Source of the DNA: Raja brachyura
Taxonomy: Eukaryota
Assembly: GCA_963514005.1 (NCBI GenBank)
Contig: OY740805.1
Coordinates: forward strand, 36,828,001 to 36,892,000
Length of the DNA: 64,000 nucleotides
Reading direction: 5' to 3'
The notes below the pieces were generated by a model. That model was given only the letters and a program-made list of their open reading frames with translations, did no database searches and was not told the origin of the DNA. Every line of letters starts with the position of its first letter. Positions within the stretch are counted from its first letter, which is position 1. Shown here in pieces: positions 1 through 64,000 of the stretch. The translations under genes were made by a program, and so were the position numbers.

Positions 1-2267
1 TAGTTCAGTTTAGAGTTGTTTAGTGTAGGTTAGTGTAGTTTAGTTCAGTGTAGTTTAGTTTACTTTTGGTTATGTGAGTGCAATTTAGTTTATTGTAGTT
101 TAGTTTATTGTAGTTTAGTTTAGTTTACTTTAGTGTAGATTGGTTTAGTTTTGATAATGTGAGTGTAGTTTAGATTATTGTAGTTCAGTTTAGTGTAGTT
201 TAGTGCAGTTTAGTGTAGTTTAATGTAGTTTAGTTTAGTGTTGTTTATTGTAGTTTAGTTTAGTTTAGTGTTGTTTAATGTAGTTTAGTTTAGTTTACTG
301 TAGTTTAGTGTAGTTTAGTGTAGTTTAGCATAGTTTAGTTTAGTTTAGTTTCCTGTAGTTTAGTGTAGTTGACTGTAGTTTAGTTTAGTGTCGTTAGTGT
401 AGTTTGGTGTAGTTTAGTTTAGTGTAGATTATTGTAGTTTAGTTTAGTGAAGTTTAGTTTAGTGTAGTTTAGTTTAATTTTGTTTAGTTTAGATTAGTTA
501 GTGTAGTTTAGTCTAGTTTACTGTAGTTTAGATTAGTTTAGTGTAGTTTAGTGTTGTTTAGTTGATTGTAGTTTAGTGTAATTTGGTCCAGTTTAGTGTA
601 GTTTAGTGCAGTTTAGTTCAGTTTCGTGTAGTTTAGTGTAGTTTACTATAGTTTAGTTTAGTGTCATTTAGTTTAGTTTAGTGTAGTTTAGTGTAGTTTA
701 ATGTAGTTTAGTTTAGTTTACTGTAGTTTAGTTTAGTTTAGTGTAGTTTTGTGAAGTTTAGTTTATAGTTTAGTGGAGTTTAGTTTAGTTTACTTTAGTG
801 TAGTTTAGTGCAATTTTATGTAGTTTAGATTAGTTTAGTGTAGTGTAGTTTAGTTTAGTGTAGTTTAGTTTAGTTTAGTGCAGTTTAGTGCAGTATAGTT
901 TGTTGTAGTTTAGTGTAGTTTAGTGTAGTTTAGTTTTGTGACGTTTAGTTTAGTGTAGTTTAGTGTAGTTTTGTTTAATGTAATTTATTGTAGTGTAGTT
1001 TAGTATACTTTAGTGTAATTTAGTTTAGTGTAGTTTAATGTAGTTTAGTGTAGTTAAGTGCAGTTTTGTATACTTTAGTGTTGGTTAGTGTAGTTTGGTG
1101 TAGTTTGGTGTAGTCTGGTATACTTCAGTGTGATTTAGTGTAGTTTAATTTAGTTTAGTGTAGTGTAGTTTAGTGTAACTTTAGTTTAGTCTAGTGTTGT
1201 TTAGTTTAGTTTAGTTTAGTTTAGTGCAGTTTAGTGTAGTTTAGTTTAGTTTAGTTTAGTTTAGAGTTGTTTTGTGTAGATTAGTGCAGTTTAGTTTATT
1301 GTAGTTTAGTTTAGTTTAGTGTAGATTAGTTTAGTTTTGGTAATGTGAGTGTAGTTTAGTTTAGTGTAGTTTAGTGTAGTTTAATGTAGTTTAGTTTAGT
1401 TTACTGTAGTTTAGTTTAGTTTAGTGTAGTTTTGTGAAGTTTAGTTTATAGTTTAGTGTCGTTTAGTGTAGTTTACTGTAGTTTAGTTTCGTTTACTTTA
1501 GTGTAGTTTAGTGCAATTTTATGTAGTTTAGTGTAGTGTAGTGTAGTTTAGTTTAGTGCGGTTTAGTTTAGTGCAGTATAGTTTGGTGTAGTTTAGTGTA
1601 GTTTAGTGTAGTGTAGTTTTGTGACGTTTAGTTTAGTGTAGTTTAGTGTAGTTTTGTTTAGTGTAATTTATTGTAGTGTAGTTTAGTATACTTTAGTGTA
1701 ATTTAGTTTAGTGTAGTTTAATGTAGTTTAGTGTAGTTAAGTGCAGTTTTGTATACTTTAGTGTTGTTTAGTGGAGTTTAGTGTAGTTTGGTGTAGTCTG
1801 GTATACTTCAGTGTGATTTAGTGTAGTTTAGTTTAGTTTAGTGTAGTTTAGTGTAACTTTAGTTTAGTCTAGTGTTGTTTAGTTTAGTTTAGTGTAGTTT
1901 AGTGTAGTTTAGTTTAGTTTAGTTTAGAGTTGTTTTGTGTAGATTAGTGTAGTGTAGTTTAGTTTATTGTAGTTTAGTTTAGTTTAGTGTAGTTTAGTTT
2001 AGTTTTGGTAATGTGAGTGTAGTTTAGTTTGGTTTAGTGTTGTTTAGTGTAGTTTAGTTTTGTGTAGTTTTGTGTAGTTTTGTGTAGTTTAGAGTAGTTT
2101 GGTTTAGTGTTGTTTAGTGTAGTTTAGTTTTGTGTAGTTTTGTGTAGTTTTGTGTAGTTTAGAGTAGTTTGGTTTAGTGTAGTTTAGTGTAGTTTAGTTT
2201 TGTGTAGTTTTGTGTAGTTTAGAGTAGTTTGGTTTAGTGTTGTTTAGTGTAGTTTAGTTTAGTTTAG
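1..2267. repeat. (TAGTT/TAGTG)n pentamer satellite with higher-order repeats
   Basis: Continuous TTTAG/TGTAG pentamers. Rare variants recur at a 683-bp offset (gtgaag 751/1434, gtgacg 938/1621), and ~60-bp units occur at 2030-2250. Confidence 0.95.
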
Positions 2268-5200
2268 TTTTTTTTTGTTAGAAGTAAGTACAATAGTGTG
2301 GTACTTGAGTACCTAATACATACATACATATTTCCATTCTTGTGCAACTTCGTATTTTTTATTTAATAATAAAAGAACAGTGGAAGAAAAAAGAAATAAT
2401 GAGTGTCAGAATAGACAGACAAGCGAGTAGCAACAGATAGCAAAAGAAATAATGGACCTAGAAGAGAAGCTGAAAAGTTTGAAATAGAAGGAGAAAGTAA
2501 AGAAAAGAGAGATTAGGAGAGATCTACCTATTTCGTATTTTTGCCCATCTGTCACCCAGTTCTAAACCATTTAATTTCTAAGGTTGCACCATATGCTTGT
2601 AAAAAGTTGATAAAAGGAGACCAAGTCTCTGAGAATTGGTCTACTTTGCCTAGTAGGAGAAATCTCATTTCTTCAAGATGAAGCATTTCACAAATATTTG
2701 ACATCCACATTTTGAATGTTGGCATGGTTGCGTTTTTCCAAAATTTGAGTATAAGTTTTTTTGCTCTTATTAGACCGTAATTAAGAAAAGCTTCTTGGAA
2801 TATAGTTAGTTTACTTCCCTCTTCCATTGATCCAAAGATAATCAGTTCTGTATTGGGGTTCAATTTTGTGTTAAATAGTTTTGTAAAAATTCCAAAATTG
2901 ATACAGTTTTATACAAGAGACAAAGGAATGTGCTATCGTGGCATTTTGAGTTAGACATTTGTCACAGATGGGGGAAACATTTGAGAATATTTTATTCAGT
3001 CTAGTTTTAGAATAATATAATCTATGTAAAATTTTAAATTGAATTAGGTTGTCTCGCATTAATTGAATATTTATTTACATTTAATAATTTTTTTCCCCAT
3101 CTATCATTAGGAATTTCTATCAATAACTCGTGTTCCCAGTCCCTTCTAATTGCCTCTGTCGTTGGTGTTCCTATATTTAAAATTATATTATATAAGTAAG
3201 ATACTAAATTGCTTGATTCTGCCTTTCTATTCATTCCTTCCTCCAATAAATCTAGGGTTAGGGTTTGATATCCTTGTATATATTTCTTCAAATAATCTTG
3301 AACTTGAAGATATTTGAAATATTGATTATTTTTCAAATTATATTTTAGTTGTAATTGTTGGAATGATAAAAGTTTTCCCATATCATACATATCTCCCATT
3401 GTTTTAATTCCTAATCTTTCCCAATGGATAAACTTTTATCAATAATGGATGGTTTGAATGAGGGATTATTAGTTATTCGAGAAAGAAGCGATAATTTTCA
3501 TAATTTTAAAGTTAATTTTATTTGATTCCAAATTCGTATTATACTGTGAATAATTGGATTCTTCTTATAGATTATACTGTTCAGTTTCATCAGGGAAAGA
3601 AGCATCGCTCCTATATTATAAGGGGAACAATCCTCTTTCTTCATTCTTATCCAATCTACCTGTTGGGCAGAATTGTCCAACCAATAGATTATATTTTCAA
3701 TATTCACTGCTCAATAGTAGTACAATAAGTTAGGGAGTGTCAGTCCCCCTGATTCTTTTGATTTACACAAGTGTTTTTTCTTAATTCTATGTGATTTATC
3801 ATCCCATATGAAGTTTATAATACTAGAATCTAATTTTTTTAAGTTTTTTTTAGGTAAGTATATTGGCATTGATTGAAATAGGTACAGTATTTGTGGTAAG
3901 GAGATCATTTTTATCGCGTTTATTCTGCCTATTAAGGACATCGGCAGTGTTTTCCAGAATTTAATCAACCCATTTAATTTAGTTATTAAAGGCATATAGT
4001 TTGCATTGCGTAATGATTTATATTTCCTAGTAATTTGGATGCCCAAATACTTAAATTTTGAAGGGGCATTTCAACAGATGTATCGGCTCTTGAGGTTTTA
4101 TCGTCATAATTTTGCTTTTGTTCCAGTTTATTCTATATCCTGAAAAAGAACCAAATTCCTCTATTAAATTTAGTATATTTGGTGTGCTCTTTTGCGAATT
4201 AGTAATATATAATAATGTCGCCTGCATATAATGAAATTTTATTATTTGAGTGTTTGGTATTGTATCCATGAATATTCGGATGACTTCTTATATTTTCTGC
4301 TAAAAGCGCTATCTCTAGTGCAACTAGCAGAGGTGACAGTGCGCACCCCTGCCTATTGCCCCTTGCCAATTGGAATTTCGGGGTTAATATATTATAAGTC
4401 AGTATTCTAGCCGTCGGCTTATCATATAATAATTTTACCCATGAGGTAAAGTTATCTCCCATGTTAAATTTTTGCAATACTTTGAATAAATATTGCCATT
4501 CTACTTGATCAAAAGGTTTTTCTGCATCCAATGAGATAATTGCTAGGTCTTCTTCAGTATTATGTGAGTACTTTATATTAGACAGCCGTCTCAAATTGTT
4601 AAATGAGTATCTCTTTGGTATAAACCCAGTTTGATCCGGGTTTATTAGTTTGCTAACATATTTACTCAATCTTCTCGCTAGTGTCTTTGCTAATATTTTT
4701 TGATCTGTATTTAAGAGTGCAGTAGCTCTATATGAGCCTGGGTCTTCTAGATCTTTATCCTTTTTTGGTATAAGTGTAATAGTTGACTCAGTTAGTGTTT
4801 CTGGTAGTTTATTTTCTTTAAAAGCGTATATATATAAATCTTGCAAGTGTGGAGAAATTATCTCGTGGAATCTTTTATAGAATTCATTACCAAAGCCGTC
4901 CTGTTCTGGCGTTTTGCCATTCTTCCACAAACTTATTGTTTCTTCTATTTCCTGAAGTGTAATCTGAGCTCCTAATCCCTCTTGTTCCACCATATTTAAT
5001 TTTGGAAGATTACAATTGTCTAAGAAATTTGTAATTTGAGTATTATTTGCAGAGGTTTTTGATGTATATAAATTTTGATAATATTGAGCAAATCTTTTAT
5101 TTATATCTTTAGGTAATGTTAGTAATTCCCCTTTGTCTGATTTAATTTTAGTAATTGTATTTTCTGTTTCCCGTTTTTTCAGTCGGCGCGCTAAGAGTTT

Positions 5201-6860
5201 ATGTGGTTTATCACCAAATTCAAAATTTTCTTGTTTTGTAATTTGAAATAATCTTATTATTCTGGCTGATAAAATTGTATTTAATTTATATTTTAGTATT
5301 GTTATCTTATTGTGTTTATCTATAGTTGGTTCTTGAGCATTTTCTAAATCTAATTGTCTAATTTCTTGCTCTAACTGTAATTGTTCAGTATTATTCTTAT
5401 TATTTTGGAAAGCTTGATATGGGATTATAGTTCCTCTTATAAATGCCTTAAAAGTTTCCCATAATAAGGAGGGTGAACTATCTGGTGTGACATTTGTCTC
5501 AAAGAAGAATTTCATCTGCTCTTTTAAATATGTACAACCTTGTGAGTTGTTTAAGATTTGGGGGTTAAACCTCCAACACGATTTTTTATCAGGCATTCCT
5601 TCTAATTTTAAAGAGAAAGTTAACGGGGAATGATCAGAAATAATACTTTTGTGATATTTAGCATTATATGTGTATGGAATTAATTTTGTGTCCACTAAGA
5701 AATTATCAATACGTGAATATGTTTTATGTACCGTTGAATAAAATGAATATTCTCTACATACTGGGTTAGCGATCCTCCATACATCGGTCATATTGGTATT
5801 TTTCATGTATGTATTTAGGAGTTCACCAGTTTTAGATTTTATGTTAATCCTTTTGTGTTTTGCAGATTTATCCAAATATGGATCTAAAGCACAATTCAAA
5901 TTTTCCCCTATTACCACATTTTGATAGTTAAGTTCTGAAATTGTATCCAGAATTTTACTAAAAAATTGAGGGTTGTCAAAATTAGGAGCATAAATATTTA
6001 TCAAAGTAAGTGGAGTAGAATAAATTTATCCCGTGACCATGACGTACCTCCCCTCTTTTTCTGCTATGGTATTCTTTAATTTAAATGGTATACCTTTACG
6101 AATGATAATGGCCGTGCCTCTAGATTTAGAAGTAAATGAAGAGTAGTATATTTGCCCTATCCAATTTGCCTTCAGTCTTATCTGTGTTTGATATTTCAGA
6201 TGCATCTCTTGTAAGAAAATGACATCACTATTTAAAGCTTTTAATTGGGCAAAGATCTTAACCCTTTTAATTGGTTCATTAGCGCCCCTTATATTCCAAC
6301 TGCAGAACGTGATTCCTTCAGTTTTCTTTTGTTTATCGTCTTGCATTATGGATCATGTTAATACCTTTACTTCATATGGTGCAACCAAGAACCTCATTAC
6401 TCTAGGTGAGGGATGATCATCCCCAGCTATTAGATTTTGTTGGCATCTCCCCTTCAGAATAGACCTTGAAAAAGACCAGAAAGTGCAGAGTCGTGGAAAG
6501 ATAATTAACAAACAAAAAGTGATATTATAATATCCAAAAATAAAGATATTATAATTAAAAACAAACCACCAACAGGTGGTAGAAAAATTCTTATCGACTT
6601 CCGTAGATGTTTTTATATGTTTCGCTCTGCCCCCTTGACCAATTATTTATAAGTGGAAGAGAGAGGGATACAAATGTTAAAAAAAATATATATAAAATAA
6701 AACTCACTCCAATATATAGATTAGAAATGTATCTTCAAAGAGGAAAAACAAAATAAAAGAGAATTTCCAACATTAAGTATATACTTAGATATAACAGTGA
6801 TTATGTTAATTATATATCCATATCTATCGATATGCCAAGATCTATTACAATTAAGTCTCA
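2268..6860 (-). mobile_element. LINE-1 (L1 clade) element, ORF2 degenerate, no ORF1 recognised
   Basis: Minus-strand ORF pieces 6346->2552 give an APE endonuclease (SWNIRG, FLQEMHL, INIYAPN, SDHSP), an RT (GFIPKR, RQGCALSPLL, SLYAGD) and a C-terminal Cys/His region (CDKC...H...C). Several frameshifts and stops are present, with a short T-run (poly-A tail) at ~2268-2276. The 5' boundary is approximate. Confidence 0.9.
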
Positions 6861-8084
6861 AACTTTTGTATCAGACAACAGCAGGCCCCAAGGGGTTAAC
6901 CTTGGAACCTGCTGTTGTCCGACACAAAAGCCCGGATAACTTCCAAGTATACCGTGTTAAGAAAGGAACATCAGATGCTGCCAAATCGAGGGTACACAAA
7001 ATGCTGGAGAAACTCAGCGGGTGCAGCAGCATCTATGGAACGAAGGAGATAGGCAACGCTTCGGGCTGAAACCCTTCTTCAGACCGTTTTATACCTCTAA
7101 TTTCCCTCTCGCCTGACGGCGATTAGTCTGAAGAAGTGTCTCGCCCCGAAACGTCACCCTTTCCCCTTTCCCCTTTCCCCACAGATGCTGCCTGGCCTGC
7201 TGAGTTACTCCATCTATCTTCAGTGTAAATCAGTGCCTGCAGGTCCTTCCCACATGTAGATCTGCTCCACCGATATGTTCACCAATACTAACACACATAT
7301 GTCACTCACCACTCAGATCTATAATCCAGTCCAGTTTTAACATATAGTAACCATTAAATACTACCAATTCCAGACACCAGTTGGCAGTCGAGATAGACAA
7401 TAGACAATAGACAATAGACAATAGACAATAGACAATAGACAATAGGTGCAGGAGTAGGCCATTCGGCCCTTCGAGCCAGCACTGCCATTCAATGTGATCA
7501 TGGCTGATCATCCCCAATCAGTACCCCGTTCCTGCCTTCTCCCCATATCCCCTGACTCTGCTATCTTTAAGAGCTCTATCTAGCTCTCCCTTGTAAGTAT
7601 CCAGAGAACCTGCCTCCACCACCATCTGAGGCAGAGAATTCCACAGGCTCACCACTCTGTGTGTGAAAAAGTGTTTCCTCGTCTCCATTCTAAATGGCTC
7701 GCCCCTGATAAGCCACAGTGTTGTCTGCATGCTATGTAACTTTATTATATGCCAATAAACTCGTTGGATCTTTACATAGAAACATAGAAAGTAGGTGCAG
7801 GAGTAGGCCATTCGGCCCTTCGAGCCTGCACCGCCATTCAATATGATCATGGCTGATCATCCAACTGAGTATCCTGTACCTGCCTTCTCTCCATACCCCC
7901 TGATCCCTTTAGCCACAAGGGCCACATCTAACTCCCTCTTAAATATAGCCAATGAACTGGCCTCAACTACTTGCTGTGGCAGAGAATTCCACAGATTCAC
8001 CACTCTCTGTGTGCAAAATGATTTTCTCATCTCGGTCCTAAAAGACTTCCCCCTTATCCTTAGTATGGAGTATGTGTTAATAGC

Positions 8085-8191
8085 TGTCCCACTTGGGCGC
8101 AATTTGTGCGGCACCCCAGGATTTTGGGATGTACAAAATCTTCGCGCGCCACCTGCTTGACACGCAAATGACGCCCAAGTGCGACAGGCCC
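8085..8191. mobile_element. Short PIF/Harbinger-like MITE
   Basis: Inverted ends ctgtcccacttgggcg ... cgcccaagtgcgacaggccc, the same TIR family as 36412-36659. Confidence 0.65.
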
Positions 8192-8207
8192 TTATTTCAG
8201 AACTTAC

Positions 8208-8856
8208 GTACGACTGTGACTTCGATCCCATCTCCATGATACGTTCGCCCCAAGAAGAAATTAAGTCTGCAATAATACCTTCCTGTATCGTCGATTTTTA
8301 AGCCGCTGATTTCAGTTGATGCATGAATGATTCCAGGGGCTCCATTCTTCCGAACACGACCATGGTAGTCTTTGCAAACGGAATTGATGACTGCGTCTTT
8401 GTACCAGTTAATGGCTCCAGTCAATCTATTCTTGGAACCCCTTCTATTCGGACTGAAAGTGCAGTTCAGCAGAACCGTCCCCCCTTCAGTCGCAGTGACC
8501 CGGTTCCTCGTCTCTGTTCTAAATGGCTTACCCCTTATTCCTAAACTGTGTGTGGCCCCTGGTTCTGGACTCCCCCAACATCGGGAACATGTTTCTTGAC
8601 TCTGGCACGTCCAAACCCTTAATAATCCTATATGTTTCAATGAGATCCCCTCTCATCCTTCTAAAATCCAGAGTGTACAAGCCCAGCTGCTCCATTCTCT
8701 CAGCATGTGACAGTCCCGCCATCCCGGGAACTAACCTTGTAAACCTACGCTGCACTCCCTCAATAGCAAGAATGTCCTTCCTCAAATTAGGGGACCAAAA
8801 CTGACGGTCGGCGTGGTCTGGTAGGACCAGTTTTCCATGATGACGCATCGCCAAAA
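8208..8856 (-). pseudogene. Ig V-set (VJ-joined) exon, NKp30/NCR3-like, interrupted by a CR1 fragment
   Basis: YQTTPTV (8823-8803) and VTATEGGTVLLNCTF..GAINWYKD..DDTGRYYCRLNFFLGRTYHGDGIEVTVV (8499-8208) carry the canonical C, W, DxxxYxC and a GxG J-like strand. The exon ends in a phase-1 C|GTAAGT donor at 8208/8207, with a candidate acceptor at 8857. Confidence 0.8.
8504..8803 (-). mobile_element. Internal CR1 LINE fragment inserted in the V exon
   Basis: Encodes [10 protein letters not shown]...FRTETR, as in other CR1 copies in the window, and lacks the 3' tail. Confidence 0.9.
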
Positions 8857-8914
8857 CTTTTTTAAAAAGGATGTATTGTAAATTGCAAAGTCGTTTATTT
8901 CAGGAGTTGCTTAC

Positions 8915-8960
8915 AAAAGAGGAAGGTGACACAACATAAGAGGGCAAATCGGTGGGAGAT
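8915..8960 (-). pseudogene. Putative leader (signal peptide) exon of the V gene, start codon apparently mutated (ATC)
   Basis: 46 nt reading (I/M)SHRFALLCCVTFLF + T|GTAAGC, a phase-1 donor. There is an in-frame upstream TGA and no ATG. The intron to the V exon would be 58 nt. Confidence 0.55.
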
Positions 8961-9988
8961 TGTCTCTTCCCCGCACGGCTCCCGGGGTCAAGGAGATACA
9001 TTGGAAGAGCAGGCTAGAAGGTGAACGAGAATATAACCCCGCAAGAGAGGTTTTCACAGACGCGCGCACCCTTGGCCAGAAGATCCAGGAGAGGCACTTC
9101 AGTCCAACGAGACTTCAGCTTCTCTGCATTCGGTCGAGTGGACAGTGGAAGAAGCCTTAGAGTTCCGCCAGTTAGTTCCAAAAGACAATAGACAATAGGT
9201 GCAGGAGTAGGCCATTCGGCCCTCGAGCCAGCACCGCCATTCAATGTGATCATGGCTGATCATCCCCAATCATTGCCCCGTTCCTGCCTACTCCCCATAT
9301 CCCCTGACTCCGCTATTTTTAAGAGCCCTATCTAGCACTCTCTTGAACGTATCCAGAGAACCGGCCTCTGCCGTCCTGTGAGTCAGAGAATTCCACAGAT
9401 TCAACACTCTCTGTGAGAAAAAGTTAGGAAAGGAACTGCAGATGCTTGGTTTAAACCGAAGGAGGGCGCAAAAAAGCTGGAGTAACTCGGCAGGACAGGC
9501 AGCATCTCTGGAGAGAAGGAACGAGTGACATTTCGGGTTGTGTCTGGAGAAGGGTCTTAACCCGAAATGTTACCCATTCCTTCCTTCCCTCCGGAGACGC
9601 TGCCTGTCCCGCTAAGTTACTCCAGCTTTTTTTGCATCTATTCTTTCCAGAGATGCTGCCTGATCCACCGAATTAATCCAGCTCATTAAACACCACCTGC
9701 AGTTCTTCGTTTCCCCAGCTAGAGGGCGGCACACATTTGGACAAAATGCTGTCCATTCACTGAGAAAGGTTGCTCATTTTCAGCAGAAATTAGAACACAC
9801 ACACTCACACATAAAAGACGTCTAACTAATTGCATTGCATTGCCAAACAAGGCAACAGGTCGTGGTTAAATATAGAGCATTATTAACAGATCCTGCACTG
9901 CGCGTGAGTGGTAAACATCTTGCATAGGCAAGAGAGACAATTCTCTACTTCTTGTGATTGGCCTCATCCTGCAACTATTTTCTGTTTC

Positions 9989-10770
9989 TAAATGTTTTTT
10001 AGTCATCCAGCGAGACCTGGGTGTCCTTGTACACCGGTTACTGAAAGTTGGCGTGCAGGTACAGCAGGCAGTGAAGAAAGTTCATGGAATGTTGGCCTTC
10101 ATAACAAGAGGATTTCAGTATAGGGGCAAAGAGGTTCATCTGCAGTTGTATAGGGCTCTGGTGAGACCACATCTAGAGTATTGCGTACAGTTTTGGTCTC
10201 CTAATTTGAGGAAGGACATCTTTGTGATTGAGGCAGTACAGTGTAGGTTCACGAGATTGATCCTCGTGATTGAGGCAGTGCAGCGAAGGTTCACGAGATT
10301 GATCCCTGTGATGGCGGGACTGTCATATGAGGAAAGATACAAAAATACTAGGCTTGTATTCACTGGAGTTTAGAAGGATGAGGGGGCATCTTATAGAAAC
10401 ATGTAAAATTATAAAAGGACTGGACAAGCTAGATGCAGGAAAAATGTTCCCAATGTTGGGTGAGTCCAGAACCAGGGGCCACAGTCTTAGAATAAAGGGG
10501 AGGCCATTTAAGACTGAGGTGAGAAAAAACGTTTTCACCCAGAGATTTGTGAATTTGTGGAAGTCCCTGCCACAGAGGGCAGTGGAAGCCAAGTCACTGG
10601 ATGCATTTAAGAGAGAGTCAGATAGAGCTCTAGGGGCTAGTGGAATCAAGGGATATGGGGAGAAGGCAGGCACGGGTTATTGATTGGGGACGATCAGCCA
10701 TGATCACAATGAATGGCGGTGCTGGTTCAAAGGGCTGAATGGCCTCCTCCTGCACCTGTTGTCTATGTTT
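9989..10770 (+). mobile_element. CR1 LINE 3' fragment (copy A of a local duplicate)
   Basis: [19 protein letters not shown]...GYGEKAGTGY* followed by the CR1 3' UTR. Confidence 0.9.
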
Positions 10771-10904
10771 GTGTGTTTGTGTGTATACTCTTTATGCTTT
10801 CAAGAGTATTGGACTGATTTTTTTCACCCTTATGTAGAAAGGAATTTAGTTTAGTTTGGACGGACAGTGCGAAAACAGGCCCACCTTCGGCCCCGCGACC
10901 CCCG

Positions 10905-11425
10905 CAGGTATTTCCAGAGGTTCACCTGCATCTCTTCCAACCTCATCTATTGCATCCGCTCCTCTAGGTGTCAGCTGCTCTACATCAGTGAGACCAAGCT
11001 CAGGCTTGGTGATCGCTTCGCCCATCACTTCCGCTTGGTTCGCAATAAGCAACCTGATCTCCCGGTGGCCCAGCACTTCAACTCCCCCTCCCATTCTGAA
11101 TCCGACCTTTCAGTCCTGGGCCTCCTCCATGGCCAGAGTGAGTCCCACCGCAAATTGGAGGAGCAGCACCTCATATTTCACTTGGCCAGTTTACACCCCA
11201 GCGGTATGAACATTGACTTCTCCAATTTCAGGTAGTCCTTACTTTCTCCTCCCCTTCTCAGCTCTCCCTCAGCCCTCTGGCTCCTCCTCTTCCTTTCTAC
11301 TTCCCGCCCCCCCCCCCCCCCCACCCTCATCAGTCTGAAGAAGGGTTTGGCGCAAAACTTTGCCTATTTCCTTCGCTCCTTAGATGCTGCCTCACCCGCT
11401 GAGTTTCTCCAGCACTTTTGTCTAC
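10905..11425 (+). mobile_element. Penelope-like element fragment (GIY-YIG endonuclease + pLTR)
   Basis: FTCISSNLIYCIRSSRCQLLYISETK..LGDRF..H..VAQHFN is a GIY-YIG motif of PLEs, followed by a ctgaagaaggg... pLTR. Confidence 0.85.
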
Positions 11426-11912
11426 CCCCACATCAACATTATCTTACACACACTAGCGACATTTTTTTTTTAACCAAGCCAGTTAACGAAGCAAGTCTTT
11501 GGAGTGTGAGAGGATCGGAGCACCCGGAGAAAACTCACGCTGAGAACGTACTAACTCCGCACAGACAAGCGCCCTTCGCTGGGATCGAACCCGGGTCAAT
11601 GGCGCTGTAAGGTGCTGTAAGGCAGCAACTCTACCGCTGGGTTACACAAAAAGCTGGAGAAACTCAGCGGGTGCAGCAGTATGTAAGGAGCGAAGGAGAT
11701 AGGCGACGTTTCGGGTCGAGACCCTTCTTCAGACTGGTCAGGGATCACGGAAACGAGAACTCTACCGCTGCACTGTTTATAACGGTGTGACAGTAACATA
11801 ATATCAGCCCGCCTCCCCGCATTCCATACAATACAGGCTGATCCTGCCACATACTGGGCGAAAGCATCAAATACTGGAGTTCCCATAACGTCCCCCAATG
11901 CCAGATGACTAA

Positions 11913-12645
11913 AAAATGTTTTTTAGTCATCCAGCAAGACTTGGGTGGCCTTGTACACCAGTCACTGAAAGTTGGCGGTGAAGAAGGCTAATGGAATGTT
12001 GGCCTTCATAACAAGAGGATTTCAGTATAGGAGCAGAGAGGTTCTTCTGCAGTTGTATAGGGCTCTGGTAAGACCGCATCTGGAGTATTGTGTACAGGTT
12101 TGGTCTCCTAGTTTGAGGAAGGGCATCCTCGTGATTGAGGCAGTGCAGCGAAGGTTCACGAGATTGATCCCTGTGAAGGCGGGACTGTCATATGAGGAAA
12201 GATACAAAAATACTAGGCTTGTATTCACTGGAGTTTAGAAGGATGAGGGGGGCACCTTATAGAAACATGTAAAATTATAAAAGGACCGGACAAGCTAGAT
12301 GCAGGAAAAATGCTCCCAATGTTGGGTGAGTCCAGAACCCGGGGCCACAGTCTTAGAATAAAGGGGAGGCCATTTAAGACTGAGGTGAGAAAAAACTTTT
12401 TCACCCAGAGATTTGTGAATTTGTGGAATTCCCTGCCACAGAGGGCAGTGGAGGCCAAGTCACTGGATGCATTTAAGAGAGAGTTAGATAGAGCTCTAGG
12501 GGCTAGTGTGGAATCAAGGGATATGGGGAGAAGGCAGGCATGGGTTATTGATTGGGGACGATCAGCCATGATCACATTGAATGGCGGTGCTGGCTCGAAG
12601 GGCCGAATGGCCTCCTCCTGCACCTATTTTCTATGTTTCTATGTT
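11913..12645 (+). mobile_element. CR1 LINE 3' fragment (copy B of a local duplicate)
   Basis: Same 5' junction and private variants as 9989-10770. Confidence 0.9.
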
Positions 12646-13346
12646 TTGGTGGAAGGAAAACGGAATGACTAAAGTGAAATATAATGCGTAGGAAAGGGCT
12701 GCAACTATTGGTTCAAATCCAAGATAGACACAAAATGCTGGAGTAACTCAGCGGGACAGGCGGCATCTCTGGAGAGAGGTTGGTACAAAATGCTTGAGTA
12801 ACTCAGCGGGACAGGCAGCATCTCTGGAGAGAAGGAATGGGTGATGTTTCAGGTCAAGTCTGAAGAAGGGTCTCGACCTGAAACGTCACCCATCCCTTCT
12901 CTCCAGAGATGCGCTGCCTGTCCCGCTGAGTTACTCCAGCATTTTTGTGTCTATCTTCAAAGTGATTGTTCAGAATCAAGCTAAAAGCATTTGGATGATC
13001 ATACACTTTTTTTTTACAATTTGCTAAACATCAAAGGAAACTAGTTCCAGAAAGCTAACAGGATCCACATTTTCTGTGAAAGATCACACACACACACATT
13101 CTCTCAATAACAATTCTCAGAGGAACAGTTGCAGTAAACGAGAGAGCCAGCAGGTGTCAGTGGTGCGCCGTTGTTCTCGTCTCCCCACACAATGCGTTAC
13201 ACATAAGGATTAGACTGGAGACGATGTGACGCAGAATCCTGATGCATCCCTGTGCATCCCACATCATTCGGAGCCAATTTTTGAAGAAAAAAAATTCACA
13301 GTGGAGTTAAGGCTGAGCGGCATCTTTCTTGGTTCCCGACTCGTCA

Positions 13347-13457
13347 TTAATACTTTTTATTGATTAGGATGCAGCAAAAGCTGAGAGCTGCGCCGAGTTT
13401 CGCCACTTCTGTGCACGAGGCGGGTATCAGCGAGTAATCCGGCAGCTTCTGAAAAGC
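13347..13457 (-). CDS. DDAH2: DDAH2-like, last coding exon (exon 6)
   Basis: ccag|GCT acceptor; translates AFQKLPDYSLIPASCTEVAKLGAALSFCCILINKKY* (111 nt) and aligns with the DDAH C-terminus. It is not in the ORF track. Confidence 0.9.
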   Translation of the reverse strand, partial: AFQKLPDYSLIPASCTEVAKLGAALSFCCILINKKY

Positions 13458-14886
13458 CTGGAGGTTTAAACAAAAAAAGAGTTAGATTCAGCTCTTAGGG
13501 CTAAAGGAATCAAGTGATATGGAGAAAAAGCAAGAACGGGGTACTGATTTTGGATGATCAGCCATGGTCATATTGAATGGCGGTGCTGTATCGAAGGGCC
13601 GAATGGCCTACTCCTGCACCTATTGTCTATTTTTCCAAAAGCATTGAGATGAGAGACTGCAGATGCTGGAATCCCAAACTGCCAACAAACTAGAGAGACA
13701 AGGAACATGCAGCTGCTGGTCTACGCCAAAAGGACACAATAGACAATAGACAATAGGTGCAGGAGTAGGCCATTCGGCCCCTCGAGCCAGCACCGCTATT
13801 CAATGTGATCATTGGATCATCCACAATCAGTACCCCGTTCCTGCCTTCTCCCCATATCCCCTGAATCCGCTATTTTTAAGGGCTCTATCTAGCTCTCTCT
13901 TGAAAGCATCCAGAGAACCGGTCTCCACCACCTTCTGAGGCAGAGAATTCCACAGACTCACAACTCTCTGTGAGAAAAAGTGTTTCCTCGTCTCCATTCT
14001 AAATGGCTTACTCCTTATTTGTAAACTGTGTGGCCGCTGGTTCTGAACTCCCCCAACATCGGGAACATGTTTCCTGCCTCTAGCATGTCCAAACCTGCCT
14101 CTAGGTTGTCCAAACCTCGTAGTCGTAATCATAGTCAGGTAGCATCTCTGTAGGACATGGATAGGTGACGGTTTGGGTCGGGACTCTTAAGTGTCAGAGC
14201 CAAACAGCATGGAAACAGGCCCTACGGCCAACTTGCCCAGTGCCAACCAACATGCCCCATCTACACTAGTCGGGTGTGGTGATCCATATCCCTCTAATCC
14301 TAAACCTTCAGATGAATGCTGGTGCGGGAGAGGTGGGGGGTGGGGGGGGGAGCTGGCAGAGAGGAGCGGCAGGACAAAGCCTAGCAAGTGATAGGTGGAT
14401 ACAGGTCAGGGGAGTTGATTGGCAGAAGTAGAGACAAAGAACTGCAGATGCTGGGTTACACCAAAGATAGACACAAAAATGTTCCCAATGTTGGGCGAGT
14501 CCAGAACCAGGGGCCACAGTCTTAGAGTAAAGGAGAGGCCATTTAAGACTGAGGTGAGAAAAAACTTTTTCACCCAGAGAGTTGTGAATTTGTGCAATTC
14601 CCTGCCATAGAGGGCAGTGGAGGCCAAATCACTGGATGGATTTAAGAGGGAGTTAGATAGAGCTCTGGAGGCTAGTGGAATCAAGGGATGTGGGAGAAGG
14701 CAGGCACGGGTTATTGATTGGGGATGATCAGCCATGATCGCAATGAATGGCGGTGCTGGCGCGAAGGGCCGAATGGCCTCATCCTGCACCTATTGTCTAT
14801 TGTCTCTCTCCCCCTCTCTCTCTCTCCATCTCTCTCTCCCCATCTCTCTCTTTCCCCCTTCTCCCCCAGTGAGAAAACCTGCCTCA

Positions 14887-15645
14887 TAGACAATAGACAA
14901 TAGACAATAGGTGCAGGAGTAGGCCATTCGGCCCCTCGAGCCAGCACCGCCATTCAATGTGATCATTGGATCATCCACAATCAGTACCCTGTTCCTGCCT
15001 TCTCCCCATGTCCCCTGACTCCGCTATTTTTAAGAGCCCGATCTAGCTCCCTCTTCAAAGCATCCAGAGAACATACCTCCACTGCCCTCTGAGGCAGAGA
15101 ATTCCACAGACTCACCACTCTCTGTGAGAAAAAGTGTTTCCTTGTGTCCATTCTAAATGGCTTACTCCTTATTCTTAAACTATGGACCCTGGTTCTGGAC
15201 TCCCCCATCATCGGGAACATGTTTCCTGCCTCTAGCATGTCCAAACGCTTAACAATCTTACATGTTTCAATGAGATATCCTCTCATCCTTCTAAACTCCA
15301 GCGTGTACAAGCCCAGCTGCTCCATTCTCTCAGTATGACAGTCCCACCATCCCGGGAATTAGCCTTATAAACCTACGCTGCACTCCCTCAATAGCAAGAA
15401 TGTCCTTCCTCAAATTAGGGAACCAAAACAGCACACAATACTCCAGGTGTGGTCTCACTAGTGCTCTGTACAACTGCAGAAGGGCCTCTTTGCTCCTATA
15501 TTCGATTCCTCTTGTTATAAAGGCCAGCATGCCATTCGCTTTCTTCACTGCCTGCTGTACCTGCATGTTTTCTTTCATAGACTGATGTACAAGGACACCC
15601 AGATCCCCTTGTACTTCCCCTTTTCCCAACTTGACGCCATTTAGA
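14887..15645 (-). mobile_element. CR1 LINE 3' fragment
   Basis: ORFs 15330-15668 and 14981-15325 give the CR1 RT C-terminus; there is a (CTATTGT)n tail at the low end. Confidence 0.9.
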
Positions 15646-16210
15646 TAGCATTGGTTTGACAATTGCACACTGCAAGCTCTGGCTAAAAGTCAGATACCAT
15701 TGCCTTCTCCCAGGTAGTCGATTCCAGATGGTAGGAATACTCGAAATATTTCTCATTTCCTTTCTGGCACTTACAGCTATTTTCAATAAAACAGTATCTC
15801 TGGCAGTTAACTATTGCCAGACCGAAAAAAGCCAGTCTGAAGAAGGGGCCCAGAATGAAAACATCACCCACCGTTTTTCTCCAGAGGTGCTGCCTGGCCC
15901 GCTGAGTTACTCCAGCCCTTTGTGTCTCCCCCCCCCCCCCCCCCCCCCCCCCCCACTGCCCCCCCCCCCCCCACCCCCGACGCTTGCCAGGCTGTGTTCT
16001 GTCCCCCACCTCTATTTCAGCTCTCACACCACTATTACAGTCAGTCTGAAGAAGGGTCCCAACCCGAAACATCACCCACCCTTTATCTCCAGGGATGCTG
16101 CCTGACCCGCTGAAGTCCAGCACATTTCTAGCTTAGTTTGTAGATACAGCACTAGAAACAAGCCCTTCGGCCCGCCGAGTCCGCGCCGACCAGCGATCCC
16201 CGCACACTAA

Positions 16211-16481
16211 TGCCCCTGTCCCACTTAGGAAACCTGAACGGAAACCTCTGGAGACTTTGCGCCCCACCCAAGGTTTCCGTGCGGTTCCCGGAGGTTTTTG
16301 TCAGGTTCCCGGAGGTTTTTTCAACTTTTTTGAAATAATCGCCGGAACATAGATGAAGCGGAAACCATTTTCGGACCATTAGGGTGACTGACAAAAACCT
16401 CCGGGAACCGCACGGAAAACCTGGGTGGGGCGCAAAGTCTCCAGAGGTTTCCGTTCAGGTTTCCTAAGTGGGACAGGGGCA
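16211..16481. mobile_element. Palindromic PIF/Harbinger-like MITE inside a SINE
   Basis: tgcccctgtcccacttaggaaacctgaacgg... mirrored at 16390-16481 (~100-bp arms). Confidence 0.8.
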
Positions 16482-16629
16482 TACATTCGGGACAATTTAC
16501 AATGTCACCAAGCCAACTTGTAAACCTGCAAACCTGTACGTCTTTGGAGCGTGGGAGGAAACCTGTGCACCCGGAGAAAACCCACATGGTCACAGGGATA
16601 ACATACAAACTCCGTATGAACAGCACCCA

Positions 16630-18140
16630 TACTCCAATTAGAAAGTCGGCCTACTATCACCTTAAGAATATATCGAGGGTTAAAGGACTTATGGTTCAGC
16701 AGGATTTGGAAAAACCTGTCCATGCGTTTATCTTCAGTAGACTTGACGACTGTAATGCTGTCTTCACAGGTCTCCCAAAAAAGAAATCGATTAGACAGCT
16801 GCAGCTGATTCAGAACGCTGTTGCTCGGTTCCTCTCTAAGACCAAGAAAGTGGATCACTCACTTCAATAGACAATAGACAATAAGTGCAGGAGTAGGCCA
16901 TTCGGCACTTCGAGCCAGCACCACCATTCAATGTGATCATGGCTGACCATCCCCAATCAGTACCCCGTTCCTGCCTTCTCTCCATATCCCCTTGACTCCG
17001 CTATCTTTAAGAACCCTATCTAGCTCTCTCTTGAAAGTATCCAGAGAACCGGCCTCCACCGCCCTCTGAGGCAGAGAATTCCACAGGCTCACCACTCTCT
17101 GTGTGAAAATGTGTTTCTTTGTCTCCGTTCTAAAAGGCTTACCCCTTATTCTTAAACTGTGTGGCCCCTGGTTCTGGACTCCCCCATCATCGAGAACATG
17201 TTTCCTGCCTCTAGCGTGTCCAATCCCTTAATAATCTTATATGTTTCAATGAGATCCCCTCTCATCCTTCTAAACTCCAGAGTGTACAAGCCCAGCCGCT
17301 CCATTCTCTCAGCATATGACAGTCCCGCCATCCCGGGAATTAACCTGGTGAACCTACGCTGCACTTCCTCAATAGCAAGTTTTGTTTTGAGTTTTGAGGT
17401 CTTTACTCTGGCTTCCAGTCTGTTAAAGAATTGATTTCAAAATATTAATGTTGGTTTATAAAGCACTGAATGGTCCGGGGGCCAAAATGCATTTCTGATC
17501 TCCTGCGACATGATGAACCATCCAGACCTCTGAGGTCAGCTGGGAATTGTCTGCTTTCTGTCCCCAGAGTCAGAACTAAACGTGGAGAAGCAGCGTTTAG
17601 TATTTATGCTCCACATATGTGAAACAAACTTTCAGAAAAACGCAGGCTTGTAAACCGACACTGCACTCCCTCAATAGCAAGAATGTCCTTCCTCAAATTG
17701 GGGGACCCAAAACTGCACACAATACTCCAGGTGTGGTCTCACTAGGGCTCTACAACTGCAGAAGGACCTCTTTGCTCCTGTACTCAACTCCTCTTGTTGT
17801 AAAGGCCAACATGCCATTTGCTTTCCTCACTGCCTGCTATACCTGCATGCTTATGTTTTTTCAGCATGTTGAAAAATGTCCACGAGTAAATGAAAATAGA
17901 CCCGAGTACCTGCCGCTGGCATCTCCGAGTTTGAATCAAGGGGCAAACTCGGGAGAATTTGTGACTAACTCGGAAAAAGTGGGACAGGGCCTTAATTCTA
18001 TTTTAGCTTGTTTCTATTTTGTATTATTTTTAAAGACAGTTTTTAATTGCTTTTAATAGCTTTTTAATGTTTTGTGTAAAGCACTTTGAATTGCCTTGAT
18101 GCCGAAACGTGGTATATAAATAAACTTGCTTGCTTGCTTT
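16630..18140 (+). mobile_element. L2 LINE 3' fragment split by CR1 and MITE insertions
   Basis: SAYYHLKNISRVK..HAFIFSRLDDCNA..LQLIQNAVAR (16630-16860) continues at ~17400-17640 and ends at aataaa(cttg)n ~18140. A minus-strand CR1 sits at 16865-17378. Confidence 0.8.
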
Positions 18141-18439
18141 TATCCTCCACTCTGAGGATCTACAGGTTTGGTTTCAATGTTATTATTGGAAGCACTTGTG
18201 CAAAAAACTAGACAATTTTACAGCTCAGTGAACAGCTTCAATTTTAAACACTTTCCAAAAAGGACATTAAATTAAAAAGCGAGAGAAAGGAGAGAGAGAA
18301 GAAAAAAAAGAAAAGAGGGGTGATATACCCGTCGACCCAACCAAACGCCCGCTCTCCCAGAACCTTTCAGTAATTTCGAATTTGTGTTCAAATATTGTGT
18401 TGTTCAAGAAAATCAATAAAAGGTGAGCATATTTTTAAA

Positions 18440-19030
18440 AGTAGACAAAAATGCTGGAGAAACTCAGAGGGTGAGGCAGCATCTATGGAGTGAAGGAAAT
18501 AGGCAACGTTTCGGGCCAAAACCCTTCTTCAGACTGATGTGGGGGGGGGGGGGGGGGAAGAAAGGAAGAGGCGGAGAGTGGGCTGAGGGAGAGCTGGGAA
18601 GGGGGGGAGAAAGTAAGGACTATCTGAAAGGACTACCTGCAGACTGCCCAAGCAAAATATGAGGTGTTGTCCCTCCAATTTGCGGTGGGACTCACTCCAG
18701 CCATGGAGGAGGCCCAGGACAGAAAGATCGGATTGGGAATGGGAGGGGGAGTTGAAGTGCTGAGCCACAGGGAGATCAGGTTGGTTATTGCGAACCGAGC
18801 GGAGGTGTTGGGCCAAGCCTACGTTTGGTCTCGCCGATGTAGAACAGCTGACATCTAGAGCAGTGGATGCAATAGATGAGGTTGGAGGAGGTGCAGGTGA
18901 ACCTCTGCGGCATCTGGAAAGACTGCTTGAATGGAGTCAAGAGGGGAGGTAAAACGACAAGTGTAGCATTTCTTGCGGTTGCGATGTAAAGTGGGGGTGG
19001 TTCGGGTGGGAAGGGACGAATTGACCAGGG
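18440..19030 (-). mobile_element. Penelope-like element fragment
   Basis: HLRSVRNNQPDLPVAQHFNSPSHS and RKKCYTC motifs, with a pLTR at 18440-18540. Confidence 0.8.
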
Positions 19031-19351
19031 AGGTAAAAGGTGACCACATTTTTAAAAATTGCTTCAATTTATCATTCAAGATAAACCTAATTCTGTCTAG
19101 TTGTCATTTCTGTAATCCACATTGTCACTGAAGGGACTTCAGCATTTTTCCAGAATTTAAGTATGTGTTTTTTTGCTGATAGACGACAAAGCGTCGCTGA
19201 AAAACAGTCAATTTACTCCATGAAGTCTGAAGAAGGGTTTGGGCCCGAAACGTTGGCTATTTCCTCTGCTCCATAGATGCTGCCTCACCCGCTGAGTTTC
19301 TCCGGCATTTATGTCTACCTTTGATTTTCCAGCATCTGGAGTTCCTTTTCT

Positions 19352-20116
19352 GGAAGTGGCGGCGTTGCCCAAGCCGCTGCGGCTCGCCTGGAGTCCGTCT
19401 TTCTTTTCCTTTTTTTTTTGTTTTCTTTTGCCTCGTTAGACGTATGTTTTAGTTTATTATTAGTTGTGTATGTGTGGGGGGTGGGGGAAACTTGTTTTAG
19501 TCACTTCCTCGGGGGATGCGACCTTTTCTTTGTCGTGTCCTCGTCTCTGTCTGCCTAATCGCGGAGCTGGCGGCCTCCAACTGGGACCGACCTCGAGGCT
19601 CCCGAGGCAGAGCCAGGACTCGCCATCGCGAAGCTGGCCGACTTCGGGGCTGTGGTGGCGCTGCGGCGGGGGCGGCCCAACTTAGGGGCCTCGGAGGCTT
19701 CGGCAGCGGGCCCAGTGGCCAACAACGTCGGGAGCTCGCAGGTCCCAGGTTGGTGACCGGTTCTCCGGAGCTCCCGCAACAACAGCTTCGTCCGCTGGAC
19801 TGGAGGGTGGCAGCTTTGTCCGCCCCAGGCCGCGGAGTTTGAACCGGGATTTACCGTCACCCGGCGGGGGCCCAACATCGAAAGCCTGGATCGCCTCAAT
19901 GCAGAGGGAGAATGAGAAAGGAAGAGACAAGGACTTTAAGACTTTTGCTTTCCATCACAGTGAGGAGGTGCCTGGTAGACTCACTGTGATGGATGTCAAA
20001 CTGTGTTCATTGTATGTTCTGTTATTTTATTCTCTGTCATGACTGTAAGGTACGCACTGTTGTTCAAACTGGAGACAGTTTGAATGACAATAAAGGATAC
20101 TTTATACTTTATACTT
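19352..20116 (+). mobile_element. Non-autonomous GC-rich retroelement with a Rex1/Babar-like tail (copy 1)
   Basis: Homologous over its length to 45520-46320; ends atgacaataaagga(tacttta)n; no credible ORF. Confidence 0.6.
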
Positions 20117-20539
20117 AAAAAAACAATTTCCTACATGCCTCTGATATTCCTAGTATTATCAGTTTTGAGTCTGGCTCTAATGGGACTTTCAGTACATTGG
20201 AGAGGACGTTGAATACTTCAGTCCAAAAATGTTCTATTTTTGTGCAAAGTACAAAACTGTGGGTTAAAGTGGCTTCTCGGAACTGACACTTGTCGCAGAG
20301 AGGGGAAACACTGGGGGAATTTTAAATAAACTTGCTTGCTTGCATTCATCCCCACACTCTGAACATGTACAGGTTTGCAGGCTAATTGGCTCAAGTTATT
20401 TTGTAGATTGTCCCCGGTGGGTGTAGGATAGTGCTGGTGAACGGGGATAGCTGGACGGCGCGGACTCGGTGGGATGAAAGGCCTGTTTCCGCGCTGTATC
20501 TCTAAACTAAACTTGGTTCAGACAGGAAGAATTATCCCA

Positions 20540-21190
20540 AAGCTAATGGAATGTTGGCCGTCACAACAAGAAGATTTCAGTACAGGAGTAGAGAGGTTCT
20601 TCTGCAGTTGTATAGGGCTCTGGTAAGACCACATCTGGAGTATTGTGTACAGTTTTGGTCTCCTAATTTGAGGAAGGACATCCTTGTGATTGAGGCAGTG
20701 CAGCGTAGGTTCACGAGATTGTTCCCTGGGATGGCGGGACTGTCATATGAGGAAAGATGGAAAAGACTAGGCTTGTATTCACTGGAGTTTAGAAGGATGA
20801 GGGGGGGGGGTCTTATAGAAACATATAAAATTATAAAAGAACAGGACAAGCTAAATGCAGTAAAAATGTTCCCAATGTTGGGCAAGTCCAGAACCAGGGG
20901 CCACACAGTCTCAGAATAAAGGGGAGGCCATTTAAGACTGAGGTGAGAAAAAACATTTTCATCCAGTGAATTGTGAATTTGTGGAATTCGCTGCCACAGA
21001 GAGCAGTGGAGGCCAAATCATTGGGTGGATTTAAGTGAGTTAGATAGAGCTCTAGGGGCTAGTGGAGTCAAGGGATATGGGGAGAAGGCAGGCTCTGGTT
21101 ATTGATAGGGGACAATCAGCCATGATCACAATGAATGGTGGTGTTGGCTCGAAGGGCCGAATGGCCTCCTTCTGCACCTATTTTCTATGA
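20540..21190 (+). mobile_element. CR1 LINE 3' fragment
   Basis: CR1 RT C-terminal ORF 20551-20919 and 3' UTR. Confidence 0.9.
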
Positions 21191-22319
21191 CAAGCACGTG
21201 GCAGATATGGTCCAGGTCCAATGCAGAGAGGATTACAGCTGGATGTTAGCTTGAGCTCACTGCAAGCCCTTCACTTCCCCATCAGAACAAAACAAACAGC
21301 TGGTTTATGTTTCTGCAGACTTGGGAAGTGCAGTCCCCTTTTAGAGCCAAGCCTCCATGCTCCAGCCCTGATTACACTGCAATCTCCTCACGAAGTTCAG
21401 TTCAGTTTATTGTCGCGTACGGTGAAAAGCTTTTGTTCCGTGCCAACCAGTCAGCAGAACGACAACAGATGATTACAATCGAGCCATTCGCAGTGTACAG
21501 ATACATGATATTGGAATACCTTTTTAGTGCAAGGCTGCCAACATCATCAAGGATCCACACCATCCTGGCCACACACTCATCTCTCCGCTGCCTTCAGGTA
21601 GAAGGTACAGGAGCCTGAAATCTGCAACATCCAGGTTCAGGAACAGCTGCTTTCCCACAGCCATCAGGCTATTAAACATGACATCAAACAAACTCTGAAC
21701 TATAGCAGCCTATTGCACTTTATCTGTTTATTTATGTGTATTATATATGGTCTTTGCTATATAGACACACTGAACCGTTCTGTATTTATGCCTACAATAT
21801 TCTGTTGTGCTGCAGCAAGCAAGAATTTCATTGTCCTCTCTGGGACACAGGACAATAAACTCTCTTGACTTGACTTGACACATATTTGACACATACACAT
21901 ACAAGATGTGCAGTCAAATAAAAGTGACAATGCCCGCAGATTGTGCAACAACAACAGAACAGAACAGAACAGAACAGAACAGATCAAGTCCGATCAAGGA
22001 TAGCCCGAGGGTCACCAATGAGGTAGATAGTAGTTCAGCACTGCTCTCTAGTTGGTGAGAGGATGATTCAGTTGCCTGAGAACAGGTGGGAAGAAACTGT
22101 CGCTGAATCTGGAGGTGTGCGTTCGTTTTCACACTTCTGTACCTCGTGCCCGATGGGAGAGGGGAGAAGAGGGAGTGACCGGGGGTGAGACTGGTCCTTG
22201 ATTATGCTGCTGCCCTTGCCGAGGCAGCGTGAGGTGCAGATGGAGTCAACGGAAGGGAGGTTGGTTTGTGTGATGGTCTTGGCTGGGTCCACAATTCTGT
22301 GGCAAAGAATTCCACCAGT

Positions 22320-22650
22320 TTCAGTTATAGTTTTTAGTTTAGTTGAGGGATACAGCGCGGAAACAGGCCCTTCGGCCCACCAGGTCCACACTGACCTGCG
22401 ATCCCCGAACATCAACACTATCCTACACCCACTAGGGACAATTTACATTTTGCACAAGCCAATTAACTTACGAACCTGCACGTCTTTGGAGTGTGGGAGG
22501 AAACCGAAGATCTCAGAGAAAACCCACCAGGTCACGGGGAGAACGTACAAACTCTGTATGGACAGCACCCGTAGTCGGGATCGAACCCGGGTCTCCGGCG
22601 CTGCAAGCGCTTTACGGCAGCGACTCTACCGCTGGGCCACCGTGACCACG
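22320..22650 (-). mobile_element. tRNA-derived V-SINE (HE1-like)
   Basis: Minus strand shows an A-box-like gtggcccagcggtagag, a B-box ggttcgatccc, a conserved core and a (ctaaa)n tail. Confidence 0.8.
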
Positions 22651-23236
22651 CGTAGATCCACATAAAGAAAGCCCGCATTATAACAGAAACAAACAAAAGC
22701 AAAAACAGGTAGGCAGATTACTGTCTAAATGGTGTCAAGTTGGGAAAAGGGAAGTATAACGGGATCTGGGGGTCACATGTTCCCGATGTTGGGGGAGTCC
22801 AGAACCAGGGGCCACAGGTTAAGAATAAGGGGTGAGCCATTTAGAACGGAGACGAGGAAACACTTTTTCTCACAGAGAGTGGTGAGTCTGTGGAATTCTC
22901 TGCCTCAGAGGGCGGTGGAGGCCGTTTCTCTGGATGCTTTCACGAGAGAGCTAGATAGGGCTCTTAAAAATAGCGGAGTCAGGGGATATGGGGAGAAGGC
23001 AGGAAAGGGGTACTGATTGGGGATGATCAGCCATGATCATATTGAATGGCGGTGCTGGCTCGAAGGACCGAATGGCCTACTCCTGCACCTATTGTCTATT
23101 GTCTATTATGAACTTATTCTGCCAATCCCAAGGCGCTCCAGGGTGTAACTAGTAGCCTGCGTTCTTTAACGAAAGTGTCCGCTATTAACCGAAATCCATT
23201 ATCGAGATCGTAACGATGAGGGATTATTCTACTTAC

Positions 23237-23380
23237 CACAGAACTTTCCGGAAACTCCTCGGCCGACCGGTGTACGAGTGTGTCGGCCTTGTTCCCGACC
23301 TTCACATAGATGCAGTTAGCGGCGGCGTCATCAGGCACGCTGAGCTTCTCGTAGTCAAAGTCCGTCAGCTGCTCCATGGC
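23237..23380 (-). CDS. DDAH2: DDAH2-like exon 5
   Basis: cag|GCC ... GTG|gtaagt, 144 nt: AMEQLTDFDYEKLSVPDDAAANCIYVKVGNKADTLVHRSAEEFPESSV. Confidence 0.93.
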
Positions 23381-23829
23381 CTGCAGGAGAGAGGCAACCC
23401 CTCCCGGGAATTAGTTCAGAGACACAGCACGGAAACAGGCCCTTCGGCCCACCCAGACAGTATTCCTCTCACGATTTTGCACACCTCTACAAGGCAATAG
23501 AAAATAGGTGCAGGAGTAGGCCATTCGGCCCTTCCAGCCAGCACCGCCATTCAATGTGATCATAGCTGATCATCCCCAATCAGTAGCCCGTTCCTGCCTT
23601 CTCCCCATATCCCCTGTCTCCGCTATTGTACAAGAACTACCTTTTCTAGAGCCACTTTCTTAAGTACCCTGGGATGCAGACCATCAGGCCCAGGGGATTT
23701 ATCAGTCCCATCAGTCTACCCAACACTATTTCCTGCCTAATGTGGATATTCCTTCAGTTCCTCCGTCACCCCAGATCCTCTGGCCACTAGTACATCAGGA
23801 AGATTGTTTGTGACCTCCTTAGTGAAGAG

Positions 23830-24430
23830 CTCCTTCTGCAATTGTATTGGGCCTTAGTGAGACCGCACCTAGAGTATTGTGAGCAGTTTTCGTCCCCGAA
23901 TTAGAGGAAGGACATTCTTGCTATTGAGGGAGTGCAGCGTAGGTTTACAAGGTTAATTCCCGGGATGGCGGGACTGTCATATGCTGAGAGAATGGAGCAG
24001 CTGGGCTTGTACACTCTGGAGTTTAGAAGGATGAGAGGATATCTCATTGAAACATGTAAGATTGTTAAGGGTTTGGACAGGCTAGAGGCAGGAAACATGT
24101 TCCCGATGTTGGGGGAGTCCAGAACCAGGGGCCACACAGTTTAGGAATAAGGAGTAAGCCATTTAGAACGGAGGCGAGGAAACACTTTTTCTCACAGAGA
24201 GTGGTGAGTCTGCGGAATTCTCTGCCTCAGAGGGCGGTGGAGGTCGGTTCTCTGAATGCTTTCAAGAGAGAGCTAGATAGGGCTCTTAAAGATAGCGGAG
24301 TCAGGGGATATGGGGAGAAGGCAGGAACGGGGTAGTGATTGGGGATGATCACATTGAATGGCGGTGCTGGCTCGAAGGGCCGAATGGCCTACTCCTGCAC
24401 CCATTGTCTATTGTCTGTTGTCTACTGTTA
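23830..24430 (+). mobile_element. CR1 LINE 3' fragment
   Basis: CR1 RT C-terminus and (CTATTGT)n tail. Confidence 0.88.
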
Positions 24431-24673
24431 TGAATTATATTCGCATATTCTGTTGTGCTGCAGCAAGTAAGACTTTAATTGTCGCGTCCGGGACATATGA
24501 CAATAAAACATTCTTGGCTCTTGAATTTTGACATCTCTTGTTTCCCTTTCCCCTGGCTCTCACTGAAGTAGGGTCTTGGCCCGAAACATCACCCATTCTT
24601 TTTCTCCAGAGATGCTGCCTGTCCCGCTGAGTTACTCCAGCTATTTGTGTCTACCCAAGTCAAGCTGCCTTAC

Positions 24674-24793
24674 CTTGATGGTCTTCTGAGCGACATCACT
24701 GCTGCCCACGACAATGGTGCTGGGACCGCCCATGCTGCAGAAGCTCTTCAAGTGATGAGGTTCTGGGACGTGTACCACAGAGACTGTGAAGTC
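24674..24793 (-). CDS. DDAH2: DDAH2-like exon 4
   Basis: tag|GAC ... AAG|gtaagg, 120 nt: DFTVSVVHVPEPHHLKSFCSMGGPSTIVVGSSDVAQKTIK, containing the catalytic-His motif HLKSFCSM. Confidence 0.93.
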
Positions 24794-24989
24794 CTAGAGA
24801 TAACAAACAGATATGATCAGTCTTGGATCAGATCAGTTTCAGACATTTCAGAGCTAAATGCAGTCAAGTTGGGAAAAGAAGAAGTACAACGGGGTCTGGG
24901 GGTCCTTGTTCATCGGTCAATGAAAGTAAGCATGCAGGTACAGCAGGCAGTGAAGAAAGCGAATGGCATGTTGGCCTTCATAGCAAGAG

Positions 24990-26145
24990 CAACTGGTGGA
25001 CAAACTGGGGGACTTGGGACTTCCACACTCCACCTGCATGTGGATAAATAGCTTCCTGTCGGGCCGCAGCCAGAGAGTCAGAATGGGCCTTCACACATCC
25101 ACGGCCCTCAGCCTCAGTACCGGCTCTCCACAGGGCTGCGTGCTGAGCCCCCTGCTTTACACCATCTACACACATGACTGCACCTCCGCCCACCACAGCA
25201 ACACCATTGTCAAATTTGCAGATGACACTACGGTGGTGGGGCTCATCTCCGGGGGGGGGAGGGGGGGGGGGGGGCGAGTACGCCTATCGGGATGAGGTGG
25301 AGCAGCTGACAGTGTGGTGTGGAGAAAATAACCTGCTCCTGAACACCTTAAAGACCAAGGAGACAATAATAGACTTCAGGAATAACAAAACGGACATGGT
25401 ACCACTAATCATCAGAGGGGACTGTGTGGAGAGGTGGCGGATTTCCGCTTCCTGGGAATCCATATTGAGGAGGACCTGACATGGAGCGTGAACACCTCTG
25501 CGCTGCTGAAAAAGGTCCAGCACAGACTGCACTTCCTGAGGGTGCTCAGGAAGAATAACATCACACAGAAACTGCTGCTGTCCTTTTATCGGTGCTCCAT
25601 CGAGAGCATCCTAACATACTGTGTATGCGTGTGGTACACCAGCTGCACAGCAGCTCAGAGGAAAGCGCTCCAGAGGGCCATTGACAACACCCAGAGGATT
25701 GTCGGCTGCCCTCTCCTTGCCTTGGAGGACTTACACAGTTCCCGCTGCATCAAAAAATCCCAGAATATTATAAAGGACATTTCCCACCCCGGACACTCCC
25801 TGTTTGAACTGTTGCCGTCAGGCAGACGGTACAGATCTACAAGGACAAGGAAAAACAGACTTAAAAACAGTTTTTACCCCACTGCTATAAAGGCACTAAA
25901 TGTAGCCGCCAAGGAACGCGGGGACTAAGGGACTGTGGTTGGTACACTGTGAAATCGACAGAAGGATGTAGGGTTGGGTGTTTATGCGTGCTGTTTTCAT
26001 ATTTCATATTTATTTTAGTTGTTTATCTTTTTTAATATATTATCTTGTATGTATCGTTAGCTTTTATGGTTTGAATGGTGCACTGACTGGTTGACATTTT
26101 TTAATTTCGTTGTACATGGTTCATGTTACAATGACAATAAAAAAA
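24990..26145 (+). mobile_element. Rex1/Babar LINE 3' portion
   Basis: TGSPQGCVLSPLLY..THDC..IVKFADDTTVVGLI, FLGIHI..DLTWS, FYRCSIESILTY, RLKNSFYP. Frameshifted at a poly-G tract; the 3' UTR ends atgacaataaa. Confidence 0.88.
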
Positions 26146-26368
26146 TCACTACTGAGTTGAGCATAGAAGCAAAGAGGACCTTCTGCAGTTGTACAAGGCC
26201 CTAGTGAGACCACACCTGGAGTATTGTGTGCAGTTTTGGTCCCCTAATTTGTGGAAGGACATTCTTGCTATTGAGGGAGTGCAGCGTAGGTTTACAAGGT
26301 TAATTCCCGGGATGGCGGGACTGTCATACGCCAAGAGAATGGAGCGGCTGGGCTTGTACACTCTGGAG

Positions 26369-27378
26369 CAGTGACGTGCGGTGAGGTCAATGGCTGGGGA
26401 GGCACTGGCTTCTACCCCATCCTAACTTAGTTGTGTGTGTGTGTGTTAGTTGTCTGTGCGTGATGTGTTTGGGAGGAGAGGAGAGAAGGGAGGGAGGGAG
26501 GGAACGGAGGAAGGAGAGAAGGGAAAAGAGAGAGAGGAAAGAGGGAAGGAATGAGAGAAGGGAGGGAGGGAAGAAGGGAAGGGAGGGAGAGAAGGGAAGG
26601 AGAGAAGGGAGGGAGAGGGCTGGCGGCGGGAGTGGATGCCGGGCTCCCAAGCCGAGAGTAGATAACGCCACCGTGGGACCCAATTGGGAGCTCCCAGCGG
26701 CCCAGAGCCTCCGAATCGGCCACGACAAATCAACGAATGAACAAACCAGTCAGCGCTGGACGCAGTGGAACCCAGTGCTGCGCCGCCGCTGCTGAAGCTG
26801 GCTAATGTGAAGGGAGAGTGAGGTAGCGTCAATTACGTGGGCTCAGCCTACGTAATTGACGCTCGCTCTCCCTCCACTGGGCTCAGGACACGCCCCCTTG
26901 TGAGGCAGATGTGGTCGCTGCCTCCCCTAGAGCTTTTTCTGTGCACCTTTATGATGAGACCAGTGAGTACAAATTTAATATAGTTATATGTGAAATAATT
27001 TACCTGGACTATGGAAGGTGAGAACATGTAATGGGGTTCACAAGGGGTTTACACACATTACATTGGTGACACACATGGAGATAGTAACAGGCACATGCTT
27101 ATTGCCCGCGCTCCATGCAGTTTCTGAGGGGTTGCACAATCCAAGGGGAGGCTCGTCGCTGCCTCACCTCTCATCTCTTCATGAATTTGCAGCTATTTTG
27201 ACTATAAAAATGATTAGATTCATATAAAAAGGACATTTATAACACAGATCAGTGGAAAAATCTTTATATTTATTTTATTTTATTATTATTTTACTTTACT
27301 TTTCTTAACAGCTATTTTCGTTGGAAGTATGACAGGTGAGGCTCTGCCTCCCCTGCCCCCCCTGCCCGCACGTCCCTG
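26369..27378. mobile_element. Non-autonomous hAT DNA transposon inserted in a CR1
   Basis: TIRs CAGTGACGTGCGG / CCGCACGTCCCTG and a perfect 8-bp TSD CTCTGGAG (26361-26368, 27379-27386). Confidence 0.85.
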
Positions 27379-27803
27379 CTCTGGAGTTTAGAAGGATGAG
27401 AGGGGATCGTATTGAAACATATACGATTATTAAGGGTTTGGACACGCTAGAGGCAGGAAACATACTTGGCGAATAAAGTGCGATTCTGATTCTGAGATGG
27501 TGCATTAATCGAAGGTAGACAAAAAGCTGGAGAAACTCAGCGGGTGAGGCAGCATCTATGGAGAGAAGGAATGGGTGACGTTTCGGGTCAAGGGTCTACA
27601 CCCGAAACGTCACCCATTCCTTCTCTCCATAGATGCTGCCTCACCCGCTGAGTTTCTCCGGCTTTTTGCCCACCTTTAAACAATCATAGTTAAGTTTAGT
27701 TTAGAGACACAGCGTGGACACAGGCCCTTCGGCCCAGCGATTCTCCGCCGACCCGCGATCACCTGGACGCTAGTTCAATCCCACACACACGAGCGACAAT
27801 TTA

Positions 27804-27862
27804 CAGACTCAATTTCTGGTCTCCAGCTGGAGGCGTGGGTTCGAATCCCACCTCTGACACCA
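27804..27862 (+). pseudogene. Reverse-transcribed 3' two-thirds of mature tRNA-Leu(CAA), with CCA
   Basis: CAGACT-CAA-TTTCTGGTCTCCAGCTGGAGGCGTGGGTTCGAATCCCACCTCTGACA-CCA: anticodon arm, long variable arm, T-arm, acceptor 3' strand and CCA. The 5' part (D-arm/A-box) is missing. Confidence 0.88.
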
Positions 27863-28040
27863 TGTTGGTTTTTAAGTCCTTGGAATAATAAAGACCTCAC
27901 ACCATGTCAGGTTATACACTGTTTATTTAGAATAAACAACTACAAGCTCTCACTTGCGAGTTTACTTCAGACTGACGAGTGCAGTAAACCGCGACGTTAA
28001 TAAGCTAATGGGCGTAACTACAAAAGCATGACTCATAACA
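27863..28040 (-). mobile_element. Solo LTR (Gypsy-like), immediately followed by a tRNA-Leu PBS
   Basis: Minus strand reads TGTT...AACA (178 bp) with AATAAA at 27927-27922, then directly TGGTGTCAGAGGTGGGAT. Confidence 0.72.
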
Positions 28041-28251
28041 TGAGCCACTAATTTACACCAATTAACCAACGTACCTGCACGTCTTTGGAATGCGGGAGCG
28101 CGCGGTCACAGGGAGAACATGCGAACCCATAGTCAGGATCGAACCCGGTGAGGCAGCAACTCTACTGCTGCGCCATAATCGGGGGGGGGAGGTGGGGAGG
28201 GGGGGGGGGAGGTGAGGGAGGGGGGAGGAATATTTTTGCAGCAAACCTCAC

Positions 28252-28325
28252 CTTGAAGGCGTCGGCGACAAATTCGGCCCCCCTGCGATTGGTCCATTTC
28301 GAGATCCCGACAAAGAACTCGCGCC
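28252..28325 (-). CDS. DDAH2: DDAH2-like exon 3
   Basis: cag|GG ... AAG|gtgagg, 74 nt: (G)[29 protein letters not shown] is the DDAH2-type motif. Confidence 0.93.
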
Positions 28326-28559
28326 CTGGTGTAGAATCCGATTGGTCGGGAAGTGCGTGGGATAGAAGAGGGAAAATATGTCAGGAAAGATCTGCAGGTT
28401 TTAAATCGAAGACGGACACAAAATGCTGGAGCAAGTCAGGCAGCATCTCTGGCGAAAGAAGGAATGGTTGACATTTGGGGTTGAGACCCTTGTTCAGACC
28501 ACTTCAGACTCCTCCTCCCATTCCCGCACTGACCTTTCTGTCCTGGGCCTCCTCCATTG

Positions 28560-29135
28560 TCAAAGTCAAAAGTCAAACAAACTTTATCGTCATTTAGAAA
28601 TACATTGATATATGCAGTTCCAAACGACATTACGTTGCATTTGGCTCCCTGTGCAACACGATCAATTAACAGAAGGATAGACATGGATAAAATGGATAAA
28701 AAGGATAAAAGGATAAATAGACAATGGTGGCAGCCCATTACATGGCATTCAGGAGTCTGATGGCTCGTGGAAAGAAGCTGTTGCAGAACCTTGATGTTCT
28801 GCTCCTTATGCTGCGATATCTTTTGCCCGAGGGCAGCAGAGTGAACAGTCCGTGATGGAGATGTGTGGGGTCTTTTATAATACTGCTGGCCTTAGACACG
28901 CAACGTTTGGTCGCAATATCCCCGATTGAGGGGAGGGAGGTCCCGATGATTTTTTCCGCTGTCCTCACCACTCTCTGCACGGACTTCCAGTCAGAGGCTT
29001 TACAGTCCCCAAACCAGACAGAGATACAGCTGGTCAAAATACTCCCTATGGTGCCCCTGTAGAAAGTAGTGAGGATGGGATGGGGGAGGTGAGCTCTTCT
29101 CATCCGGCGCAGAAAGTGCAACCGCTGCTGCGCTC
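28560..29135 (-). mobile_element. Rex1/Babar LINE 3' fragment
   Basis: HFLRRMRRA..FYRGTIGSILTSCISVWFG..LLPSGKRYRS..NSFFPRAIRLLN with a (TTTGAC) tail. Confidence 0.85.
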
Positions 29136-30293
29136 AACTGTTGATGAGTGAGGTCCAGCACAAATTTGAGGAACAGCACCTGATATTTCGCTTGGGCAGC
29201 TTATACACCCCAGCGGTATGAACATTGAATTCTCTAACTTCAAATAGCCCTTACTTTCTCTCTCTCTCCATCCCGTCCCCCTTCCCAGTTCTCCCACCAA
29301 TCTTACTGTCTCCGCCAACATTCTATCTCTGTCCCGCCCAGTCCCCTGACATCAGTTTGAAGAAGGGTCTCGACCCGAAACGTCACCCATTCCTTCTCTC
29401 CGGAGATGCTGCCTGTCCCGCTGAGTTACTCCAGCATTTTGTGTCTTTCTGGGGAAAAATATATATATGGGATTTGTAGGAAGCAACTGCAGATGCTGGT
29501 TTACACCGAAGATAGACACAAAGTGCTGGAGTAGCCCAACGGGACAGGCATCAACTCTGAAGGAAAGGAATGGATGACGTTTCAGGTCGAGTCCCTTCTT
29601 CAGTTCCAATAAAATTGCCACCCATTCCTTCTCACCAGAGATGCTGCCTGTCCCGCTGAGTTACTCCAGAAATCACCCATTCCTTCTCACCAGAGATGCT
29701 GCCTGTCCCGCAGAGTTACTCCAGATTGTCTGGTGAAGAGTTTCGACCAAAAACGCCGCCTATTTCCTTCGCTGCAAAGATGCTTTCTCGCCCGCTGAGT
29801 TTCTCCAGCATTNNNNNNNNNNNNNNNNNNNNNNNNNNNNNNNNNNNNNNNNNNNNNNNNNNNNNNNNNNNNNNNNNNNNNNNNNNNNNNNNNNNNNNNN
29901 NNNNNNNNNNNNNNNNNNNNNNNNNNNNNNNNNNNNNNNNNNNNNNNNNNNNNNNNNNNTTTTTTCTCGTTTATTATCTTGGTAACAGTGTAATATGTTT
30001 ACATTATAATAAGGGGTCGGCCATTTTGAACGGAGACGAGGAAACACTTTTTTCACACAGAAAGTTGTGAGTCTGTGGAATTCTCTGCCTCAGAGGGCGG
30101 TGGAGGCCGGTTCTCTGGATACTTTCAAGAGAGAGCTGGATAGGGCTCTTAAAGATAGCAGAGTCGGGGGATATGGGGAGAACGCAGGAACGGGGTACTG
30201 ATTGGGGATGATCAGCCATGATCACATTGAATGGTGGTGCTGGCTCAAAGGGCCGAATGGCCTACTCCTGCACCTATTGTCTGTTGTCTACAT

Positions 30294-30551
30294 CAAGGGT
30301 GGGGAACCTGCGGCCTTCTAGGCCTTTGAATGAATCCAAATTTTGTAGAACAAATCCATTTGTTTTTATTAATATGCTTTTGTTCGTCTTTTATTATTTT
30401 TATTTTAATCTTAAAATGAACGTATTTTAAATACTTAACAGAAGATTCAACTAAATAATCCTATAATTAATTGAACTCTCTTGGATGCGGCCTTATTAGA
30501 TTACAGCTAACTTAATGCGGCCTTCCGACATGAAAAGGTTCCCCACCCCTG
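30294..30551. mobile_element. hAT/Charlie-like MITE
   Basis: TIR CAAGGGTGGGGAACCT / AGGTTCCCCACCCCTG and an 8-bp TSD GTCTACAT on both sides. Confidence 0.85.
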
Positions 30552-30904
30552 GTCTACATATTCTGTTGTGCTGCTGCAAGTAAGAATTTCATTGTTATAT
30601 TCATTTATATTGGTTATGTGTTGAAATCACTGCTAGACTGGACAAGCAGCATTAACTAGTGAAACCAGTCAACACAAGTATCGGTGGCATGGTGGCATAG
30701 TGGTCGAGTTGGGGGAGGAGGGGAGGAGGGGAGGAGGGGGGGAGGGGAGTCAGTCTCAGTCCGTTTCACGACAGAAGGGGGAGGAGTTGAAAACTTTGAT
30801 ACGGGACAGTCTTGCAGAGCTGTACGCAAATTATGTGCCTGGTGCAGGTGATGATAAAGAAACCATTGACCATTGAACCAAAGTTAGAATCGATAATGTT
30901 TTAA

Positions 30905-31542
30905 AGAAGGAACTGCAGATGCTGGAGAATCGAGGGTACACAAAAAGCTGGAGAAACTCAGCAGGCGCAGCAGCATCTAAGGAGCGAAGGATATAGGCGA
31001 CGTTTTGGGTCGAGACCCTTCTTCAGACTGGTCAGGGATCAGGAAAACGAGAGATATAGATGGTGATGTGGAGGGATAAAGAACAATGAATGAAAGATAT
31101 GCAAAAAAGTATTGATGATAAAGGAAACAGGCCATTGTAAGCTGTTTGTAGTGTGAAAATGAGAAAATGAGGGCTTAAACATTGAATTTTCTCAATTCTG
31201 TTAACCCAGATTGCCTCCTCCCCCTTCCCACCTCTCCCTCAGCCCTCGGGCCCTGACATTCCTTCTCCATCTCCCCCCCCCCCCCCCCCCCCCCACACCC
31301 AAGTCGCACTAGCTTCTCATTTTCACACTACAAACAGCTTACAATGGCCTGTTTCCTTTATCATCAATACTTTTTTGCATATCTTTCATTCATTGTTCTT
31401 TATCTCTCCACATCACTGTCTATATCTCTCGTTTCCCTGATCCATGACCAGTCTGAAGAAGGGTCTCGACCCGAAACGTCGCCTATCTCCTTCGCTCCTT
31501 AGATGCTGCTGCACCCGCTGAGTTTCTCCAGCTTTTTGTGTA
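30905..31542. mobile_element. Penelope-like inverted pLTR pair
   Basis: ~230-bp inverted arms at 30937-31166 and 31314-31542, each carrying the CTGAAGA..GAAAC motif. Confidence 0.8.
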
Positions 31543-31577
31543 ATCCTTAGAATCAATAATGCTAGGGTGGGGTTTAA

Positions 31578-32486
31578 CGGTACCGGGACGTGGCGCCGAT
31601 GGACGAGAAGCCGAAGCAAAGTGGAAGCCAAATAGTGGAATGGAAACAAAGCCGAAACACCAACTAACCGAGGGCAGGACGCCTAAAACCAACTAACTGA
31701 AAGGACGGGACGCCTAAAAGCAAACTCGCCGAATGGCTGCTCTGCCGAAACATCACCTACCCAAAAGGCCGCCCTGCCGAAACGCCACCTACCCAAAAGG
31801 CGGCGTTGCCTACAAGCCAACGAACCGACTGCCGTTCAACAGAAAAGTCAAATAATGGACATGACGTTGCCGGGGGACGGGACCTGTCAGCGATTGGTCC
31901 AGACCCCCGCGTCCATCTGGGTTAACATCTCCACCGGCGGGATGGTGGGGTTCATTTTCCCACACAAGCCATAGGTGCCTGGGCAATTGGAACCCGAGCG
32001 CCAAGTTGAACGCGGCCGAAGGTGCGCATCCCTCGGGACAGCCCCCACTCTCCCACGGCAACCCTCCGCCTCGTCTCCCCCGTTCGGCCAGACTGTGACG
32101 GCCTGTGGGTCGGGTGGAGTGGAGGTGTGGGACAATATTCATGCCTACACAGTGATGTGTTGGACGCGGGGGTCTGGACAAATCGCTGACAATTCCCCCC
32201 CCCCCCCCCCCCCCCCGGCATAGTCATGTCCATTATTTGACTTTTCTGTTGAGCGCCCATTTGGTTCGTTGGGTTGTAGGCGACACCACGTACAGGCAGG
32301 TGGCGTTTTGGCAGAGCAGCCATTCGGTCAGTTTGCCTTTAGGCGACACAGCCTTTTGGTCAGTTTGCATTTAGGCATCCCGCCCTTTCGGTTAGTTGGC
32401 TTTTAAGCGTCCCAACCTTTCCGTTATTTGGCTTGCACTTCTTTGCTTCGGCTTCTGGTTCATCTGCGCCACGTCCGCACACGGTG
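31578..32486. mobile_element. Foldback-like element with long imperfect TIRs made of sub-repeats
   Basis: Left arm ~31578-31880 is inverted relative to ~32215-32480. Arms contain gccgaa/gcctaaa sub-repeats, and GTTTAAC flanks both ends. Confidence 0.65.
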
Positions 32487-32499
32487 TTTAACTTGCTCA

Positions 32500-34280
32500 G
32501 GAAGATCTGAAGCTCAAAACATCGCAATCAACACCAAAATAGGCATCTTTAACTCAAATGTGAAACAGGTGACGCTGTATGGATCAGAGACATGCAAAAC
32601 AACAAAATACCCCACAAACAGGCTGCAAACATTCACTAACACCTGCCTTATGAGAATACTCAACATCTGGTGGAAATACAAAGTAAGCAAAGCTATTTAC
32701 AATATACATCAATAATTTGGATGAAGGGGTTCAAAGTAACATTAGCAAATTTGCAGATGACACAAAGCTGGGTGGCAGTGTGAACTGTGAGGAGGATGTT
32801 ATGAGAATGCAGGGTGACTTGGACAGGATGGGGGAGTGGGCAGATGCATGGCATGTGAAGTGTAATGCGGATAAATGTGAGGTTATCCACTTTGGTAGCA
32901 AAAAATAGGAAGGCAGATTACTATCTAAATAACGTCATGTTGGGAAAAAGGGAAGTACAACGGGATCTGGGGGTCCTTGTTCATCAGTCTATGTAAGTAA
33001 GCATGCAGGTACAGCAGGTAGTGAAGAAAGCGAATGGCATGTTGGCCTTTATACACGAGGAATCGAATATAGGAGCAAAGAGGTCTTTCTGCAGTTGTAC
33101 AGAGCCCCAGTGAGACCACACCTGTAGTATTGTGTGCTGTTTTGGTCCCCTAATTTGAGGAAGGACATTCTTGCTATTGAGGGAATTCAGTGAAGGTTTA
33201 CATGGTTAATTCCCGGGATGGCTGGACTGTCATATGCTGAGAGAATGGAGCGGCTGGGCTTGCACACTCTGGAGTTTAGAAGGATGAGAGGGTATATCAT
33301 TGAAACATATAAGATTGTTAAGGGTTTGGACACGCTAGAGGCAGGAAACATGTTCCCGATGTTTGGAGAGTCCAGAACCATGGGCCACAGTTTTAGAATA
33401 AGGAGTAAGCCATTTAGAACGGAGTTGAGGAAACACATTTTCACACAGAGAGTTGTGAGTCTGTGGAATTCTCTGCCTCAGAGGGCGGTGGAGGCAGGTT
33501 CTCTGGATGCTTTCAAGAGAGAGCTAGATAGGGCTCTTAAAAATAGCGGAGTCAGGGGATATGGAGAGAAGGCAGGAACGGGGTACTGATTGGGGATGAT
33601 CAGCCATGCTCACATTGAATAGCGGTGCTGGCTACTGCTGCACCTATTGTCTATTGTCTATTGTCTATTGACCTGCGGAAAAGAACAAGCCAGGAGCCCA
33701 TTGACTTACAAATCCAAAGGAGAAAATGGAGTTCGATTGGACACACCCTCAGGAAACCTGCCACAAGCATCACCCGGCAAGCCCTGAAATAGAATCCCCA
33801 AAGGAAAAAGGAAAAGAGGTCGCCCCAGGAACAGCTGGAGAAACATAGAAACATAGAAAATAGGTACAGGAGTAGGCCATTCGGCCCTCCGTGCCTGCAC
33901 TGCCATTCAATATGATCATGGCTGATCATCCAACTCAGTATCCTATACCTGCCTTCTCTCCATATCCCCTGATCCCCTTAGCCACAAGGGCCACATGTGA
34001 CTCCCTCTTAAATATAGCCAATGAACTGGCCTCAACTACCTTCTGTGGCAGAGAATTCCACAGATTCACCACTCTCTGTGTGAAAAATGTTTTTCTCATC
34101 TTGGTCCTAAAAGATTTCCCCCTTATCCTTCTAAGGTGTCCAGAGAAGAGGTGGCCAGAAGTGTCTGAGAGTGGGCTCAACGGGGGAGATCTCGATAGAA
34201 CTGCCAACAACCGAGTGAGGTGGAGGTCATTTGTCAATGGTCTATGCTCCCCAGAGGAGCAAAGGGGTTTAAGAAGAGGA
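32500..34280 (+). mobile_element. RTE-clade LINE 3' part split by two CR1 insertions
   Basis: IFNSNVKQVTLYGSET..RLQTF..RILNIWW (32500-32690), RRKW..IGHTLRK..NPQGKRKRGRP (33670-33840), [13 protein letters not shown] (34135-34280). CR1s lie at 32692-33670 (+) and 33841-34132 (-). Confidence 0.8.
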
Positions 34281-34400
34281 AGATTGAACCAAAGTGCATT
34301 AAATCGGAACAGGAAGAGGTGGGGGCGGGGGGGAGACAAAGAGGAGAAGACGCAAAAAATGAAAAATAAAATGAAAATTCTGGTAAAGCCATGGTTTTAC

Positions 34401-34500
34401 CGGTGAACAAGACGTCGCTGCCGTCTAGTGTAGCGGTCTCATCTGTCACCTCCAGCACTCGTAGCTTCAACTCCTGTAGTATGCTCTTCACTGTGTCCAC
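34401..34500 (-). CDS. DDAH2: DDAH2-like exon 2
   Basis: ttcag|GTG ... ACC G|gtaaaa, 100 nt: [33 protein letters not shown](G). The phase matches exon 3. Confidence 0.93.
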
Positions 34501-35699
34501 CTGAAACATAAATTGGTGTCAACACATGTAACGAGGTACACTGAAAAGCTTTTCTTTAGGTTCGTTTAGCGATACAGTGCGGAAACAGGCCCTTCGGCCC
34601 ACCGGGTCCCTGCCGGCCAGCGATCCCTGCACATTAACACTATCCTACACCTACTGGAGACCACACCTGGGGTATTGTGTGCAGTTTTGCTCTCCTAATT
34701 TGAGGAAGGACATTCTTACTATTGAGGGAGTGCAGCGTAGGTTCACAAGGTTAATTCGCGGGAAGGCGGGACTGTCATATGCTGAGAGAATGCAGCGGCT
34801 GGGCTTGTATTCGCTGGAATTTAGAAGGATGAGAGGGCATCTCATTGAAACATATAAGATTGTTACGGGTTTGGACGCTAGAGGCAGGAAACATGTTCCC
34901 GATGCAGGGGGAGTCCAGAACCAGGGGCCACACAGTTTAAAATTCACTGGTATTTAAGCTTGTATTCACTGGAATTTAGAAGAATGAGAGGATATCTTAT
35001 AGAAACATATAAAATTCTTAAGGGATTATTTAGCAGAGAAACAGGCCCTTCGCCCCACCGGGTCCGCACCGACCAGCGATCCCTGCACATTAACATTATC
35101 CTACACCCACTAGGGACAATTTTTTTACATTTACCAAGCCAATTAACCTACAAACCCTGCACGTCTTTGGAGTGTGGGAGGAAACCGAAGATGTCGGAGA
35201 AAACCCACGCAAGTCAAGGGGAGAACGTGCAAACTCCGTACAGACAGCACCCGTAGTCGGGATAGAAGCCGGGTCTCCGGCGCTGTGAGGCAGCAGCTCT
35301 ACTGTTGCCTGACCCGCTGAGTTACTCCAGCACTTAGTGCCCATCTGCAATTTAAAGCCATCGATCGCTTCATTTTAAATCCCTGCAGGCTTGCGAGTTT
35401 GTAGGTTAATTGTCACTGGTGCAGTGAGAAAGTGGAACTCGAGTGAACACGGGTGATCGAAGGTCAGTGTGGACTCAGGGCACATGCTCCACGCTGCATC
35501 TCCAAACTCAGCTGAAAGCACAGAGAAATCTCCCTTGGCAGGAAGCCTCACTGCAGAGGGAGGAAATGATACACAGATGTGCATGTTCACCACAAACAGA
35601 TGGGGCCCCGGTCAAAGGTCGGGGAAACAATCTGCAAGAGGGAATACGAAGGGAAAGAAAAATGCTGGAGAGAGAGCTGAGGACTAGGAGCATAGAAAC

Positions 35700-36145
35700 A
35701 AAGAAAATAGGTGCAGGAGTAGGCCATTCGCCCCTTCGAGCCAGCATCGCCATTCAATAGACAATAGACAATAGGTGCAGGAGAAGGCCATTCGGCCCGT
35801 CGAGCCAGCACCGCCATTCAATAGACAATAGACAATAGGTGCAGGAGTAGGCCATTCGGCCCTTCAAGCCAGCACCGCCATTCAATAGACAATAGACAAT
35901 AGGTGCAGGAGTAGGCCATTCGGCCCTTTGAGCTAGCACCACCATTCAATAGACAATAGAGAATAGGTGCAGGAGTAGGCCATTCGGCCCCTCAAGCCTG
36001 CACTGTCATTCAATAGACAATAGACAATAGGTGCAGGAGTAGGCCATTCGGCCCTTCAAGCCAGCACCGCCATTCAACAGACAATAGACAATAGGTGCAG
36101 GAGTAGGCCATTTGGCCCTTCAAGCCAGCACCGCCATTCAATGTG
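35700..36145 (-). repeat. 64-bp minisatellite (7 copies) made of the CR1 3' terminus
   Basis: Unit caatagacaatagacaataggtgcaggagtaggccattcggcccttcgagccagcaccgccatt; the last copy continues into CR1 body sequence. Confidence 0.9.
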
Positions 36146-49786: not shown

Positions 49787-50545
49787 AGAAACATAGAAAA
49801 TAGGCGCAGGAGGAGGCCATTCGGCCCTTCGAGCCAGCACCGCCATTCATTTTGATCATGGCTGATCGTCCGCTATCAATAACCCGTGCCTGCCTTCTCC
49901 CCATATCCCTTGACTCCACTAGTCCGTAGAGCTCCATCCAACTCTCTCTTAAATCCATCCAGTGATTTGCCCTCCACTGCCCTCTCTGGCAGGGATTTCC
50001 ATAAATTCACAACTCTCTGGGTAAAAAAGTTTTTTCTCACCTCAGTCTTAAATGACCTCCGCTTTATACTAAGACTGTGGCCCCTGGTTCTGAACTCACC
50101 CAACATTGGGAACATTTTTCCTGCATCTAGCATGTCCAGTTCTTTTATAATTTTATATGTTTCTATAAGATATCCCCTCATCCTTCTAAACTCCAGTGAA
50201 TACAAGCCTAGTCTTTTCAATCTTTCCTCATATGACAGTCCTGCCATCCCAGGGATCAATCTCATGAACCTACGCTGCACTGCCTCAATCGCAAGGCTGT
50301 CCTTCCTCAAATTAGGAGACCAAAACTGTACACAATACTCCAGATGTGATCTCATCGGAGCCCTATACAACTGCAGAAGAACCTCTTTACTCCTGTACTG
50401 AAATCCTCTTGTTGTGAAGGCCAACATTCCATTAGCTTTCTTCACTGCCTGCTGTACCTGCATGCCAACTTTCAGTGACCGGTGTACAAGGACACCCAGG
50501 TCTCGCTGTACCTCCCCCATACCCAACCTAATCCCATTGAGATAA
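49787..50545 (-). mobile_element. CR1 LINE 3' fragment with an open 216-aa RT C-terminus
   Basis: ORF 49876-50526 and a (TTCTATGT) tail. Confidence 0.9.
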
Positions 50546-53500
50546 TACTGATTTGGGATGATCAGCCATGATCACATTGAATGGTGATGCAGGCTCGATG
50601 TGCCGAATGGCCTACTCCTGCATCTATTGTCTATTGTCTAATTGGCCCTCTGTGGTTTAGAGTGATTTTAGTTTTAGATCAGAGATACAGCATGGAAACA
50701 GGCCCTTCGGCCCACCGAGTCCGCGCCAACCAGCGATCCCCGCACAGTAACACTATCCTACACACACTAGGGACAAGTTACACATGCACAAAGCCAATTA
50801 ACCTACAAACCCGCACGTCTTTGGAGTGTCGGAGGAACCCGAAGATCTCGGAGAAAACCCACGCACGTCACGGGGAGAACGTACAAACTCCGTACTGACA
50901 GCACCCGTAGTCGGGATCGAACCCGGGTCTCAGGCTCGGCGTGTGCCGTTAGGCAGCAACTCTACCGCTGCGAAACGCGGGCCGCTGTTGCAATAAGTAG
51001 TTGCTGACTCAACTACCTCCTCTGGCAGCTCGTTCCATACATCCACCACCCTCTGTGTGAAAATAATTGCCCCTCAGGTTCCTATCAAACCTTTGCCTCT
51101 CTTTTTAAACCTGTCCTCTGGTTTTCCAATACCCCAACTCTTTGGAAATACTCTGTCTCGAGTCGAAACGTCACCTATTCCTTCTCTCCAGAGATGCTGC
51201 CTGACCCGCTGAGTGACTCCAGCTTTTTGTGTCTCTCTTTTGAGCATTCAATATGCAATAGGTGCAGGAGTCGGCCATTCGGCCCTTCGAGCCAGCACCG
51301 CCATTCAATGTGATCACGGCTGATCATCCCCAATCAGTACCCCGTTCCTGCCTTCTCCCCATATCCCCTGACTCCGCTATTTTTAAAGAGCCCGATCTAG
51401 CTCTCTCTTGAAAGCTTCAAGAGAACCGGCCTCCACCGCCCTCTGAGGCTGAGAATCCCGAGGCAGATGTTTCCTCCCATCTACATATCACGATCAGTCT
51501 GGGCTGTTACCTGGAGTTATCTTTTCGCTTGGGCAGCTTACACTGCAGCGGTATGAAGACTGACTTCTCTAACTTCGTCGCCCTTGCTTTCCCTCTCTCT
51601 CTCCTTCTCCGAGCTAACAATAGATATTCCACATGTTCCTTGAATCCAACCCCTCTGGCACAGGACATCCTCCAAATAAACGAGAGAAAGTCTGAGGTCA
51701 TCCTACTCGGCCCCTCCGACCCCATCAAACCGATAACAGGCCAAACATCCTTAGTCAAAGCGCACGTTAAAAATCTGCCGAGATATTTGACTCCGCATTA
51801 GGAAGTGAAGAAAATGAATGGCCTGTTGGCCTTCATAACTTATCTTATAGAAACTTATAGAAACTTACAAAATTCTTAAGGGGTTGGACAGGCTAGATGC
51901 AGGAAGATTGTTCCCGATGTTGGGGAAGTCCAGGACAAGGGGTCACAGCTTAAGGATAAGGGGGAAATCCTTTAGGACCGAGATGAGAACTTTTTTCACA
52001 CAGAGAGTGGTGGGTCTCTGGAACTCTCTGCCACAGAGGGTATGGAGAGAAGGCAGGTACAGGATACTGAGTTGGATGATCAGCCATGATCATATTGAAT
52101 GGCGGTGCAGGTTCGAAGGGCCGAATGGCCTACTGCTACACCTAATTTCTATGTTTCTACAACAAGTGGAACCGAATATAGGAGCAAAGAGGTCCTTCTG
52201 CAGTTGTACAGAGCCCTAGTGAGACCACACCTGGAGTATTATGTACTGTTTTGGTCCCCTAATTTGAGGAAGGACATTCTTGCTATTGAGGGAGTGCAGC
52301 GTAGGCTTACAAGGTTAATTCCCGGGATGTGGGACTGTCATATGCTGAGAGAATGGAGCGGCTGGGCTTGTATACTCATGGATGAGACGGAATCTATTGA
52401 AACATGTAAGATTGTTAAGGGTTTGGACACGCTAGAGCCAGGAAACATGTTGGGGGAGTCCAGAACCAGGGGCCACACAGTTTAGGAATAAAGGGTAAGC
52501 CATTTAGAACGGAGATGAGGAAACACATTTTCTCACAGAGAGTGGTGAGTCTGTGGAATTCTCTGCCTCAGAGTGCGGTGGAGGCCGGTTCTCTGGATGC
52601 TTTCAAGAGAGAGCTAGATAGGGCTCTGAAATATGCCTTCTCCCCATATCCCCTAACTCCACTAACCCTAAGAGCTCTATCTAACTCTTTTCACTTCTCT
52701 CTCTCACCTCCCTCCTTCTCACAGAGAGTTGTGAGTCTGTGAAATTCTCTGCCGCAGAGGGCAGTGGAGGCCGGTTCTCTGGATACTTTTCAGAGAGAGC
52801 TAGATAGGGCTCTTAAAGATAGCGGAGTCAGGGGATATGGGGGAGAAGGCAGGAAAGGGGTACTGATTGTGGATGATCAGCAGTGATCACATTGAATGGC
52901 GGTGCTGGCTCGAAGGGCCGAATGGCCTACTCCTGCACATATTGTCTATTGTCTAAAACCTATCTCTACTCCCTAGAGTTTTTGAGCCCCTCTGAGGGGG
53001 CGCTGTAAACAGTTTAAGTATGTATTGTTAGGTCTGTCTACCGTTGTATATAGCACATTAGTACCTTCACTGATGTGAAGCACTTTGATCGTGCTATACT
53101 GGATAGACTCGGCTTGTACTCGCTAGAATTTAGAAGATTGAGGGGGGATCTTATAGAGACTTACAAAATTCTTTAGGGGTTGGACAGGCTAGATGCAGGA
53201 GGATTGTTCCCGAAGTTGGGGAAGTCCAGAACAAAGGGTCACAGTTTAAGGATAAGGGGGAAGTCTTTTAGGACCGAGATGAGAAAAACATTTTTCACAC
53301 ATAGATTAGTGAATCTGTGGAATTCCCTGCCACAGTAGGTAGTTGAAGCCAGTTCATTTAAGAGGGAGCTAGATGTGGCCCTTGTGGCTAAAGGGATCAG
53401 GGGATATGGGGAGAAGGCAGGTACAGGATACTGAGTTGGATGAGCAGCCATGATCATATTGAATGGCGGTGCAGACTTGAAGGGCCGAATAGCCCTCCTG

Positions 53501-53573
53501 CACATATTGTCTATGATTCTATGTTTCTATCCGTCTCTATCTTTCTGTCTGTCTCTCTCACTGTCTCTGTATA

Positions 53574-53609
<36 letters not shown>

Positions 53610-55379
53610 CGTCGCTCTCTCTGTCTCTCTATCTTTATCTCTCTCTGCCACAGTAGGTGGTTGAGGCCAGTTCATTGGCCATATTTAAGAGGGAGTGAGA
53701 TGTGGCCCTTGTGGCTAAAGGGATCAGAGGGTATGGAGAGAAGGCAGGTATAGGATACTGAGTTGGATGATCAGCCATGATCATATTGAATGGCGGTGTT
53801 GGCTCGAAGGGCCGAATAGCCTACTCCCGCATTTATTTTCTATGTTTCTATACACATAAAATTGACTTACTTTGCCCTGTTTTCACACCTTCCTTATCTA
53901 TGTACCTCCCTCTCCCCCAACTCTCAGCCTGAAGAAGGGTCTCGACCCGAAACGTCACCCATTCCTGCTCTCCGGAGAAGCTACCTGTCCCGCTGAGTTA
54001 CTCCAGCATTTTGTGTCTATAATCCTGGGTTTAATCACCTGTTCCGCCACATTCCTTGCCGCAAGCCAAATATTTACAGATTCGCGTGGAGATCCTTTAC
54101 GGCCAAAGGCACAGTAGCTAGCAGGCACTCCCCTTCTGTCACTTGGGAGTTTAGCTTTAAGTCTTGTTTAGAGAAACAGCGCAGAAACAGGCCCTTCGCC
54201 CCACAGAGCCCGTGCCGATCCGCGATCCCCACACACTAACACTATCCTACACACACACACTACACAATAGACAATAGGTGCAGGAGTAGGCCATTCAGTC
54301 CTTCGAGCCAGCACTGCCATTCAATGTGATCATGGCTGATCATCCCCAGTCAGTACCCCTGTTCCTGCCTTCTCCCCATTTCCCCTGACTACGCTATCTA
54401 TGAGCCCTATATAACTCTTTCTTGAAAGCATCCAGAGAACGGCCTCCACCGCCCTCTAAGGCAGAGAATTCCACAGACTCACATCTCTCTGTGTGAAAAA
54501 GTGTTTCCTCCTCTCTGTTCTCAATGGCCTACCCCTTATTCTTAAAATGTGTGGCCCCTGGTTCTAGACTCCCCCAACATCGGGAACATGTTTCCTACCT
54601 CTAGAGTGTCCACACCCTTAATAATCTTATATGGTTCAATGAGATCCTCTCATCCTTCTAAATTCCAGAGTGTACAAGCCCAGCTGAATAGGGCTCTTAA
54701 AAATAGCGGAGTCTGGGGATATGGGGAGAAGGCAGGTACGGGTTATTGATTGGGGCCGATCAGCCATGATCACAATGAATGGTGTTGCTCACAATGAGCG
54801 GTTCGAAGGGCCGAATGGACTCCATCTGCACCTATTGTCTATGTTTCTATGATGCGGAAACCCGGGCTCGATCCCGACTACGGGCGCTGTCTGTACGGAG
54901 TTTGCACGTTCTCCCCGTGACCTGCGTGGGTTTTCTCCGAGATCTTCGGTTTCCTCCCACGTTTTAAAGACGTGCAGGGTTTGTAGGGTAATTGGCTTGG
55001 TGTAAATGTAAAAATTGTCCGCAGTGTGTGTGGGGTAGTGTTAGTGTGCGGGGATCGCTGGTCGGCCCGAAGGGCCTGTTTCCGCGTTGCATCTCTAAAC
55101 TGAACTAAGACTCAGAGCAGGAAATGCTGACAGGTTCCAGGAATGAATGATTCATGATTCAAAACCACGTGATCCCGCACCCACACCCTGAAACCAGTTT
55201 CTCCTCTCTCACCAAAAAGAACAGTGATGTTACACCGAGCTTTTATAAGGTGCATTTGAAGCATTGGGAGCAGTGTGTAGCATTTACCAGCATGCCCACC
55301 TGTCGTTCATGTAAAGGTTCTTCCGGACCAACACCTTTGACCACTAGTCCATCGGGCAGTGGTCAGCACGGAATGTCCT

Positions 55380-56125
55380 GCATGCAGGTACAGCAGGCAG
55401 TGAAGAAAGCGAATGGCATGTTGGCCTTTATAACAAGAGTCGTCGAGTATAGGAGCAAAGAGGTCCTTCTGCAGTTGTACAGGGCCCTAGTGAGACCACA
55501 CCTGGAGTATTGTGTGCAGTTTTGGTCCCCTAATTTAAGGGAGGACATTCTTGCTATTGAGGGAGTGCAGCATAGGTTTACAAGGTTAATCCCCGGGATG
55601 GTGGGACTGTCATATGCTGAGAGAATGGAGCGGCTGGGGTTGTACATTCTGGAGTTTAGAAGGATGAGAGGGGATCTTATCGAAACGTATAAAATTATCT
55701 ATAAATCATAAAATTGTCCCTAGTGTTTAGAAGGATGAGAGGATATCTCATTGAAACATATAAGATTGTTAAGGGTTTGGACACGCTAGAGGCAGGAAAC
55801 ATGTTCCCGATGTTGGGAAGACCAGAACCAGGGGCCACACAGTTTGAGAATAAGGGGTTGGCCATTTAGAACGGAGACGAGGAAACACTTTTTTGTCACA
55901 GAGAGTTGTGAGTCTGTGGAATTCTCTGCCTCAGAGGGCAGTGGAGGCCGGTTCTCTGGATACTTACAAAAAAGAGCTAGATAAGGCGCTTAAAGATAGC
56001 GGAGTCAGGGGATATGGGGAGAAGGCAGGAACGGGGTACTGATTGTGGATGATCAGCCATGATTACATTGAATGGCGGTGCTGACTCGAAGGGCCGAATG
56101 GCCTACTCCTGCACCTATTGTCTAT
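55380..56125 (+). mobile_element. CR1 LINE 3' fragment
   Basis: [23 protein letters not shown].. followed by the 3' UTR. Confidence 0.88.
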
Positions 56126-56127
56126 TG

Positions 56128-56660
56128 GCACAGCAGGGAAGGGACTCGATGGACCCGGTGGCGTGGTTCCCTGAGCAGACTGCCCAGCTTGTCTGGCAAA
56201 ATGCCTCATCGCCAGAACTCACCAACAAGCACCAAGACCTGGCTTGGCTGGCGGTGAGGGGAGCCCTCCCAGTCAGATCCTTCCTGCACCGTCGGAACCT
56301 CACTACCAGCGCACACTGCCCACAGGTCGGCTGCTATGGAGAGGAGACGGTTGCCCACCTCTTTGCAGAGTGTGGATTTGCAAAGACAGTCTGGAGGGGT
56401 CTGCAAGGGTCCATGTCACGGTATATTCCGAACAGCTCCGTCACAGAGGACTGTGATTTACGGACTGTTCCCAGGGGCACATTCAGAGACTGACATCGAG
56501 TGCTGCTGGAGGGTCATTAACTCGGTGAAAGACGCTCTTTGGTCTGCCCGAGCGTTGTTCACCACCCAGCAGAGCGAGATGTCCGTCGGGGAATGTTGCC
56601 GACTGGCCCACTGCAGACTGCAGGAGTACGTGCTGACGGACGCACTGAAGCTCGGTGCAG
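56128..56660 (+). mobile_element. Tx1-like (L1-Tx1 clade) ORF2 C-terminal fragment
   Basis: VWQNASSPELTNKHQDLAWLAVRGALPVRSFL..CPQVGCYGEETVAHLFAEC..VW: the C-terminal CCHC zinc finger typical of Tx1/L1 ORF2, frameshifted. Confidence 0.75.
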
Positions 56661-58612
56661 ACAATAGACAATAGACAACAGGTGCCGGAGCAGGCCATTC
56701 GGTCCTTCGAGCCAGCACCGCCATTCAATGTGATCATGGCTGATCATCCCCAATCAGTACCCCGTTCCTGCCTTCTCCCTATATCCACTGACTCCGCTAT
56801 CTTCAAGAGCCCTATCTAGCTCTCTCTTGAAAGCATCCAGAGAACATGCCTCCACCGCCCTCTGAGGCGGGGAATTCAGACTCACAACTCTCTGTGAGAA
56901 AAAGTGTTTCCTCATCTCCGTTCTAAATGGCTTACCCCTTATTCTTAAAATGAGATTGGTGTGAATATTAGCGTGGACCTGATGGGCCATTTATAATTAT
57001 GGGTAGACACAAAAAAGTTGGAGTCACTCAGCGGGACAGGGAGCATCTCTGGAGAGAAGGAATGGATGACGTTTCGGGTCGAGACCCTTCTTCACACTGA
57101 AACGTCGCCTATTCCTTCTGTCCAGAGATGCTGCTTCACCCGCTGAGTTACTCCAGCATTTTGTGTCTACTACCTTCGATTTAAACCGGCATCTGCAGTT
57201 CTTTCTTACACATACGTATAGTTATGGGTTTCAGTTTGGATTTCCTGATTCTCCTTATGCCCGTTTCTAACACAGTCGCTGGTCTCTGGAGAGAAGTACT
57301 GACTGGGTGACATTTCGGTTCGAGACCCTTCTTCAGATTGATACTTTCAAGAGTGAGCTAGATAGGGCTCTTAAAGATAGCGGAGTCAGGGGATATGGGG
57401 AGAAGGCAGGAACGGGATACTGATTGGGGATGATCAGCCATGACAAGAGGATTTCAGTACAGGAGTAGAGAGGTTCTTCTGCAGTAGTATAGGGTTCTGG
57501 TAAGACCACATCTGGAGTATTGTGTACAGTTTTGGTCTCCTAATTTGAGGAAGGGCATCTTTGTGATTGAAGCAGTGCAGCGTAGGTTCACGAGATTGAT
57601 CCCTGGGATGGTGGGACTGTCATATGAGGAAAGATTGAAAAGACTAGGCTTGTGTTCACTGGAGTTCAGAAGGATGAGGGGGATATAGAAACATATAAAA
57701 TTATAAAAGGACTGGACAAGCTAGATGCAGGAAAAATGTTCCCAATGTTGGGTGAGTCCTGAACCAGGGGCCACAGTCTTAGAATAAAGGGGACGCCATT
57801 TAAGACTGTGAGAAAAAACTTTTTCACCCAGAGAGTTGTGAATTTGTGGAATTCCCTGCCACAGTGGGCAGTGGAGGCCAAATCGCTGGATGGATTTAAG
57901 AGAGAGTTAGATCGAGCTCTCGGGGCTAGGGGAATTAAGGGATATGGGGAGAAGGCAGGCACGGGTTAATGATTGGGGACGATCAGCCATGATCGCAGTG
58001 AATGGCGGTGCTGGCTCAAAGGGCCGAATGGCCTCCACCTGCACCTATTTTCTATGTTTCTATGATCACCTTGAATGACGGTGCTGGATCGTAGGGCCGA
58101 ATGGCCTCCTCCTGCACCTATTGTGTATGGTCTGTTGACTCGAAACGTCACCAGTCCTTCTCTCCAGAAACGCCCCCTGTCCCGCTGAGTTACTGCTCCG
58201 GCATTTTGTGTCTATCTTCGATTTAAACCAGAATCTGCAGTTTTTCCACACACACACACACGTGAGAATGGGTGATCGATGGCAGGCACGGACTCAGTGG
58301 GCCGAAGGGCCTGTTTCGCTAACACCTAAAGTACTAGCATCAGAATCATTAGCTGCTAGACAGGAAGCAGGGGGCAGCCCAAGGCGAGGACAGGAAGTCA
58401 GTCGGAGCGGTGAAGTTACTCAAGTAACGGTTTCAGTCCAAGTGTGGCCTTGTGGAGCACTTCCATTCTGAGCCTGTCTGTCTGCAAGCCTTTCAATGCC
58501 TACATGTTGCTGGCTGACATCTCCCTCCATCCCTCCCCTGCCCCCTTCCCCCCCCCCCCTCCTCTGCCCCCTTCCACCCCCCCTCCTCTGTTTCTCCCCG
58601 CCACTCCACCTA

Positions 58613-58683
<71 letters not shown>

Positions 58684-60019
58684 GTTTTTAAGTTTAGTTT
58701 TGTCCAGTTTACAAACACGGTGCGGAAACAGGCCCTTCGGCCCACCGGGTCCGCGCCGACCAGCGATCACCCTGTACACCGACACCACCTTAACACTCAG
58801 AGACTGTGGACAATGTTTACATTTGTACCAAGCCAATTAACCAACAAATCTGCATGCCTTTGGAGTGTGGGAGGAAACCGGAGCACCCGGAGGAAACCCA
58901 CGCAGGTCACAGTTTAAGAATAAGGAGCATTTAGAACGGAGACAAGGAAACACTTTTTCTCACAGAGAGTTGTGAGTCTGTGGAATTCTCTGCCTCAGAG
59001 GGCGGTGGAGGCCGATTCTGTGGATGCTTTCAAGAGAGAGCTATATAGGGCTCTCAAAAATAGCAGAGTCCGGGGATATGGGGAGAAGGCAGGAACGGGG
59101 TACTGATTGGGGATGATCAGCCATGATCACATTGAATGGCGGTGCTGGCTCGAAGGGCCGAATGGCCTACTCCTGCACCTATTGTCTATTGAAACCGGAG
59201 CACCCGGAGGAAATCGACATCTTGGGGAAAACCAACGCAGATCACGGGGAGAGCGTACAAATTCCGTACAGACAAGCACCCGTGGTCAGGATTGAACCCG
59301 GTACTCTGGCACTGTGAGGCAGCAACTCTACCGCTGCGCAACCGTACGCCCTAATACTCCATGCCCCGGCTCAACCCATGCCAGACAATAGACAATAGGT
59401 GCAGGAGTAGATCATTCGGCCCTTCGAGCCAGCACTGCCATTCAATGTGATCATGGCTGATCATCCACAATCAGTACCCCGTTCCTGCCTTCTCCCCATA
59501 TCCGCTGACTCCGCTACCTTTAAGAGCCCGATCTAGCTCTCTCTTGCAAGCATCCAGAGAACCCGCTTCCCCAGCCCTCTGAGGCAGAGAATTCCACAGA
59601 TTCACCACTCTCTGTGAGAAAAAGTGTTTCCTCGTCTCCGTTCTAAATGGCTTACCCCTTATTCTTAAACTGTGGCCCCGGTTCTGGACTCTCCCAATAT
59701 CGGGAACATGTTTCCTACCTCTAGCTTGTCCAAACCCTTAACAATCTTATATGTTTCAATAAGATCCCCTCTCATCCTTCTAAACTCCAGAGTGTACAAG
59801 CCTAGCTGCTCCATTCTCTCAGCATATGACAGTCCTGCCATCCCGGGAATTAACCTTGTAAACCTACGCTGCACTCCCTCAATAGCAAGAACGTTCTTCC
59901 TCAAGTTCCTCAGTCGAAGGGCTTCGACCTAAAACGTCACCTATCCAAGCTCTCCAGAGATGCTGCCCGTCCCGCTGAGTTACTCCAGCATTTTGTGTGT
60001 TTATCTCAAGCAGAACGCA

Positions 60020-60336
60020 GGCGGTCACAGTGGCGCAGCGGTAGAGTTGCTGCCTTACAGTGCATGCAGCGCCGGAGACCCGGGTTCGATCCCGACTACG
60101 GGTGCTGTCTGTACAGAGGTTGTACATTCTCCCCGTGACCCGCAAGGGTTTTCTCCAAGATATTCAGATTCCTCCCACACTGCAAAGACGGGCAGGTTTG
60201 TGGGTAAATTGGCTTGGTGCAAAGGTAAAAATTGTCCCTAATGGGTGCAGGATAGCGTTAGTGTGCGGGGATCGCTGGTCAGCGCGGAGCCGGTGGGCCG
60301 AAGGGCCTGTTTCTGCTCTGTATCTCTAAACTAAAC
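60020..60336 (+). mobile_element. tRNA-derived V-SINE (HE1-like)
   Basis: gtggcgcagcggtagag A-box, ggttcgatccc B-box, and a gggccgaagggcctgtttc..ctaaactaaa tail. Confidence 0.85.
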
Positions 60337-60445
60337 ATGTGCCTGGACCAAAGATAACTGGAGCAAAGAACCCCTTATAAAGGAGAAAAGAAGAAATAAA
60401 ATAACAAAACACAAGTATTTTGATTAGTTTATGAGACATGCGGAA

Positions 60446-60513
60446 TGCCAAGCTTGGCGGTGGGTTGCCATGGTAACGACATTGGCCAACAGGCCCAAAT
60501 GGCTGTCAGCCAA
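60446..60513. promoter_or_regulatory. Candidate enhancer: RFX X-box + CCAAT + NFI site
   Basis: GTTGCCATGGTAAC (60464-60477), ATTGG (60481-60485) and TGGC-N5-GCCAA (60500-60513) in a non-repeat island. Confidence 0.5.
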
Positions 60514-61077
60514 CAAACTAGATCATAGGAAAATCACAGGATCAAAAGCAGGCATGTGTCAGATACTAGTTTAGTCTAGTTTAGTTAACCCACAAACCCT
60601 CATGTCTAGTTTTAGTTTAGAGATACAGTGCGGAAACAGGCCTTTCGGCCTAACGAGTCCGGTCCGACCAGCGATCCCCGCACACTAACACTATCCCACA
60701 CACACATTCGGGACAATTTACAATCTTTGCGGAAGCTAACTAGCCTCCATTCCTGCGCGTCTTTGGAGTGTGGGAGAAAACCGGAGCGCTCGGAGGAAAG
60801 CCACGCAGGTCACAGGGAGAACGTGCAAACTCCGTACAGGCAGTACCTGTAGTCATGATTGAACCTGGGTCTCTGGCTCTGGGAGGCACCGACTCTACCG
60901 CTGCACCACCGCGCAGCGGTTTAGTTACGTTTAGTTAAGTTTAGTTTAGTTCAGAGAAGAATTGTGGAAACAGGCCCTTCGGCCCACTAAGTCCATGCTG
61001 ACCAGCGATCACCCCTTCACAAAAGTTCCATATTGTCCCCTTTCTCATGCACTCCATATGAACCAGGGGTCAATTTA

Positions 61078-61390
61078 GGTGGCACAGCGGTAGAGTTGCT
61101 GCCTCACAGCGCCGGAGACCCGGGTTCGATCCCGACTACGTGTGCTGTCTGTACAGAGTTTGTACGATCTCCCCGTGACTTGCGTGGGTTTTCTCTGAGA
61201 TCTTCGGTTTCCTCCCACACTCCAAAGACGTGCATGTTTGTAAGTTAATTGGCTTGGTGTATGTGTAAATTGTCCCTAGTGGGTGTGTGTGTGTAGGATA
61301 GTGTTAGTGTTCGGGGATCGCTGGTCGGCGCAGACTCGGTGGGCCGAAGGGCCTGTTTCCACACTGTATCTCTAAACTAAAACTAAACTA
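61078..61390 (+). mobile_element. tRNA-derived V-SINE (HE1-like)
   Basis: Full head-core-tail architecture. Confidence 0.85.
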
Positions 61391-61604
61391 CAGACGGCCA
61401 ATTAAAATGCAAACCCGCACATTTTTGGATGGTGGGAGGAAACCGGAGCACCCGGAGGAAACCCACGTGGTCACGGGGAGAACGTGCAAACTCCACACAG
61501 ACAGACAGCACCCGAGGTCAGGATCGAACCCGGGTCGCTGGCGCAGCGAGGCAGCAACTCCACCGTTGCGCCACCATGCCGGCCTTTTAGTTTAGTGATA
61601 CATC

Positions 61605-62220
61605 GTGGATAAAGGCCCTTCGGCCCAACTTGCCCACACCAGCCAACAATGACCCAGCTACACTAGTCCCACTTGCCTGCGCTTGGCCCATATCCGTCCA
61701 AACCTGTCCTATCCATGTACCTGTCCAACTGTTTCTTAAACGATGGGATAGTCCCAGCCTCAACTACCTCCTCTGGCAGCTCGTTCCATACCCCCACCAC
61801 CCTCTGTGTGAAAAAGTTACCCCTCAGATTCCTATTAAATCTTTTCCCCTTCACCTTGAACCCATGTCCTCTGGTCCTCGATTCCCCCACTCTGGGCAAG
61901 AGTCTCTGTGCATCTACCCGATCAATTCCTCTCATGATTTTGTACACCTCTATAAGATCTCCCCTCGTCCTCCTGCACTCCATGGAATAGAGACCCAGCC
62001 TACTCAACCTCTCCCTATAGCTCACACCCTCTAGTCCTGGCAACATCTTCGGAAATCTTCTCTGAACCCTTTCAAATTTGACAATATATTTTCTATAACA
62101 TGGCACCCAGAACTGAACACATTATTCCAAATGCGGTCTCACCAACGTCTTATACAACTGCAACGTGATCTCCCAACTTCTATACTCTGATGAAGGCCAA
62201 TGTGCCAAAAGCCTTTTTGA
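61605..62220 (-). mobile_element. CR1 LINE 3' fragment, distinct subfamily sharing its 3' tail with the SINEs
   Basis: ERVQRRFPKMLPGLEGVSYRERL..RGNFFTQRVV..GYGPSAGKWD*; the gggccgaagggcc tail matches the SINE tail. A related copy lies at 46320-46765. Confidence 0.85.
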
Positions 62221-63932
62221 CCATGGGGAGAGCACAGAAACATGGATATTAGGTGAAGGAGGAGGCCATTCAGCCCTTCAAGCCAGCACCGCCATTCATC
62301 ATGATCATGGCTGATTTAATTTTAAGTTGACGGAATGGAAGGCTGGGCTTGTATACTCTGGAGTTTCGAATGATGAGAGGATATCTTATTAAAACATATA
62401 AGATTATTAAGGGTCTGAAGAAGGGTCTCGACCCGAAACGTCGCCTATCTCCTTCGCTCCTTGGATGCTGCTGCACCCGCTGAGTTTCTCCAGCTTTTTG
62501 TGTAACCCAAGATTATTAAGGGTTTGGACACACTAGAGGCAGAAAACATGGTCCCGATGTTGTGGTGAGTCCAGAACCAGGGGCCACACAGTTTAAGAAT
62601 AAGGGGTAAGCTATTTCGAACAGAGACGAAGAAACACTTTTTCTCACAGAGAGTTGTGAGTCTGTGGAACGGTGGGCGGTGGAGGCCGATTCTCTGGACA
62701 CTTTCAAGAGAGAGCTAGATAGAGCTCTTAAAGATAGCGGAGTCAGGGGATATGGGGAGAAGGCAGGAACGGGGTACTGATTGTGGATGATCAGCCACGA
62801 TCACATTGAATGGCGCTGCTGGCTCGAAGGGCTGAATGGCCTACTCCTGCATCTATTGGCTATTGTCTATTGATTGAAATATGCACACGGAAACAGGCCC
62901 TTCAGGCCACCGAGCCCATGCCGACCAGCGATCACCACACAAGCCTACTCACATTAGACAATAGACAATAGGCAATAGGCAATAGGTGCAGGAGTAGGCC
63001 ATTCGGCCCTTTGAGCCAGCACCTCCATTCATTGTGATCATGGCTGATTTTCCCCAATCAATAAACCGTGCCTGCCTTCTCCCCATATCCCTTGATTCCA
63101 CTAGCCACTGGAGCTCTATCTAACTCTCTCTTAAATCCATCCAGTGACTTGGCCTCCACTGCCCTCTGTGGCAGGGAATTCCACAAATTCACAACTCTCT
63201 GGGTGAAAAAGTTTTTTCACACGTCCGTCTTAAATGACCTCCCCCTTTATTCTAAGACTGTGGCCCCTGGTTCTGGACTCGTCCAATATTGGGAACATTT
63301 TTCCTGCATCTAGGGTGCCCAGTCCTTTTATAATTTTAGGTAGACAAAAGTGCTGGAGAAACTCTGCGGGTACAGCAGCATCTATGGAGTGAAGGAAATA
63401 GGCAACGTTTCTGGCTGAAACCCTTCTTCAGATTTTATGTTTCTATAAGATCCCCCCCCGGTCTTTTCAAGCCTGGTCTTTTCAATCTTTCCTCATATGA
63501 CAGTCCCACCATCCCAGGGATCAATCTCGTGAACCTACGCTGCACTGCCTCAATAACAAGGATAGAAACATAGAAACACAGACAATAGGTGCAGGAGTAG
63601 GCCATTCGGCCCTTCGAGCCTGCACCGCCATTCAATATGATCATGGCTAATCATCCAACTCAGTATCCCGTACCTGCCTTCTCTCCATACCCTCTGATCC
63701 CCTTAGCCACAAGGGCCACATCTAACTCCCTCTTAAATATAGCCAATGAACTGGCGTCAACTACCCTCTGTGGCAGAGATTTCCAGAGACCCACCACTCT
63801 CTGTGTGAAAAGAGAGGGCTCTTATGAGGACATATTAGGATGTCCTTCCTCAAATTCGGAGACCAAAACTGGACACAATACTCCAGATGTGGTCTCACCA
63901 GAGCCCTATACAACTGCAGAAAGTGCAGACAC

Positions 63933-63964
<32 letters not shown>

Positions 63965-64000
63965 GCAGCCGAGGTTGGGATCGAACCTGGGCCTCTGCCG

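What the first reader, a model, noticed from the sequence alone, without database searches (positions are those of the whole stretch)
8208..8960. Hidden germline-joined VJ Ig gene (NKp30/NCR3-like) that can be reassembled across a CR1 insertion
Seen: removing 8500-8802 joins YQTTPTV to TATEGGTVLLNC and restores the Q-to-first-Cys spacing of 17 typical of V domains. The exon includes a J-like GDG-x-x-VTV strand with no RSS and a phase-1 donor. A 46-nt hydrophobic leader exon lies 58 nt upstream. Known: NKp30 and Xenopus XMIV are MHC-linked, non-rearranging VJ-type IgSF genes considered related to antigen-receptor precursors; GAINWYKDAV resembles NKp30 GSVTWFRDEV. Inference: a pseudogenised member of an elasmobranch NKp30-like or other MHC-linked V family. 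No TM or C exon was found; it may be displaced by the L1 or lie beyond position 1.
Basis: partly seen in the sequence, partly recalled or inferred. Interest (0 to 1): 0.75.

Follow-up and report, generated by a model that had tools for sequence, protein, structure and literature searches.

The report
Broken NKp30-like gene beside DDAH2
An unsplit antibody-like V exon, interrupted by a repeat fragment and lying under 5 kb from the DDAH2 gene, is likely a dead copy from the NKp30-like immune-receptor cluster already mapped to the shark and ray MHC, so it is ordinary.

Summary
The V exon is real. The minus strand at 8499-8208 encodes a V-set domain with a J-like last strand, a phase-1 donor and no exact RSS motif. 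Its closest single-domain relatives are elasmobranch leader-V-TM proteins at 40-52% identity, several annotated NCR3-like. Their profile finds human NKp30 as the best single-domain PDB match.

Corrections: the cut giving Q-to-Cys 17 is 8500-8805, not 8500-8802. The N-terminal piece is only weakly family-like. The proposed leader has no ATG, splices out of frame and does not resemble family leaders. No TM or tail exon is in the window. 'Germline-joined' is the wrong term; it is a never-split VJ exon. Contigs of two other organisms carry the same repeat junction, so the lesion is old.

Verdict: a likely pseudogene in a published family. Interest 0.2.

The parts
8208..8499 (-). 3' part of the unsplit VJ exon (from just after the first strand through the J-like strand), open frame, ends at a phase-1 donor
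8202..8207 (-). GTAAGT splice donor; read-through meets a stop after three codons
8496..8499 (.). 4-nt duplication, copy on the exon's 3' side
8500..8503 (.). 4 filler bases matching neither the repeat consensus nor the exon
   Evidence: loose-end consensus before 8504
8504..8803 (-). Internal LINE fragment cut at both ends, no 3' tail; three stops in the V frame (the label CR1 ORF2 is recalled, no repeat library was on hand)
8802..8805 (.). 4-nt duplication, copy on the 5' side, overlapping the repeat edge by 2 nt
8806..8856 (-). Candidate 5' piece of the V exon: Q at the family spacing, otherwise weakly family-like
8915..8960 (-).
13347..13457 (-). DDAH2 last coding exon, the synteny anchor
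23237..23380 (-). DDAH2 exon used for the orthology test (89% to sawfish DDAH2, 54-60% to amphibian and teleost proteins named DDAH1)
24665..34503 (-). Three further DDAH2 exons near 24793-24665, 28326-28252 and 34503-34396

Best explanation
This is an unsplit V exon, interrupted by a LINE fragment and lying 3' of DDAH2, that is likely a dead paralogue from the elasmobranch NCR3 (NKp30-like) receptor cluster of the MHC class III region. Shown: the domain, the interruption, the closest relatives and the neighbour gene. Inferred: the living ancestor was a leader-V-TM receptor like its paralogues, which come in an activating form (Lys at the start of the TM, short tail) and an inhibitory form (Tyr-motif tail); which form this copy had cannot be told. 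Inferred: a 300-nt internal LINE piece entered the start of the exon with a 4-nt duplication and 4 filler bases, more like a break-repair patch than a normal tailed insertion, before this organism split from at least two relatives. The exon has since decayed: this lineage lost three codons of the family's CxxC loop and several consensus residues. It would make no protein now.
For:: of 51 hits at E<=0.001, the nine best single-stretch hits (E 2.5e-17 to 1.7e-8, 40-52%) are all elasmobranch leader-V-TM proteins; 4 of the 10 looked up are named NCR3-like (3 elasmobranch, 1 frog), 6 uncharacterized; the family profile scores human NKp30 at 63.5 bits in one domain (E 2e-16); the next single-domain entry is V-NAR at 49.7; the entries ranked above NKp30 are multi-domain sums; the window falls in an 18-row group with all 17 elasmobranch single-V or two-V domains among 44 rows; five DDAH exons; the tested one is DDAH2. 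In five species the DDAH hit and V-family hits lie on contigs of equal length, and two bamboo-shark models carry locus tags two apart. (PMC10751288 supplement): NCR3 rows lie 3' of DDAH2 in white shark (5 rows), sawfish (3 rows, the first 4.2 kb away) and catshark (1 of 2 rows, 225 kb away); contigs of organisms C and D run from the exon 28 and 15 bases into the repeat, as does one from a second sample of organism A. B, C and D each keep 9 nt that give a CxxC loop (a CxxC after the Trp motif in 9 of 16 family rows) and keep family residues at several columns; 8 of 21 listed substitutions are synonymous, against 24-29% expected if neutral (P 0.10-0.25), so no purifying selection is shown.
Against: The window V alone did not list NKp30 among its best 60 PDB hits, nor did a sawfish paralogue at E<=1e-6; only the profile does. 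The ESM Atlas named CD33-like, nectin, CD22 and PD-1 clusters at 0.92-0.93 and no NKp30 cluster. The fold searches do not discriminate: NKp30 is rank 10 by Foldseek and tied at Z 8.2 (rmsd 3.1, 90 aligned) by VIA-align. The 18-row group has only 89/52 support, and the tree holds no human NKp30, Ig or TCR row. The top hit by summed score is a multi-V ray protein at 29%. The exon is on the same strand as DDAH2, while the nearest NCR3 in sawfish and white shark is on the opposite strand. The 3' part has no stop among the listed differences in any of four organisms, and one column (78) runs the other way, the window keeping the family-like residue. The substitution list for organism D may be incomplete (45 rows not shown).
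Confidence: 0.85

Rival explanations
1. Same NCR3-family pseudogene, but the join is chance: a deletion removed the LINE's 3' end together with the gene's true leader and first strand, and 8806-8960 is unrelated DNA. This is a variant of the best explanation, not an alternative family.
For: The repeat lacks its 3' tail. The upstream piece lacks the invariant Pro and scores no better than repeat-coded residues. The ten residues before Q are not family-like in frame (58% of random 10-mers score as well; best shifted frame 7%, one of 7 offsets tried). No family-type leader lies between the exon and DDAH2.
Against: A 4-nt duplication flanks the piece, and the cut it defines puts Q at the spacing seen in 15 of 15 relatives. 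The codon at the Pro position is one base from a Pro codon (sequence). My rough estimate for both coincidences by chance is under 1%.
Confidence: 0.25
2. The exon belongs to another MHC-linked V family (G6B-like, TIGIT-like or PRARP-like), and the NCR3 labels are automatic names.
For: Names in the family vary: 2 of 18 hits are called TIGIT-like, others pIgR-like or uncharacterized. The inhibitory-tail forms differ from human NKp30. The Atlas named other families. That human G6B lies next to DDAH2 is recalled, from no call.
Against: NKp30 is the best single-domain PDB match of the profile over the whole domain. The authors of PMC10751288 marked the genes 3' of DDAH2 as NCR3 in three species.
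Confidence: 0.08
3. The exon is still used: a transcript would splice into a cryptic phase-1 acceptor near the end of the repeat, take its first strand from repeat-coded residues and, reading through the donor to the nearby stop, give a soluble single-V decoy.
For: The frame is open from within the repeat to the stop at 8200. The repeat-coded six residues score as well as the native candidate. No stop is listed in four organisms.
Against: That open frame has no Met before the exon. This lineage lost the CxxC codons and consensus residues. No purifying selection is shown.
Confidence: 0.04
4. It is a germline-joined Ig V or a UrIg-type antigen-receptor relic.
For: V-set fold with a J-like strand; Ig and TCR V domains fill the structure lists.
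Against: Closest relatives are V-TM proteins without C domains. Single Ig, TCR and V-NAR domains score at most 49.7 bits against 63.5 for NKp30. In white shark UrIg lies about 6 Mb from DDAH2.
Confidence: 0.02

Closest known systems
Elasmobranch NCR3 (NKp30-like) cluster 3' of DDAH2; e.g. XP_078271940.1 (skate, 52%), XP_072920818.1 (stingray, 49%), sawfish LOC127586088/55/56
   Same: Unsplit VJ exon, Q-to-Cys 17 if joined, shared Trp motif, CxxC loop in relatives B, C and D, position 3' of DDAH2.
   Different: Interrupted by a LINE piece, no valid leader, no TM or tail exon in the window, three CxxC-loop codons lost, same strand as DDAH2 where the nearest sawfish and white shark copies are opposite.
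Human NKp30 (NCR3; PDB 6yjp, 3pv6, 3noi)
   Same: Best single-domain match of the family profile; single IgV and MHC class III location (PMC6514059, passages).
   Different: NKp30 has Arg in the TM; the ray family has Lys-TM and Tyr-tail forms. Ligand binding untested.
Mouse Ncr3 pseudogene
   Same: A dead NCR3 copy in the MHC class III region (PMC6514059, passage).
   Different: Different lineage; here intact paralogues exist in related species, so a copy is lost rather than, as far as tested, the family.
UrIg and UrIg2 (PMC12227049)
   Same: Nonrearranging VJ exon; UrIg is MHC-linked.
   Different: UrIg has three C1 domains and is secreted; that paper uses NCR3 as the more distant root.

Membership tests
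Elasmobranch NCR3/NKp30 family | Single unsplit VJ exon with J-like strand and no RSS | tested here: met
   (RSS search was for exact consensus motifs only)
Elasmobranch NCR3/NKp30 family | V sequence closest to NCR3-type domains | tested here: met
   single-sequence searches alone did not list NKp30 and tree support is 89/52
Elasmobranch NCR3/NKp30 family | Position in MHC class III, 3' of DDAH2 | tested here: met
   against the gene tables; no other MHC gene was found in the window
Elasmobranch NCR3/NKp30 family | Family-type leader exon in frame with the V exon (a feature of intact members; its absence fits a pseudogene) | tested here: inconclusive
Elasmobranch NCR3/NKp30 family | TM exon with a charged residue or a Tyr-motif tail | tested here: inconclusive
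   best window scores 2.1 and 4.2 bits against 32-107 and 63-192 for members left out in turn; only 8.2 kb lie downstream in the window and no genome was held
Elasmobranch NCR3/NKp30 family | Binding to B7H6 | not testable with these tools
   needs a bench assay on an intact paralogue
Germline-joined shark Ig V or UrIg | V closest to Ig, TCR or UrIg V domains | tested here: not met
   closest relatives are V-TM proteins; Ig and TCR V score below NKp30; UrIg itself was not compared
Germline-joined shark Ig V or UrIg | C1 exons downstream | not tested
   no C1 profile was run on the window; translations of the unique stretches were only read by eye
SIRP, siglec, NITR, G6B, CD28/CTLA4 | V closest to these families | tested here: inconclusive
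   none among the best 60 PDB matches of the profile or the 20 of 51 hits named; the Atlas listed CD33-like and CD22-like clusters at 0.93
Canonical LINE insertion by target-primed reverse transcription | Intact 3' end with tail, flanked by a target duplication | tested here: not met
   4-nt duplication present but the piece stops inside the element and is followed by 4 filler bases

The most novel reading that the evidence does not exclude
The repeat fragment, fixed in several related species, has been co-opted: it supplies an acceptor and the first strand of the domain, and read-through of the donor ends the protein after the V domain, giving a secreted NKp30-like decoy for B7H6 in skates.
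Probability: 0.04. Interest if true: 0.6.

Novelty: new member of a known kind. Interest (0 to 1): 0.2.

Why it matters
It adds one dead copy to a known cluster and shows birth-and-death turnover of NCR3 paralogues beside DDAH2 in batoids. The shared repeat junction could serve as a phylogenetic marker. It does not bear on the RAG-invasion precursor beyond what is published: NCR3 is already cited as an MHC-linked unsplit VJ gene and placed further from Ig and TCR than UrIg (PMC12227049).

Tried and rejected
No genome was held for this window, so paralogues and exons beyond position 1 could not be searched. The word-index protein search with the exon alone, longer proteins only, gave 0 of 116 candidates at E<=0.001; the full HMMER scan then found the family. 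Sequencing runs: no RNA holder listed among 13 runs, which says nothing on expression. The four runs laid gave almost no cover on 8815-9180 and no listed joint skipping the repeat (109 joints not shown); neither is used as evidence. A second look at further runs could not be made, so splicing and an empty site stay untested. Structure prediction (mean pLDDT 71.9) and two fold searches showed a generic V fold only. TM, tail and leader profiles found nothing in the window. The other AG at 8910 is in phase 1 but would give 30 residues before Q against about 10 in the family. No Rfam match. Three look-ups in earlier findings returned nothing. Kinlein et al. 2021 (shark NCR3 family) was seen only as a title in reference lists; it may already describe such pseudogenes. 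Six literature searches listed no title on this broken copy; I read the listings, not all papers.

Full report
The observation. On the minus strand, 8499-8208 reads as a V-set domain without its first strand (Pfam V-set, E 2.9e-7). It ends in a J-like strand and a phase-1 GTAAGT donor at 8207-8202, and no exact RSS heptamer or nonamer lies within 8001-9200. Directly 5' of it, 8504-8803 matches 38 other places in the window, the best at 93%, and puts three stops in the V frame. The label CR1 is recalled; no repeat library was on hand. The piece is internal to the element, has no 3' tail, and is followed by four filler bases. A 4-nt duplication sits at 8496-8499 and 8802-8805.

What it is related to. 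The full HMMER scan gave 51 hits at E<=0.001. The first by summed score is a multi-V ray protein at 29% identity. The nine best single-stretch hits are elasmobranch proteins at 40-52% identity. Of 10 looked up, 4 are named NCR3-like and 6 uncharacterized; 31 of the 51 hits were never named. These proteins are leader-V-TM and come in two forms, one with Lys at the start of the TM and a short tail, one with Tyr motifs in a long tail. A profile of nine of them plus the window exon scores human NKp30 at 63.5 bits in a single domain over its whole length. The next single-domain entry is V-NAR at 49.7, and the entries above NKp30 are multi-domain sums. Against this: single-sequence searches did not list NKp30, the Atlas named CD33-like, nectin, CD22 and PD-1 clusters, and fold searches of the model (pLDDT 71.9) gave a generic V fold with NKp30 among ties. 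A tree of 44 domains put the exon among all 17 elasmobranch single-V or two-V domains with modest support, 89/52; it held no human NKp30, Ig or TCR row and at most two domains per protein.

Five exons of a DDAH gene lie on the same strand between 34503 and 13347. The tested exon is 89% identical to sawfish DDAH2 and 54-60% to amphibian and teleost proteins named DDAH1. Several shark hits carry the automatic name DDAH1-like; the sawfish, stingray and caecilian names and the identity gap point to DDAH2. Its stop is 4.8 kb from the V exon. In five species the DDAH hit lies on a contig of the same length as V-family hits. The supplement of PMC10751288 lists NCR3 genes 3' of DDAH2 on the MHC chromosome in white shark (5 rows), sawfish (3 rows, the first 4.2 kb away) and catshark (1 of 2 rows, 225 kb away). 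The nearest copy in sawfish and white shark is on the opposite strand, unlike here, so one-to-one orthology is not shown. The DDAH2 and V hits make the host a batoid, likely a skate (inference).

The 5' reconstruction is the weak part. All 15 family members tested have Q 17 residues before the first Cys and Pro two after the Q. The window's upstream piece has the Q but not the Pro; it scores 5.07 against 5.4 for the repeat-coded residues that adjoin the exon, and 4.7% of random 5-mers do as well. Together with the 4-nt duplication I still favour the join, at about 0.7, over a deletion that removed the true 5' end. The proposed leader starts with ATC, has no in-frame ATG, meets a phase-0 acceptor from a phase-1 donor, and scores -10.6 where true leaders score 28-32. 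It could be a heavily decayed leader with a later frameshift, but nothing here shows that. No TM or tail exon of either form is in the window; downstream lie repeats, a decayed L1-like element at about 2283-6862 and a satellite to position 1.

Age and decay. Twelve of 13 listed runs from four coded organisms hold part of the exon; I laid 4 of them. Contigs of organisms C and D run from the exon 28 and 15 bases into the repeat, and one from a second sample of organism A runs 22 bases in, so the junction is real and predates these splits (about 95% identity). B, C and D each keep nine bases that the window lacks, giving a CxxC loop; a CxxC follows the Trp motif in 9 of 16 family rows. They also keep family residues at columns 62, 66 and 92, though at column 78 the window is the more family-like. 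Of 21 listed substitutions 8 are synonymous, against 24-29% expected if neutral (P 0.10-0.25); the list for D may be incomplete. No stop is listed, which is unsurprising for so few changes. This fits neutral decay but does not prove it.

How it most likely worked and failed. By its relatives, the intact gene was likely a single-V NK-type receptor signalling either through an ITAM adaptor by a charged TM residue, as human NKp30 does with Arg (PMC6514059, passages), or through an inhibitory tail (inference). A LINE fragment was likely captured at the start of the V exon, cutting the frame, and the copy has decayed while paralogues persist in related species.

Comparison with what is known. NCR3 is cited as an MHC-linked nonrearranging VJ exon and as more distant from Ig and TCR than UrIg (PMC12227049: abstract, passages and introduction). 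PMC10751288 was seen as passages and supplement rows. PMC12272517 and PMC10450919 were seen as passages only and gave the citation of Kinlein et al. 2021 on shark NCR3 genes, whose text and supplements I did not see and which may already list pseudogenes. Six searches listed no title on this copy.

Verdict. A new but dead member of a known family at its known place. Interest 0.2. The boldest reading not excluded, a repeat-assisted secreted decoy, I put at 0.04.

Noticed in passing
window 13347-34503, minus strand: DDAH2 coding exons 2-6; the first coding exon (about 100 residues) was not found and may lie in an N gap or beyond the window.
   Followed up: partly
P0056/P0059 (sawfish) and P0054, P0055, P0057, P0060 (Mobula): Activating and inhibitory forms share nearly identical V domains within a species, as in paired receptors; in sawfish one NCR3 model lies inside another, so gene conversion or alternative TM exons may explain it.
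   Followed up: no
P0001, P0005 and related multi-V proteins: Multi-V proteins with J-like strands in ray and horn shark lie on contigs of the same length as single-V family members; frog multi-V models are named NCR3.
   Followed up: partly
window 8275-8330, run X6: Organism B shows two versions of the exon at depths 19 and 105, which may mean extra copies.
   Followed up: no
window 2283-6862, minus strand: Decayed, nearly full L1-like element with endonuclease and reverse transcriptase frames, single in this window (label recalled).
   Followed up: no
window 1-2270: AT-rich satellite of 5-nt-based units with a 45-nt higher period.
   Followed up: no
window 24984-25925 and 28741-29133: Fragments of another non-LTR retrotransposon family with reverse transcriptase motifs.
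   Followed up: no

What the first reader, a model, noticed from the sequence alone, without database searches (positions are those of the whole stretch)
27804..28050. Fossil reverse-transcription intermediate: solo LTR joined to 59 nt of its mature tRNA-Leu(CAA) primer, with modification scars
Seen: the minus strand reads a 178-bp TGTT...AACA LTR with AATAAA, then TGGTGTCAGAGGTGGGAT (a tRNA-Leu PBS). The tRNA match does not stop at the usual ~18 nt; it runs through the T-arm, variable arm and anticodon. The copy includes CCA and has no intron after the anticodon, so the template was mature tRNA. It has T instead of G at position 37 and ends at about position 28. No gag/pol or second LTR is present, and it sits inside a SINE with aatttaca on both sides. 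Known: plus-strand strong-stop synthesis normally halts at m1A58 of the primer; tRNA-Leu carries m1G37 (RT misincorporation) and m2,2G26 (RT block). Inference: strong-stop DNA read through m1A58, misread m1G37, stalled at m2,2G26 and was captured without integrase, leaving a genomic record of tRNA modifications. If such LTR+long-tRNA units are multicopy, they would be a new minimal LTR-tRNA mobile element.
Basis: partly seen in the sequence, partly recalled or inferred. Interest (0 to 1): 0.85.

Follow-up and report, generated by a model that had tools for sequence, protein, structure and literature searches.

The report
Retroelement end fused to copied tRNA primer
A 246-255 bp insertion inside a fish-type SINE joins the end of a retrovirus-like element to a DNA copy of 59 bases of its tRNA-Leu primer, about three times the normal 18 bases; it looks like a failed reverse-transcription product trapped in the genome, but I could not check its copy number or find its parent element.

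Summary
On the minus strand, a TGTT...AACA segment (28040-27863) carrying AATAAA runs with no spacer into the reverse complement of tRNA-Leu(CAA) positions 76 to 28 (27862-27804). The tRNA copy includes CCA and has no intron. It has T at position 37, and A58 is unchanged. The unit splits a SINE that is uninterrupted in five other copies in the window, and it is flanked by a TGTAAATT duplication.

- Nine further inserted bases (28049-28041) lie before TGTT. They form a 9-pair hairpin with the first "LTR" bases (chance about 0.005, against about 0.05 for the TGTT/AACA inverted repeat).
- The duplication is 6-8 bp, which does not fit an integrase.
- An 11-nt gap in the SINE abuts the left duplicate.

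So "complete solo LTR" is not shown. The 187 nt could equally be R-U5.

My best reading is an abortive reverse-transcription intermediate with a copy of its primer tRNA, inserted without integrase. It could be either minus-strand DNA still carrying its primer or plus-strand strong-stop read-through.

Precedents are the PBS tails after the 3' LTR of MuERV-L and Ty1 cDNA capture at DNA breaks.

An unchecked note from this scan (s1-880924) reports a 45-nt PBS elsewhere in this genome.

The parts
28050..28057 (-). Left copy of the duplicated target TGTAAATT. It is part of the host SINE.
   Evidence: The SINE consensus carries this motif once, and other copies are continuous here.
28041..28049 (-). 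Nine inserted bases (AGTGGCTCA) before the TGTT start. Bases 28048-28040 pair with 28036-28028 in a 9-pair hairpin (7 Watson-Crick pairs plus 2 G-U) with a 3-nt loop.
   Evidence: Fold. The same stem-loop was flagged. In 20,000 shuffles a terminal stem of 9 or more pairs arose at a rate of 0.0046.
27863..28040 (-). 178-nt LTR-like segment, TGTT...AACA. It contains at least R-U5 of a retroelement; a complete LTR is not shown. It also has a TGAGTCA motif at 28035-28029 and an Inr-like TCAGTCT at 27975-27969.
   Evidence: There is no other copy in the window and no Rfam family. The 4-nt terminal inverted repeat arises by chance at about 0.046.
27922..27927 (-). AATAAA poly(A) signal. It sits in a small GTTTATT/AATAAAC inverted repeat and is followed about 15-20 nt later by CA and a GT-rich stretch.
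   Evidence: position 123 of the 187-nt insert.
27804..27862 (+). DNA copy of tRNA-Leu(CAA) positions 28-76, sense on the + strand. It covers the 3' CCA, A73, acceptor 3' strand, T arm, long variable arm, anticodon loop and 4 nt of the anticodon stem 5' strand. The first 18 nt next to the LTR-like end are the normal primer-binding site.
   Evidence: Read. ARAGORN and Rfam are silent because positions 1-27 are missing.
27813..27813 (+). tRNA position 37: T where tRNA-Leu has G (m1G37 in known eukaryotic tRNA-Leu).
   Evidence: MMLV-type RT gives mostly T mismatches at modified sites.
27798..27805 (-). Right copy of TGTAAATT. Its first two bases (27805-27804) can equally be tRNA positions 29-28, a 2-nt microhomology.
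27690..28175 (-). Host SINE copy (tRNA-like head, many copies in the window), split by the insertion. Relative to other copies it lacks 11 nt immediately left of the left duplicate.
   Evidence: Other copies have 14-17 nt between TAATTGG and AATTGTC (most 15-17). This copy has only 4 once the insert and one duplicate are removed.

Best explanation
The insert is a dead-end product of reverse transcription of an LTR retroelement or retrovirus that used tRNA-Leu(CAA) as its primer. It holds 187 nt of the element lying just upstream of its primer-binding site: R-U5 with its poly(A) signal, and possibly a whole short LTR. This is joined directly to a DNA copy of the primer tRNA itself.

The polymerase making the strand complementary to the tRNA did not stop after 18 nt at position 58. 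It ran on through the T arm, the variable arm and the anticodon loop. It placed A opposite position 37 and ended at about position 28, just before position 26.

The piece then entered a staggered break or nick pair in a SINE without integrase, leaving a 6-8 bp duplication and a 2-nt microhomology at the tRNA end.

Two intermediates give the same sequence:
- (i) Minus-strand DNA still covalently carrying its primer tRNA, made double-stranded by synthesis that ran from the DNA into the tRNA.
- (ii) Plus-strand strong-stop DNA that read through position 58.

I lean slightly to (i), about 55:45, because the insert begins at a hairpin that looks like the 5' end of R rather than at the TGTT.

Shown: the junction, the extent of the tRNA copy, the mismatch at position 37, the duplication, and the empty-site comparison.

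Inferred: which intermediate it was, the role of tRNA modifications, and the route of insertion.
For: - The junction ...AACA|TGG has zero spacer, and the tRNA complement is contiguous for 59 nt with intact stems, a CAA anticodon, a class II arm and A73.
- AATAAA is followed by CA and a GT-rich stretch 60 nt before the junction.
- The insertion is absent from five other copies of the SINE, and TGTAAATT is duplicated.
- The insert ends are not LTR ends, and 6-8 bp is outside the 4-6 bp made by integrases (established knowledge).
- The hairpin at the insert's 5' end uses the 9 'extra' bases, p about 0.005. Its two G-U pairs work only in the sense RNA.
- Without the stop at m1A58 or m5Um54, plus-strand synthesis continues into the tRNA and yields DNA that cannot be integrated (PMC8599865).
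- Human tRNA-Leu isodecoders, CAA included, show mutations at 58, 37 and 26, and stops at 37 and 26 (PMC5066629).
- MMLV-type RT mostly writes T at such sites (PMC8062790).
- tRNA-Leu-primed MuERV-L leaves PBS tails after its 3' LTR in 10 of 26 new insertions and in about 6.5% of genomic proviruses (PMC5930517).
- In yeast, Ty1 LTR cDNA intermediates carrying cDNA-only nucleotides are captured at breaks (PMC11372161).
Against: - This is a single locus. One G-to-T change and one endpoint could be an ordinary mutation and an accidental joint.
- A58 shows no scar, although m1A58 is normally near-stoichiometric. The primer must therefore have been unmethylated there, or read correctly by luck.
- The endpoint is at 28-30, not exactly 27 as a stop at m2,2G26 predicts.
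- No parent element, no LTR boundary, no species tRNA-Leu gene set and no read support could be examined.
- The 11-nt gap in the SINE next to the left duplicate is not explained by a simple target-site duplication.
Confidence: 0.6

Rival explanations
1. This is the reader's exact version, a sub-case of the best explanation. The 178 bp is a complete solo LTR. The unit is plus-strand strong-stop DNA (U3-R-U5-PBS) that read through m1A58, misread m1G37, stalled at m2,2G26 and was captured without integrase.
For: - TGTT...AACA termini.
- TGAGTCA, an A/T-rich heptamer about 30 nt before an Inr-like TCAGTCT, and AATAAA would together give a compact U3-R-U5.
- Plus-strand read-through is the predicted result of a missing stop at position 58.
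- PBS tails after the 3' LTR are documented for a tRNA-Leu-primed ERV.
Against: - Plus-strand strong-stop DNA should begin exactly at U3. Here nine further inserted bases precede TGTT. They are not purine-rich, so they are not a polypurine tract remnant, and they pair with the first LTR bases in a hairpin with chance about 0.005. The 4-nt inverted repeat that defines the LTR start has chance about 0.046.
- 178 bp is short for a vertebrate retroviral LTR.
- No second LTR or parent element was available to fix the boundary.
Confidence: 0.27
2. The unit is one copy of a multicopy element, or a copy of a pre-existing genomic locus. One possibility is a young SINE-like family built from a tRNA-Leu primer plus the retroviral R-U5, the strong-stop-DNA route proposed by Ohshima and Okada in 1993. 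Here it would be 5'-truncated and inserted by a LINE. The other possibility is a parent retroelement whose leader already carries the long tRNA complement.
For: - Read on the + strand, the piece is tRNA part, then CCA, then a 187-nt body. It is truncated at the 5' end with a 2-nt microhomology and flanked by a 6-8 bp duplication, as in LINE-mediated insertions.
- LINEs with EN and RT domains are present in the window.
- Another note of this scan reports a 45-nt PBS elsewhere in this genome (s1-880924, unchecked).
Against: - There is no second copy in 64 kb, although the host SINE has more than 20.
- The stems of the tRNA part are all intact, which is unlike most SINE heads.
- There is no LINE-like tail, simple repeat or poly(A) at either end.
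- The terminal hairpin is weaker in the + strand RNA, with two A-C mismatches.
- This copy lacks the A box, so it could not itself be a pol III source.
Confidence: 0.2
3. A full provirus integrated with a tRNA-copy tail after its 3' LTR, as seen for MuERV-L. Later recombination between its two LTRs left a solo LTR plus the tail.
For: - Tails of linker plus PBS after the 3' LTR occur in about 6.5% of full-length MuERV-L proviruses.
- Solo-LTR formation is the commonest fate of proviruses (established knowledge).
Against: - The left end should then be a canonical LTR end next to a 4-6 bp duplication. Instead there are nine extra bases and a 6-8 bp duplication.
- The reported tails are various lengths of the PBS itself, not 59 nt.
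Confidence: 0.07
4. The adjacency has nothing to do with priming: a tRNA pseudogene that happens to lie next to unrelated sequence, LINE template switching from an unrelated RNA onto a tRNA, or an assembly artefact.
For: - tRNA/LINE-1 chimeras and tailless tRNA retropseudogenes exist in mammals.
- Read support could not be checked.
Against: - The tRNA copy starts exactly at CCA and abuts ...CA of a segment with a poly(A) signal at the right distance. This is the arrangement of an LTR-PBS junction.
- The reported tRNA/L1 chimeras mostly carry 5' halves (positions 1-37) in antisense.
- Tailless retropseudogenes are 3'-truncated.
- An assembly chimera would not produce a precise duplication inside one SINE.
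Confidence: 0.04

Closest known systems
PBS tails after the 3' LTR of MuERV-L / ancML insertions (Blanco-Melo et al. 2018, PMC5930517)
   Same: The element is primed by tRNA-Leu. The LTR end is followed by a copy of primer-derived sequence and then host DNA. The authors attributed this to aberrant plus-strand strong-stop DNA. It is also present in germline copies (about 6.5% of full-length proviruses).
   Different: In MuERV-L the tails are a 5-nt linker plus various lengths of the PBS, attached to full proviruses with a 5-bp duplication. Here the copy runs 59 nt, to the anticodon stem, there is no provirus, the duplication is 6-8 bp, and nine extra bases lie at the other end.
Capture of Ty1 cDNA intermediates at chromosomal double-strand breaks in yeast (Moore & Haber 1996 and Teng et al. 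1996, from memory; Yu et al. 2024, PMC11372161)
   Same: LTR-containing reverse-transcription intermediates insert without integrase. Many carry nucleotides found only in cDNA.
   Different: Those are experimental, somatic events in yeast joined by end joining without a target duplication. This is a natural germline event in a vertebrate-type genome, with a duplication and a long tRNA copy.
Strong-stop-DNA model for the origin of tRNA-derived SINEs (Ohshima, Koishi, Matsuo & Okada 1993, PNAS 90:6260; citation confirmed, paper not held, content from memory)
   Same: The model predicts a genomic unit of primer tRNA, then CCA, then U5-R of a retrovirus. That is exactly how the + strand reads here.
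   Different: The model needs a full tRNA with A and B boxes so that pol III can transcribe it. This copy lacks positions 1-27, and nothing shows that it ever multiplied.
Read-through of the primer tRNA when m1A58/m5Um54 are missing (Fukuda et al. 2021, PMC8599865), and tRNA inserts in retroviral circle junctions (Colicelli & Goff 1986, from memory)
   Same: Synthesis continues past position 58 into the tRNA and gives a product that cannot complete replication.
   Different: Those were observed in vitro or in unintegrated DNA of infected cells, not as a heritable genomic insertion.
LINE-mediated tailless tRNA retropseudogenes and tRNA/LINE-1 chimeras (PMC5322556; bioRxiv 10.1101/2025.02.02.635956)
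   Same: They are partial tRNA copies flanked by target duplications, with truncation points at structural or processing sites.
   Different: Tailless forms keep the 5' end and lose the 3' end, and the chimeras mostly carry positions 1-37 in antisense. Here the 3' 49 positions plus CCA are kept, fused in register to a retroelement end.

Membership tests
Solo LTR of an LTR retrotransposon / endogenous retrovirus | TG...CA termini with a short inverted repeat | tested here: met
   TGTT...AACA at 28040 and 27863. However, a 4-nt match within the first 13 nt arises by chance at about 0.046.
Solo LTR of an LTR retrotransposon / endogenous retrovirus | LTR ends directly flanked by a 4-6 bp target-site duplication | tested here: not met
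   Nine extra bases lie on the left and 59 nt of tRNA copy on the right. The duplication is 6-8 bp.
Solo LTR of an LTR retrotransposon / endogenous retrovirus | Homology to the paired LTRs of a full-length element | not testable with these tools
   There is no copy in the window. The metagenome and viral collections hold no match. No search of this genome was available.
Primer-binding site of an LTR retroelement | Complement of the 3' end of a tRNA, CCA included, starting 0-5 nt after the LTR/U5 end | tested here: met
   TGG starts immediately after ...AACA and the complement continues without a break.
Plus-strand strong-stop DNA (U3-R-U5-PBS) | 5' end at the first base of U3, next to the polypurine tract | tested here: inconclusive
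   The insert starts 9 nt before TGTT. Those 9 nt are not purine-rich and belong to a hairpin. The U3 boundary cannot be fixed without the parent element.
Minus-strand strong-stop DNA with attached primer (tRNA-CCA-U5-R) | The non-tRNA part ends at the 5' end of the genomic RNA (the start of R) and contains the poly(A) signal of R but no U3 | tested here: inconclusive
   AATAAA is present, and the insert begins 1 nt before a stable hairpin that is better in the sense RNA. Absence of U3 cannot be shown without the parent element.
tRNA-derived SINE | Internal pol III promoter (A and B boxes) in a tRNA-like head | tested here: not met
   Positions 1-27, which hold the A box, are absent. Only the T-arm B box is present.
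tRNA-derived SINE | Many dispersed copies with a LINE-related or A-rich 3' tail | not testable with these tools
   There is one copy in 64 kb and no tail at either end.
LINE-mediated (target-primed) insertion | Variable target-site duplication of about 6-20 bp, with microhomology at the junction where synthesis ended | tested here: met
   A 6-8 bp duplication with a 2-nt overlap at the tRNA end. There is no poly(A) or LINE tail, so the template was not a usual LINE substrate.
Functional tRNA-Leu gene | Full cloverleaf, no encoded CCA, an intron in the Leu-CAA genes of vertebrates | tested here: not met
   ARAGORN finds no tRNA in the window. The 5' 27 positions are missing, CCA is present and there is no intron. 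The intron rule is from general knowledge.

The most novel reading that the evidence does not exclude
This locus is a germline-fixed snapshot of a reverse-transcription intermediate still joined to its primer tRNA. It is the tRNA-CCA-U5-R unit that Ohshima and Okada proposed as the seed of tRNA-derived SINEs. It also records the modification state of one ancient tRNA-Leu(CAA) molecule: A58 unmethylated or read correctly, m1G37 misread as T, and synthesis ending before m2,2G26. If further units of this kind exist in the genome, their endpoints and mismatches would give a natural map of tRNA modification written in DNA.
Probability: 0.3. Interest if true: 0.7.

Novelty: new variant of a known kind. 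Interest (0 to 1): 0.5.

Why it matters
Retroviral replication depends on the plus strand stopping at position 58 of the primer tRNA. What happens when that stop fails is known from cell culture and in vitro work, and from short PBS tails on MuERV-L. I found no report in the searchable library of a heritable insertion that carries the primer copy as far as the anticodon stem.

If more such units exist, the finding would matter in three ways:
- They would show that dead-end intermediates reach the germline by an integrase-independent route.
- They would give a concrete example of the proposed strong-stop-DNA origin of tRNA-derived SINEs.
- They would allow tRNA modifications of extinct molecules to be read from genomic DNA.

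As a single unverified locus, it remains an instructive curiosity.

Tried and rejected
Steps that failed or gave nothing:
- **The look-up of encoding contigs.** I tried it on the ORF across the left junction.
- **Exact LTR patterns.** Searches of metagenome contigs and viral contigs gave no match, as expected for a vertebrate-type repeat.
- **The search of earlier findings.** The search by sequence was blank, which means nothing here. The searches by words found only unchecked notes.
- **Rfam and ARAGORN.** Neither gave a tRNA or retroviral RNA family on the unit.
- **Pfam on the large ORFs of the window.** This found a LINE EN/RT but no gag, pol or integrase, so no parent element lies nearby.
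- **Ohshima 1993.** The paper is not held, so its content is cited from memory.

Readings I rejected:
- **A tRNA gene with a chance CCA trailer.** The piece has no 5' half and no intron, and it abuts ...CA in register.
- **A 3' tRNA half.** The copy spans the whole anticodon loop.
- **An hAT-type 8-bp duplication.** There are no terminal inverted repeats.
- **Snap-back synthesis as the source of the nine bases.** That would give a perfect and longer inverted repeat.

Full report
**What is there**

I read the minus strand directly.
- A 178-nt segment runs from 28040 to 27863. It starts TGTT, ends AACA, and carries AATAAA at 27927-27922. About 15-20 nt after the AATAAA come CA and a GT-rich stretch.
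- Immediately after ...AACA comes TGG (27862-27860), then the complement of a discriminator A.
- After that, without a break, come the complement of an acceptor 3' strand, a 5-bp T stem with its 7-nt loop, a long class II variable arm, and a 7-nt anticodon loop.
- Last are four bases of the anticodon-stem 5' strand, ending at 27804.
- On the + strand the anticodon is CAA (27810-27812).
- Position 37 (27813) is T, where tRNA-Leu has G.
- Position 58 (27844) is an unchanged A.
- No intron follows the anticodon.
- The copy therefore covers tRNA positions 28-76, which is 59 nt. The normal primer-binding site is 18 nt.

ARAGORN and Rfam report no tRNA. That is expected, because positions 1-27 are missing. 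I had no tool-supplied tRNA-Leu(CAA) sequence for this organism. The assignment rests on the anticodon, the class II arm, A73 and the intact stems.

**Context**

- The unit lies inside a SINE that has more than 20 copies in the window.
- In an alignment with five other copies, the SINE is continuous across this point and the focal copy alone carries the insert (A1).
- TGTAAATT occurs once in the SINE consensus. In the focal copy it stands on both sides of the insert, at 28057-28050 and 27805-27798.
- The first two bases of the right copy can equally be tRNA positions 29-28. The duplication is therefore 6-8 bp, and the tRNA copy ends at position 28-30 with a 2-nt microhomology.
- The large ORFs of the window include a LINE with EN and RT domains but no gag, pol or integrase.

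1. Nine inserted bases (28049-28041) lie between the left duplicate and TGTT.
   - They are not purine-rich, so they are not a remnant of a polypurine tract.
   - Bases 28048-28040 pair with 28036-28028 in a 9-pair hairpin with a 3-nt loop.
   - In 20,000 shuffles of the 187 nt, such a terminal stem arose at a rate of 0.0046. The 4-nt inverted repeat that defines the supposed LTR start arose at 0.046.
   - The two non-Watson-Crick pairs are G-U in the sense RNA and would be A-C in the antisense RNA.
   - The retroelement-derived part is therefore best taken as 187 nt beginning at a hairpin, not as 178 nt beginning at TGTT.
2. With the insert and one duplicate removed, this SINE copy has only 4 nt between two motifs. 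Other copies have 14-17 nt there, most of them 15-17. The 11-nt gap abuts the left duplicate.
   - This SINE copy has several other deletions, so the gap may be a coincidence.
   - It may also mean the insertion was not a clean target-site duplication.
3. A58 carries no mismatch.

**What it most likely is**

The end of a segment with a poly(A) signal abuts the complement of the CCA end of a tRNA with zero spacing. That is the hallmark of tRNA-primed reverse transcription. Neither a chance neighbour nor LINE template switching would give this register.
- Reported tRNA/LINE-1 chimeras mostly carry positions 1-37 in antisense.
- Tailless tRNA retropseudogenes lose the 3' end.

The genomic RNA of a retroelement carries only the 18-nt PBS. 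The further 41 nt must therefore have been copied from the primer tRNA molecule itself at some point. The insert ends are not LTR ends, and 6-8 bp is outside the 4-6 bp made by retroelement integrases (general knowledge). Insertion without integrase is thus likely. It could have occurred at a staggered nick pair, such as LINE endonucleases make, or at a break repaired with fill-in.

Two intermediates give the same double-stranded sequence:
- (i) Minus-strand DNA still covalently attached to its primer (tRNA-CCA-U5-R...), made double-stranded by synthesis that ran from the DNA into the tRNA.
- (ii) Plus-strand strong-stop DNA (U3-R-U5-PBS) that read through position 58.

It has support.
- Without the stops at m1A58 and m5Um54, plus-strand synthesis continues into the tRNA and the product cannot be integrated (PMC8599865).
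- The segment can be read as a compact LTR with TGAGTCA, an A/T-rich heptamer about 30 nt before an Inr-like TCAGTCT, and AATAAA.

Version (ii) leaves the nine bases and their hairpin unexplained. Version (i) accounts for every inserted base. The insert would start at the 5' end of R, where many retroviral RNAs carry a hairpin (general knowledge). The TGTT would then be a chance match. I lean to (i) at about 55:45. Without the parent element this is not settled.

**Modification scars**

Background supports the idea.
- All human tRNA-Leu isodecoders, CAA included, show mutation signals at m1A58, m1G37 and m2,2G26, and stops at 37 and 26 (PMC5066629).
- An MMLV-derived RT writes mostly T at modified sites (PMC8062790). 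That matches G37 read as T.

The limits are as follows.
- This is one locus, with one substitution and one endpoint.
- The endpoint is 28-30, not 27.
- Position 58, which is normally almost fully methylated, is read correctly. The primer must therefore have lacked m1A58, or it was bypassed correctly. A primer lacking m1A58 fits well with the failure to stop, but it is an extra assumption.
- I rate the scars as plausible, not shown.

**Rivals**

- **A multicopy family or a copy of a pre-existing locus** (about 0.2). This could be a SINE-like element of the Ohshima-Okada type, or a parent element whose leader already carries the long match.
  - Read on the + strand, the piece looks like a 5'-truncated retrocopy with a duplication and microhomology.
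  - LINEs are present in the window.
  - Another note of this scan reports a 45-nt PBS elsewhere in the genome (s1-880924, unchecked).
  - Against it: no second copy in 64 kb, intact tRNA stems, and no tail.
- **A provirus with a tRNA tail on its 3' LTR that later collapsed to a solo LTR** (about 0.07). The non-canonical left end and the duplication length argue against it.
- **Chance adjacency or an assembly artefact** (about 0.04). The precise duplication within one SINE makes it unlikely.

**Comparison with what is known**

- The closest documented case is the tRNA-Leu-primed MuERV-L. Ten of 26 new insertions of the reconstructed element, and about 6.5% of full-length genomic proviruses, carry a linker plus various lengths of the PBS after the 3' LTR. 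The authors attributed this to aberrant plus-strand strong-stop DNA (PMC5930517).
- In yeast, Ty1 LTR cDNA intermediates with cDNA-only nucleotides are captured at breaks (PMC11372161).
- The strong-stop-DNA model of SINE origin (Ohshima et al. 1993; citation confirmed, text not held) predicts exactly a tRNA-CCA-U5-R unit.
- The present locus differs in three ways: the length of the tRNA copy (to the anticodon stem), the absence of a provirus, and its mode of insertion.
The library is incomplete, so this is not proof of novelty.
- I class the locus as a new variant of a known kind.

- The look-up of sequencing runs gave no run holding more than 0.36 of the sampled words. Its result could not be interpreted without laying reads.
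- The public collections hold no match to the LTR-like segment.
They are listed as next steps.

Noticed in passing
window 27531-27657: A near-perfect hairpin repeat of about 126 nt lies just beyond the SINE tail. It scores on both strands against several miRNA precursor families (the two best are plant families), all below their gathering thresholds. It is most likely a palindromic repeat or MITE-like element, not a miRNA gene.
   Followed up: no
window 28181-28228: A G-rich / C-rich low-complexity array (periods 17-20) lies at the 5' side of the host SINE copy.
   Followed up: no
window 28058-28060 / 28050-28057: The host SINE copy lacks 11 nt, relative to other copies, immediately left of the left target duplicate. 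Other copies have 14-17 nt between TAATTGG and AATTGTC (most 15-17), against 4 here. This may be a small target deletion or a templated patch made at insertion, or an older deletion.
   Followed up: partly
window 4199-6004 (-): A 601-aa ORF has a reverse-transcriptase domain and a weak endonuclease-RT match, so it is a LINE fragment. This shows that APE-type LINE machinery exists in this genome.
   Followed up: partly
window 25434-25928 (+): A 164-aa ORF matches Pfam ALKBH8_N (E 2.4e-17). It may be a LINE-associated domain rather than a host gene.
   Followed up: no
window, many sites (e.g. 22330-22600, 50670-50980, 61075-61385): There are more than 20 copies or fragments of the same tRNA-headed SINE in 64 kb. 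CpG observed/expected is near 1 in the focal copy, against 0.55 for the whole window.
   Followed up: partly
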